Assembly (NCBI GenBank): GCA_951406725.2 | Contig: OX597836.1 | Location: 25,668,001-25,732,000 of the forward strand | From: Octopus vulgaris | Lineage: Eukaryota | Direction: 5' to 3' | DNA: 64,000 bases | Program-made: the position numbers and the translations under genes | Shown here: one piece after another, positions 1 through 64,000 of the stretch | How positions within the stretch are numbered: position 1 is the first letter of the stretch | Layout: every line of letters starts with the position of its first letter | Notes under the pieces: model-generated | The model's input: the letters and a program-made list of their open reading frames with translations, nothing else | What the model was told of the DNA's origin: nothing | Database searches by the model: none

Positions 1-300
1 CGCACCCGTGAATGTGTGAGAGCATGTGTGTGTATGTGTGTGTCTTTGCGTCTGTGTGTGTCTCACACCACCGTTGACGACCACTGTTAGTATGTTTACG
101 TTCCCGTAACTTAGCGGTTCGGCAAAAGATACCTATAGAATAAGTATCAGGCTTAACAAAAAGAAAAGAAAGAAAACGTTGCACTGGGGTCAATACATTC
201 TACTAAGGCGGTGCTCCAGAATGGCCGTAGTCTAATGCCTGAAGCGACCAAATAATACAAGATATCCTATTTCTTTGGCCTGTGATTCACCACTATCCCC

Positions 301-541
301 AAATGCAAAAATTTTTTTATAAAAACATTTCAGTACCGGTTTCGGCCATATTGAGACTTTTCAACTGTAAGTATTGAAAACAAATTTTGGAAAAATGAAA
401 TGAAAATGCTTTTAAAAGAATATTTGCATAGTATTCAAATACAAGGGGCATTTTCCTTGTTTCTGGATCACGTGTGGATCGTCTCTGTATGTAATTTTAT
501 CCCGATATTCCATTGCATCCTTCCCGCACGCTTGCGTACAC

Positions 542-576
<35 letters not shown>

Positions 577-862
577 GCGTACGTGTGTACGTCGTTGTTT
601 CGAGTCAACGGAGCTTATAATTAAAGGCTTTCCAACAATCACCATCCAGGTTTCTAATCCACAAGAGTAAACAAGAGAGACAGACACAGGCAGAAACAAG
701 GAAGATGCCTCTTGAATTTGAATACTATGCAAATATTCTTTTAGAAAAACTTTTTATTTAATATTTCCAAAATTTAATTTGTTTTCCATACTTTCAGTTG
801 AAAAAGTCTCAATGACCGAAACCGGTAGTGAAATGTTTTTTATAAAATTATTTTAGCATTTT
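301..862. repeat. Imperfect ~165-bp inverted repeat, Penelope-tail-like
   Basis: 301-465 pairs with 691-862. The spacer segment 464-650 recurs inverted at ~1666-1852. Confidence 0.85.
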
Positions 863-878
863 GCACCTTGACTTTTTT

Positions 879-911
<33 letters not shown>

Positions 912-913
<2 letters not shown>

Positions 914-1273
914 AGCAGTATCGCCCGGCGTTGCTCGGGTTTGTAAGGGAAATAACTATATAAGCACTTTTAGAGAGTTATAGCCAAAAAATAGCAAAAA
1001 AATGGGAAAAAAATGATGGTAATTTTTTTTAAAAATCGTTGACTCATCGTAGACATTTTAGAGAGTTACTTCCCTTATATAATAGCGAAAAAAATGCATT
1101 AAAATGGAAAAAAATGATGGTAAATTTTTTTAAATCGCAGACTCATCGTAGACGCGTGCTAATACCCAGAAGGGCTCGATATGAATCACGACTATTAGAT
1201 ACCCGGTTTTGGTTAAACTGCACCGCAAAATGTGGGAGTAGTTAGGAATCTAAATCGTAGGAGACAGACACAC
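912..1273 (-). mobile_element. Non-autonomous Helitron, 5'-truncated
   Basis: Shares the same ~115-bp 3' end as 13388-13772 (hairpin CCCGAGCAACGCCGGG, ending CTGG|T), but the interior differs. Confidence 0.7.
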
Positions 1274-1305
1274 AAGATATCTACTCGTGTATTCCTTTAC
1301 AACCT

Positions 1306-1367
<62 letters not shown>

Positions 1368-1734
1368 AACACATATATATCTTCCTAGAAGGACATGTTT
1401 AATGACATGCGTTCGTCATGGTTTGTCAACGGCCTAATTATGGCTTCTGTTCTACATCGTCTCAGAAACCCGTCTGACGGATTTCGTTCCGCGTTCCGCT
1501 TTGAAAAAAATGTCCGAGCGCCATTTTGACTTCTAAAGCGTTGGTCACAATGCGTTTCGTATTTGCTTCTTCCATTCTTCTGTTGCCGAGCTTATTCATT
1601 AATCTATTGGTTGCTTTGCCAGAGAATTGGATAACGTAGTCCAAGATAAAGCGTGTCTAAATAATAACCCGGATGGACACTGTTGGAAAGCCTTTAATTA
1701 TAAGCTCGGCTGACTCGAAACAAGGATGTGTGTG

Positions 1735-1765
<31 letters not shown>

Positions 1766-2162
1766 TTGTGTGTTTCGTATGCAAGCGTGCGGGAAGGATG
1801 CGATGGAGTATCGGGATGAAATTACATACAGAGACGATCCAAACGTGATCCAATTATGGATTAGAATTGTAATTTATATCACGTCCAGACACACACACAC
1901 ACACACACGCAAGCACTCATACACATACACATACGTACATACATTTATATACATATATGTATGTATATATATATACATACCGGAAATTGTTTTTCTCGGT
2001 CTGTTCTATGTTCCAATTACATACTGATTGATTTATTGACTGATATATCACAGTGGTGGTGGGGGGGGGAAGGGTAGGAGTGGGGGAGGGAGGTATACAA
2101 GGGGCTGTGTTGGGTAAGGATGTATTAGTGGTGGTAGTGGTGGTAATAGAGGTGGTGGCAAC

Positions 2163-2241
<79 letters not shown>

Positions 2242-2925
2242 TTAATGATAATGGTGTTGTTACCATTTCGAAGAACTCAAACCCGGCGAGATAAGTGCAC
2301 GTGTGTGCAAACGATTATGACGATTGTGTGTGTGTGTGTAGCTATACAGGTGCAGCATGGCCGAATGGTTAAGAAGTTGTCATTGTATTTATGCTGTCCC
2401 GGGTTCCAGTCGTTGGACTAGACTGATCGTTGTATCTATGATGCATAGTCTATTCATTGCATTTTTACTGACTCGCAATATTATGTGGGGGACGTAAACA
2501 AACCAACTGCTATCGTGAAACTATTGTGAAGCGGTGGGTAACAAATACCAAAACTCAAACACACACACACACATATCGATCTATTTATCTATCTATTGAT
2601 GTGTGTATGTATGCGTGTGTGTATGTAGTTCTGTGTATTTGCACGTGCATTTGTTTGTACGACTGGCTTCCGTACAGTATCCGTCTCCCATATTCACTCA
2701 CAAGGCACAACTAAGCCCAGGAATATAATGCAGGGCACTTATCTAACTTGCTGCTCAGTTGGAATCCACTTGATTTCGCGTATTTGCAAAGCGAATTTGT
2801 TGGCCATAAAAGCTATAACGGCTTCAACACCATGCAGCACTACATGTTGTTATGGCCACACAGTCTGCCCTATGAATGAGAAATGCATCTTCTTAAACGA
2901 TACATAATTACGCGAATTGAAAATG

Positions 2926-3540
2926 TTACCGTATGTCTATATCTACAATCCTAGAAACATTGAAACTTTAATAATATTCTTAAGAATGTACCGATACTGG
3001 AAAATCGGTTTCTACGAGCACATATTAAATACAAAGGTGAATTTCCGAGAATCTTAACAAACTCCAAATTATATCTAACGACAACGGAACCAACAGTTAA
3101 CCATTGTTGATGCTCCAGTGCTAGAATATATTTTAAATAGTTCAAAGGACGAATTTATTATGTAAAGAGTGAATTTTACCTGTGAGTCAAGAAATCTAAT
3201 TTATGTAATAGCATGTTCAGGATGCGCAGAGAATTACATAGGAGAAAACGTAATGTTCTTAAAGAAGCGAATTTAGTTAAAGAAATGCAGCAGAGATTGC
3301 ATTCACTGAAAATATCAGTATCATTTAATATGTATAAATATTCAATGAGTTGAGATTTAATCAATTATATTTATCATATTTGCTAATTAAAGACCGTTGA
3401 ATATTTTATTGATCAACTACAATGTAATAGTTAACAACTTCAACTTATAAAGTATGAACATTTTAACAGGATTCAATTACAAAATCATGGGAATAATTAA
3501 AAAAGTGAAACCGGTTGGACATTTGAAAATTCTGCTCTTA
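2926..3540 (+). mobile_element. Penelope-like retroelement remnant (GIY-YIG endonuclease region)
   Basis: Fragmented translation gives LPYVYIYNPRNIE...LTNSKLYLTTTEPTVNHC...NFTCESRNLIYVIACSGCAENYIGE (3172-3246), the LIY-x-CxxC-x-YIG form of the PLE GIY-YIG domain. Stops and frameshifts are present. Confidence 0.8.
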
Positions 3541-3618
3541 TTATAAATATTTTATTCCATTTTTCTGTTTTCAATATAATTTAACGTGCCGAGTAACTAA
3601 ATATCGAGTAACTTAAAA

Positions 3619-3678
<60 letters not shown>

Positions 3679-3709
3679 GTAAGTATGTCTGTATGTAAGT
3701 ATATATACA

Positions 3710-3916
3710 CACGATTGGTTCCTGACTTTGGGTGAAAGAAAATGCAGATGGCTCAGTTAATTATGATTTTATTCAGTATATTCCCCGCTCAGATTCATAC
3801 ACTTATTGCAGCGATCCGCCAGTTTACTAAGCCCTGTCAAAGAACTCATAACTTTGGGTCTCCAACTAGGCCTTTCAAGATACCCTGAAAGCCAGGAACT
3901 TTTCAGCACCCCCACG
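3710..3916 (-). mobile_element. Mariner-derived MITE (copy 2)
   Basis: Reverse-complement match to 21706-21928. The ORF track shows LSKLADRCNKCMNLSGEYTE*. The right end is AAAGCCAGGAACTTTTCAGCACCCCCACG|TA. Confidence 0.7.
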
Positions 3917-4056
3917 TATATATATATATATATATGTATGTGCGTATGTACGTGCGCGTGCGCGTGTGTATTTGTGTGCACGTAGGTGTGCTGAAAAGTG
4001 AATTGGATATTTTACACACCTCTTTGAAGGAATTTCTCTTTTTAGTATGTTACTCT

Positions 4057-4153
<97 letters not shown>

Positions 4154-4167
4154 CATACATACATATA

Positions 4168-4598
4168 TACTCCTTACTCTCTTTTTACTCCTTTACTTGT
4201 TTCAGTCATGTGACTGTGGCCATGCTGGAGCACAGCCTTTAGTCGAGCAAATCGACCCTAGGACTTATTCTTTGTAAGCCTAGTACTTATTCTATCGGTC
4301 TCTTTTGCCGAACCGCTAAGTTACGGGGACGCAAACATACCGGCATCGGTTGTCAAGTGATGATGGGGTGAGGGACAAGCACGGACACACAAACATACAT
4401 ACACACACACACACACACACATACACATATATATACATATATACGACGTGCTTCTTTCAGTTTCCGTCTACCAAATCCACTCACAAGGCTTTGATCGGCC
4501 CGAGGCTATAGTAGAAGACACTAGCCCAAGGTGTCTCGCAGTGGGACTGAACACGGAACCATGTGGCTTGTAAGCAAGCTACTTACCACAAAGCCACA
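4168..4598 (-). mobile_element. SINE family A
   Basis: Reverse-complement match to 21219-21632. Confidence 0.85.
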
Positions 4599-4944
4599 CA
4601 TATATATATATATATTTTCCTATGTATACCCATTTATATTTGACATTTGTGGATATCTTTCTCGATACCCTTCCCGTATGTTTTATCACTTGTGCAGATG
4701 TACATTCATACGCAACTCCGTAACCATGTATAACAAATTACCTAATTATTATTTTAAATCATTGCAGTGTATGTACACCATGTAAATCTATTATGTTTCG
4801 CAGAGGAGTATGAAAAATTGCGATCCTTTAAACACAACGCGCTTACTGTACTGAATCCGGTTCTAACTGGTTCTAACTCCGCGACAGACCACAGAAGTTT
4901 AGCTAATTTACAATGCCATCTAGTACTTGGATTTATATAACTTA

Positions 4945-5135
4945 CGATGCCAAAGTGGTAGTGCTAAGGCCTTCTATGTATAATTCTCCATATCTTTTAC
5001 TTCCTCGCTTCACAGAGAGGCCTCTTAAAGCATCGAAGCTTGCCCAGCAGTTCAGTCGCTGCATAGAAATCGTTTTCTTTGTGATGAATCTTTGGATTTT
5101 TTCCAATTCATTAACGTTCCTGGCATTGTAACGGC
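4945..5135 (-). mobile_element. CR1/L2-group LINE ORF2 C-terminal remnant
   Basis: NARNVNELEKIQRFITKKTISMQRLNCWASFDALRGLSVKRGSKRYGELYIEG resembles the post-RT motif LEKVQRRATK...LSYWERL..L.L.SLERRR.R. Confidence 0.6.
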
Positions 5136-5315
5136 CGTCCTACCTGGAAGCAATAATCAAGACCACTAACAAATGTCTTTCACAATGTCAGCGTGACTTT
5201 TTGGTTTCGTGTTCTAAATGTTACCGTAATTCATCCTGATTGTTGTCTTTTCGTTCTTGCTGTCTTAGTAATAATATGCCCATGAAATTATTCTTCACAC
5301 ACACACAGACACACA

Positions 5316-5358
<43 letters not shown>

Positions 5359-5365
5359 CCACATG

Positions 5366-5397
<32 letters not shown>

Positions 5398-5533
5398 CAC
5401 ATGTATATGTATCTAAATATACATATATATATATACATATATATATATGCATATATATATATATGCATACCCCACATACACATACAGAGAGAGACAGAGA
5501 GAGAGCAAGATAGATAGATAGATAGATGGATGC

Positions 5534-5629
<96 letters not shown>

Positions 5630-5660
5630 GGATGCATATATATATATATATATATATATA

Positions 5661-5697
<37 letters not shown>

Positions 5698-5782
5698 AGA
5701 TAGATAGATAGATAGATAGATGGATAGATAGATAGATGGATGGATGGATGGATGGATGGATGGATGGATGGATGGATGGATG

Positions 5783-5834
<52 letters not shown>

Positions 5835-5848
5835 TATGGGAATATATA

Positions 5849-6062
5849 CAGGGGGTGGCTAAAAGTTCTTGGCTTTGGGTAGAAGGAAATACATGAGAAT
5901 CGATTAATTATGATTTTATTCAACATATTCTCCTCTAAGATTTATTTACAGTGGTCCTTCATTTTTTCTAAACCCTGTAAAAGAACTTGGCAAGTTGAGC
6001 CTCAAACCAAGCTTTTCACGATAACCTGAAAGCCAGGAACGTTTCACCACATCCCATCACCG
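5849..6062 (-). mobile_element. Mariner-derived MITE (copy 3)
   Basis: GGGGGTGGCTAAAAGTTCTTGGCTTT...AAAGCCAGGAACGTTTCACCAC, with the same interior as copies 1 and 2. Confidence 0.65.
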
Positions 6063-6688
6063 TATATGTAATAATTAAATTATGTATTATGCAATTCATT
6101 CTGTTTTGTTATGTGTGTGATTCCCAGGTCGATGGGAAAATTGCCTTGTATGAAACCCGTTTGTGGTACAAAGAATCACTGGGGTCTGCTACTTTGTCAT
6201 TGATAGACACACTCAAATCTCTGACCCACGGACATGCTCTCGCTCTTTCTCGCTCTTCTCTTTGTCTCTCACTACCTTTTCCACCGCTTCTATAAAAGCC
6301 TCTGTCTTTTGCTACCTCCACTTACGTACTTAAGACTCACTATTCTCTTCTCCTCCTATCACTCATTTGCTTGTCCAACTCTCGTGGTGCAGTGGTAACC
6401 ACTACGTAAATAGTAATGTCGACCGTCTGGAACTCTCTCCCTGTACATGTCGATGCAATAGGTTCCCGGCCACCACCTCACCAGTCTTGTGGATACTACA
6501 AAAGCCATAGACCCTGCACTTTCCAACAGCTCTCAGTACCGAACTCTTCTCTCTTTCTCTCCCTGTCACTCACCCTTTCTCTCCCTCTTACTCTAACCCC
6601 GTTCTCCCTCTCTCCTTCTCTCTCACCCTTTCTCTATCTCTATCCTTTCCATATATATGTATATAAGTATGTGTGTGTGTATGCATGC

Positions 6689-6752
<64 letters not shown>

Positions 6753-7880
6753 ACTCAACTAGATAACAAAATATAATAAGTAACTCAATGAATCCAATGG
6801 CATGTAAGTGAATAACTAGTGAACATCGTACGAAAAAATAATAATTATTTGAAATTTCTTATCTCAATTGGAGAAAAATACAATGGAACCTAGTAGCAAT
6901 TGCAAGCAAAGGACAGCAACTGTAGCCATGTTTCAATGTATTAGACCTCATCTGCAAACATCAGTCTAGCCAAGTCTATCGATGGCTTGATGTTTTTTTA
7001 CATGTAGAAAAATGCTATAAATAATTTGGTGGGTCCATATAAAGGGTTAGCTTCTACTATGAGGTTGGATAGTTACCAAGGAAACGTATATAATGGAAAG
7101 AAGAATATGCAGAGAAGATGATGAAACAGAGTGAGAGAGAGAGTATGTGTGTGTGTGTGAAAGAGTAAAAAAAAGAGGGAGAGAGAGACATACTGAAGTG
7201 CTGTGTCGAAAAAATTGAGAAATCGAAATAGAATGTGGAGATATAAGAGAGAAACGAGAGAGATACGCCGAAATGTGGCTGAAAAAGTAACGGAAACTCT
7301 CGTTTCCTAAATATTTTCTCTTAACTTTACATTTATAAGGGCCACAGGTAATGCAAGCGATACCAGTATTGTAACGCCATGACGGGAACCATGTTTAGTT
7401 TCGTATTCGAATAAATACGATTTGTATATTATGGAATTGTGTAAATTTATATTTAATAGAAATAAAGCAGTTAGCAACGGACATGGAACGAAATATCAAT
7501 TTGAAGAGAAGCAAGCAGTAGCAACTACAATACGACAAGAAGCAAACTTTATAATCCACGACACGCACAATCCACGAGACGTACATATAGCATTCCAAGT
7601 GATAAGAACAGCAAACGAAACAACAGCGAAAAAAAACAACTTATGTGATGATGAAGTGATAACTTACGAAACGTCAACTCGTAGGAGAGTTTAAAAAAAG
7701 TAAAACTAAAACTAAAAATGATAATAATATATAGGGTTCAGCTAAGGGTTTTGTTTAGAGTTTGGGCAGAGGTTGAAATTTAGGCAATAGTTTGACTTAA
7801 ATAAACCAGAATAACACTAAGTCATATATATATATATACATGCACGTGTGTAGTTACATATGTATGTATATGTATATATG

Positions 7881-7935
<55 letters not shown>

Positions 7936-8147
7936 TGTTAGCATATATTACGAGGAAGACTAGTTAGTATTAAATCATAAAATGCGTATGTAAACACATC
8001 TACTACATGCATACACACATACAAAGACATATGTATATACACACATACAAAAACATGCATATATATACACACAAGAACGAATACATACGTATATATATAT
8101 ATATGTTTATGTATGTATGAACGTATGTACGTACGTATGTATGCTTG

Positions 8148-8185
<38 letters not shown>

Positions 8186-9302
8186 TATGCAGTGGATTAT
8201 GAGATTACAACAGAATAAAAGCATCTCATACAATCGTGCGTGTTTGTTTCTTTGCTTACTTGTGTGCGAAAATCCGTGTGCATGTATATATATGTATGCA
8301 TGTGTGTGTGAGTGTGTGTGAGATTTGTGTGTGTGTTTCCGTGTATGTGTTAGTGTGTACATGTATGTTTTTTGCAATCAGGAAACCGTAATGTGCACAC
8401 ACACACACACACACATGCACAAACACATGCACAAACACATGCACGCATATATATATATATTTATATACACAGACTCAAAACTCACATACTGAAGTACATG
8501 TGCATAAACCTACGCACACATGCGAAAAGCCATACTGTACATTCAATGCCCATAAAAACCTTGTGCATACAAAATCTCTTTGATAAGCTTAAGAGCTTTA
8601 ATGACATTTGAATCCGTTCTTCCAATTTTTTTACAGCTTGTTTAGAAAAGAAATTATTGACGATTCCAACTGCACAATGACTTTAAGGACACTCAAAATC
8701 TACACTCACACATATACACATATATACATACATATACACATATACATATATACATGCATGCATACATATATACTACATACTATATATATACATATATATA
8801 TATATTTAGGTATGAATATTTATATATATATAGATATATAAATGTATGTGTTTGTGGATGCGTATATATGTTTGTATGCATATATCTATGTATGTCTGTC
8901 TATATGTACGTATAGAGGTGTGTATATATGTATGTATTTGCTTAAATATCGTAATAAACGGTTTACACATACATGTATCGACAATACACTTGTGGGCATC
9001 GAAATCAAATTCTGTTCATTTTGATTCAACCTGGTCCTCTGTGTTTGTAATATAGAAAGAAAGAAAAAAAAATGAAAAATAAAAACAACGTCAAGAAGAG
9101 ATTGAAAGAAAGGGGGCAGGGTAGAGAAAAAGGGGAACAGAATGAGGGGGAGCGAGAAAGGGAGTGTGCGTATGTGAGGGAGCGAAAGAGAGTGAGAGAT
9201 GACACTGGATTATACATACATATATACATACATATATGGTGTTATATATATATATATATATAATTATAAGTATATATATATAATTTTATATATATATATA
9301 AT

Positions 9303-9436
<134 letters not shown>

Positions 9437-10071
9437 GACATTTATTTCGTGGAAGGGTCATTTGAGCCATTTAAAACAGGAAAAAACCGTCAAATTTATT
9501 TTCGTATATTTCTAGATTTTCACCTGTCAAACATTCCTGTTGCACTTCTCCGGTCTGTTCATCGATACAATACAACTCTATGTCTGTCGATAATCCGTTA
9601 CGGACGACATATCTCTGGGGTTTTCTTACCTGCCTCTCCTTTTCATATACTTCTCCCCTCTTTTATATCGTATTTATTTCTTCTTTTGTTACTTAACAGC
9701 AGTAACCCAAACAATTTTAAAAACGTATTCTTTTGCCTGTTGCTTGTTCTTTATTCTTTTTTCTGAACCTTTTGTTCTGATGTATTTTCGCTTTTGCGGT
9801 ATTTACTATTTAGTCATTTAGTCACCTTCAGTATACCAATTCTTTCCGTTTCTTTCTCTTTCTCCTTCCGTCTGTCTGTCTTTCTCCTTCTCTTTCTATA
9901 TATATATATTATTTATTTGAGGGACACAATACATGTGTTTAAGTGCTACTAAATAGTTTCATATGTTGAGAAATATTTCAAATATATTCATCAGGCACAA
10001 ACCGCATATAACGAATTAATATTTATCTCTGAGTACAATTTTTTGTTGAATTTTCTGTCACGAAACAGTAC

Positions 10072-10142
<71 letters not shown>

Positions 10143-10157
10143 ACACACAGACACACA

Positions 10158-10206
<49 letters not shown>

Positions 10207-10346
10207 TTACGTATTTGTTTTGTACATTTTTTTTCCAATTCTTTGTCATTTTCTTCCCTTACAAAAGTGATTATGAATGGAAATTTTCTCTCATGGGGAA
10301 AATGTTTTTCAACATTTGGCTGTTATTCGCTAACTATACACGTGTC

Positions 10347-10403
<57 letters not shown>

Positions 10404-10438
10404 ACATATGTATATATTTCTCTCTCTCTCTCTCTCTC

Positions 10439-10485
<47 letters not shown>

Positions 10486-10670
10486 ATATATACTTATATA
10501 CATATATCTATACATGCATATAGCTATATGTATATATGTTTATACATATGCCTCTGTGTGTATGTATATGCATGTTTGTATGTTTACTTGCAACTCTATC
10601 AAAAGGAAATTCTTGCAAACAGCATGAATATAACCACAGAAAGATGGTAATGATGATGATGACGATGATG

Positions 10671-10738
<68 letters not shown>

Positions 10739-11251
10739 GTGACGCAGATGCATATAAACTTGTGGTACTCTGTGCTACAGTATATATATCGACAATAATT
10801 TAATATATCAACATATCTGCACTGAATTATTAATCACGCTAGTTGTCAAAAATGCGTTGCATACGCAAATTGGTCTTTCCGATCTAGCCTGCAGAAAGAT
10901 ATAGAAAGGACTCAATAACGGATGGAATCTTAAGATAGGAGTGAAAGTAATCCAGCTGGTACCACTTTTTCCTGCCCACGGAATTACTGTATATAGCAAT
11001 GGATCTCAAGCTTTTTATTATCCGGGCCAGATCGATAACCTGGATTTCTATCAGGGGACTGCCCAAAAATTTAAAACCCAAGTCACTTAAAAAAAAAACT
11101 GTTATATATATATATATAGTGAAGGCCTTCAAGGGCCGCCGGAAGGGTGCTTGAGGACCACTTGAGCCCGCAGTTGAGAACTGCTTGTACAAAGAGATAA
11201 AATATTTATATCTATCTATTACGTAAAATGTTGGTTAGAATTTGAAGATTG

Positions 11252-11439
11252 CGTATTTACCGGCATACTACGCGAATTCTTCAGAGGAAAATTTATAGTC
11301 AAAGAAAGGTAGGCTCTAATACATCAGGACATCTTTGGAGAACTAAAAAATCCATGTGAAATACAAGAGGATTTAGAAAGATAGTGGTGACTTTTGAATG
11401 TTTATAATACATGTTCACGTTATACGCCGGAAAGTACAG
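11252..11439. mobile_element. Degenerate pogo-like MITE
   Basis: Imperfect inverted termini CGTATTTACCGGCATACTACGCGAA...TTCACGTTATACGCCGGAAAGTACAG. Confidence 0.4.
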
Positions 11440-11654
11440 CATACAGTGCTCTAAACAATAGCATTGAACAACTCATAGTTAACGTACAGTAAATTTCATA
11501 TATATAAACTTATAAACAAGGGTAAAAGAAACAAAAATTCTAATGCCAAATATGCCGAAAATAGACAAATCGTCAATAACCATATAATTTAAAGGTATTT
11601 TTTAATATGCTGGCCATTGATAGAATTTTTTTCGAAAAATTTTATCCTATATTA

Positions 11655-11689
<35 letters not shown>

Positions 11690-11691
<2 letters not shown>

Positions 11692-12026
11692 CATTATTGG
11701 TGAATTGAAGAAATGGAGCTGAACGCAGATTGAACAGAAATCGTTTTATTTCATTCTACACGTGTTTCGAAAGGCACAAATTACCAGTAACAGTTTCGCC
11801 ATGGGCTCTTAGGAGCATAGTTCGATTTGTTTTTGCTCCGCCTCTGTTCTGTTTTTGTTTTTCCAACGGATTTCCTATTTTCTTCCTGAAGAGAAAGACA
11901 CAATATGGTCCCATTATTCCATCGGATTTTGGTAATTTGTGCCTTTCGAAACACGTGTAGAATGAAATAAAACGATTTCTGTTCAATCTGCGTTCAGCTC
12001 CATTTCTTCAATTCACCAATAATGTT
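11690..12026. repeat. Perfect 97-bp inverted repeat with a 143-bp spacer
   Basis: 11690-11786 is the exact reverse complement of 11930-12026. This also explains the twin MNRNRFISFYTCFERHKLP ORFs. Confidence 0.95.
11876..11969 (+). ncRNA. Type I hammerhead ribozyme motif inside a perfect inverted repeat
   Basis: UAUUUUCUUC CUGAAGA G-AAAGACACAA...UUGUGCCUUU-C GAAA CACGUG UA GAAUGAAAUA, with a GUA triplet. Confidence 0.7.
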
Positions 12027-12176
12027 CTAATTTCAATTATCCGCACCAACGCACGGTTGCAACACCATATGGTTGTACCTCCAACCGTGCTGTTTTACTG
12101 CTGTGATTTTTGCTACTAAGGTATCGGTTAAACTTTTGATTAATCTACTACAAGATTATTCATCTTTCTATTTCAC

Positions 12177-12236
<60 letters not shown>

Positions 12237-12289
12237 CGTACACACACACACATATATACGTATATATATATATATACTTGCTTGTGAAA

Positions 12290-12580
12290 TTAACGGCTAA
12301 GTGGCTGAGCACTCCACAGACATGTGTACCATTAATGTAGTTCTAGGGAAGATTCAGTGTGACAAGGCTGGCCCTTCGAAATGCATGTACAACAGAAGCA
12401 GGAAGAAAGAGTGAGAGAAAGTTGTGGTGAAAGAGTACAGCAGGGTTCGCCATCCTGCCGAGCCTCTGGAGCTTTAAGTGTTTTCGATCAATAAACACTC
12501 ACAAAGCTCGGTCTGGGAGTCGAAATCGCGACCCTCGACCCCGAGTCCACTGCCCTAACTACTGAGCAATTGCGCCTTCG
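12290..12580 (-). mobile_element. SINE family C head and body with a different 3' tail
   Basis: The reverse complement shares the head and the CACAACTTTCTCTCACTCTTTC body with 56112-56414, but ends ...GTGGAGTGCTCAGCCACTT. Confidence 0.7.
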
Positions 12581-12632
12581 CTCTGCTATACATACATGCA
12601 TGCATGCATACATACATACATACATACATACA

Positions 12633-12711
<79 letters not shown>

Positions 12712-13387
12712 ATACATATATATGCATATATATATATATATAATCGCTCGCATACAAACATATATGTATATAACTGATGTGTGTGTGTGCGCGCGTGTTT
12801 ATATATGCGTGTATGTGTATTTGTGTATGTATGTATGTATAACTGATACCAGAGGCTGGGAATGTATTCACTTCTCTATCCTGGTGCACTGCTGTTGTCG
12901 CAATCCCTCTGTGTTTGTATTTTCGTATACAAAGTGGTTTAGTAACATATCAGTACCATAATTAATATGTTTAGTAACGTATTTCAGTATTCTATCCCAT
13001 AAAAATGTAGATCTCTCTTGATTCAACCATCAACAGATCGTTGGTTCAATAAATCATTGGTGAAATATGGTTGTGGTCTTCTGTTCCAATAGACTTGTTC
13101 CAAAGAACGGTTGAACCTTTCATCCGTGCATGTTTCAACAACATTTTCACATGCCCCCATCTCTAACCTCTCTCTGTCTCTCCCCCCTTCTCTCTCTCTC
13201 TCTCTCACTCGGCATCTCATACTGCATACTGCGTTATTATTTTGTGCTTAGCGTATACATTTGCGGTAGCATATCTAAAACTTCATTTTATTGGTGTAAT
13301 GACGAAACTATCCGCCAACACCTCGATTGAAAAATTACAAAAAACAAATTGTATAGTTTATGGAGTAAAAAAAGGAATAATAATAAA

Positions 13388-13772
13388 CTAGCAGTATCGC
13401 CCGGCGTTGCTCAGGTTTGTAAGGGAAATAACTATAAAGCATTTTTAGAGAGTTATAGCCAAAAAATAGCAAAAAAATTGGAAAAAAATTATGGTAAATT
13501 TTTTTTTGAGAGTAAAAAAAGGTCGAGTTGCGTCCCCTAGACAGTCTGTGGTTTGTGTTTCTGATTCTCGACCCCATGTCATAATTATCGATTTTTTCAG
13601 AACTGGGGGAACTTTTCAAAATTTTCGCTGCGTTAGTTTTGAATTATGACATTGGGCTATGTGTGTGTCAAGTTTCATCAGAATCGGTTGAAAGCCGTGG
13701 TCAGGGTGAGGGTACAACCAAACAGACACACAGAAACACACACAGACAAACTGCCGTTTATATATAGAGAGA
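13388..13772 (-). mobile_element. Non-autonomous Helitron, complete
   Basis: The minus strand reads A|TCTCTCTATATATAAA..., then a 3' GC-rich hairpin CCTGAGCAACGCCGGG, then CGATACTG-CTAG|T. It has TC...CTAG termini inserted at an AT site with no TSD. Confidence 0.8.
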
Positions 13773-14560
13773 TACATAAACAATTAAATATAAAATACAT
13801 GAGGAGAGAAAACAGAAAATTGGATCTGAAATGGACTTAGACGCCTTATATCATATTGTTAAGCAGGAACAATACAGTAAACCCACACAAACAGATTTCA
13901 AACAAAAAGGAAAAAATAAATAATATAAAAGAATTATCTTACTGTGGCTTGTTTGAATATCACTTTTTTTTTATTGTTAGTGAATTTGGTCAATTGACTA
14001 ACAATTAAGAAGTGAAGTTATAATTGGTGTAATGATCGCCCCAAGATACAAGATTTGTTTCAACACACAAATTCGCACAAAGAATCTTGCGAAACAAATA
14101 CAAAAAAAAAAAAACCAAAACAGGTAAAAGAATTATTTTCAACAGAGTTGCTGAAGTTTAGAGTTAACTAACAAAACAAACAAGGAAAACGAAAGGAAAA
14201 AGAAGAGAAGAGAAACGAAAACCGCTTTAAACAAATCTCATAAAATACGTAAGTTGACTTTCAACAGAGGCAGTTGAACTGTGTTCGACTGGACAGAAAA
14301 CTGGGAGGTGAACCATGTTGTACTTCCGAATAGAATTCATTATAACAAAAAGATATGAACGAAAAGGAACATACTTAGTTCTGTGTGATGTTAAATCGCG
14401 AAACGAACGTTTCCGCAAAATATTATGTTCAGGTATTATGCAGGCTCAGGTAAAGTCGCATGGTCAGCAAGAACAAGTCCGAATTATTTTGTATGTATAT
14501 ATATGGGTTCCTTGAGAGCGGTCAGCTAAAAGTTTTTTGTGCATTTTGATGACATAAGTT

Positions 14561-14655
14561 CCTTGATTTTCCTGATGAGAAATCTGCATAATGTACTCCT
14601 TATTCCTTCGGAATTAGGAATATGCAGCCTTCGAAACATATGTCGAGAATAAAGG
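14561..14655 (+). ncRNA. Type I hammerhead ribozyme, Penelope-type with long stem II
   Basis: CCUUGAUUUUC CUGAUGA G-AAAUCUGCAUA...UAUGCAGCCUU-C GAAA CAUAUG UC GAGAAUAAAGG. Stem I pairs at 10 of 11 positions, and the GUC triplet is at 14642-14644. Confidence 0.75.
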
Positions 14656-14856
14656 ATATTTGTTAACTAGTCGTTCAACTCCATTCTTTCATATACTTAT
14701 AATTTTAAAATAAACATACAAATTTCCGCACGAAGACACGCAGTCTATGCCCTAGGGACGTAGCTTCAACCGTGTTCTTTCTGATGTGAATTTGCTACCC
14801 AGGTATCGGTTATCTTTCGAATTATCCTTAATAAGATAATTCATTCAACTACTCAA

Positions 14857-14889
<33 letters not shown>

Positions 14890-15599
14890 CATAACAAATA
14901 TAGATCACACACACATATTACAGAGAGGTGTATAAAGGAGGGAAATTTGGAGTACGTTCATGGAAAGAGAAAATGGTATATATATTTAAATCCAACGTGG
15001 TTACACATCGCTGGTCACAATGCTCTTTTGCGTTGTTTTAGCCTTCAAATGACGTCATCCCGCTGGCTAGGCAAGCACGCCAACGATCCCCCTTGATCGA
15101 AGGGTGACTGGAGAAACGTGAAATGAAGTTTTTGGCTTAAGAACACGACACGCCACCCAGTCGAGGAATCGAACCCACAATCTAAAGACCGTGAGTGCAA
15201 CAGCTTAACCAATAGGCTACATGCGTGTATGTTTATGGTTCTTACATAGGAAAAGTTCTTAAGAATAGAAAACTGCTTAGTTGATTTTACACAAGGATCA
15301 ACCTCACAGGAATGGTAGCTTCAAATCAGAAATCCCACGCGAGTTTTCAGTGAAAACTTTAGAATTTTGTTTCAAAGCAGTAATGGTTTGATAAAAAGTA
15401 CGAAACTGTTAGCACCTTGTATGCATGGAGCTAAGTATATTTTGTGTGGTACCATTCTCCTTTAAGTTCCACCTGGTGTGAGAAACGGAAACCTGGGGTT
15501 CGAAACAGTTTTCAAAAATTGCTTTCATGATATTATTTAAATTTACAAAAGCGGCAGGAACTTAGTTGCCAACCCAATATATTATTTATATTATTATTA

Positions 15600-15694
<95 letters not shown>

Positions 15695-15702
15695 TTAATT
15701 TA

Positions 15703-15793
<91 letters not shown>

Positions 15794-16100
15794 TACACGC
15801 ATACTTTCTTGTTTGCATCACCATAGCTACACACACACACACACACATACACATATATAAACCTGTTCCCCAGCCAACTGGCACATAGTTACTCACCTCC
15901 TGAAAGCGGCAGCTGAATTCCTACTTCCTTTAAATAAAGGTTCTATAAAACAATATACGATGAGGTTGTTGCAATTGGGACATTTTTTTTAGCCTACATT
16001 TGTTTGACCACAACTAACCTGAGACCGCACAACAGCAAATTCTCTTTGGCCCCACAAGATAATGCCCGTGTGTTCGCACACCCACACACACATGTACACG

Positions 16101-16186
<86 letters not shown>

Positions 16187-16348
16187 CCTATGTAAATATA
16201 TATACGTACATATATATGAGAGTCTGTTAGTGTATTTCAAAGTAAAACCTAAAATCGAAAACATATTAACACCATGGGAGTAATAGATTAATGGCTCCAC
16301 TCCTAAAGACACACTTCCCTTTGCTATTTTCCCTCCATTTTCTTCTTA

Positions 16349-16424
<76 letters not shown>

Positions 16425-16684
16425 TACATGGTATTAGAGTGTTTCGCTATAGGTCTTGAACTACGCTGACAAATGTTTTATATATAATTTACATTTGGAA
16501 ATATCAACGGCTTCTGTTACAGCTAATTATTATTCATATTGTCTGCTTTGCTCTGAGCCTTAGAGAATTTAAACATAGAAGAATTTTAGCGTGATATCGG
16601 ACTGTATTTCACAGCAATGACGCGGCCAGTCTGCTGGTCGTTGAGTGATGTAATCTTCAACTTGTATACGTACTTACGTACATA

Positions 16685-16890
16685 CAGGCTGGCTCAAAAG
16701 TAGTTTTACAGTTATTCAACTATTGATTTCGTATTCATATGTTAACAGTTTTGATCTTAATTATAAAAAAAAAATTGAAACCATTATTCGATGCTAATTT
16801 AGTTAATTGTAAGATAGAAATTTAAACGTAATAAAATGTTTTAAAAGTAATTTAAATTGATAACTGTAAACCTACTTTTGGGCCATTCTG
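16685..16890. mobile_element. Tc1/mariner-type MITE
   Basis: TA|CAGGCTGGCTCAAAAGTAGTTTTACAGTTAT...ATAACTGTAAACCTACTTTTGGGCCATTCTG|TA, with an AT-rich non-coding interior. A related single terminus lies at ~34484-34512. Confidence 0.7.
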
Positions 16891-17486
16891 TATATGTATG
16901 CGTGCGCGTGTTTATGTATGTATGTATGGAAAGCTTTTATTTTCTTATATTATTCATTAGACTGCGGCCATGCTGGGGCACCGCCTTCAAATATTTTTAG
17001 TCGAATGAATTGAGCCCAGCGCTTATTGTTCTTTGAAACTTGCGATTATATTATCGGTTTCTGTTGCCGAACCGCTCAGTTACGGCGAACTTAAGCATAC
17101 TCATAGCAGTGGTCAAGCGGTGGTGGGTATAAACACAGACACAAAGACACACACGCACACACAAACAACACACACACATATGTTAGAGGCTTCATTCACT
17201 TTCCATCTGGCCAGCCCGTGGCTATAGTAGAATTGTAACGAATCATGAAAGATGTCTTAAAGATTTTCTTTGTTTTCTTATTGCTTTTATGTATGTATGT
17301 ATGTATGTATGTATGTATGTATGTATGTATTCTCTCTCTGTTTATTTTCTCTTATTCTTTTCTGCTGAAGAGCGTAGGCTCGAAACGTGAACAACTTTCT
17401 CATTTTCCCGAGCGTCAAACTAATAAACCTGTTTGTTGTTCATACACCTGTCTTCGTTTTCTGTTGTTCTGTAACTTTCAACTATA

Positions 17487-17547
<61 letters not shown>

Positions 17548-17578
17548 CTGTGTGTGTGTGTGTGTATACATATATAAA

Positions 17579-17633
<55 letters not shown>

Positions 17634-18384
17634 ATATATATATTTATGTGTATATACACACACACACACACACATATGTATATGTATGCCATTTTGTGTA
17701 TATATATATGTGTGTGTGTGTGTTTGTTTGTGGGTGTGTGTGTGTGTGTGTAATGCAGTGTGAATTGAGATGTCAGTAAGTTCTCGGTTCACTTAACGCT
17801 CTTTATGACATCTGTATGTCGTCTCCAATTATCAATTTTATACAAGGGATGCGCGGTTCAATGACCGCTTATCAATCATGTTACAGCCCATCTAATCAAC
17901 CCCTTTATATACATTTCTTCTTCTTCTTCTTCTTCTTCTTCTTCTTCTTCTTCTTCTTCTTCTTCTTCTTCTTCTTCTTCTTCTTCTTCTTCTTCTTCAT
18001 CATTCATCGATTCTCGTGGCAAGAGAAACGGATCAAATTTGGTGCGGATCTGCGCATGGGACCCCACCTTCTATTCCCGAATTATCTCTATGAACAATCG
18101 AACATCATCTCTATATTTTCTCTTTAAGTATCCCAGATCGGGTGAAACGAATATTTCCCCTAGAAGCCAAATTGAACACCAACACCTGACATATTGGGTG
18201 TTTTTCACAATGTCCTCTTTCTTGGAAGCACTTCGTCCTGGTTTCCCTGATTAACAGATTCCCTCCTTGTTTCATTCCAACCTTCCCGAAGGCTCTAATG
18301 AGCAGCGATTCCAAAAAAAAAAAAAAGAAAAATGAAATAAAATGAAATAAGGCGAAGATAAATAAATCAATAAATAAGGGCCCG

Positions 18385-18534
18385 GGCAGACCGGCATTCT
18401 CTTTTGCCGAATCGCTAATGTACGGGGACGTTAACACACCAACACCGTTTCTCAAATCGTGGCAGGGGACAAACACAGACACAATGACACACACACATAA
18501 ACAGAAACACATTCACTAACACACACACACACAC

Positions 18535-18570
<36 letters not shown>

Positions 18571-18736
18571 ACACACACACACAAACGTACAAACACATAT
18601 ACGACGGACTGTTTTCAGTTTCCGTCTACCAAATCCACTCACAAGGCTTTAGCCGGCCCAGAGCTGTAGTAGAAGACACTTACCTACGGTGCCACGCAGT
18701 GGGACAGAACTCGGAACCATGTGGTTTTAGCAGCAA
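18385..18736 (-). mobile_element. SINE family A, partial
   Basis: Reverse-complement match. Other partial copies lie at ~1-265, 16935-17230, 19630-19878, 41485-41535 and 54415-54620. Confidence 0.75.
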
Positions 18737-18947
18737 GTCACTGACCTCCTAACTATTTGACCGATGTTCTAAATACGATTGGCCATTTTCTCCAGGACTC
18801 AACATACAATTAAGATGAAAAAGAAATCCTTGATTGAGATAAACATGCCCAACCCATTCCTCACTAAACAGCGCCGTCCACCATTGGGTCAGTTGATTCG
18901 GGTCACTCATTCCGATATCAAGTGTTTCTCCCCCTTTTCATACAGAA

Positions 18948-18979
<32 letters not shown>

Positions 18980-19147
18980 ACTCACACACACACACACACG
19001 CACACACACACACACACACACGCACACACACACACATCATCATCACCAATGCCGTCAACATCACCATCATCATAATCATCATCGTTGTCATCACTACCAC
19101 CACAGCCGCCGCCACCACTATCATCATCATCGTCATCATCATCATCG

Positions 19148-19186
<39 letters not shown>

Positions 19187-20077
19187 CCATCGTTACCGAC
19201 ATCAATCGCAACACCACGAATTCTACCACCACCACCAGCACCACCAGCACCAACAACAACAACAGTAACAATCGCATTACTGTTGCTTGTAACACCAACG
19301 TTAACAACACTGTTATAACCAACAGCATCATCGCAAACTCTGCAACAGCAACACCACCCCCACCCCCACCACCAACACCCTCACCACCAACACCACCACT
19401 ACCAACACTACCACCACCACCACCACCACCATAAATACTATCAAGACACAGGGCAACCAATGACACGAGCATCACCAGCCGCTGGACTTTCAACACCGTA
19501 GAAGACCTCTATGTGGTCACTCATCTCGCTAGAAAAACCTACCAAATCTCCATCGAATTCTTGTCATCGTCTTCAAAATGGACTTCCTGCAGTCTTAGAT
19601 ATACTTATGTCTATAAAGTAGGACATCATTTCTACAGCATTGGGTCTGTCAAAGCCTTTTGAGTGGATTTGGTAGACGGAAACGGAAAGAAGCCCGTGGT
19701 ATATGCGTTTGTACGTTTGTGTGTATGTGTGTGCATGCGTGTGTGTATGTGTGTGTGTGTCTTTGTGTTTGTGTTTGTCCCCCGCCATGGCTTGACGACC
19801 GGTGTTGGTATGTTACCGCTCCCGTACATTAGCGATTCGGCAAAAGTGAAAGATAGAATAACTAGCAGACTTTAAAAGTGGTTGGAGCAGTTTTGAGTAC
19901 AGAGCTTCTCGAATGAAGAACCGTCGAGTGTCGTATGCACAAAAAAATAAAACCCCAGGTAGGATGGTCACATTAGATTGTCTAAACGACAACGACAGCA
20001 ACATCAGCATTAACCCGCCCAACACCTGTATGACCACCACCATGGTCTACCACCACCCATAGCACAAACACCAACAT

Positions 20078-20121
<44 letters not shown>

Positions 20122-20200
20122 TACCCAACACCAATACGTTGAATGACATCAACGCTAACAGGACCAACGTCGACGCTGCCGCCGCCATTTCTATCTCCCT

Positions 20201-20235
<35 letters not shown>

Positions 20236-20987
20236 ACAACAACAGCAGCAACAACAGCAGAAGTATTAATATAAGCAGCGCCAATTGTGAAAAATTAAAG
20301 AAAAAGATATGGAGGGGTGATGGCGGTGGAGGAAGGGAGGGTGGTAGTGGTGGTGGTGGTGGTGGTGGTGGTGGTAGCGGCGGTGGTGACAGTGGTGGTG
20401 GGAGCAAAACTAGAAAAAGAAAGAAAGAAAGAAAGAAAGAAAAGAAAAAAAAGCTCTGGCAGTCATCGTCACATAGCAACGGTGGTTGGCAGCTCAGATT
20501 GTCCAAGAACTCATAAAAATCGATACTAAACAGTACGTATAGATACACTGTCTATAGTTCGAAGAACTGAGATGATTGCTACGTCATCGAATCAGATTCG
20601 ACATCATGTCTAGCTTCAGCTATCTGTTTGACAACGGAAACCATATACAGACACATATACGTACATACATACATACATACATACATACATACATACATAC
20701 ATACATACATACATACATACATGCATACATGCATACATACATACATACATACATAGCCAGAGAGATATATGTACATTCGTATACGTACATATACATGCAT
20801 ATATATATAGACACGCATAAATATATAAGTATATGCATATTTTTTATATACATATATATACACGCTCATATACTCACGCTCACCAATTTATGTGTGAGTG
20901 TATATATATATGTGTGTGCATGTGTGTGTGTGTTTGTGAGTGTGAGTGTACTTGAGTATAAGTGTGTGTATATATATATATATATAT

Positions 20988-21190
20988 ACCTCGACTATCG
21001 CGGGTGTTACATTCCAAAACCCTCGCGATAAGAGAAAATCTGCGAAGGAGAAATAGTTCAGTATATTTTTTTAAATTATTTCTATAATTTGTATATATTT
21101 ATTTTATTATAAATGTAAAACAACACAACAGAAGAATCGGCCTTCGACGTAAGTTTAAATGATAAATCGCGATTATGGCGGGAATTACTG
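20988..21190. mobile_element. Degenerate Tigger/pogo-like MITE
   Basis: Starts CCTCGACTATCGCGGGTGTTACATTCCAAAAC and ends CGCGATTATGGCGGGAATTACTG, a CAGTA-type terminus. Confidence 0.4.
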
Positions 21191-21218
21191 TGTATATGTG
21201 TGTATGTACATATATATA

Positions 21219-21630
21219 GGCGCAGGAGTGGCTGTGTGGTAAGTAGCTTGCTAACCAACCACATGGTTCTGGGTTCAGTCCCACTGCGTGGCATCTTGGG
21301 CAAGTGTCTTCTGCTACAGCCCCGGGCCGACCAATGCCTTGTGAGTGGATTTGGTAGACGGAAACTGAAAGAAGCCCGTCGTATATATGTATATATATAT
21401 ATATGTATGTATGTGTGTGTCTGTGTTTGTCCCCCTAGCATTGCTTGACAACCGATGCTGGTGTGTTTATGTGCCCGTCACTTAGCGGTTCGGCAAAAGA
21501 GACCGATAGAATAAGTACTGGGCTTACAAAGAATAAGTCCCGGGGTCGATTTGCTCGACTAAAGGCGGTGCTCCTGCATGGCCACAGTCAAATGACTAAA
21601 ACAAGTAAAAGAGTAAAAGAGTAAAAAGAG

Positions 21631-21632
<2 letters not shown>
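21219..21632 (+). mobile_element. tRNA-derived SINE family A, full length, with internal microsatellite
   Basis: A-box TGGCTGTGTGG, B-box GGTTCAGTCC, CORE-like TTGGGCAAGT segment, internal (TA)/(TG) tract and (GTAAAAGA)n tail. There are many copies in the window. Confidence 0.85.
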
Positions 21633-21663
<31 letters not shown>

Positions 21664-21705
21664 GTGTGTGTGTATGTATGTATACATACATACATGCATA
21701 TATAA

Positions 21706-21927
21706 TGAAGGGGGACTGAAAAGTTCCTGGCTTTAAGGGTATCGCAAAAGGCCTGGCTGGGTCCCCAACCTTCTGAGTTCTTTTACAAGGCTTAGAAAAA
21801 CTGAAGAACCGCTGCTATAATTGTGTGAATCTGAGAGAGGAATAACTTGAATAAAATAATATTCATAATTAACTGATCCTCTTGTATTTTCTTTTAACCG
21901 AAGCCAGGGACTTTTCAGCACCCCTTC

Positions 21928-21928
<1 letters not shown>
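21706..21928 (+). mobile_element. ~220-bp mariner-derived MITE (copy 1 of 3)
   Basis: TIRs are GGGG(T)GCTGAAAAGTTCCTGGCTTT. The interior retains a transposase C-terminal tail (LEKLKNRCYNCVNLREE-like). Related copies lie at ~3710-3916 and ~5849-6062. Confidence 0.75.
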
Positions 21929-21958
<30 letters not shown>

Positions 21959-22241
21959 AACATAGTCAATTCAACGAAAAACACTTCAAAAACAAATAAA
22001 AAACGAAGAGGGAAAAGTGAAAAAAAAAATGAAAAGAGAAAGAGTAAAAAGAAGAAACGTGAGGACGTGTACAAAACATATTTGTTTGACGCTCGGTGAA
22101 AGGAGAAAGGTTTTAACGTTTCGAGCCGGGCTCTTCGTCGGAAAGAAGAAAAGGGAAAGTCGAAAGAAGGGAAATTGCCAAAGGTCCACGTGTGGTTACA
22201 TTTCTGAAGTGAGCGGAAGTGGAAGGAGATAGAGAAAATGG

Positions 22242-22280
<39 letters not shown>

Positions 22281-22366
22281 TTGACATCAGGGAATATATA
22301 CACGCAGTCGACATAACCTACAGGCGAACGTTACAGACACAGACACATACATAGATATATATATAT

Positions 22367-22397
<31 letters not shown>

Positions 22398-22727
22398 CAT
22401 GCACATAGGGAAATATATATATCTTACATACACATAGAAATAGACAAATTTATAATTAACGCTGTATATATGTTACGATGACCGACATACCTATATGCAT
22501 ACTGATAGTAATGTTTTATAACATACGCAAATTAGAATAGGAGCACATCTGAGTATAACGAAGAATACATACCTTGCAAGTATTAGTTGATTTGCGCAGA
22601 TGCCCTATGTACTTGCAGCTATATGTATGAAGAAGTGTATATCTGTGTATACATATATAAATACATACATATATAAGCATGTGTATGTATTGTATATATA
22701 CATATATACTTATATTCATATTACTTA

Positions 22728-22771
<44 letters not shown>

Positions 22772-22962
22772 TATATATCTGTATATAGTAAGGGATTACC
22801 CCCAAACCGTTTATCAGTTTTCTCTCAGATAGATGTTCAAATCAGGTTATTTAACAGTTATATAAATCCAGTAATTTTCTCATAAGATAAGGAATTAGAG
22901 GCATATTCCATTGGATAATTCTGAATATATTACCTTAACTATGTAGGTTTCCTGGAATATCA

Positions 22963-23011
<49 letters not shown>

Positions 23012-23171
23012 GGATTATTAGGAAGCGGCATAGAAAGTGCACCGTTATCATTGTAGGGTTGCAATTGCAACGGTTACTAATCGGCTCAGTTGAAACATGT
23101 GTAGGTCTATGTAAAGCTGTATGTATGTATGTATGTATGTATGTATGTATGTATGTATGTATGTATGTATG

Positions 23172-23215
<44 letters not shown>

Positions 23216-23269
23216 TACATATATATACATATATATAACACATATATATATATATATATATACATATAA

Positions 23270-23310
<41 letters not shown>

Positions 23311-23771
23311 CGCATACATATACATACATACTTATACATATTGTGTACTGTTCCTTGATGGTAAGATCAATAAAAAAAGCACTCCATCTGCGATAAATGC
23401 TATTTAATAAACACAGTAAATGTTTCTATGTGCTATCATTAATTTCGTGTGCTCAGAGCATGTCAGTTTTTTTTTAACACCTCTGGTGTTCCATCACAAT
23501 CATCAGGCACTGCTTCCATGGCATAACGAACTAAGAATGGAACGATAAGGTCAGAGAAATAGCGAGAAAAGATGAGAGACAAAATACGAGAAACAAGTAG
23601 ATATAAAATGTGGATGGTTGAAAAATCGGAAAACGAAAAAAAAAAAAAAAACGGAAAGTACCAAAAGTGGGGAATTATAGCTATTTCCCTTTCGGTTGTA
23701 AAATATATGGCTGAAAAGATAGTGGCTTAGTGTATGTAGATCAGTTAAAATCACTTATAACTACATTTTCT

Positions 23772-23828
<57 letters not shown>

Positions 23829-24075
23829 ACTCTCTTCTATATTACTAGATATGTTTTTTTTATTTCCAACAACTCTCGAAATGTCTCCTGATTACAAACT
23901 ATAAATTACAAATTCATTCCAATATAAATTTTCTGTCATTTGATTTCTGTCTGCAGAATTTCGAATAGGAAATATGTTATGTTTTCTCCTACATGTACAA
24001 TTTTGTAACTCCTACTAGCAAATGAAATACTTGTAATGGCAAAACCTTTTTCCAATCTCCTATTTTGAATATAAT

Positions 24076-24144
<69 letters not shown>

Positions 24145-26529
24145 CACACACACACACACATATACATACATATTTAATATGCACCGAACAAAGGTATTAA
24201 ATTGCCGACAGAGTGTCATAGAAGTATGAAACCATGACAGGGGTAGTTGGGTGACTAAACTACTCAAATATGTAATGAGGAAGATTATACTTCAATGAAA
24301 TTGAAATACAGGGCGATCCCCATAGCCCATAGAAAAAGATGACTCTAATGTTTTGGGCAAAATTTTAAAATATTTTTAAAATTATTACAAAAGATGTCAA
24401 GCGTTTTGTAGGGAGCATTCCCCATATTTTGACCCTTCAAAATTTATTCAATATTATGATATATCAGTAAAGAGTGTTTTTATTAAAAGGCTGGTGGGAT
24501 ACATGGAAATTTTAGCGAACCAAAAGAGTACATCCAATGCCTGCTAAGTGATGAGAAAACAGAATTAAATAAAGGAAAATATTACATAAAGCGGGAGAGT
24601 CTAAATTCATCTCTGGCCCTGTTCTTTTCCAGGCTATTCTTAAAAGTAACCTACTTCACAAGCATTTTAATATAGGTGATGTGGCAGTTATATCTGATGA
24701 CGTAGTGGTCATGTCTGCTGTTAACCTTTAGACTATTTATACGCATTCAGGCAGGACATTATCGAATGTGTTTTCTCCCCCATCTGTTTCAAAGCTGCTT
24801 CTAAAAATAATTAAAAGTGAAAATACTTCCTGACAATATGGGAAGAACAAAACAGATGTTACGAAATCTAATTTATAAACGTATCTCTTTCATTTCGTAG
24901 CTTAACAGAAGAATAGCATCTTGAAATGAAATAGTAGACAGAAAATAGTTAAGTTCTTAGAGGACATTGGTACCTGAAGTATTGTACAGTTTTCGTCCAG
25001 CTAGAATCTGTCTCATATCACTTCTACGACTGGACTCTGCGCAGCCTCTAAAATCTTGGTGCAGTATAACTGAATGTGGTAAAAGTTGTCGACAAATTTA
25101 ATCACACACAGATTGTTACTCACAGGTTATCTAATTATAATTTCAAACGTTGGTACAAACCCAGCAAGTTCGCGGTATGGTGCGAGTCGGTTACCTTGAC
25201 CCTTAGTGATCAACTGTTACTTATTTTATCGATTCCGAAAGGATGAAAGGCAAAGTCCACCACGGCGGCATTTGAACTCAGGACTTGAAGTCGGAAGGAA
25301 TGCCGCTAAGCATTTTACCCGGTGCGGTAACTATTCTGCCAGCTCACCAAACTATTTGAACGGTTGAGTGTTTTTTTTTATGGAGAGAAGTCTCAAGTTC
25401 TTACAAGTGGAACCAGTTTGAAAAAGTCAATATTTTCTAAGTGGAAGAAAGGTTAGCCTGCCGGGGGAAATGCTTGACAGCATTTCGTCTGTCTTTACGT
25501 TCTGAGTTCAAATTCCGCCGAGGTCGACTTTAACTTTCATCCTTTCGGGGTCGATAAATTAACTACCAGTTGCGGACGAAGGTCGATCTAATCGATTGGC
25601 CCACCCCCCCAAAAAAAATTTCGGGCCTTGTGTCTAGAGTAGAAAAGAATCGGTAGCATTCCGGGAGGAATGCTTAACGGCATTTCGCCCGCCTATACGT
25701 TCTGAATTCAAATTCCACCGGGGTCGACTTTGTATTTCATCCATTTGAAGTCAATAAATTAAGTACTAGTGAGACACTGGGATCGATGTAATCGACTAGT
25801 CCCTTCCCCACAAATCTCAAGGCCTTGTGCTTTCAGTAGAAAAGAATATTCTGAATGTCGTGTGTACGTCAGCGAATTTTCTTTAATCCCTACTTGTAGT
25901 TGTTCTCTCAGAGCATTTAATCATTCAGTCCTTACATTCGCTCAGACTCTATACTCCGTCACATCCTATATTGCTTCACCATATATTCCTTCAAACCGTA
26001 TACTTTCTCTGGTTATATACTCTTTCAGACATATACTCCTTCAGTAGTACATGAAAACGATAGAAATAATTCAATAGTTCTATGGATCCATAAAATCTAC
26101 GAAGAAGAAAAAATATTAAGTCCCAAGAATTTGGCGAGATGGTGAAAATAACTTTTAATTCAATGCTGGAAGAATCTCAAGAATTCTTCATTCAATTTCA
26201 GAAATTCTTCATCGTTATGCATAGGACCGCCATGACAGATTGCTATCCCCGGCTTAGAATTCGTTCATGATCTGAGTGATATAATGAATAATAATGATGC
26301 AACATTTAATGCATACATTACTACAATAGCAATAATGTGCAGACGATTGGCAATATGACGGAGAATATTTAGAACAATAGAATAATAAGACTTGATTATT
26401 CTTGATTATTGCTCGCAGATATTGAATTCCTCAGAGTGTTAATCTTATTTATGAACGAGGAGCAATACAGAGATCATGCACAAGAAAGATGGTCTCTGGA
26501 GCAACATTTCAACAACTGGGGGGATGGCT

Positions 26530-26680
26530 CTAGGAGAAAAGAACGCAGAGGAAATGCAGTGATTTATATCTGGAAGGTTTGCAACAATCTTTGATATAAA
26601 AAAAAAACAATGCAAACTCTTGAATTGGGCACCAATCCAATGCATAGCACAAACATTTCTATCCAATTCCTCTTTCATTT
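26530..26680 (+). mobile_element. Highly degenerate CR1-group LINE remnant
   Basis: RRKERRGNAVIYIWK resembles the CR1-type ERRRERYAIIYIWKI motif. Confidence 0.4.
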
Positions 26681-27082
26681 ATTCTAAAGAATGAATGCAA
26701 TAAATTGCTGTTTAGACTATAACTTTTCAAGTCCATTCTCAAACATGGGGATCAACATGGCGTAAATATAATTATGTTTAAACAACATCCGACATTAAAA
26801 TCTCTTTGCTCAATGGTTATCATAATCAATGTTTTCACTGTTGTTGGTTTTTAGGCGTGGCCGTGTGGTTAAGAAGCTCTCTTTGCAACCCCATGGTTTC
26901 GGGTTCATCCCCACTGTACGACACCCGGTATGTTTTTATTCGCATAACCTAACGGTTCGGCAAAAGCGACCGATAGAGTAAGCACCAGATTTCGAGAGAG
27001 GGGCTAAGTTGATTACATTGACCCCAGTACTTAGGTTCCCACCACGAACGGGCGAAAGCAAAGTCGACCTCGGTGGAATTTT

Positions 27083-27184
<102 letters not shown>

Positions 27185-27204
27185 TGTATGTATGTATGTA
27201 CAAA

Positions 27205-27510
27205 ACTACTACTTAATTTATCGACCCCGAAAGGATGAAAGGCAAAGTCGATCTCGGCAGAATTTGAACTCAGAACGTAAAGACAGACGAAATACCTATT
27301 TCTTTACTACCCACAAGGGGCTAAACACAGAGGGGACAAACAAGAACAGACAAACGGATTAAGTCGATTATATCGACCCCAGGGCGTAACTGGTACTCAT
27401 TTAATCGATCCCGAAAGGATGAAAGGCAAAGTCGACTTCGGCGGAATTTGAACTCAGAACGTAGCGGCAGACGAAATACCGCCAAGCATCTCCCCCGGCG
27501 TGCTAACGAA
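27205..27510 (-). mobile_element. SINE family B, one near-full plus one partial copy in tandem
   Basis: Reverse-complement match. Further family B or variant copies lie at ~25140-25350, 25455-25850, 36853-36985, 50290-50500, 53745-54040 and 59770-59930. Confidence 0.8.
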
Positions 27511-27515
27511 TATTA

Positions 27516-27598
<83 letters not shown>

Positions 27599-27601
<3 letters not shown>

Positions 27602-27966
27602 GGTGATTCAAAATCGCCATACATAGGAACAATTTATCTTTTTATAAGAAATAGTTTATAAGAAAAGGATTTTTTTTTATTTAACGGGCTCTATATGGTT
27701 ACCATTGTTTTGAATACACATTGCAGTACGTTTACCCCACTCATTGTAAACTCGTAATTGCACATCTGGTGATACGTGTGCAAATGAATTGGTGATGCGT
27801 TCCTTCAAATGATTTATGTCTTTTATCTTTCTGCAATACACCATACCTTTCAAATGTACCCAAAGACAGAAATCAAGAGAGGTCAGATCAGGGGATCTGG
27901 GGGATCTTCTAAACTGCTTTTATAAACAGAATAAATTTTTCCTATGGAAACTTTTGAATCACCCTG
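27599..27966 (-). mobile_element. Deleted Tc1/mariner-superfamily element (DD41D/rosa-like or maT-like)
   Basis: TA|CAGGGTGATTCAAAA...TTTTGAATCACCCTG|TA, a 15-bp TIR. The minus strand encodes PRSPDLTSLDFCLWVHLKGMVY...HLKERITNSF...CIQNNGNHIE*. Confidence 0.85.
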
Positions 27967-28159
27967 TATATATAATTATATTTATATTATCATATATTAC
28001 ATATATTATATTAAATATATCATTATATATGCTGTTATATATCGCCATCATTACTCACCGAAATTGATACCGATCTGTCCCCTGAGGAGAATAATCTTCC
28101 ACACAACACGTCCTCCACGATAATCTTCGACCCGGCACAATTACTTTCTACATTCCACG

Positions 28160-28437
28160 CTCACCAAAATAATTTTCCACACATCACACACGCCACAGTA
28201 ATCTTCCACACACACACTGCACTCACCGAAATCATTTTCCACCTACCCACGTTACTCTTCCACACACACACACACTACACTCACCGACATCATTTTCCAC
28301 CTATCCACGTTACTCTCCCACACAAACACACTGCACTCACCTACATCATTTTCCACCTATCCACGTTACTCTTCCACACACACACAACACTCACCGACAT
28401 CATTTTCCACCTACCAACGTTACTCTTCCACACACCA
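28160..28437. repeat. Minisatellite, ~55-bp unit with variable (CA)n, 4 good plus 1 degenerate copies
   Basis: CTCACCGACATCATTTTCCACCTATCCACGTTACTCTTC followed by (CA)n, repeated. Confidence 0.85.
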
Positions 28438-28551
28438 CTTGCACCCAGACGGAAACTAAACTCCAGATGCGAACTTGTGTAAGTTTGGATCAGAGTGGCT
28501 GACAGTCTGAACAACAGCAACAAAAACAACAACAACAACAACAACCACCAA

Positions 28552-28607
<56 letters not shown>

Positions 28608-29155
28608 GTAGTAGTAGTTTTGGGAAAGTCATTGACTAGTGACAACAACAACAACAACTATAACCACGATAGCAACTGCATTAATATCCACAAGATGGAC
28701 AGCTCTGTGAAAATAGTGGCAATGACAACAACAGCAACAATCAATAACTGCAATGAAGACAACAACAATAGTATCAATAACAATAACAATTGCAATAACG
28801 ATACCAACAACAAGAACCGCAAAAACGATGAACACCAACAACACCACCAATAACTTTGACATCCGGGTCACACCGTCCACAACAACAACAAGAACAACAA
28901 CTCCAACAACAGCAACAACAACAATAATAATCTCAGCAACGAACTTTGACAACATCAACATCAACGTCCTTCGCCAGCGGACCACGGGGCAAGTAGCAGG
29001 CCGCGGATCATTTGGTATAGGGTCACATACAAACAATACACTTTTTAAATTTAATTTCTATTTTGTTGACTATTGCAGTCAGCAAGGTAGTCCTAAACTA
29101 TATATATGCATATATATATAGTTATATTTCGGAATGGTCATTTTGCCAGTTTAGC

Positions 29156-29264
<109 letters not shown>

Positions 29265-29900
29265 TGTATGTATGTATGTATGTATGTGTGTATGTATGTA
29301 TGTATGTATGTATGTATGTATGTATATATGTATGTATATCCTTTTTCGAGATCAGCAACAGTTTGTCGCTGAAAAAAAAAACATATAATATTTTGCGAGT
29401 TGAATGAGTTTTCATCAGTAGCTGGTGATAAACACACGCTGAGGACGGGCAACCAGCCAGAAACACGAGTCGATGTGTATCACGTAAGGCTAGAGATGGG
29501 AGCAATGATCTCTCCAAGCAAATACTAATCGCACACACAATGTGTGTTCGTTAGCTAGCTGGAGGAGACGACTTCCTGGGTCTGTAAACGTCAGTAGCAA
29601 TGTCCAACACTTGGTTGGCAATTATGTTACGGTATATATATATGTATGTATGTATGTATGTATGCATGTATGTATGTATGTATGTATGTATGTATGTATG
29701 TATGTATGTATGTATGTACGTATGTAAACACCGTAAGCAGGGTTCTAAGCACTTGAAAGACTGCTGAAAACTTGTGGATAGCTAAGGTTAGAGGTAGTAA
29801 CCCGCTACCCATATAAATCCTATCAGGAATAAGACCGAACCTGAGCCAAACCAAGATTATAATAATAATAATAATAATAATGATAATAATAATAACAATG

Positions 29901-29973
<73 letters not shown>

Positions 29974-30566
29974 TAGTACTAATAGTAATAATTTCTTTTA
30001 TTGGCCACAAGTATCAAAGGACGAGTTACAGCACACAAAAACAAAGCAAAAATACAAAAAAATACAAAAATCAAAAACAAAAACAGGTGGGGTTTACATC
30101 GATCAAAGGGATATATTACCACATTAAGGGATATGACAGAAGATATATAGTAGAAATTAGAGAAATAAATAATAAATAGAGTCCCCAATAGCGGGGTAGT
30201 CCGCTTAGGGTAATCCGGGGTAAACTCCCCACAAAAATCCCGGATTACAACCAGTATCGATGACAATAACAAACAAGGGGATGATGACAACAATAACAAC
30301 AACAACAACAACAACAACAACAGCTGCAGCTGCAGCAGCAAAACTATTGCAAGCAACAACAACAGTAAAAACATTAATAACAACAAGGATAATATAACCA
30401 TCGGGGATCGATTTAACAACAGTAGTATTGATGAAAATAACGGATGACGGGGCCGTAACAACAACAACAACAACAACAACGACAGCAATAACAACAGCAG
30501 CAGTGTCTGTAGGACTACTACTATTACAAACAACAACAACAACGACAATAACACCAGTGTACTTAC

Positions 30567-30670
30567 ATTATTTTTACAATCCACATCAACCTTCTCAATA
30601 AGCAACCTTCTGGCCTTCGCTAGGTTATTCTGTCGAGCGGCCTCGTGTAGTTTCTTTTCACCTTTCAACA
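30567..30670 (-). CDS. ANKDD1A: Internal coding exon (104 nt) of an ankyrin repeat and death domain-containing protein 1-like gene
   Basis: Minus strand reads ctcattctatttgcag|TG TTG AAA GGT GAA...AAA AAT AAT|gtaagt, with a canonical acceptor and a consensus donor (phase 1 in, phase 0 out). The peptide (x)[34 protein letters not shown] resembles the first ankyrin repeat of vertebrate ANKDD1A ([24 protein letters not shown]..., recalled, not searched). 1A versus 1B orthology cannot be resolved from one exon. Confidence 0.75.
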
Positions 30671-31468
30671 CTGCAAATAGAATGAGAGACATCACTAATC
30701 GATCATACATGCAGTTTAATTGTTATAACCAAATAACAACGACAACAATATCAGCGGCGGCAGAAGCTGCGGTGGCAGAAACACAAAGTGCAGTCGCTGC
30801 AATAGTTGCAACAAGTGCTAACAGCTTCTGTCAAATATTTTTACTGTTGTTATTTTTATAGGCGGGTTTTGGTGAACATTAGCGTCGTTTGTTGTCATTG
30901 GGCGTTGTATTTCCGGTAGCGTGACTGACCGGTGTTTGAGACATCCTAACCAGGCGGAATAAATAGTCTAAGGTAAAGTTAGTTTGTTTCCGGACAATAC
31001 ATCGAAGAGGCCAGGGAACAGAAGAAAGAAGACATGCACCCAACACCAGAGCTGAAGACACCTTCGAAAGGGGGGGCGCCACGTCAAAACGGTAGAGGAG
31101 TAGGGGCCGAAACCGGACGTGGTTCCTCCTGATTATGTCTTGAGCTAACTGGACCCTATAAAGGAGCTGTTGTGGTAGCAGACCACGAAACACGGTTGTA
31201 ATTCCTCCAACGATTCATCGGTTTTCTCGCTAATAGGTGCATCTTTGATGAAACACGCACACAGAGAGGTTGAGAAGGTCGCGTTGCAGCCACGTGGTTT
31301 TAGGTTCAAGCCCATTGCCTGGTTTCTTGGGCAAGTGTTTACTTCTAGAGCCCCGGACTGTCCGACCTTGTGTGAGCGAATTTAGCAAACGTTAACTGCG
31401 TGGAACCCGTCATATAAATATACATACACACAATCACACACACACACAATCACACACATACATATACA

Positions 31469-31537
<69 letters not shown>

Positions 31538-31611
31538 TGTAAATTCAAATAAAAAAACTAAAAACCGAACGTATGTGCGTAAGAAATGTACTAGCTTGAC
31601 GCTCGATGAGA

Positions 31612-31646
31612 ATTTGACATTTCGAGCATAGCTCTTCATCAGAAAT
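31612..31646 (-). ncRNA. Minimal hammerhead motif, Penelope-type
   Basis: Minus strand: AUUU CUGAUGA A GAGC(uau)GCUC GAAA UG UC AAAU. Confidence 0.55.
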
Positions 31647-31946
31647 GAGAAGGGAAAGTCAGGCTAAGTCAGGCTAAGTCAGGCCTATGATCTAATATAT
31701 TCCAGCCGTGATCATCCTCTCAGTTTCTTTTGTTTCTTGATTAGCTTGTTTTATGTTTTCTTCCTTTCTTAGGAGATAGGGAGCCTTTTCACCTTTAGTG
31801 AGCCTTAAATTGCTGATAGAGTTATAAGGGCGCAGTTGTCACATGAAGCTTGGTGAGGCACATTCCTCTCCAAGTTTGACGGAAAAGAAATAAAGAGAAA
31901 GAAAAAGAGAAAGAAGGTAAGGAAGAAAGAAACAAAGGAAGAAGGT

Positions 31947-32033
<87 letters not shown>

Positions 32034-32888
32034 GGAGAAAGAAAGAAATATAGAGTAATTGACAATAGTACTGGACTGGTACTTATTAACACCGAAAGGA
32101 AAAATAAGGACAATTGACCCCAGACAGACATCATCTCGAAACGACAAAGTCTCACCCTCGTAATATAGCCAGACCATCTACGGTGACGTGCCGTTACTGG
32201 TTGGGTTCCAAAATACACTTATGCAAAATAAGCAGCTCGGTGAATTTTCGTAATAGCTCAGTATCTAATGATGTCACCACTCTTCTCCTGCCTTGCTTGC
32301 TCATAGAATGTAAGGGTCAACTTAACATTAGCCACGTTACCCAACCAGCAGAAAAAAAAACATTGTGACCACCTGACAACATTGCAAATACCAGTTGTCC
32401 AACTGGTTTTCACTGACCCCATTGGACCCAGAGCTGCATATCTGTCAAAGAGACTAGCTGTAGTAAAGCATATCTCATAACCAAACGACACCTCTTTCGA
32501 ACAATCTCTGCAAATGCCGCAGTAGCCTGATTGCATGATTCTACATCATCACACACAAGTCCTCTGTACAGACGGTATTCGCAGCAGATGGACCGCCGGA
32601 CCAGTGCCAGATATCCCTTAGCAATAAAACTAAAAGTACAAATGTTCCAAATAATAACTAGGACTATGCGCAACCCTCATTTACAGAGGATGATAAATAA
32701 CACCGGTGAAATATTCATTGGCCAACGTTAAATGAACTTTTAAGTATACATTCAATGATAGACAATATAATGAAGATTAAATGCTTCGGTAGTTAATTAT
32801 TCATGGCCATTGTTAATTAAATAGATTTTCATTAGATTAATATAAATTATCATACATACATGCACTTCACACCCACCTACATGCTTAC

Positions 32889-32960
<72 letters not shown>

Positions 32961-33191
32961 TGTGTGTGTGTGTGTGTGTGTATTTGTATGCATCTGTATG
33001 TATGCATATGTACGTATGCATAAAAAGAGAGGCGGGTAGGAAGGAGCGCTAAATTGTCTGATCAGTTCTAATGAAAGTGAAACTGATTCTTAAAGACGAC
33101 TGGTAAACGCGCATGTTTAGGTTTTATTAGGTCACCTCCACAATAGACATTTTATCCAATTGAAAAGATATATATACATACATACATATAC

Positions 33192-33259
<68 letters not shown>

Positions 33260-33294
33260 TAAAGAATGGAGTCGAACGACGATTTAACAAAATT

Positions 33295-33389
33295 CCTTTA
33301 TTCTCGACATATGTTTCGAAGACTGCATACTCTTAATTCCGAAGGAATAAAGGGTGCATTATGCCGCCTTCTCATCAGGAAAGACAAGG
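33295..33389 (-). ncRNA. Type I hammerhead ribozyme, paralog of 14561-14655
   Basis: Minus strand: CCUUGUCUUUC CUGAUGA G-AAGGCGGCAUA...UAUGCAGUCUU-C GAAA CAUAUG UC GAGAAUAAAGG. Confidence 0.75.
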
Positions 33390-33440
33390 AACTTATGTCA
33401 GCATCATGACGAATAAAAACTTTTAGAAGACTGCCCACTT

Positions 33441-33511
<71 letters not shown>

Positions 33512-33512
<1 letters not shown>

Positions 33513-33673
33513 TTCATTAAAAAGCAGTAAAATATCACAAAAACTGTTACTCAGAGTTTCACGTTCCCGTTCGTCTGAGAGTTTATTTAGAATCTAAACA
33601 AACCTGTCCGACGAACGGGAACATGAAACTCTGAGTATCAGTTTTGTGATATTTTTCCTGCTTTCTAATGAAG
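33512..33673. repeat. Palindromic ~160-bp element
   Basis: CTTCATTA...AACTGTTACTCAGAGTTTCACGTTCCCGTTCGTC pairs with GACGAACGGGAACATGAAACTCTGAGTATCAGTT...TAATGAAG. Confidence 0.9.
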
Positions 33674-33757
33674 CATATTACTCTAACTCTGGTATTCGAG
33701 TACTATTTTCCCACCTTCTTTCGCATTTATATGCTTACTGTTGTATCTTCCCCCCAA

Positions 33758-33867
<110 letters not shown>

Positions 33868-33880
33868 ATGTGTGTGTATG

Positions 33881-33915
<35 letters not shown>

Positions 33916-33916
33916 A

Positions 33917-34345
33917 GGTATTGTCCGTGTGGTAAGAAGCTTGCTTCCCAGCCACATGATACCGGGTTCAGTCCCATTGCGTGGCACCTTGGGCAAGCGT
34001 CTTCTGCTATAGACTCGGCCCGACCGAAGCCTTATGAGTGGATTTTGTTGACGGAAACTGAAAGAAGCCTGTTGTGTTTCTGTGCGTGTGTCTCTGTGTG
34101 TGCGTTTGTGTGTGCATTTTTGTGTATGTGTGTGTTTGTCCTCCTAACGCCATCACTTGGCAACCGATTCTGGTATGTTTACGTTCTCCGTAACTTAGCC
34201 GTTCGGCAAATGAGACTGATAGAATAAGTACTAGGCTTGCAAAGAATAAGTCCTGGGGTCGATTTGTCGACTAAAACCCCTTTAAGGCGGTGCTCCAGCA
34301 TGGCCGCACTCATATGACTGAAACAGTAAAAGAGTCAAGGAATAA
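33917..34345 (+). mobile_element. SINE family A
   Basis: Matches 21219-21632 over the full length. Confidence 0.85.
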
Positions 34346-35503
34346 GAGAATATATATATATGTGTGTATGTGTGAGTGTGTATTATGTATGTATATATAC
34401 AATGATTTAATATGAGTGGAATGCTCTTTTCATTTTTCTCTACCTTTTTTGAGGATAAGAATGAACAGTCACTCAATTTAAGGAACTGTGTACCTACTTT
34501 TGCCCACGCCTGTATATACAAACACACATGCTCATACACGTACACACAGACAATTCGACAAACACTTCTACACACAGATAATTCTACAAACACATACACA
34601 TAGAAAAGGGAGCAAGAAACGGTTGGAAGTAACAAAAGTGAAACATGAAATCTGTGATGGTGTAAATTCACGAGAGAGGAAAATGAAATGATTTCACTTT
34701 CGATCGTAAAATACGCCATAGAATCCGCCATTACTGTTTACAAAACAAACCTATTTCATGATTGTAGAATATATCATAAAATTTATCAAACAACTCTGTA
34801 ACATTGATGGTGATGTAGAGTTTTCTGTGTTGTCACTCGTATTGCTAAAAATGAGTTTAACCTTCCTCAAATGACACGATACTCCCAAACGGTACATGCA
34901 ACAAATAATGTATTTATATGTTTGAATAGGTGAAGGCGTATGGCCTATGGTTAAGCCGTTGCATTTGTGATCGTAATATCGTGGTTTCGATTCTCGAGGA
35001 GGTACGTTGTGTTCTTGAGCAAAACATCTCCTTTTACGTTGCTATTTTCCGTTTACCAGTAAAAGGTTTCTACCAGCAATTGAGAAGTAAAGCTTGGAAC
35101 GAACCTAGTGTCTTCTCTCGTCGATTGAACCTCCACTCTGCCGGACAATAAAAATTTGATTACAACTACTGGCATTCTAATGGTGTCTCCCCTCCGTCCA
35201 TTAACTAACCAATTAAACTAAATCTAATTGTATGTCTCTTCAAAAAAAAACTCCCTCTCTCTCTTACACACATACATACACACTCACACACACTCATACA
35301 TATACTCACACACATTCCTTCACATGCACATTCACTCTTTCCTTAGTTCTCTCTGTTTTTTTTTCTACGTACTCTCACTCTCACTCACTCTCACTCTTCC
35401 TCTCCTTCTTCTTCTCCCTCTTCTTCTTCCACTTCTTCTTCCCCCTCTTCTTCTTCTCCCTCTTCTTCTTCTTCTTCTTCTTCTTTTTCTTCTTCTTCTT
35501 CTT

Positions 35504-35536
<33 letters not shown>

Positions 35537-35633
35537 CTTACTCCCTTACGACCCTCTCTCTCTCACTCACTCTCTCTCCTTTCCTCCTTTTTCCTCTCTC
35601 TTTTCATCTCTGTTTCCTCTTACTCCCTTTCGA

Positions 35634-35664
<31 letters not shown>

Positions 35665-36227
35665 TCTGAATCTCTCTCTCAACTCTCATCGCTTCATACC
35701 TTCTTTCTTTTCCTTCTTTCTCTCTTTTCCCCTCCATTTCTTTCATTTATTCTCAAACTACACCTTTCAACACCAGACACGATGCTCTTTCTTCAGCAAA
35801 TGCAGTTATATTTCTTATCTGACATGGAATGGTCGTTCTGCAGAAATCTTAGATTTTAATCGATCTGGATATTTATAGAATTTACAAGCAATTTAGCAAG
35901 ACGCTCTGGAAGTTGGAACCTGGTTCTTTCTTTAGCAATGCTCTTTTAATTATAGCAGCTCAAAATATATTGGTTAACATCATTCTAACAACACAGGAGT
36001 TCGGCTGGATAGGGACAAACCCTTGACCTCGTTCCTCTATGACGGAATGCTGTTTATGTAGCTTCTCCAGTGATCTTACATCACTGAATAGCAACAGTAA
36101 AACAACAACAACAACAACATCACTGCAATAGGAGAGAAAAGAAGGAGGAGAGGGAGGAGGAGGAGGAAGAGAGGAAGGGAGGAAAGGAGTGAGGCGAAGA
36201 AGAAGAAAGGAGAAGGAGGAGAGGGAG

Positions 36228-36503
36228 GAAGAAGAAGAAGAAGAAGAAGAAGAAGAAGAAGAAGAAGAAGAAGAAGAAGAAGAAGAAGAAGAAGAAGAAG
36301 AAGAAGAAGAAGAAGAAGAAGAAGAAGAAGAAGAAGAAGAAGAAGAAGAAGAAGAAGAAGAAAAGGAAGAAGAAGAAGAAGAAGAAGAAGAAGAAGAAGA
36401 AGAAGAAGAAGAAGAAGAAGAAGAAGAAGAAGAAGAAGAAGAAGAAGAAGAAGAAGAAGAAGAAGAAGAAGAAGAAGAAGAAGAAGAAGAAGAAGAAGAA
36501 GAA
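36228..36503. repeat. (GAA)n microsatellite, about 90 units with one interruption
   Basis: Read directly from the sequence. Confidence 0.98.
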
Positions 36504-36727
36504 GGTTTCGAATTAGTCCCATTCTGTGTTGGAATAACTCCCCCTCTCTGGATGGAGAAATATTTATAAGAGATAATTTCCAGTTGGTTAAGAAGAAAAT
36601 AAATGCTAAAAATTTACAAGGATATAAATGAATAAATGAAAAAGCAATATGTGGAGCATGAATGCTTTCTTAATTAAATTGCAACTGCTGCGAAGCGGAC
36701 AGGTAGTGCGCATGCCCGGTCGCTTAC

Positions 36728-36771
36728 CTGTTTTGCTAGATTTTGCTTGGGAAATTAGCAGTTGGCTATCA
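36728..36771 (-). CDS. Candidate upstream 44-nt exon of the ANKDD1-like gene
   Basis: gtctttgtatctcag|T GAT AGC CAA CTG CTA ATT TCC CAA GCA AAA TCT AGC AAA ACA G|gtaagc. Splice sites are good, the frame is open (DSQLLISQAKSSKT) and the phase-1 end joins the 104-nt exon (G|TG = Val). No homology support. Confidence 0.35.
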
Positions 36772-37198
36772 CTGAGATACAAAGACACTCTCAAGACAAG
36801 CTTGAAAAAATGTACATTTTAGAGCAGTCGTAGACATCTTGCATAGCAGGATGCCTTTCATCCTTTCGGGGTCGATAAATTAAGTACCAGTTACGCACTG
36901 GGGTCGATATAAGTGACTGAATCCATCTGTCTGTCCTTGTTTGTCTCCTCTGTGTTTAGCCCCTTGTGGGTAGTAAAGAAATAGGTTTAAGAGGAAGAGG
37001 GCTGCACGGAAAGCAAGAGTTCCACGGGTCCTGACCCTCCTGTTACGCTTCCCCATTGTAACAATGAATTTTCTTTCAATACTGGTCAAATAAACCACCT
37101 CAGGAGCCATAAAGAATATAGCTGCTAATCTAGTCATCTTTAGCGACATAAAGTTCGAAAATCATGAGTAGAGAAATATACCGAAGCCCCTATGAGGC

Positions 37199-37360
37199 TT
37201 ATTCAGAGCGTTTCTCGCACCCATGACTGGCAACGAATACCCAGCAGCGAAGAGATCCAAAACAGATTGAAACTACGTGATCTGGTACCCTTGAAGTCGG
37301 AGTAGTAGAAGTTATCTCCCGCTTGCAATAAACATCGGGTGCGAGAAGCGCACTGAATAA
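37199..37360. mobile_element. Small MITE-like inverted repeat
   Basis: TTATTCAGAGCGTTTCTCGCACCC and GGGTGCGAGAAGCGCACTGAATAA are complementary at 22 of 24 positions. Confidence 0.5.
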
Positions 37361-37451
37361 ACCAACTGGAGGAGATATCTTCCTGGGGTTAAATGGCAGT
37401 ATCGTCGTCTCTTAGTAGACAACCACAATAAAGTAACCATAAGCAATACAT

Positions 37452-37501
<50 letters not shown>

Positions 37502-37516
37502 GTATACGTATATGTA

Positions 37517-37561
<45 letters not shown>

Positions 37562-37839
37562 GCACACACTCACGAGGCCACACTTCATAGGAAATGACAA
37601 TTCAACGATTACATGAGCCACAGATAACGGATATTAATCTTGACATAATTTTAATTTTATCTGACAAAACCACGATAGACTTTTAATAGCTGACAGCAAA
37701 ACTGAGTTAATTTCAACATTGTTAAGAATCCAACTGAAAATTTTACGCAGATTTAAACAATTGTGGCACAAACTATACATGTCCATCATTTCGTTTGCTA
37801 TAAGTACACACGAAAACAAAACAGACTCATATTAATAAC

Positions 37840-37898
<59 letters not shown>

Positions 37899-38035
37899 GG
37901 GAGACATAGGCACGTTCTAGAATATAATAATTTACGGTTTGATAAATACTATTAAGGCATTCTAAGAAATTTTTCTCAAACTGGAATATTCGTCAATATG
38001 CATTCCAGTATGAAATTTGGCAGAAATAATAGAGC

Positions 38036-38264
38036 TATTTCTTTACTACACACAAGGGGCTAAACATAGAGAGGACAAACAAGGACAGACAAATGGATTA
38101 AGTCGATTATATCGACCACAGTGCGTAACTGGTACTTATTTAATCGACCCCGAAAGGATGAAAGGCAAAGTCGACCTCGGCGGAATTTGAACTCAGAACG
38201 TAGCGGCAGACGAAATACTTCTAAGCATTTCGCCCGGTGTGCAAACAATTCTGCCAGCTCGCCG
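38036..38264 (-). mobile_element. SINE family B
   Basis: Reverse-complement match to 57346-57581. Confidence 0.85.
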
Positions 38265-39135
38265 CCAGAGCGTCGGACAAAATGTATTGCGGTATGAGTG
38301 TTCCGGTTCTTTTCTTTCTGATTTCAAATCTCGCCGAGGTCGAATTTACCTTTCATCTTTTCGGAGTCGATAAAACACTTGCAAGTGAGTATGATTTTAG
38401 GAACATGTGCGATGCTTTCACGAAATGCTTCAGGTGCTTGTATAACCGTCAAACCGTTATAGTCTCCTGTCAACAATTTTACCCGTGACCCACCGGATCA
38501 TGATATTACATATATTGTTGAAGAATCTAACAGTGAAGAAAAGAGAAACTAGAAGATAAAATCTTGACGCTCTGGATAAAACATTTATAATTGTGTGCAC
38601 GGTCATTCCCACTAAGCAATTGTTCTACCATCACTGGGAGCGGAGAAAAGTTAAATAAATCATGAATTTATTTCGTATAGTATTTAATATATTCTTTTTA
38701 GTATTTATTGTTCAAATACTTGCCTTTGACCACTTTGAGTTATATCCCTTGGCTCATTTTTCGTATCATTTACACAAATTACTAACGCTAAAACGTGTTC
38801 AGTTTCGTATATGTGTAAGTGTTTCGTATATGTGCTGCAGATAAGGTAAGAAAATGCTGTGCTGATAACATTGATGCGGAAACATGTCGATAATTGTCCG
38901 CTTGAGTTAATGAGATAATCTTTCCGAAACGGTATATTAATTCTGGAGAATTAACTCCTCGTTTTATCTGGAGTTAGTCTCAACTGCCACCAAGCGATTG
39001 CTGAATCTAGAAAGAAATTTGAATCAGCAGTAACTTTTCTTGTAGAGTATTTCATTTCCTCTTGTTCGTCTTTGTTCTTTCATGCTGCCACTGGCCGACA
39101 ATCCGAGTTCTTTCTTTTAGCCCGTTATATATATA

Positions 39136-39684
39136 TTGGGTTGTCCGGAAAGTTCGTGCCGATTTTTAAAGGAAAGAAAAAGATCAATAAATACTTGCCA
39201 TTACATATTTAATCAACCAAATATGAACCATTTTGTTGCACAATGCATCTCCATCTTTCCTTTAACTTGAAAATATCCTTCCCCCAGAATTGAGGTGGTT
39301 TCATGGCAAAGAATTCATCAAGGTATCTTTTTACGTCATCTAAGGAATTGAATTTTTTTACCATTAAGACTATTCTGCAGAGACTTGAATATGTGTAATC
39401 CGAAGGAACAATATCTGGGGTAACACATCGCAGCCGAGCTGCAGCAATTTTTGTCTGGTTCCCAAAACATCAAGTGCCGAAAATGAATTTTCTTAACTTC
39501 CATTTTAAAGGGTTACAGAATTAACACAAGATATAGGAACATACACCTTCTTACACGAAAAGATAGCTTAAACTGTTCTCTAAATGGAGGTGTAGTCAAT
39601 CCTATTTTATGCACTCAACCACGTTCTAAAATAAGTCGAAAGGTAAGCTCCTATAAATCGGCACGAACTTTCCGGACAACCCAA
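39136..39684 (-). mobile_element. Internally deleted mariner (DD34D-type) element
   Basis: Perfect 30-bp TIRs (TTGGGTTGTCCGGAAAGTTCGTGCCGATTT) flanked by TA. The minus strand has MEVKKIHFRHLMFWE fused to TRQKLLQLGCDVL, then PDIVPSDY...FNSLDDVKRYLDEFFAMKPPQFWGKDIFKLKERWRCIVQQNGSYLVD*, a mariner C-terminus. Confidence 0.9.
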
Positions 39685-39910
39685 TATATATTGGATCGTT
39701 AGCTCCTACATGCAATTTTTTTCTCTCCTTGTTTCTTTTCGGTGTATCTTTCTGTCGAAGAGCGTAGGCTCGAAACGTAAAAGACTTGTTTTATTTCTAT
39801 TCCTGAGCGCCATACTAATACATTGTTTGTTTGTACTCCACCTGCCTTCGTCTTTTGTTTATTTTCGTAAACCTGCCTTCGTCTTTTGTTTATTTTCGTA
39901 AACCTTCCCG

Positions 39911-39955
<45 letters not shown>

Positions 39956-40104
39956 CGGGATCAGCCATCTGAATGTGGCTAGGGACAGGGCGGGGTGGTG
40001 GGGGTGTTACTGATGCATTTAGCCCCAGGCGACTAAAGACGTCACCAGAAGAGCCGACACCATCACGGTGTCCTTGCTAGCCTGCAAAGGGAGATCAGCC
40101 TCCC

Positions 40105-40181
40105 CGAAGATACGGATGCTACACACGGACCGGTTTCGAGGTAGTCGCCTCTCGTCAGCGCATGGCAAGCACCGTTCTTCG
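40105..40181 (-). ncRNA. Type I hammerhead ribozyme with a canonical core
   Basis: Minus strand: CGAAGA-ACGG-UGCU-ugc-CAUGCG CUGACGA GAGG(cgacua)CCUC GAAA CCGG UC CGUGUG-u-AGCA-u-CCGU-a-UCUUCG. All core nucleotides are present, with a GUC cleavage triplet, a palindromic stem III and a long stem I with an internal loop. Confidence 0.85.
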
Positions 40182-40189
40182 TTGAGGGA

Positions 40190-40230
<41 letters not shown>

Positions 40231-40590
40231 CTGAGTGAACTGGAGTAACTTGAAATAAAGTGTTTTGCTCAAGAACACACAACATAGCCCGGTCCGGGAA
40301 TCCAACTCACTACCTTAAGATTGTGAGCTATACGCTCTAAACACTGAGCCACGCGCCTTTACACGCGCGCGCGCGCACACACACACACACATAATTATTT
40401 AACTAGAATAGCTTTGACAGTAACTGCGAAGTTCCGACGATTCCTTAGCTGACTGAAACATCGAAGTTACTGTCAATAATATTATTATTTCAGAGTTAAA
40501 AAAAAAAATGTTACTCTACAAAATTATAGAGTAATCCCCAGATTAACGTAAAATCGTTTTTTTTAATTATAACTGAACATAAAAAAAACA

Positions 40591-40653
<63 letters not shown>

Positions 40654-40731
40654 AATATATATATGTATATATATGTATGTATATATATATATGTATATAT
40701 ATATATGTATATATATATATATGTATATATG

Positions 40732-40782
<51 letters not shown>

Positions 40783-40846
40783 GTGTATATATATATATGT
40801 ATATATATATGTGTATATGTATATATATATATATGTATATATACAC

Positions 40847-40879
<33 letters not shown>

Positions 40880-41529
40880 GGCATGCATGCATACATACGT
40901 ACAAATATTGTACAAAGTTTTAATTAAATCATAACAAATCCATATGTCGAAGCGAAACAACCCCCGCAACAAAATACAAAGCTAGGAATAATCCTATAGA
41001 TTAACAGATTATAGATTGTAGCTTAATTCCAGGTTCTCTAAGACGATCTTAGTTCTTGAACCAAATCAACTGTTAAGACGATTTCCTGACACTTTGAATA
41101 TGTAACAATGTGCAGAGGTGAATAAATAAACACACGTTGACGTAGGGTGTATATAGTAGAGATGTATAAATAATTTATGCAATTAACGAGAGGATAATTA
41201 GTGATGTCTGGAACACTTGGACATTGCTGGAACTAGAAAAGTAATTACATACAACATTGGAACAAGACTTCCATAATTAATAAACAACCACAGTGGAGTG
41301 TGAAGAATATATCAGTGATACTGTATAACTATGGCAGCGAATTGGTCGACTCGGTAGAGCATCGGTCGAAAGGTGTTAGCGTATTGGGTTCAAATCCCGT
41401 CCAGGTCAACTTGGCCTTTCACACCTTCTGGGGTCGATAAATAAAAGTAGACTTGCCTACCGACGTTTCTTCTACCAAAGCCCCACTTGTGAGTGGATTA
41501 GGTAGACGGAAACTGAAAGAAGCCCGTCG

Positions 41530-41602
<73 letters not shown>

Positions 41603-41726
41603 GTGTACAAAGAAAACCATATATTTATTTTAGATCTCACCTTAAAAGCGCAGAAATTGTTTCAATTGCTTTAACATACATACACACACACACTCACACA
41701 CACACTCACACACACACTCACACACA

Positions 41727-41842
<116 letters not shown>

Positions 41843-41951
41843 TATTGGATTTAGCTGGGATTTATATTCTACTTACATTCACTGATATTTGATTGTTAGA
41901 AATTTAGCCATATTCTTTTCTACTGAGTGTGTGTGTAAATATATGTACATA

Positions 41952-41988
<37 letters not shown>

Positions 41989-42442
41989 ACCAGAAATGGC
42001 TCCGACGAAAGTCGCATTAATTTATTTAGGTCATTGTTCAATTTACCTTATTTGATCAATAAACCAGTTGAATAAACCAGAAATGGCTCTGACGATGGTG
42101 CCCATAATGACTAGTGGAAACAACTGTCTGCCAAATTTCCTCTAACAAAAGAAAAATATGTAATGACTGTTATCTTTAACTTGTTTCTTTTATATCACTC
42201 TGTGTAGAAACCAGTTTGACTGGAACCTAACCAGGGATTTACAACATAGAATCGTGATGAACCTTAACCTCGGACCCCGCCATAAGAATACGTAGAGTTC
42301 TTCACTAACCTAAATAATATTGTTAGCCTGGTGTACCAACAGACAGCTTATGATGTATTTTGCCCTGATTGCTCTATTAGCTATATACACGCGCGCGCGC
42401 ACAATCACACACACACGTACGTACACGCACCCACATATACAT

Positions 42443-42673
42443 ATTTCTTTACTGCCCACAAGGGGCTAAACACAGAGGGGACAAACAAGGACATAAATAG
42501 GTATTAAGTCGATTACATCGACCCCAGTGCGTGACTGGTACTTAATGTATCGACCCCGAAAGGATGAAAGGCAAAGTCGACCTCGGCGGAATTTGAACTC
42601 AGAACGTAGCGGCAGACGAAATAACGCTAAGCATTTCACCTGGCGTGCTAACGATTCTGCCAGTTCACCGCCC
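42443..42673 (-). mobile_element. SINE family B
   Basis: Reverse-complement match to 57346-57581. Confidence 0.85.
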
Positions 42674-43156
42674 TCTTCGGCGGAATTTGAACTCACATAT
42701 ACAGACACGCGTGTGTTTTTGTGTTTGTCTTCTGTCAGCGCTTGATAACCGGTGTTGGTGTGTTTATATCTGCATAGCCTAGAGGTTCAGCAAAAGAGAC
42801 GGGGACGGTTTTAGCGGCTATTACGATAAACTACAGCTAAGAAAGTTGCTTTAGCCCTGACTAAGTTGACCTAGAGCTACGAGACCATTTTCGGTCTCAA
42901 CTAAGTTAATCTACTGCCACAAGAGTGAGTCGATTTAGCCACAATGGAGTAAATCGACAGCTCGGAGAACAGCTTCAGCTGCTGCTAAAATAATCCAGAG
43001 CTACGAGTGAGAATTTGGTGGTTATAAATTGGAGAAAGTGCTGAAGAACCAACATGGCTGACTAATGAAATATAACATTTGGGTTGGTTCTTTGCCAAAA
43101 CACACCAATTACTTTCAGCGTTTGAGAATTAATGTGCGAACGAGTGTGTGTTTGTA

Positions 43157-43198
<42 letters not shown>

Positions 43199-43325
43199 GG
43201 GGGAGGGGGCAGAGAAAGAAAGAAAAGTTGACTTTAAAAGTGCGATAACATCTATGTATTTGTGTGGCGGGGTATGTATAGATATGTATATGTATGCATA
43301 TATGTGTGTGTGTGTGTACACACAG

Positions 43326-43362
<37 letters not shown>

Positions 43363-46300
43363 ATATATGCAGGTGCGTACCTGTGAATTGTATATGCGTA
43401 GGCCTCTATGTCTGTGTGGATATGTATGCATGTCTGTAAATGTGTATGTGTGCTTGTATGCGCGTATTTATGCATACATGCTTATGTATGTATCTACACA
43501 TGTGTGGTGTGGTGTGTGTGTGTGTGTGTGTGTGTGTTGAGAAACTGATGGAACAGTTTTCCCATCTGACGTCCATTTTCGTCACAATAGACGAAGCCAG
43601 TCGGAGACTTACTAATATTTCTTTTAATTTAGTTGCCGTTCTTGTTCAAAGTAAATCCACTCTCTTTAAAGCTGTCCAATTTTTCCCCACTTACTATGGT
43701 GTTGGTTGCTGAATTGTGTTATGGTTTTTGATTAGAATCTTACCATTTTCGGAAACGGCTTTCAATTCATACTCTCCCGAAGCTCTTTCTCAGTCAGATA
43801 GTGAGATCGTGAAATGAAATTCTGCTTCGCTGTATCGATTTGGATCAAAGGTTCTCAACCATGTTTTGCTCGAGAACACCTGTGCTTCATATTCTATACC
43901 GATGGCCCTTCATAGCCATTTGATGTTTTAAAAAAACCTATATTTTCGTAATTAAATATTATAAGGAATTGTATTAAAAAATTGTTAAAATATTTACTGT
44001 ATTATAGAAATATAACCAATTCATTGCAGATAAATTTTGATAAAATTTCATATGCGTGCACGTGCAGGCGTGTGTCTAAGGCCCTGGGCTACTGAAAATA
44101 AGCTAGGACAGTTGTTATGATAGTACCTCTTGTGGAAGAAACACGCGTCTACGGCTGTCCTCTTATCTCCAGACAATAAGCCCATCCTTTTCCCTAAATG
44201 GCAAATCGGTTTTGCAAAATTCTTGATTCTTGGCATTATCTTCCCTTATCAATTGAGATGTTCTCAATTGCCACACGCTAATTGTGACACGTCTTCTAGA
44301 GGCGGAGACCATTTTAATAAATCAAGACTTTATGTTGTATGGCATTTAATATACCTGTATTTGACTATGTTATTTTAAAAACACGCCACTGGTCACTTTG
44401 GGTTATTATTTTCTTTACTCATTTGTTTTAAAATTATATATGTGTGTGTAAAGTGTATTATAAAAATATCCGTAAGTGTAGCATGTAAGGACTGAACTTG
44501 AACCCAAAATAAACTGTTGGAAGAGGCTTTTTGGTACGTACACGTACTTTCAAACTTGTGTACTTTAGTTACCCTATCCGGAGAGTACAAATCCATATTA
44601 TGCAATAGGTTTCAGAAATATTTTTTGAACACTTCTTACTTTATCCCATTTTCAGCTGTAGATATTTGTTCGCCATTTTGTCGCAAATTTTTAAATTTTT
44701 AAATAACCAAAGAGAAAAGCTTTGTGAGAAAGTTCGCAAAAAACACGTCATCGAAGAATATTTATACAATTACAGATAACAAATGGAAAATTGAGAAAAA
44801 CTAATTATCTAGAAACATGACATTACAACAGCTAGTGTATACATACATGCATACATACATACATACATACATACATACATACATACGTACATACGTACAT
44901 ACATACAAACATAGATACATACATACGTACATACATACTTACATACTTACATACATACACATACATACATACATGCTTACATACATAAAGACATACATAC
45001 ATACGTACGTACGATCGTGTGTGCGTGCGTGCGTACGTACATACGTACATTCGTACGTGCGTGCGTACGTCGCACTTACGTCGTACGTACATACATATAT
45101 ACATACATACAAATATACATGCATACATACGTACGTATGTACGCAACACATACATACGTACATACATACACACATATACATGCATGCATACGTACGTGCG
45201 TGCGTGCCTGCGTACGTACGTACATACATACATATACATGCATACATAATACATGCATACATATACACATACATACATAATACATACATACATACATACA
45301 TACATACATACATACATACATACATACATACATACATACGTACGTACGTGCGTGCGTGCGTACCTACATACATACATATAGACATACATACATATACGCT
45401 AATATCGAATAGTGAGAATGAGTGTTGAACACTAGAAGGTGAATATTCTTTATTTGGGGGTTAACAAAGTTACCAATGGTTTTACGTAATGTATAAGGAA
45501 TCCCTTAACAATTATCAAATCTGCAACATGGGAATGTTGGTACTCGTCATGTCCGTATGTATATATGTATGTGTGTATGTATATATGTATGCTTTTATGG
45601 AACGATGAACCTTGAATAACATAAACCTATAAATAATAGCATATAAATAACGGGTAAATAAACCTCTTTAGATAGAAGTGGTCGACAGACGCCTGTAGAA
45701 AAAGAACCGAGAGCTCCTGTTGATATGAGAGGCGTTGCTGAGCTTTTGACTTCTATCCACAGCGTTTTTAAGCCAATATTTACATGCTGCTATTTGTAGC
45801 TTTATTTGATATAAAATAATAGTGTGTAAGAGGGGGAGGGAAATATGGAGGGAGCGAGAGAGAGGAGAAAGTGATGAAAATGAGGGAGGGAGTGTGGAGA
45901 GAAAGAAGTGAAAGAGAGGGACGGAGAGAGTGACAGATGGTGAAGTAAATGGTGGAAAAAAAAGTTGATGGGTAGGATAGAAAGACATAGATATATATAG
46001 AGAGAGGGGGAAACGAGGAGAGAAAGAGATCGTTATGGTGAGTTGTTCGGAGGATGGGTAGTAAAAGAGAGAGGCAGAGAAGAGAAAGGGGGAAGCAGAG
46101 TGGCGGTATGAGAGAATTAAAGAAAAGAAAAAAAAAGACAAATATAGAGTAACTTCTTTCTTTTCTTTCACACTTTGTCCATCTTTCTCTCCTAAAAGAG
46201 AACACTCGAGGAGAGAGATACGGGGAAGGGCGTGTAAAGGAGCAAGTATAGGGAGAGTGAAAGGAAGCGGGAAGAAAATCCTGTCCGAAAGATTTATTAG

Positions 46301-46628
46301 AGAAATTAAATGAGAGAGAGGGGAGAAAAGGAGGAGAAAGGAAGAAAGAGAAAAAGAGTGAAGGTCAGAGAGCTGAGAGCTGAAGTGCAGAGTTGATGGT
46401 TACTGCCGATGTGAAAGAAAATGGACAACATAGGAACATGTGATATGATAAAGGGCGGCTACTGTGATTGGATTTTTTATTAAAATCATTATCATCAAAA
46501 CGCAGCCTCGAGATTAATCCGGTGATTAGCATAATCTAATTATTAAGTCACGGGACCAGAGTTTATGAATATTGATTCGTGAGATTTTAAATTTTAGGGA
46601 GCATCTATTAGAAGTTATGGTATCTGGA

Positions 46629-47981
46629 TCTTTTATGAATGATATGGATTGCCTAAGGAAAGGGGAAAATGTGTATTGAGAGGGCATATAAACTGAAGAG
46701 GCAGCTCAAACTGAGCGGAGTTGATCTCGAATTCTTTTATGAATGATATGGATTGCCTAAGGAAAGGGGAAAATGTGTATTGAGAGGGTATATAAACTGA
46801 AGAGGCAGCTCAAACTGAGCGGAGTTGATCTCGAATTCTTTTATGAATGATATGGATTGCCTAAGGAAAGGGGAAAATGTGTATTGAGAGGGCATATAAA
46901 CTGAAGAGGCAGCTCAAACTGAGCGGAGTTGATCTCGAATTCTTTTATGAATGATATGGATTGCCTAAGGAAAGGGGAAAATGTGTATTGAGAGGGCATA
47001 TAAACTGAAGAGCTGCTCAAACTGAGCGGAGTTGATCTCGAATTCTTTTATGAATGATATGGATTGCCTAAGGAAAGGGGAAAATGTGTATTGAGAGGGC
47101 ATATAAACTGAAGAGGCAGCTCAAACTGAGCGGAGTTGATCTCGAATTCTTTTATGAATGATATGGATTGCCTAAGGAAAGGGGAAAATGTGTATTGAGA
47201 GGGCATATAAACTGAAGAGGCAGCTCAAACTGAGCGGAGTTGATCTCGAATTCTTTTATGAATGATATGGATTGCCTAAGGAAAGGGGAAAATGTGTATT
47301 GAGAGGGCATATAAACTGAAGAAGCTGCTCAAACTGAGCGGAGTTGATCTCGAATTCTTTTATGAATGATATGGATTGCCTAAGGAAAGGGGAAAATGTG
47401 TATTGAGAGGGCATATAAACTGAAGAGGCAGCTCAAACTGAGCGGAGTTGATCTCGAATTCTTTTATGAATGATATGGATTGCCTAAGGAAAGGGGAAAA
47501 TGTGTATTGAGAGGGCATATAAACTGAAGAGGCAGCTCAAACTGAGCGGAGTTGATCTCGAATTCTTTTATGAATGATATGGATTGCCTAAGGAAAGGGG
47601 AAAATGTGTATTGAGAGGGCATATAAACTGAAGAGGCAGCTCAAACTGAACGGAGTTGATCTCGAATTCTTTTATGAATGATATGGATTGCCTAAGGGAA
47701 GGGAAAATGTGTATTGAGAGGGCATATAAACTGAAGAGGCAGCTCAAACTGAGCGGAGTTGATCTCGAATTCTTTTATGAATGATATGGATTGCCTAAGG
47801 AAAGGGGAAAATGTGTATTGAGAGGGCATATAAACTGAAGAGGCAGCTCAAACTGAGCGGAGTTGATCTCGAATTCTTTTATGAATGATATGGATTGTCT
47901 AAGAAAAGGGGAAAATGTGTATTGAGAGGGCATATAAACTGAAGAAGCTGCTCAAACTGAGCGGAGTTGATCTCGAATTCT
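46629..47981. repeat. Tandem array of 13 copies of a 104-bp unit
   Basis: Units start at 46629, 46733, 46837, 46941, 47044, 47148, 47252, 47356, 47460, 47564, 47668, 47771 and 47875. They are near-identical, with one GAATTC per junction. Confidence 0.98.
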
Positions 47982-48303
47982 CAACGCATATTACTTTTCA
48001 TTATAATAATTTCTATCTTTAGCTGAAGGAAGAGGGAACGACAACGATGAAATTACAGACTTTCAAGTATATGATTGCTATTTGTTTTATCAAACTTATA
48101 AGTTACAGAGCTAAAAGGAGAAGTCGACACCAATGCCTTCTTAAGAGCGTAAAATAGTATAAACAAACCAAAAAGGGCATTCCGGCTTGGAAGGACTAAA
48201 GGATGAGTAGGAATGAAATTTTCTACAATCCCTACTCCACATGTTCGCAAACACCAATCTTTATTCAGCTTCTAAGCCCAGACCATATTTAAGATACTTC
48301 AAA

Positions 48304-48552
48304 GTGGAGGCACGTGGTTTAGCGGTTAGGGTGATGAATTCATGATCGTAAGGTTGTGGTTTCGATTCCTGGATCGGGCGATGCGTTGTGTTCTTGATCA
48401 AAACACTTCATTTCACGTTGCTCCAGTCCACTCAGCTGGCAAAAATGAGTAATCCTGCGACGGACTGGTTTTCCATCCAGGTGGGGATTTCTACGCCACT
48501 GATACCGGGAAACCAGCCCTTATGAGCCTGGCATGAGGCGAGACGGAACATT
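48304..48552 (+). mobile_element. SINE family C variant
   Basis: tRNA-like head and the same 3' end as 56112-56414 (CCGGGAAAC..GCCCTTATGAGCC.GGCATG), with a different middle. Confidence 0.75.
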
Positions 48553-49332
48553 TATTTTTTTATTATTTTTAGGATACTTCAAATCCTAGTTTGTTTGATC
48601 CTCAAAATCTTCTGAAATTAGAGTTTCGTTTTTAACTAAACTGGTCTCTGTATTTCAGTGGTATTTATTTTATCGACCCCATAAATAATAAATTGATTTG
48701 TCACTCATGGCTTGACTTGAACAGCGAATCTTGACTAAATATTTTGTCCGATGCATCGTTATCTTACGGCTGATTATTAACAAGAAACGACTGAAAGAAT
48801 TTGAAAATAAAAAAAATGCCACCAAACGAATCCAAGTTTATTTCTATGAATTTCTTCTGGTAGATCACGACAAAATAAAGGGGCACTCAACCCTGGTAGC
48901 ATTTGAACACGAAACTACAAGGTGCACTTGTTTCTTCGATGTTCTCTCCGTTCCAACTGGTGCTACATTATTGAGAGTGATTAATTTGACTACATACACA
49001 GATATATCATCATCATCTCAGTGCCACGGGAGAAGAAAGAATGGAATATAATCCCTGCTTAGTGTCTTGTAATGATGAGTCGTTGATTAACCCCAAAAAG
49101 TGGGATGAAATTTTTCACAGTGTAGGGAGAGCAAGGTGCAGGCATTTTGAGTTTGGTGAAAAAAGCTCCTTTCTCAATTACCCCGTGCCGAGTTCGATCG
49201 CTCTAAGCCACTTGAGGAGCCAACTTGAGGAGCTGATGTTTACAGGAGTCTTGGATGAGTGTTAATGTGTGTGTGTGTGAGGGACAGACAGACAGAGTGT
49301 GTGTTTTTTTGTATATAGATATATATATATAT

Positions 49333-49364
<32 letters not shown>

Positions 49365-50025
49365 TGTATGTATGTATGTATGTATGTATGTATGTATGTA
49401 TGTGTGTATACGGTTATACAAAGAGAGAAAGAGTGAGTGATACATAGATACAAATGTGTGTATCATTTGGTGGTTGAAGATATGCATTCCAGCGAGGAAA
49501 AAAAAAAAACGGGTGCATTGGAACAAAACTGGATTTATTACCATCCGAGTTGCACAAATCCACCTCAGACTCTCTCTTTCTCTCCTTCACCATCGATACT
49601 ATTATCTCTCGTTGCCAAAATGTTCGACGAAATCAAATGAATGGAAACCCTACCAAGATTTGAACTGGAACACAATATCTTCAGCTACACTGCTGCAGTC
49701 ATCTCTACTGGTCTCATAATAATTTCAGACATTGACTGCGAGCCACAAACGACTGACCGAGAGAGAGTAGACACCTGTATGAAGCAGTCTTGTTGTTGTT
49801 GGTAATCTTGTTATTAAACCCACTCCTATCCAGACACAAACAGAAGTAGCTGTCACATTGGACAGTCGTGATAGAAAACACTAACATCGTGTTATAATTG
49901 AGAAACTACTTGTCTGACAACTGTCTTTAATTAATATCTTCACGATTTTCTGATCTCTGATTTTTACACGCGGAGATTATCGTTGATAGCTTTACAATCG
50001 AAAGAAACAGATAAAGAAAAAGGAC

Positions 50026-50135
<110 letters not shown>

Positions 50136-50519
50136 AATAATAACAATACTAATAATAATAATAATAATAATAATAACAATAATAATAACAATAATAATAA
50201 TAATAATGATGATGATGATAATGATGATGATGATGATGATGATAAGCATCTTTACGGTAGCGATTCTGCCAATTCGCCGCCTTAATAATTCTTTCCACTA
50301 CAAGTCCACAAATTTGGGTAGAGAGGACTTGTCGATTACGTAGACCCCCCAATGTTTCACTGGTACTTAATTTATCGACCCCGAAAGGATGAAAGGCAGA
50401 CTCGACCTTAGAGGAGTTCGAACTCAGAACGTAACTACGGACGAAATGCCGCTAAGCATTTTCTCCGGTGTACTGACGATTCTGTCAGCTCACCACCTTT
50501 CGCCGTCTTAATGATGATA

Positions 50520-50585
<66 letters not shown>

Positions 50586-50651
50586 TCTTTTATTGACCAC
50601 AAGAGCTAATATAAGGAGATATTAAAGGACATGACAGGACGATACAAAAAT

Positions 50652-51200
50652 GCAGTACCAGACAGTGGCTCTCATGGCTCCTGATCTTATCTGATTGGAT
50701 GTGTTATCATGTACATTGTTTTGTTTTGGTATAAAAGATAGGCTACAGCAAATATTCTGCTCAATACCACAAATTTGCTTGTCAGTTGTTTGACCATAAC
50801 CAGTTGAGCATGTGCCTTAGTTGCTGACGATATGTGCATCTCTGATCACGAGCAGAAGTAGTGGGGGAGCATCATAGCCATATGTTGAGAGGAATTCTTT
50901 GGAGTTTGGATAATTCACATCTGGAAACATGGGTGTCTCGTTCAACATCCTTAAACATTCCGTATTCATGGACCTTTTGAGCGGGATGGGTTACTCGACC
51001 AGAAGAAAATTCTAACTGGGCCCCACCACCTGCAAGGTCATGCGCTGTTTATCTTGATACGAGATTACCATGTCGCGCGCATGGTATGTGTTGCATGTGC
51101 CTGGTGTACCCTTATCAGACAAGTAGTCATGATGGGTACACTGGGCTTCGTATATTTTTACCCCAGTATCACTTTGATGGTATGCACTGCTCTCTCACTC

Positions 51201-51230
<30 letters not shown>
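50652..51230 (+). mobile_element. Probable 3' end of a non-LTR retroelement with an (AAT)n tail
   Basis: A ~550-bp block of complex sequence between simple repeats, ending CTCTCTCACTC(AAT)n, with no ORF. Family assignment is from recall only. Confidence 0.4.
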
Positions 51231-51232
<2 letters not shown>

Positions 51233-51237
51233 TAATA

Positions 51238-51311
<74 letters not shown>

Positions 51312-51315
51312 GATA

Positions 51316-51366
<51 letters not shown>

Positions 51367-51396
51367 GTGGTGGTGATGGTGATGATGGTGATGGTC

Positions 51397-51483
<87 letters not shown>

Positions 51484-51841
51484 GTATTAATAATAATGCT
51501 TTGAAATTCTCTTATATTTACGATAATTTTTCAATCGCATTCCTGTTAACGCCTTTCACTTGGTGAATGGCTATGAAATATTGGAGTGAGATATCAACCA
51601 TAGATGCATTCTTGCCACTTGAAAATACGACAGTTTGAAGATATTAACGAACAATCGTCTGGTACTTATTTACTTTTTTTTTTTTTTCCAGTTTTAATTC
51701 TTTGTCTTATATTTCATCTCCGCTGTTATTGTCGAAAGAAAGACGATCTGGAAGCTGTGAGCATTTCTTCTTGGTTCTGGCACAAACCTCGTGTGCGCAC
51801 GCGCATAAAAAACATATAGACGTTTATGTATATATGTGCGA

Positions 51842-51880
<39 letters not shown>

Positions 51881-51886
51881 TGTGTG

Positions 51887-51918
<32 letters not shown>

Positions 51919-52063
51919 TAGATAGATAGACAGATAGATAGATAGATTGATAAATAGATAGACAGACAGACAGGCAGGCAGGCAGACAGACAGACAGAAA
52001 AGCAGACAGACAGGCAAGCAGACAGACAGACATAGATAGATATATAGATAGATAAATAGATAA

Positions 52064-52159
<96 letters not shown>

Positions 52160-52559
52160 GTAGGTAGGTAGGTAGGAGAGACAGAGAGAGGAGAGAGAGA
52201 GAAGGAAAGAAAGACAGAGCTGTCTCCAAAAAATTTAATTTTCTCATAGAACACACACACACAAACACACACACACACACACACACATGCACACACAGAT
52301 ATACGCATAACTACACATATATATTCACGTAAATTCACACACGTCCACACACAACGCTCCACACATACACTCATTATGACACACATACACAAAGACACAC
52401 ATATTTTTGTCATGATCTGCAGAAATATCCGCAAAAATCTACCAAAATTCGTCTTTTATTTATTTATTCACTTTCATGTTTCTGTTTTTTTTTGTCATTT
52501 TTTCTTTTTCTTTTCGTTGCAGCGTCTCTCGAATCTATGGAATTTTACTTGGTTCCTGG

Positions 52560-52902
52560 AGCTAAGAATGAGAACAATGGAAGAGAGGAGTGGCGAAGGG
52601 GAGGAAGAAGTCGGAGGGGAAAAGAAGAAGAACGAAGTGAAGGAAGATAGAAGAAGAAGAAGGGTGTAAAAAAAAGGAAGGAACGAAATACAGTGAGAAT
52701 GGGAAGGGATGAAGAAACGACGGAAGGAAGGAAGGAAGGAGAGAAAAGAAGAAAGAAAGAACGAAAGAAAGAATGAAAGAAAGAAAGATAGAAAGAAAGA
52801 AAGAATGAAAGAAAGAAAGAAAAGAGCGAAAAGATAAAATATGGTGAGAATGGGAAGGAAGGAAAGAAGAAAAAAAAAAAAAAGAAAGAAAGAAAGAAAG
52901 AC

Positions 52903-52941
<39 letters not shown>

Positions 52942-53012
52942 ACGAAAGAAAGAAAGAAAAGAGCGAAAGGATAAAATACGGTGAGAATGGGAAGGAAGGA
53001 AAGAAGAAAAAA

Positions 53013-53080
<68 letters not shown>

Positions 53081-53590
53081 ACAAAAGAAAGAAAGAAAAG
53101 AGCGAAAGGATAAAATACGGTGAGAATGGGAAGGAAGGAAAGAAGAAAAAAAAGAAAGAAAGAAAGAAAGAAAAAAGCGAAAGGATGAAATACGGTGAGA
53201 ATGAGAAGGAAGGAAGGAAAGAGAGGAAAGAAGAAAGGAAAGATTAAAGAAAAGAAAGAATGAGATAAAAAGAAGGAAAGAATGAAAGAAGAAAGAAAGG
53301 GAAGGAAACAATGAATGAAGGAAGAAATAAAGGGAGGAAAAGAATTAATGAAAGGAATGAATAAAGTAAAGAAGGAAGGAAGGAAGACGGAAAGAAAGAA
53401 GGAATGGAATATGGTAAGACGGAGAGAAGGAAGAACGGATGAATGAAAGAAAGAAACGAACAAACAAAAGGAAAGGAAAGAAATGAAAGAAAGAAGAGAG
53501 CGAGAAAGGCGGGAAAAGGAAAAGAATAAAAGAAAGAAAGGAAGATAGGAAGAAAGAAAGGAAGGAAGGAAGGAAGAAAGATGAGGAATG
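52560..53590. repeat. ~1-kb polypurine tract with (GAAA)n and a recurring ~45-bp module
   Basis: AAAGAGCGAAAGGATAAAATACGGTGAGAATGGGAAGGAAGG recurs at ~52821, 52958, 53097 and 53173 between GAAA runs. Confidence 0.9.
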
Positions 53591-54898
53591 TAAATTGCTA
53601 TATTTTTTGAGACAGAAGAGTATGTAGTCATGGTGACCAGTTTAAATGTCCAACTGATGATGGACAGTCTCTGTCATTGAAGGGCAAACTGCGTTCCGAG
53701 GGACTTTCTAAATGGCACATCTAGGGGTAAATTCCTTTGAATTTCTTTCGAGGTCGATAAATAAAGTACCTGTTGCGTACTGGGGTCGATCTTATCAACT
53801 GGCCCCCTCCCCGAAAAGTTCGGGCCTTGTGCCTAGAGTAGAAAAGAATATAGCTAAAGCGGCGAGCCGGCAGAAACGTTAGCACGCCAGGCGAAATGCT
53901 TAGCGGTCTTACGTCTATCTTTACGTTCTGAGTTCAAATTCCGTCGTGGTTGACTATGCCTTTCATCCTTTCGGAGTCGATAAATTACGTACCAGCTCCC
54001 TCCCCCAAAATTTCAGGCCTTGTGCCTAGAGTAGAAAAGAATAAATCGGTTATTCTTCTATAATACACAAAATATTTTTAGAATTTTATTTATACAATTC
54101 CTTTTGATATTTAATAATATAAAATGAAATGGAATATTTTTCAAGCATCGAGGGGGCTTTGAGAGTCCAGTGGAGCAAAATAGGAATCAAAGGGGTCCGT
54201 AGATAAAAAAGGGGGGGCTGGGAACCAGTGCGCCAGAAAGTATTTCCTTCGTATACTTGATTCCTCCATAGAGTGACCTTTTCACAGAAATGACTCCTCT
54301 CATAGATTCGCGACAGAATGGTTTCTTCACGGAGTACTTTCTCCACAGACTGACTTCTTCACACCAAGACATCGCCAAGAATTCTTCGAAGAAATGATTC
54401 GCTTACATATTATAGTTGTTTCAGTCATTTGACTACGGCCATGCTGGGCACAGCCTTGAAGAATTTTTAGTCGAAGGAATCGACCCCAGTACATTTTTTT
54501 AAAGCCTGGTATTTATTCTGTCGGTATATTTTTCCGAATCGCTAAGTTACGGGGACGCAGACACACTAACAACGGTTGTCACGCAGAGGCAGACACAAAC
54601 ACACACACACACCCACACACATACACACACGTACACACACACACGCATGTAAATTTAAGTTACAACATATGGACTCAAGTAACCCGGAACTACTCATAAA
54701 AAGAAGCTTAAATTCTTCATCATTTTGGAAGATTTTTTGCATTTTGCATTAATGCAGACATGTAAGTCATATATTTGTTATTAAATAAAATAGTATAAAT
54801 TATTTCCATGTTTTTAAGTTACGAAACAATTCGTCGTAATGTTTAAATTTTCTTATTATTAAATAAAATTTCATCAAACTATTTGTCATTTATGATTT

Positions 54899-55076
<178 letters not shown>

Positions 55077-55480
55077 CATAGATATAAATAAACACACACA
55101 CACACATATATTTCGTTTTGGGATTTGGTTTGCAAGATTCTTTATGCGAGTTCGTGTGTTGAAGCATATTTTGCTGTGTCTAGGGAGAGTGCCTTATTAT
55201 TTAACACACTCACCGGTAGAGTCTTCCCTTCCCACCGACATTACTGGCTTTCTAGTATCTCAATACCTATTCCAAATTCTATATTTAAGAGATGAGGAAT
55301 TATGTACATTATTTACATTATTTACACTTAACGAAAAATATCTTAGGAATGAGAACCCAGGTTCGAAATTTCCCCCAAGACACTCGATGAAGGCTGGAGG
55401 GCATATCAGCCGAAAGGTTGTGTCAACAACAATCAAGATGAGGAAAAATATCCGTCAAATGTAAATAATGTAAATAACGT

Positions 55481-55865
55481 ACTCTCTTTACCCTCTTTTA
55501 ATCTTTTACCTGTTTCAGTCGTTTGACTGTGCCATGCTAGAGCACCGCCTTTAGTCGAGCAAATCGACCCCAGGACTTATTCTTTGTAAGCTTAGTACTT
55601 ATTCTATCGGTCTCTTTTGCCGAACCGCTAAATTCGGGGACGTAAACATACCAACATCGGTTGTCAAGCGATGTTGGGGGGACAAACACAGACGCACAAA
55701 CATATACAAACGCATACACACATATATATACATATATACGACGGGCTTCTTTCAGTTTCCGTTTACCAAATCCACTCACAAGGCTTTGGTCGGCCCGAGG
55801 CTATAATAGAAGACACTTTACCAAGGTGCCACGCAGTGGGACTGAAACCAGATCCATGTGGTTCG
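55481..55865 (-). mobile_element. SINE family A, head truncated
   Basis: Reverse-complement match to 21219-21632. Confidence 0.8.
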
Positions 55866-56111
55866 TAATTCCAAATTGTTGCAATTTTTGCTTCGCCTAC
55901 TTTGCTAAAGACCAACAGACAAGCATGAATGTCTCCCAGTAAAATTGATTTTGTAAATAGGAACCAATTGTTGATATATGTTTCCATTTAAAGAGAAAGA
56001 AAGCGGAATTCGGGGTAAAACACAGCATCATAGTCGTCAACCCTTTGACAATACTGTCTCGAGTCCCAGGATTCAAAGAATCGATTACTCAGTCTCCATG
56101 GCGTATAAGTG

Positions 56112-56414
56112 GAGGCACATGGCCTAGTGGTTAGAGCAGCGGACTCGCAGTCGAGGGATCGCGGATTCGAATCTCAGACCGGACGATGTGTGTGTTTATG
56201 AGCGAAACACCTAAGCTCCATGCGGCTCCGGCAGAAGGTAATGGCGAAACTTCTGCTGACTCTTTCGCCACAACTTTCTCTCACTCTTTTCTCCTGCATC
56301 TTGCAGCTCACCTGCGATGGACCAGCGCCCCGTCCAGGTGGGTAACCTATACGCCAAGAAACCGGGAAACTGGCCCTTATGAGCCAGGCATGGCTCGTGA
56401 GGGAACAAACAATA
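56112..56414 (+). mobile_element. tRNA-derived SINE family C with 11-bp TSD
   Basis: A-box TGGCCTAGTGG, B-box GATTCGAATC and a V-domain-like CCTGCGATGGAC...CCCGTCCAGG segment. The TSD GCGTATAAGTG lies at 56101-56111 and 56415-56425. Confidence 0.85.
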
Positions 56415-57345
56415 GCGTATAAGTGACAGAAATCACAACATTGCCTCTGAACTGAGCAAGAGTCCGGCCCAGGTTTGCTCATTTACAATTGAGCAGATTG
56501 TAGTAACGTAAAATAAAGTGTTTTGTTCAAAAAACACAACGTACCGCCCGGTTCGGGAATCGTAACCACGTACTTGCAGTTCTGAGTACAACAGACTTAC
56601 CACAAGACAACACGAATTCACCCAGAAGAAAAAAGTACCCAATATATAAACTAGATTGTCAAATATTTACATTTCTTAAATAAAACTCTCTTACAGAACT
56701 GTTAATGTTTCCCTTTTCTAAAGAATTCACACTTATTCTTCTCTTCGAGGAGACAGTAATATTCCTTTAAGTACCATTCATCTCATAAAAGCAAATATTG
56801 TGTGGAGATATTTATTTTATGGACAAGAAGTAATGAAAAAATTAAAGTCGTTCCTTTAAAATAAATTGAACCGAGAGCGCAAAGGGACATAACTCATTGC
56901 TGCAAAAAAACATTTCGTTTGGTGCGCAACTGTTTTAGTCACGCTTTATAACACTTTTCTTTCCTTTTTTTTTACTTTTGTGTTTTTTTTATTTCTTTTT
57001 CTTTTTTTATATTCGACTGAGAATTTGTTATTTACTCGCCGAAACGAATCGAAAGACACAATCTTTGGTAATATGACGCTTTGTTTTTTTATTTTTACTT
57101 TTCTTTTACGTCATTCATTGAACGGACTGCGGCCATGATGGAGCACTGTCTTGACGGGTTTTGTCGAAGATTTTCGATTCTCAAATCGAAGGTGCTTTGA
57201 GTTTTTGAACCAAATACTTCACTTCACGTTGTTCCAGTCTGCTCGGCTGTAAATGGGTACACCCTGCAATGGACTAGGGCTCCGTTCGCGGAGGAGGGGG
57301 CGTGGCCCTGCCCCATCTATCCAGCAAGGTGGTAACATTCGAAAG

Positions 57346-57581
57346 GGCGGCGAGCTGGCAGAAACGTTAGCGCGCCGGGCGAAATGCTTAGCAGTAATTC
57401 GTCTGTTGCTACGTTCTGAGTTCAAATTCCGCCGATGTCGACTTTGCCTTTCATCCTTTCGGAGTCGATTAAATAAGTACCAGTTACGCACTGGGGTCGA
57501 TGTAATCGACTTAATCCGTGAGTTTGTCCTTGTTTGTCCCTTCTGTGTTTAGCCCCTTGTGGGTAGTAAAGAAATAGGTAT
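57346..57581 (+). mobile_element. SINE family B, full length, with 10-bp TSD
   Basis: GGCGGCGAGCTGGCAGAA head, GAGTTCAAATTC B-box and a conserved GCCTTTCATCCTTTCGG.GTCGAT..ATAAGTACC domain. The TSD CATTCGAAAG lies at 57336-57345 and 57582-57591. Confidence 0.9.
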
Positions 57582-58202
57582 CATTCGAAAGTTATAGTAA
57601 TGCGATTAATTGCATCGTGACCCGCGATGTATAACAACAGCCAATAGTCTGGTCGATATAGTGAGAGTGATATACAGTTACAGAAAAACTAAGATGAGAT
57701 GGTCACGGATAGAATGCCCATTAGGATGGATCTTAGACGATGAAGACAGAACTGGGGATAAAATACTAACAAATTACCATTAACCGCAACACTGACTCTA
57801 CTCTGTAAACACATAAAATAACCTGAACCAATAAAACATATTAGCGGCCATCTTGGATTATACAATACTTCTCAGACCACTCCTCTCACCCACTCTCTCT
57901 CTCTCTCTCTATCAATCAGTCTGTCAATCTTTCATCATTTTTTCATCTCCTCCTCCTCTTCCTTCTCTCTCTCTCTCTCTCTCGCTCTCCCATTCTATCT
58001 CTCTCTCTCTCACACACAAACACTTTCTCTCTCTTTCTCGCTCTCTATTTCTCTCGTTCTTCTCTCCTTCCTTCAGTTATTCGCTTCATTGCTCACTTCT
58101 GAATTATTCAGCTGAGCTATAACTGTTTTCTCAAAGTCATCTCATTATTGTTAATAAATTATAAAGTCTATTTTAAGGTATACGTACACACATACATACA
58201 CA

Positions 58203-58233
<31 letters not shown>

Positions 58234-58385
58234 GCACGCATACATACATACATACATACATACATACATACATACATACATACATAATACGTACGTACGT
58301 ACATATATATATAAGTATGTGTGTATGTATATTTGTGAATATATAGACATTTAAGCATAAAATGTTTGCCTACATGCATAGCGTA

Positions 58386-58466
<81 letters not shown>

Positions 58467-58547
58467 TGACAGATGAATAGAAAGAGAAAGTGATACAGAG
58501 AGAAAGAGAGACAGAAGCTGTCTATGTGCATGTGCCTTTATGAAAGA

Positions 58548-58583
<36 letters not shown>

Positions 58584-58700
58584 ACGTATGTATGTTTTTA
58601 TGTATTATGAGTAAATATTCGAATGAATATTCATGTAGATATTATTATCATTATTATTATTATCATTATTATTATTATTATTATCATTATTAGTATTATC

Positions 58701-58765
<65 letters not shown>

Positions 58766-58821
58766 CATTACTATTATTATTATTATTATTATTATTATCA
58801 TCATTATTATCATCATCATTA

Positions 58822-58897
<76 letters not shown>

Positions 58898-58943
58898 GGT
58901 GACGAGCAAGCAATAATGCCGTTATATGGTTAATCAATAAAAT

Positions 58944-59371
58944 TTTATAATTATTAAATGATTGTAATTGAGGGTACACCAAGTACCAGCTTGCTAGAAA
59001 TAAGAGTTAAGATTCTCAAACGAGCCACCAAACTCACTCAAGATAATAAGAAACCAACAGAAGTCGGGCAAACGAGCAGAGAAAGTTTAAAATCTTAACC
59101 CGGCTGAAGGCTATAGAATTAGGCAATAGATATACCTGTATAGATATACAGGTATATCTATTACATAATTCTATTAAAGGTATGTCTATAGCCTAAGTCT
59201 ACAGCTTCCAGGTGAGTTAAAATGTTAGATTTTTTCTCCTCGTTTACCCGATTTTTGTAGTTTTTTTATGATTTTCAGTGAGTTTGATGGCTTGTTTGAG
59301 TATTTTAGCACTTATTTCTAGCAAGCTGTAACGTCCTGTACCCTCTATTATAATTATTTATTAATTATAAA
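58944..59371. mobile_element. Long palindromic (foldback/MITE-like) element with a nested perfect hairpin
   Basis: The arms include GAGGGTACA...CAGCTTGCTAGAAATAAG and CTTATTTCTAGCAAGCTG...TGTACCCTC. An internal 18-bp perfect stem pairs 59125-59142 with 59145-59162. Confidence 0.75.
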
Positions 59372-59411
59372 GTCATATATATTTATATATATGTATATAT
59401 ATATATTTATA

Positions 59412-59482
<71 letters not shown>

Positions 59483-59527
59483 ATATTTCGGAATGGTCAT
59501 ATTGCCAGTTTAGCCAAATATTTAAAC

Positions 59528-59597
<70 letters not shown>

Positions 59598-59601
59598 AAG
59601 C

Positions 59602-59632
<31 letters not shown>

Positions 59633-60389
59633 TGTATGTATGTATGTATGTATGTATGTATGTATACGTACGTATGTATGTATGCATGCATGCGTACATA
59701 CAAACTTGCTGCCAGTTCAAATATGATCGAGGCATGTTCGAATCCGTAAGAAACTCATTCACTATTTGGCCCAAGGGCAGCAATTTAAGAGGAGGGGTTA
59801 GGTCGATAACACCGACCTTAGTGTGCTACTGGCACTTATCTTATCGACTCTGGAAGAGACGAAAGGCAAAAGCAATCTCGGCGGAATTTGAACCCAGAAC
59901 GTAAAGACGGACAAAATGCTGTTAAGTACTTTGACCTTACTTTACCTCCACCTCCACCAACATTATTAATATAAAGTTATGTTAACCATTCTCATTTAGC
60001 CGGACTATAAACCCAACTTCAGTGGGGTGGGCACGACTGGATGTACCAGATTCAGCCCTCTAAACTTAACTAGGCACCACTCTGTTGCTGGTTGATCCAA
60101 CTTCCCAGTACTACCATGAAGCAACGTGAAATGAAGGAACTTGCTCAAGGCCATAACGCATCGTCTGGTCCTGGATTCGAACCTACTTCCCAAACCACTA
60201 CACTACGGGTACACGAGAAATTGCAAGATAATTATACTGCTGATTCATAGCAAGATTACCCGGATTAGGTATTGGGGTGGATGTAATCGAGGGAACCATC
60301 TGGAACATTGTCCTCCCACCCTCCAGCATGGCCGCAGTGAAATGGTACAAAGCCAGCAGAATAAATGTGGACATCAAAGAGAAACACCG

Positions 60390-60701
60390 TATATGTATGT
60401 GTGTACGCATGTGTGTGCGCACGTATGTGAGTGTGTGTATGTATGTATGTATGTATGTATGTATGTGTGTATGTATGTATGTATGTATGTGTGTATGTAT
60501 GTATGTATGTATGTATGTATGTATGTATGTGTGTGTGTATGTATGTATGTATGTATGCATGTGGGTATGTATGTATGTATGTATGTATGTGTGTATGTAT
60601 GTATGTATGTATGTATGTATGTGTGTATGTATGTATGTGTGTATGTATGTATGTATGTATGTATGTGTGTGTATGTATGTATGTATGTATGTATGTATGT
60701 A

Positions 60702-60732
<31 letters not shown>

Positions 60733-60907
60733 ATGTATGTATGAATGTATGTATGTATGTAATGTATGTATGTATGTGTGTATGTATGTATGTATGTAAG
60801 TGTGTATGTATGTGTGTATGTATGTGTGTATGTATGTGTGTATGTATGTATGTATGTATGTATGTATGTATGTATGTATGTGTGTATGTATGTATGTATG
60901 TATGTAT
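60390..60907. repeat. (TATG)n/(TG)n compound microsatellite
   Basis: Read directly. It represents dozens of AT, AC, ATAC, ATAG, AAT, GAT and AAC tracts throughout the window, for example 44840-45395 and 40596-40880. Confidence 0.95.
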
Positions 60908-61365
60908 AAGCTGATAATTCAGAAATCGTTCCAGCGAGTCTTCCGTTTCCGATATCCGCTCGATTATGATCAATGAGGCAAAAGGAAAAATCTATATGAG
61001 CGACTATATAGAAAATCTTTCAATGTCATAATCATTTCTTTATTGTATGGACTTTCTGGTGGGAGCATTTCCGTTCAATCTTATCCGATAATAAACTGAT
61101 GTTTGTAGAGAAATGAGATCAAGAGGTCCACATTACTTGGGAGGAATATATTTTACTTTCGACGCATTCTAAAAAGTGAAACTTCAAGTAATGTGCAGCT
61201 AAGTCAATCTGTTATTAAATATGTGTAATTTCCAGAGAACATGTCTAAGTCCACCTTCTTTTGTTTGCGTGCTCAATCGTGTGTCTGTGTGCGCATGTGT
61301 GGATGCGTATTCTTGTACGTGTGTGTGCGTGCAAGAAACCAAGCGAAGGAAGACATGTACTGCCC

Positions 61366-61447
<82 letters not shown>

Positions 61448-61513
61448 ACATTCTGGACTCCGACTGAAGAAGCAAATTGGCTGCAAATGATTGTTTTGAC
61501 GGTCGTACCTTTC

Positions 61514-61560
<47 letters not shown>

Positions 61561-61565
<5 letters not shown>

Positions 61566-61962
61566 TGGTCAGTAGTTTGCTTACCAGCCACATGGTTCCA
61601 GGTTCAGTACCACTACGTCGCACCTTGGGCAAGTGTCTTCTACTATAGTTCCGGGCCGACGAAAGCCTTGTGAGTGGATTTGGTAGACGGAAACTGAAAG
61701 AAGCCCGTTGTATATATGCATATCTATATGAATATACATGTGTGTGAGTTTGTGCGTCTGTGTTTGTACCCCTACCCCAACATCGCTTGACAACCGATGC
61801 TGGTGTGTTTACGTCCCCTAACTTAGCGGTTCGGCAAAAGAGACCGATAGAATAAGCATTAGGCTTGCAAAGAATAAGTCCTGGGGTCGATTTGCTCGAC
61901 TAAAGGCGGTGCTCCAGCATGACCACAGTCAAATGACTGAAACAAGTAAAAGCGTAAAAGAG
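61561..61962 (+). mobile_element. SINE family A
   Basis: Matches 21219-21632. The Tc1 element is inserted just past its tail. Confidence 0.85.
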
Positions 61963-62330
61963 TATATATACATATATATATGTAAATACAGTTGCGGCCA
62001 AAATGTTCAGAACGGCATTGTTTTCGTCAGAAAAGTAGATATAATTTTTTATCAAAGTTATTTTATATTCTATAATTTTCACAGACAGTAAATACGATAT
62101 TATTTGTTATTATCGGAGATTTTGGTGTAATTTGAGGGGATAATACAAAAGTTATGGATGATTTAGTGATTTACTGCAAAACCCATGGCGGCCAAAATGA
62201 TCAGAACGGTTGCTTTTACTCCGTGTTTTAGTATATCTAACCGGCGAACTCTAATGTTTTGAATTTGTTTACGTGACGGTTCGTTTACTAAACATTACTA
62301 AGAATATCTGCAGAGTACTTTGTTAATATA

Positions 62331-63545
62331 ATGCCACCTGTAGAAATGAGTTGCGACGTCACTGGTGCCAAGATGTATCGACCTTTGTCTTTCCCTTGGA
62401 TAACACTGGTGGCGTGGAGAGGGGAGGCTGGTATGCATGGGCGACTGCTGGTCTTCCATAAACAACCTTGCCCGGACTTGTGTCTAGGAGGGTAACTTTC
62501 TAGGTGCAATCCCATGGTCATTCATGACCGAAGGGGGTCTTTACCTTTACTCCGTGACCAATTTGTCAGCAGATTATTAAGCTTCGAAAGAAGGATAATT
62601 CAAGTATTGGGTCTATTGCAAAGATTGTTAACAAGTCAAAAAGTGTTGTTCTCGGTATTCTTAAGGTCTACGATGATTGTGGTTCGTGTGAAGCAAGAAA
62701 GTCTACAGGTAGGCCAAGAAAATGACCAAGAGAGAAGATCGTGCTATGGTAAAGTTGGTTAAAAAGGACAGGTTTAAAACTGCTGCTGCTGTTTCTCGGG
62801 AAATGAGCATTGTACAGAAGAAAACTTTATCTCGAAAAACTGTGTCTCGTCGTTTAGTTGAACATGACCTACAAGCAAGAGCACCTGCAGTGAAGCCACT
62901 GATCAGCTCCAAGAATAAAAAGTGTCGTCTTACCTTTGCAACCGAACATGTGTTGTGGTCTCAAGAAAAATGGCAAACAGTGCATTTCAGTGATGAATCT
63001 AAGTTTAAGTTATTTGACTCAGATGGGAAAAGGTACGTTCGTCGAAAAGTAGGTGAAAAATTGTCGCCTAAATGCCTTAAGACTAGTATTAAATTCGGTG
63101 GAGGAAGTGTCATGGTTTGGGGGATGATATATGGAGATGGTGTGGGCCCTTTGGTGCGATTACATGGAAAGGTAAATGCAGGAGTTTATAAACAACTTGT
63201 AAAAGATCATGTCTTGCCTGTGCTGAGAAATTCAACTAAGCGACCACCCATATTCATGCAGGACAATGCCCCATGTCACAAGGCTAAGGTTGTCATGAAC
63301 TTCCTCAAGGCTGTAAAGGTTATTGTTATGCTCAAAGCCCAGATCTCAATCCTATTGAAAATGTGTGGAATATTCTAGGAGAACATTCGAAAGCCAGAAA
63401 TCCTAAAACAACCGAGCAATTATGGAATGCCGTTCAGGAAGAATGGAATAAGATCACCCAGCAAGAAATTGAAATTTTAATTTCCTCATACAGTCGAAGA
63501 TGTCAAAGTGTGATCGAAGCTAAAGGGCTTCACACTAAATATTCA
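62331..63545 (+). pseudogene. Tc1 DD34E transposase pseudogene
   Basis: Paired-like N-terminus (QQIIKLRKK...SIAKIVNKSKS...GRPRK) with a 1-nt frameshift near 62720. The ORF at 62722-63378 carries FSDES, GGGSVMVWG and MQDNAPCH. An apparent ~10-nt deletion removes WP before QSPDLNPIE, and restoring it gives D-34-E spacing. The C-terminus is IEAKGLHTKY. A ~210-bp insertion follows the putative ATG at 62331. Confidence 0.9.
62338..62550 (+). mobile_element. 5'-truncated SINE or retroposon 3' fragment nested in the Tc1 transposase
   Basis: This GC-richer block interrupts the transposase. It starts CTGTAGAAATGAGT (compare CAGCTGGCAAAAATGAGT in the SINE at ~48433) and ends in a short TTTACCTTTAC repeat tail. 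No TSD is visible. Confidence 0.6.
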
Positions 63546-64000
63546 ATAATTCCAGTATTCTCTGTCATTTTTGATTATTTTGTTATTTTTTCAACCGTTC
63601 TGATCATTTTCACCGCCATGGGTTTTGCAGTAAATCACTAAATAATCTCTACTTTTTGTATTATCCTCTCAAATTACACCAAAATCTCAGACAACAACAA
63701 CTAATATCGTATTTATTGTCTGTGAAAATTATAGAATATAAAACAACTTTGATAAAAACTTATACCTACTTTTCTGACGAAAACAATGCCGTTCTGAACA
63801 TTTTAGCCGCAACTGTATATATATATACATATATGTTCATGTATGTAGAGTTATATGTATGTTGGTGTGCGTATGTACGTGTGTACGAGGGAAGAGGTAA
63901 ATTCACATGAAGCAGCGTTGAAGAAATAACATTCACTCGAGAATATGGCCATATTAAACATGCTTCAATACACTCAGGAGTGGGAAGATTTTCTCATGTG

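Follow-up and report, generated by a model that had tools for sequence, protein, structure and literature searches.

The insert and its surroundings

In the 64-kb stretch of octopus DNA analysed here (the window), a GC-rich insert of 238 bases lies at positions 39954-40191 on the minus strand, enclosed by two runs of (TA)n. The left run, (TA)21 at 39912-39953, adjoins the 3′ end of the element, and the right run, (TA)19 at 40192-40229, adjoins its 5′ (truncation) end; both are 100% pure in a repeat scan and are regarded as the target microsatellite. The GC content is 0.582 in the insert versus 0.364 across the window. This is the GC-richest 239-nt stretch of the window, with no other 239-nt window equal to it in GC. 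These observations agree with the original prediction of a compact GC-rich island between pure (TA)n. The ratio of observed to expected CpG is 0.80 in the unit versus 0.84 in the window, and CpG content is here a poor guide to the age of the insert. All six reading frames of this 239-nt copy contain stops, with no long ORF within the 239 nt, and the unit contains no tRNA, A box, B box or T4 run. No second copy of the unit was found elsewhere in the 64-kb window. A reading of the insert as a MITE was rejected, as terminal inverted repeats reach only 3-4 nt past the TA runs. We also note an unexplained internal direct repeat of 14 nt, 86% alike, at 39953-39966 and 40087-40100, 134 nt apart.

The host gene was identified by a protein search, in which 1 of 50 candidates passed, the Octopus bimaculoides ankyrin-repeat and death-domain protein 1A. 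Two minus-strand exons, at 30567-30670 and at ~8973-9038, translate identically to residues 32-65 and 66-87 of this protein (P0001), which bears out the cephalopod host that was originally proposed. The exon at 30567-30670 has both acceptor and donor, and the one at ~8973-9038 is a 66-nt in-frame exon near the start of the ankyrin region in this ANKDD1A-like gene. Residues 1-31 of the protein were not found in the 64-kb window. The unit lies upstream (by ~9.3 kb) of the exon at 30567-30670 on the same strand, and on the predicted gene model the insert is therefore probably located in a long intron of the ANKDD1A-like gene, the one preceding this exon, with its hammerhead in sense orientation.

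The insertion site is an accumulation of mobile-element debris. Next to the right TA run is the 5′ part of a tRNA-like element (40231-40358, minus strand), presumably a SINE, which ends abruptly at the TA run; other copies lie at 48308-48435, 56499-56561 and 15107-15195, and on the far side of the unit its 3′ part was looked for and not found. The tRNA-like head lies on the hammerhead strand, upstream of the hammerhead, and points into the unit, and by eye its B box seems mutated. With this orientation, and with no T4 run in the unit, it is conceivable that Pol III reads through into the copy. On the other side lies an AT-rich tail (39721-39911, plus strand) whose minimal hammerhead, with its core near 39752, is degenerate. 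The left TA run is where this tail ends, in a tail-to-tail arrangement with the unit. A second copy of the tail lies at 17330-17465, with 75% identity over 141 columns, and we infer the label Penelope-type for it from PMC4209133. Also in the window are a mariner-like element at 39129-39691, which has 40-nt terminal inverted repeats (97.5% alike), is flanked by TA and has a related end at 15542-15582; a frameshifted Tc1-type transposase remnant at 62713-63641 on the plus strand (HTH_Tnp_Tc3_2, DDE_3); and a 13-copy tandem array with a 104-bp unit and 98% matches at 46629-47981.

A relaxed scan of the window gives eight hammerhead-like motifs on both strands, some of which are surely due to chance. 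The AT-rich motifs at 11886 (plus), 14572 (plus), 33378 (minus), 31642 (minus) and 22141 (minus) have an architecture unlike that of the unit. In those at 14572, 33378 and 11886, the helix II region is very long (54-55 nt) and helix III has a palindromic insert of 6 nt, and they are also outside the short minimal form of Penelope-like elements (PLEs). The hammerhead copy at 33257-33444 has TA on both sides, is 188 nt long with 37% GC, and retains 49 nt after the cut. Beside the 33378 hammerhead is an inverted-repeat element (33512-33690) with, by eye, a degenerate hammerhead-like core in each arm, an arrangement like that of inverted PLE ends. Several short hammerhead-like motifs of minimal type, most of them altered in the CUGANGA core, are found at 39752 (plus), ~17362 (plus), 22141 (minus), 31642 (minus) and ~40440 (plus), and are probably the tails of further Penelope-type families. 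When the unit was aligned with six neighbouring or hammerhead-bearing stretches, all 12 local alignments fell within the range of shuffled sequences, consistent with the earlier proposal that it is distinct from the AT-rich hammerhead tails.

Hammerhead geometry

The minus strand of the insert carries a canonical metazoan type I hammerhead geometry. The domain forms one long hairpin at 40099-40187, in which helix I and its extensions surround the core. According to the pair list, the 5′ strand of helix I (40159-40181) consists of six paired bases at 40159-40164, the 3-nt side of an internal loop at 40165-40167, and an extension to 40181; its 3′ strand and extension occupy 40105-40127. The 6 bp next to the core are formed between 40159-40164 and 40127-40122, followed by a 3x1 internal loop and then by 4, 4 and 6 bp, giving 20 bp in total, with 4 bp further out. 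The core C3-A9 reads CUGACGA at 40158-40152. Helix II has 4 bp (40151-40148 with 40141-40138) and is closed by a 6-nt loop 2 at 40147-40142, so that helix and loop span 40138-40151. In the adjoining segment 40128-40137, GAAA at 40137-40134 is followed by the palindrome ACCGGU, which folds into a 2-bp helix III (A40134-U40129 and C40133-G40130) with a 2-nt loop, and by the cleavage triplet GUC, whose C17 is 40128. The predicted cut is 3′ of C40128.

The CUGANGA, GAAA and UH elements and three helices, with helix I open, satisfy the type I pattern. The internal loop and the 6-nt loop 2, the putative sites of tertiary contact, are both in place, and the letters at the ends of loop 2 have no listed variant. 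Loop 2 opens with C and closes with UA, which we take to resemble the S. mansoni motif. The helix lengths of 6, 4 and 2 bp (I, II and III) fit the canonical metazoan form as defined in PMC4209133, namely 6 bp in helix I, 4 bp in helix II, and 1-2 bp in helix III with a palindromic loop of 2-4 nt.

A strict hammerhead descriptor has one match in the real window, which is this motif. The same descriptor matches none of 150 simulated windows (order-2 Markov, 64 kb each) and none of 20,000 order-1 resamples of the unit, and a chance motif is therefore excluded. Rfam has no match to the unit at the gathering threshold, and no hammerhead family is present among 49 and 3 weak matches, which are microsatellite-driven or weak. 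The search with hammerhead models that was suggested with the original prediction thus came out negative for Rfam, whereas the custom strict descriptor does match.

Predicted folding

None of 300 shuffles equals the 95-nt hammerhead domain in stability (z -3.7), and 11 of 300 shuffles are as stable as the remaining 144 nt. For the RNA left after cleavage, 107 of 300 shuffles are as stable, i.e., it is no better than shuffled sequence. The whole minus strand has a z of -2.55, with 2 of 200 shuffles as good, and the whole plus strand has a z of 0.56, with 142 of 200 as good. The stability of the minus strand is carried by the hammerhead hairpin.

The minimum-energy fold of this copy is inactive, at -41.7 kcal/mol versus -36.0 kcal/mol for the fold with an open core, a gap of ~5.7 kcal/mol. 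In the inactive fold, the core pairs with bases of helix III and helix I slips by two. The earlier description of a textbook type I hammerhead is accurate for the core, the helices and GUC, but Rfam does not recognise the motif and the best predicted fold buries its core. An intermolecular helix III, formed as a self-duplex, is worth -8.3 kcal/mol and makes up for the greater part of this difference. For two molecules, an additive estimate that leaves tertiary contacts aside gives -80.3 kcal/mol for the paired dimer versus -83.4 kcal/mol for the inactive state, so the dimer is still ~3 kcal/mol short. These modelled energies fit a dimer requirement for cleavage without demonstrating it. In the 3′ half, five listed family variants fall at positions that are predicted to be paired, and four of them disrupt the pair. 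A viroid-like rod for this half was therefore rejected, and a rod-like monomer is unsupported.

A many-copy family in public sequencing runs

The unit belongs to a family of many copies, which is divided into subfamilies. All or part of its sequence is contained in 20 of 24 listed sequencing runs, which come from 10 studies and carry five organism labels. None of the runs that contain it is listed as RNA, and X7 is a putative RNA run. Four of these 24 runs were taken for contig analysis, with placement at 80% likeness and variants counted at a 3% share away from contig ends, and 696, 474, 202 and 52 contigs fit the unit. Depth reaches 2180 for single contigs; summed contig depth does not represent a copy number. 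Contig details were obtained for 32 of 1430 records and 24 of 85 loose-end rows, and among the contig records listed none covers the whole unit.

Fifteen substitutions are listed, and all eight in the ribozyme domain (40105-40181) are compatible with the fold. In loop 2, three inner positions vary (40143, 40144 and 40146) and there is a 1-nt deletion at 40146; the first C and the last A have no listed variant. Helix I variants keep their pairs, from G.U to A-U at 40161 and from G-C to G.U at 40118. The core varies at 40153, 40154 and 40158. One of these positions is the variable N7, and the other two turn C3-G8 into U3-A8, both forms being present in the family. The depth shares of U3 and A8 in the four runs are 21/14, 47/36, 60/58 and 53/65%, and they co-vary across runs (r 0.92, n=4). 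U3 and A8 occur in cis in one contig each of runs X1, X2 and X7, in each case with a loose end at 40152. No CpG is involved in the C3 change, and eight of the ten CpGs in the domain have no listed variant. U3-A8 is described as a natural and active covariation of the hammerhead core (PMC3088659). Among the listed variants, no helix pair has changes on both sides.

Since 74 of the 231 possible substitutions in the domain would be compatible with the fold, a 6/6 fit (leaving out the 3-8 pair) would have a probability of roughly 0.001-0.007, which is optimistic because the contig statistics rest on related copies and a placement filter. The hammerhead is real and, judging by these sequence variants, under selection within a high-copy octopus repeat family. 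A family with structure-keeping variation was indeed what the original prediction had anticipated. The exact hammerhead core pattern has no match in metagenome, viral or prokaryote genome contigs. The exact pattern of the conserved module described below has no match in viral or metagenome contigs, and its one match in genome contigs, 22 nt in a bacterial MAG with unlike surroundings, was dismissed as chance.

Element ends and a conserved 3′ module

Among the 32 contig records listed, four run 35-43 letters past 40192, at depths of 2180, 288, 62 and 47. Given this depth and the word size of 31 letters, we take the letters past 40192 as shared sequence and not as a TA run. At the other end, loose ends in all four runs have a common short end motif just past 39957-39963. 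In the subfamily that resembles the window copy, the end motif adjoins variable AT-rich letters (agreement 0.68-0.74, in seven contigs of X1 and seven of X2). In another subfamily, shared letters continue beyond the motif, with an agreement of 0.84-0.93 in X2 and X7. The window itself contains two near matches to the end motif versus 7.7 expected.

The most conserved and most deeply covered part of the family, as judged by contig variants and depth, is a module near its 3′ end (39963-40032, minus strand). Only one substitution and one 1-nt deletion are listed in it, and its summed depth is far above that of the hammerhead part. The module contains a short hairpin at 39963-39980. At 40032, the loose ends indicate that the sequence of other subfamilies continues in a related but diverged form, and divergence thus explains at least part of the fall in depth there. 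As a side observation, a C-rich run in the module corresponds to a G-quadruplex-type motif on the plus strand at 39982-40004, and the plus strand would be the first-strand cDNA.

As contigs extend past both ends of the copy, beyond 40192 and, with shared letters, beyond 39954, the ~240 bp originally given is not the unit length. Of the proposed "monomer or fragment", the fragment is supported, since contigs are longer than this copy, and the whole monomer is not. None of the four runs revealed a head-to-tail joint; their contigs are short, and the family is longer than the stretch compared. The missing joints argue against a tandem period of 239 bp. Target-primed insertion would be expected to leave such traces, namely TA flanks, a 3′ end that is fixed and a 5′ end that is truncated.

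Comparison with known hammerhead elements

Non-LTR retrozymes are described as tandem repeats of 150-450 bp with one hammerhead per unit, giving both linear and circular RNAs, and most canonical type I hammerheads of animals are located in retrozymes (PMC7229834). Unit lengths in the same source are 220-245 nt in coral, 350-390 nt in Mytilus and 330-350 nt in axolotl. The octopus element resembles metazoan non-LTR retrozymes in its canonical type I hammerhead with a short palindromic helix III, its non-coding sequence, its size of a few hundred nucleotides, its many copies, its co-occurrence with PLE-type elements, and the fact that solo copies are known. Solo copies are common in retrozyme families, which are related to the pseudo-LTRs (pLTRs) of PLEs (10.64898/2026.07.22.740005). 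It differs from retrozymes in a GC content of 58%, compared with the <45-50% described for animals (PMC7229834, PMC7761336), in a 3′ half with no supported rod, in the common U3-A8 subfamily, and in being a solo copy with no tandem joint in four runs. Moreover, the accessible text of PMC7761336 describes metazoan retrozyme repeats as having no motif that indicates a partner, whereas the octopus family has a conserved and fixed 3′ module, which may be a motif pointing to the mobilising partner.

The pLTR hammerheads of PLEs described in PMC4209133 share with the octopus unit the type I topology, a palindromic helix III, U3-A8 (in Schistosoma PLEs) and the occurrence mostly as single truncated copies. 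The minimal PLE form in that paper has a helix II of 7-8 bp, a helix I of 4-5 bp, a loop 1 that is ill-defined, and AU-rich flanks. In contrast, the octopus hammerhead is canonical and GC-rich, and there is no ORF in the copy. Schistosoma SM-alpha and Sj-alpha (PMC8490949) are likewise short non-coding repeats with a canonical type I hammerhead, but the octopus copy has no tRNA-derived head or Pol III boxes. In another cephalopod, the giant squid, 235 Rfam hammerhead_1 loci are counted (PMC6962438), in the accessible text without characterisation of an element; these are also type I hammerheads, but the octopus motif is missed by every Rfam model. Comparisons with Helenus/Ajax (PMC10886601) and with HDV-like circRNA hammerheads (PMC7936874) were set aside as irrelevant, as far as the accessible texts go.

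A proposed origin of the insert

We lean towards the reading that the insert is a solo, 5′-truncated copy of a high-copy, non-coding hammerhead retroelement family of octopus, moved as follows. A source copy would be transcribed by read-through, as no A or B box was found in the unit. The hammerhead would cut after GUC, probably best when two copies are paired through the palindromic helix III, as its geometry and energies suggest. A Penelope-like reverse transcriptase/endonuclease may then recognise the conserved 3′ module and nick (TA)n, and the RNA would be copied from its fixed 3′ end. An early stop of copying would leave dispersed, 5′-truncated copies between TA runs, and the TA flanks, the common 3′ end and the longer 5′ end of the family are all seen in support of this step. 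The element is thus probably non-autonomous and carried into (TA)n by Penelope-like enzymes.

The copy keeps 64 nt 5′ of the cut site, including the core. Because the core stays with the 5′ product when a type I hammerhead cuts, the template RNA should have been uncut, multimeric or circular, as would be expected if the master copies are tandem retrozymes. Retention of the core is the main argument for tandem or circular source copies. By analogy, the element may work like an animal non-LTR retrozyme, with tandem arrays and RNA circles as candidate traits. The original assignment to a retrozyme family therefore holds in part: the canonical hammerhead, the many copies, the non-coding sequence and the co-occurrence with PLEs agree with it, and the lack of a joint in all four runs and the GC content of 58% do not.

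The co-occurrence consists of the putative PLE-type hammerhead tails in the window and of Naiad PLEs reported in Octopus species. (TA)n is the preferred target of Naiads, which are present in Octopus, and a microsatellite bias is reported for other EN+ PLEs; the Naiads themselves are described as having no hammerheads in the accessible text of that source (10.1101/2021.04.23.441226). When the unit was aligned with the PLE-type tails of the window, no sequence link to any PLE was found. Dispersed monomers are normal in retrozyme families, and eight of nine predicted Xenopus retrozyme dimers failed to cleave (10.64898/2026.07.22.740005).

The missing head-to-tail joints in four runs would also suit an element that is never in tandem, such as Schistosoma SM-alpha, which is termed a SINE-like retrotransposon in PMC8490949. 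Its RNA would be linear, with the hammerhead near the 5′ end and a fixed 3′ tail common to a larger family or to an autonomous partner; the ribozyme would serve to trim the transcript or turn it over, perhaps in trans with two RNAs involved, and a circle would be unneeded. We regard this as unlikely, although it accounts well for the fixed end motif beside variable AT-rich letters in the window-like subfamily and for a 39963-40032 module that terminates in a small hairpin and is both far more deeply covered and more constant than the hammerhead part. The depth argument is weakened by the fact that summed contig depth is no copy number, and other subfamilies continue past the end motif at an agreement of 0.84-0.93, possibly entering the next repeat unit. 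The unit also has no tRNA, A box or B box. Moreover, a linear cut RNA could not transmit the ribozyme, because type I cleavage strips the core from the 3′ product.

It is slightly less probable that the insert is the 3′ pLTR end of an autonomous PLE that is unusually GC-rich and has a canonical hammerhead, the copy being an ordinary 5′-truncated PLE insertion. The TA on both sides, the tail-to-tail position next to a Penelope-type tail, and the family contigs that run 35-43 letters beyond 40192 at depths up to 2180 would all be in place, and PMC4209133 reports U3-A8 in Schistosoma PLE hammerheads and canonical hammerheads in plant PLEs. Metazoan PLE hammerheads in the same paper are minimal with AU-rich flanks, whereas the unit is canonical with 58% GC. 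Within the window, 49 nt follow the cut in the AT-rich hammerhead element between TA flanks, whose GC is 37%; in the unit, the values are 174 nt and 58%. The unit has no ORF remnant and no similarity to the PLE-type tails of the window. No RT or GIY-YIG ORF was found 5′ of it within the window, but family letters exist beyond 40192, and an ORF-bearing Penelope parent is conceivable. Since retrozymes and pLTRs are related in Xenopus (10.64898/2026.07.22.740005), the pLTR and retrozyme readings grade into each other. Finally, the sense orientation upstream of an ANKDD1A-like exon, together with the conserved intronic hammerheads known in amniotes (PMC6155905), could suggest a single domesticated ribozyme acting on the ANKDD1A-like pre-mRNA. 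This reading, like that of a chance motif, is highly improbable given a many-copy family with subfamilies and an insertion in a TA tract amid mobile debris. The control matches (0/150 and 0/20,000) speak against chance, and the window has hammerhead-like motifs on both of its strands.

Implications

In the open-access literature that was searched, neither a cephalopod retrozyme nor this sequence was found to be described; Repbase, Dfam and the supplement of PMC7229834 may contain it. Given that hammerhead repeats are known in many animal phyla, including a bivalve, and that hammerhead hits have been tallied in the giant squid, an octopus family was to be expected and is no surprise. By analogy, it would be an element of a kind already known from mussels, corals and salamanders. 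Rfam misses this family, and families of this sort are therefore undercounted. The two natural core forms, C3-G8 and U3-A8, allow a side-by-side comparison of cleavage.

A bolder reading, which we consider speculative and improbable, is that the family is a GC-rich, non-tandem, SINE-like passenger of PLEs. Its ~70-nt 3′ module would serve recognition and priming for a TA-targeting enzyme, and its hammerhead, in the two compensated core forms C3-G8 and U3-A8, would cleave as a trans-dimer when separate transcripts pair through the helix III palindrome. If this is true, many sense intronic copies would be conditional cut sites in octopus pre-mRNAs. A-to-I editing is heavy in cephalopods, and, as a speculation, it could then alter the long hairpins bearing these cut sites. 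The 3′ module would in that case be a sequence handle on the autonomous element that moves animal hammerhead repeats. More generally, on the question of which enzyme moves animal retrozymes, the fixed, conserved 3′ end and (TA)n target of the octopus family can be matched to the ends of octopus PLEs and LINEs.
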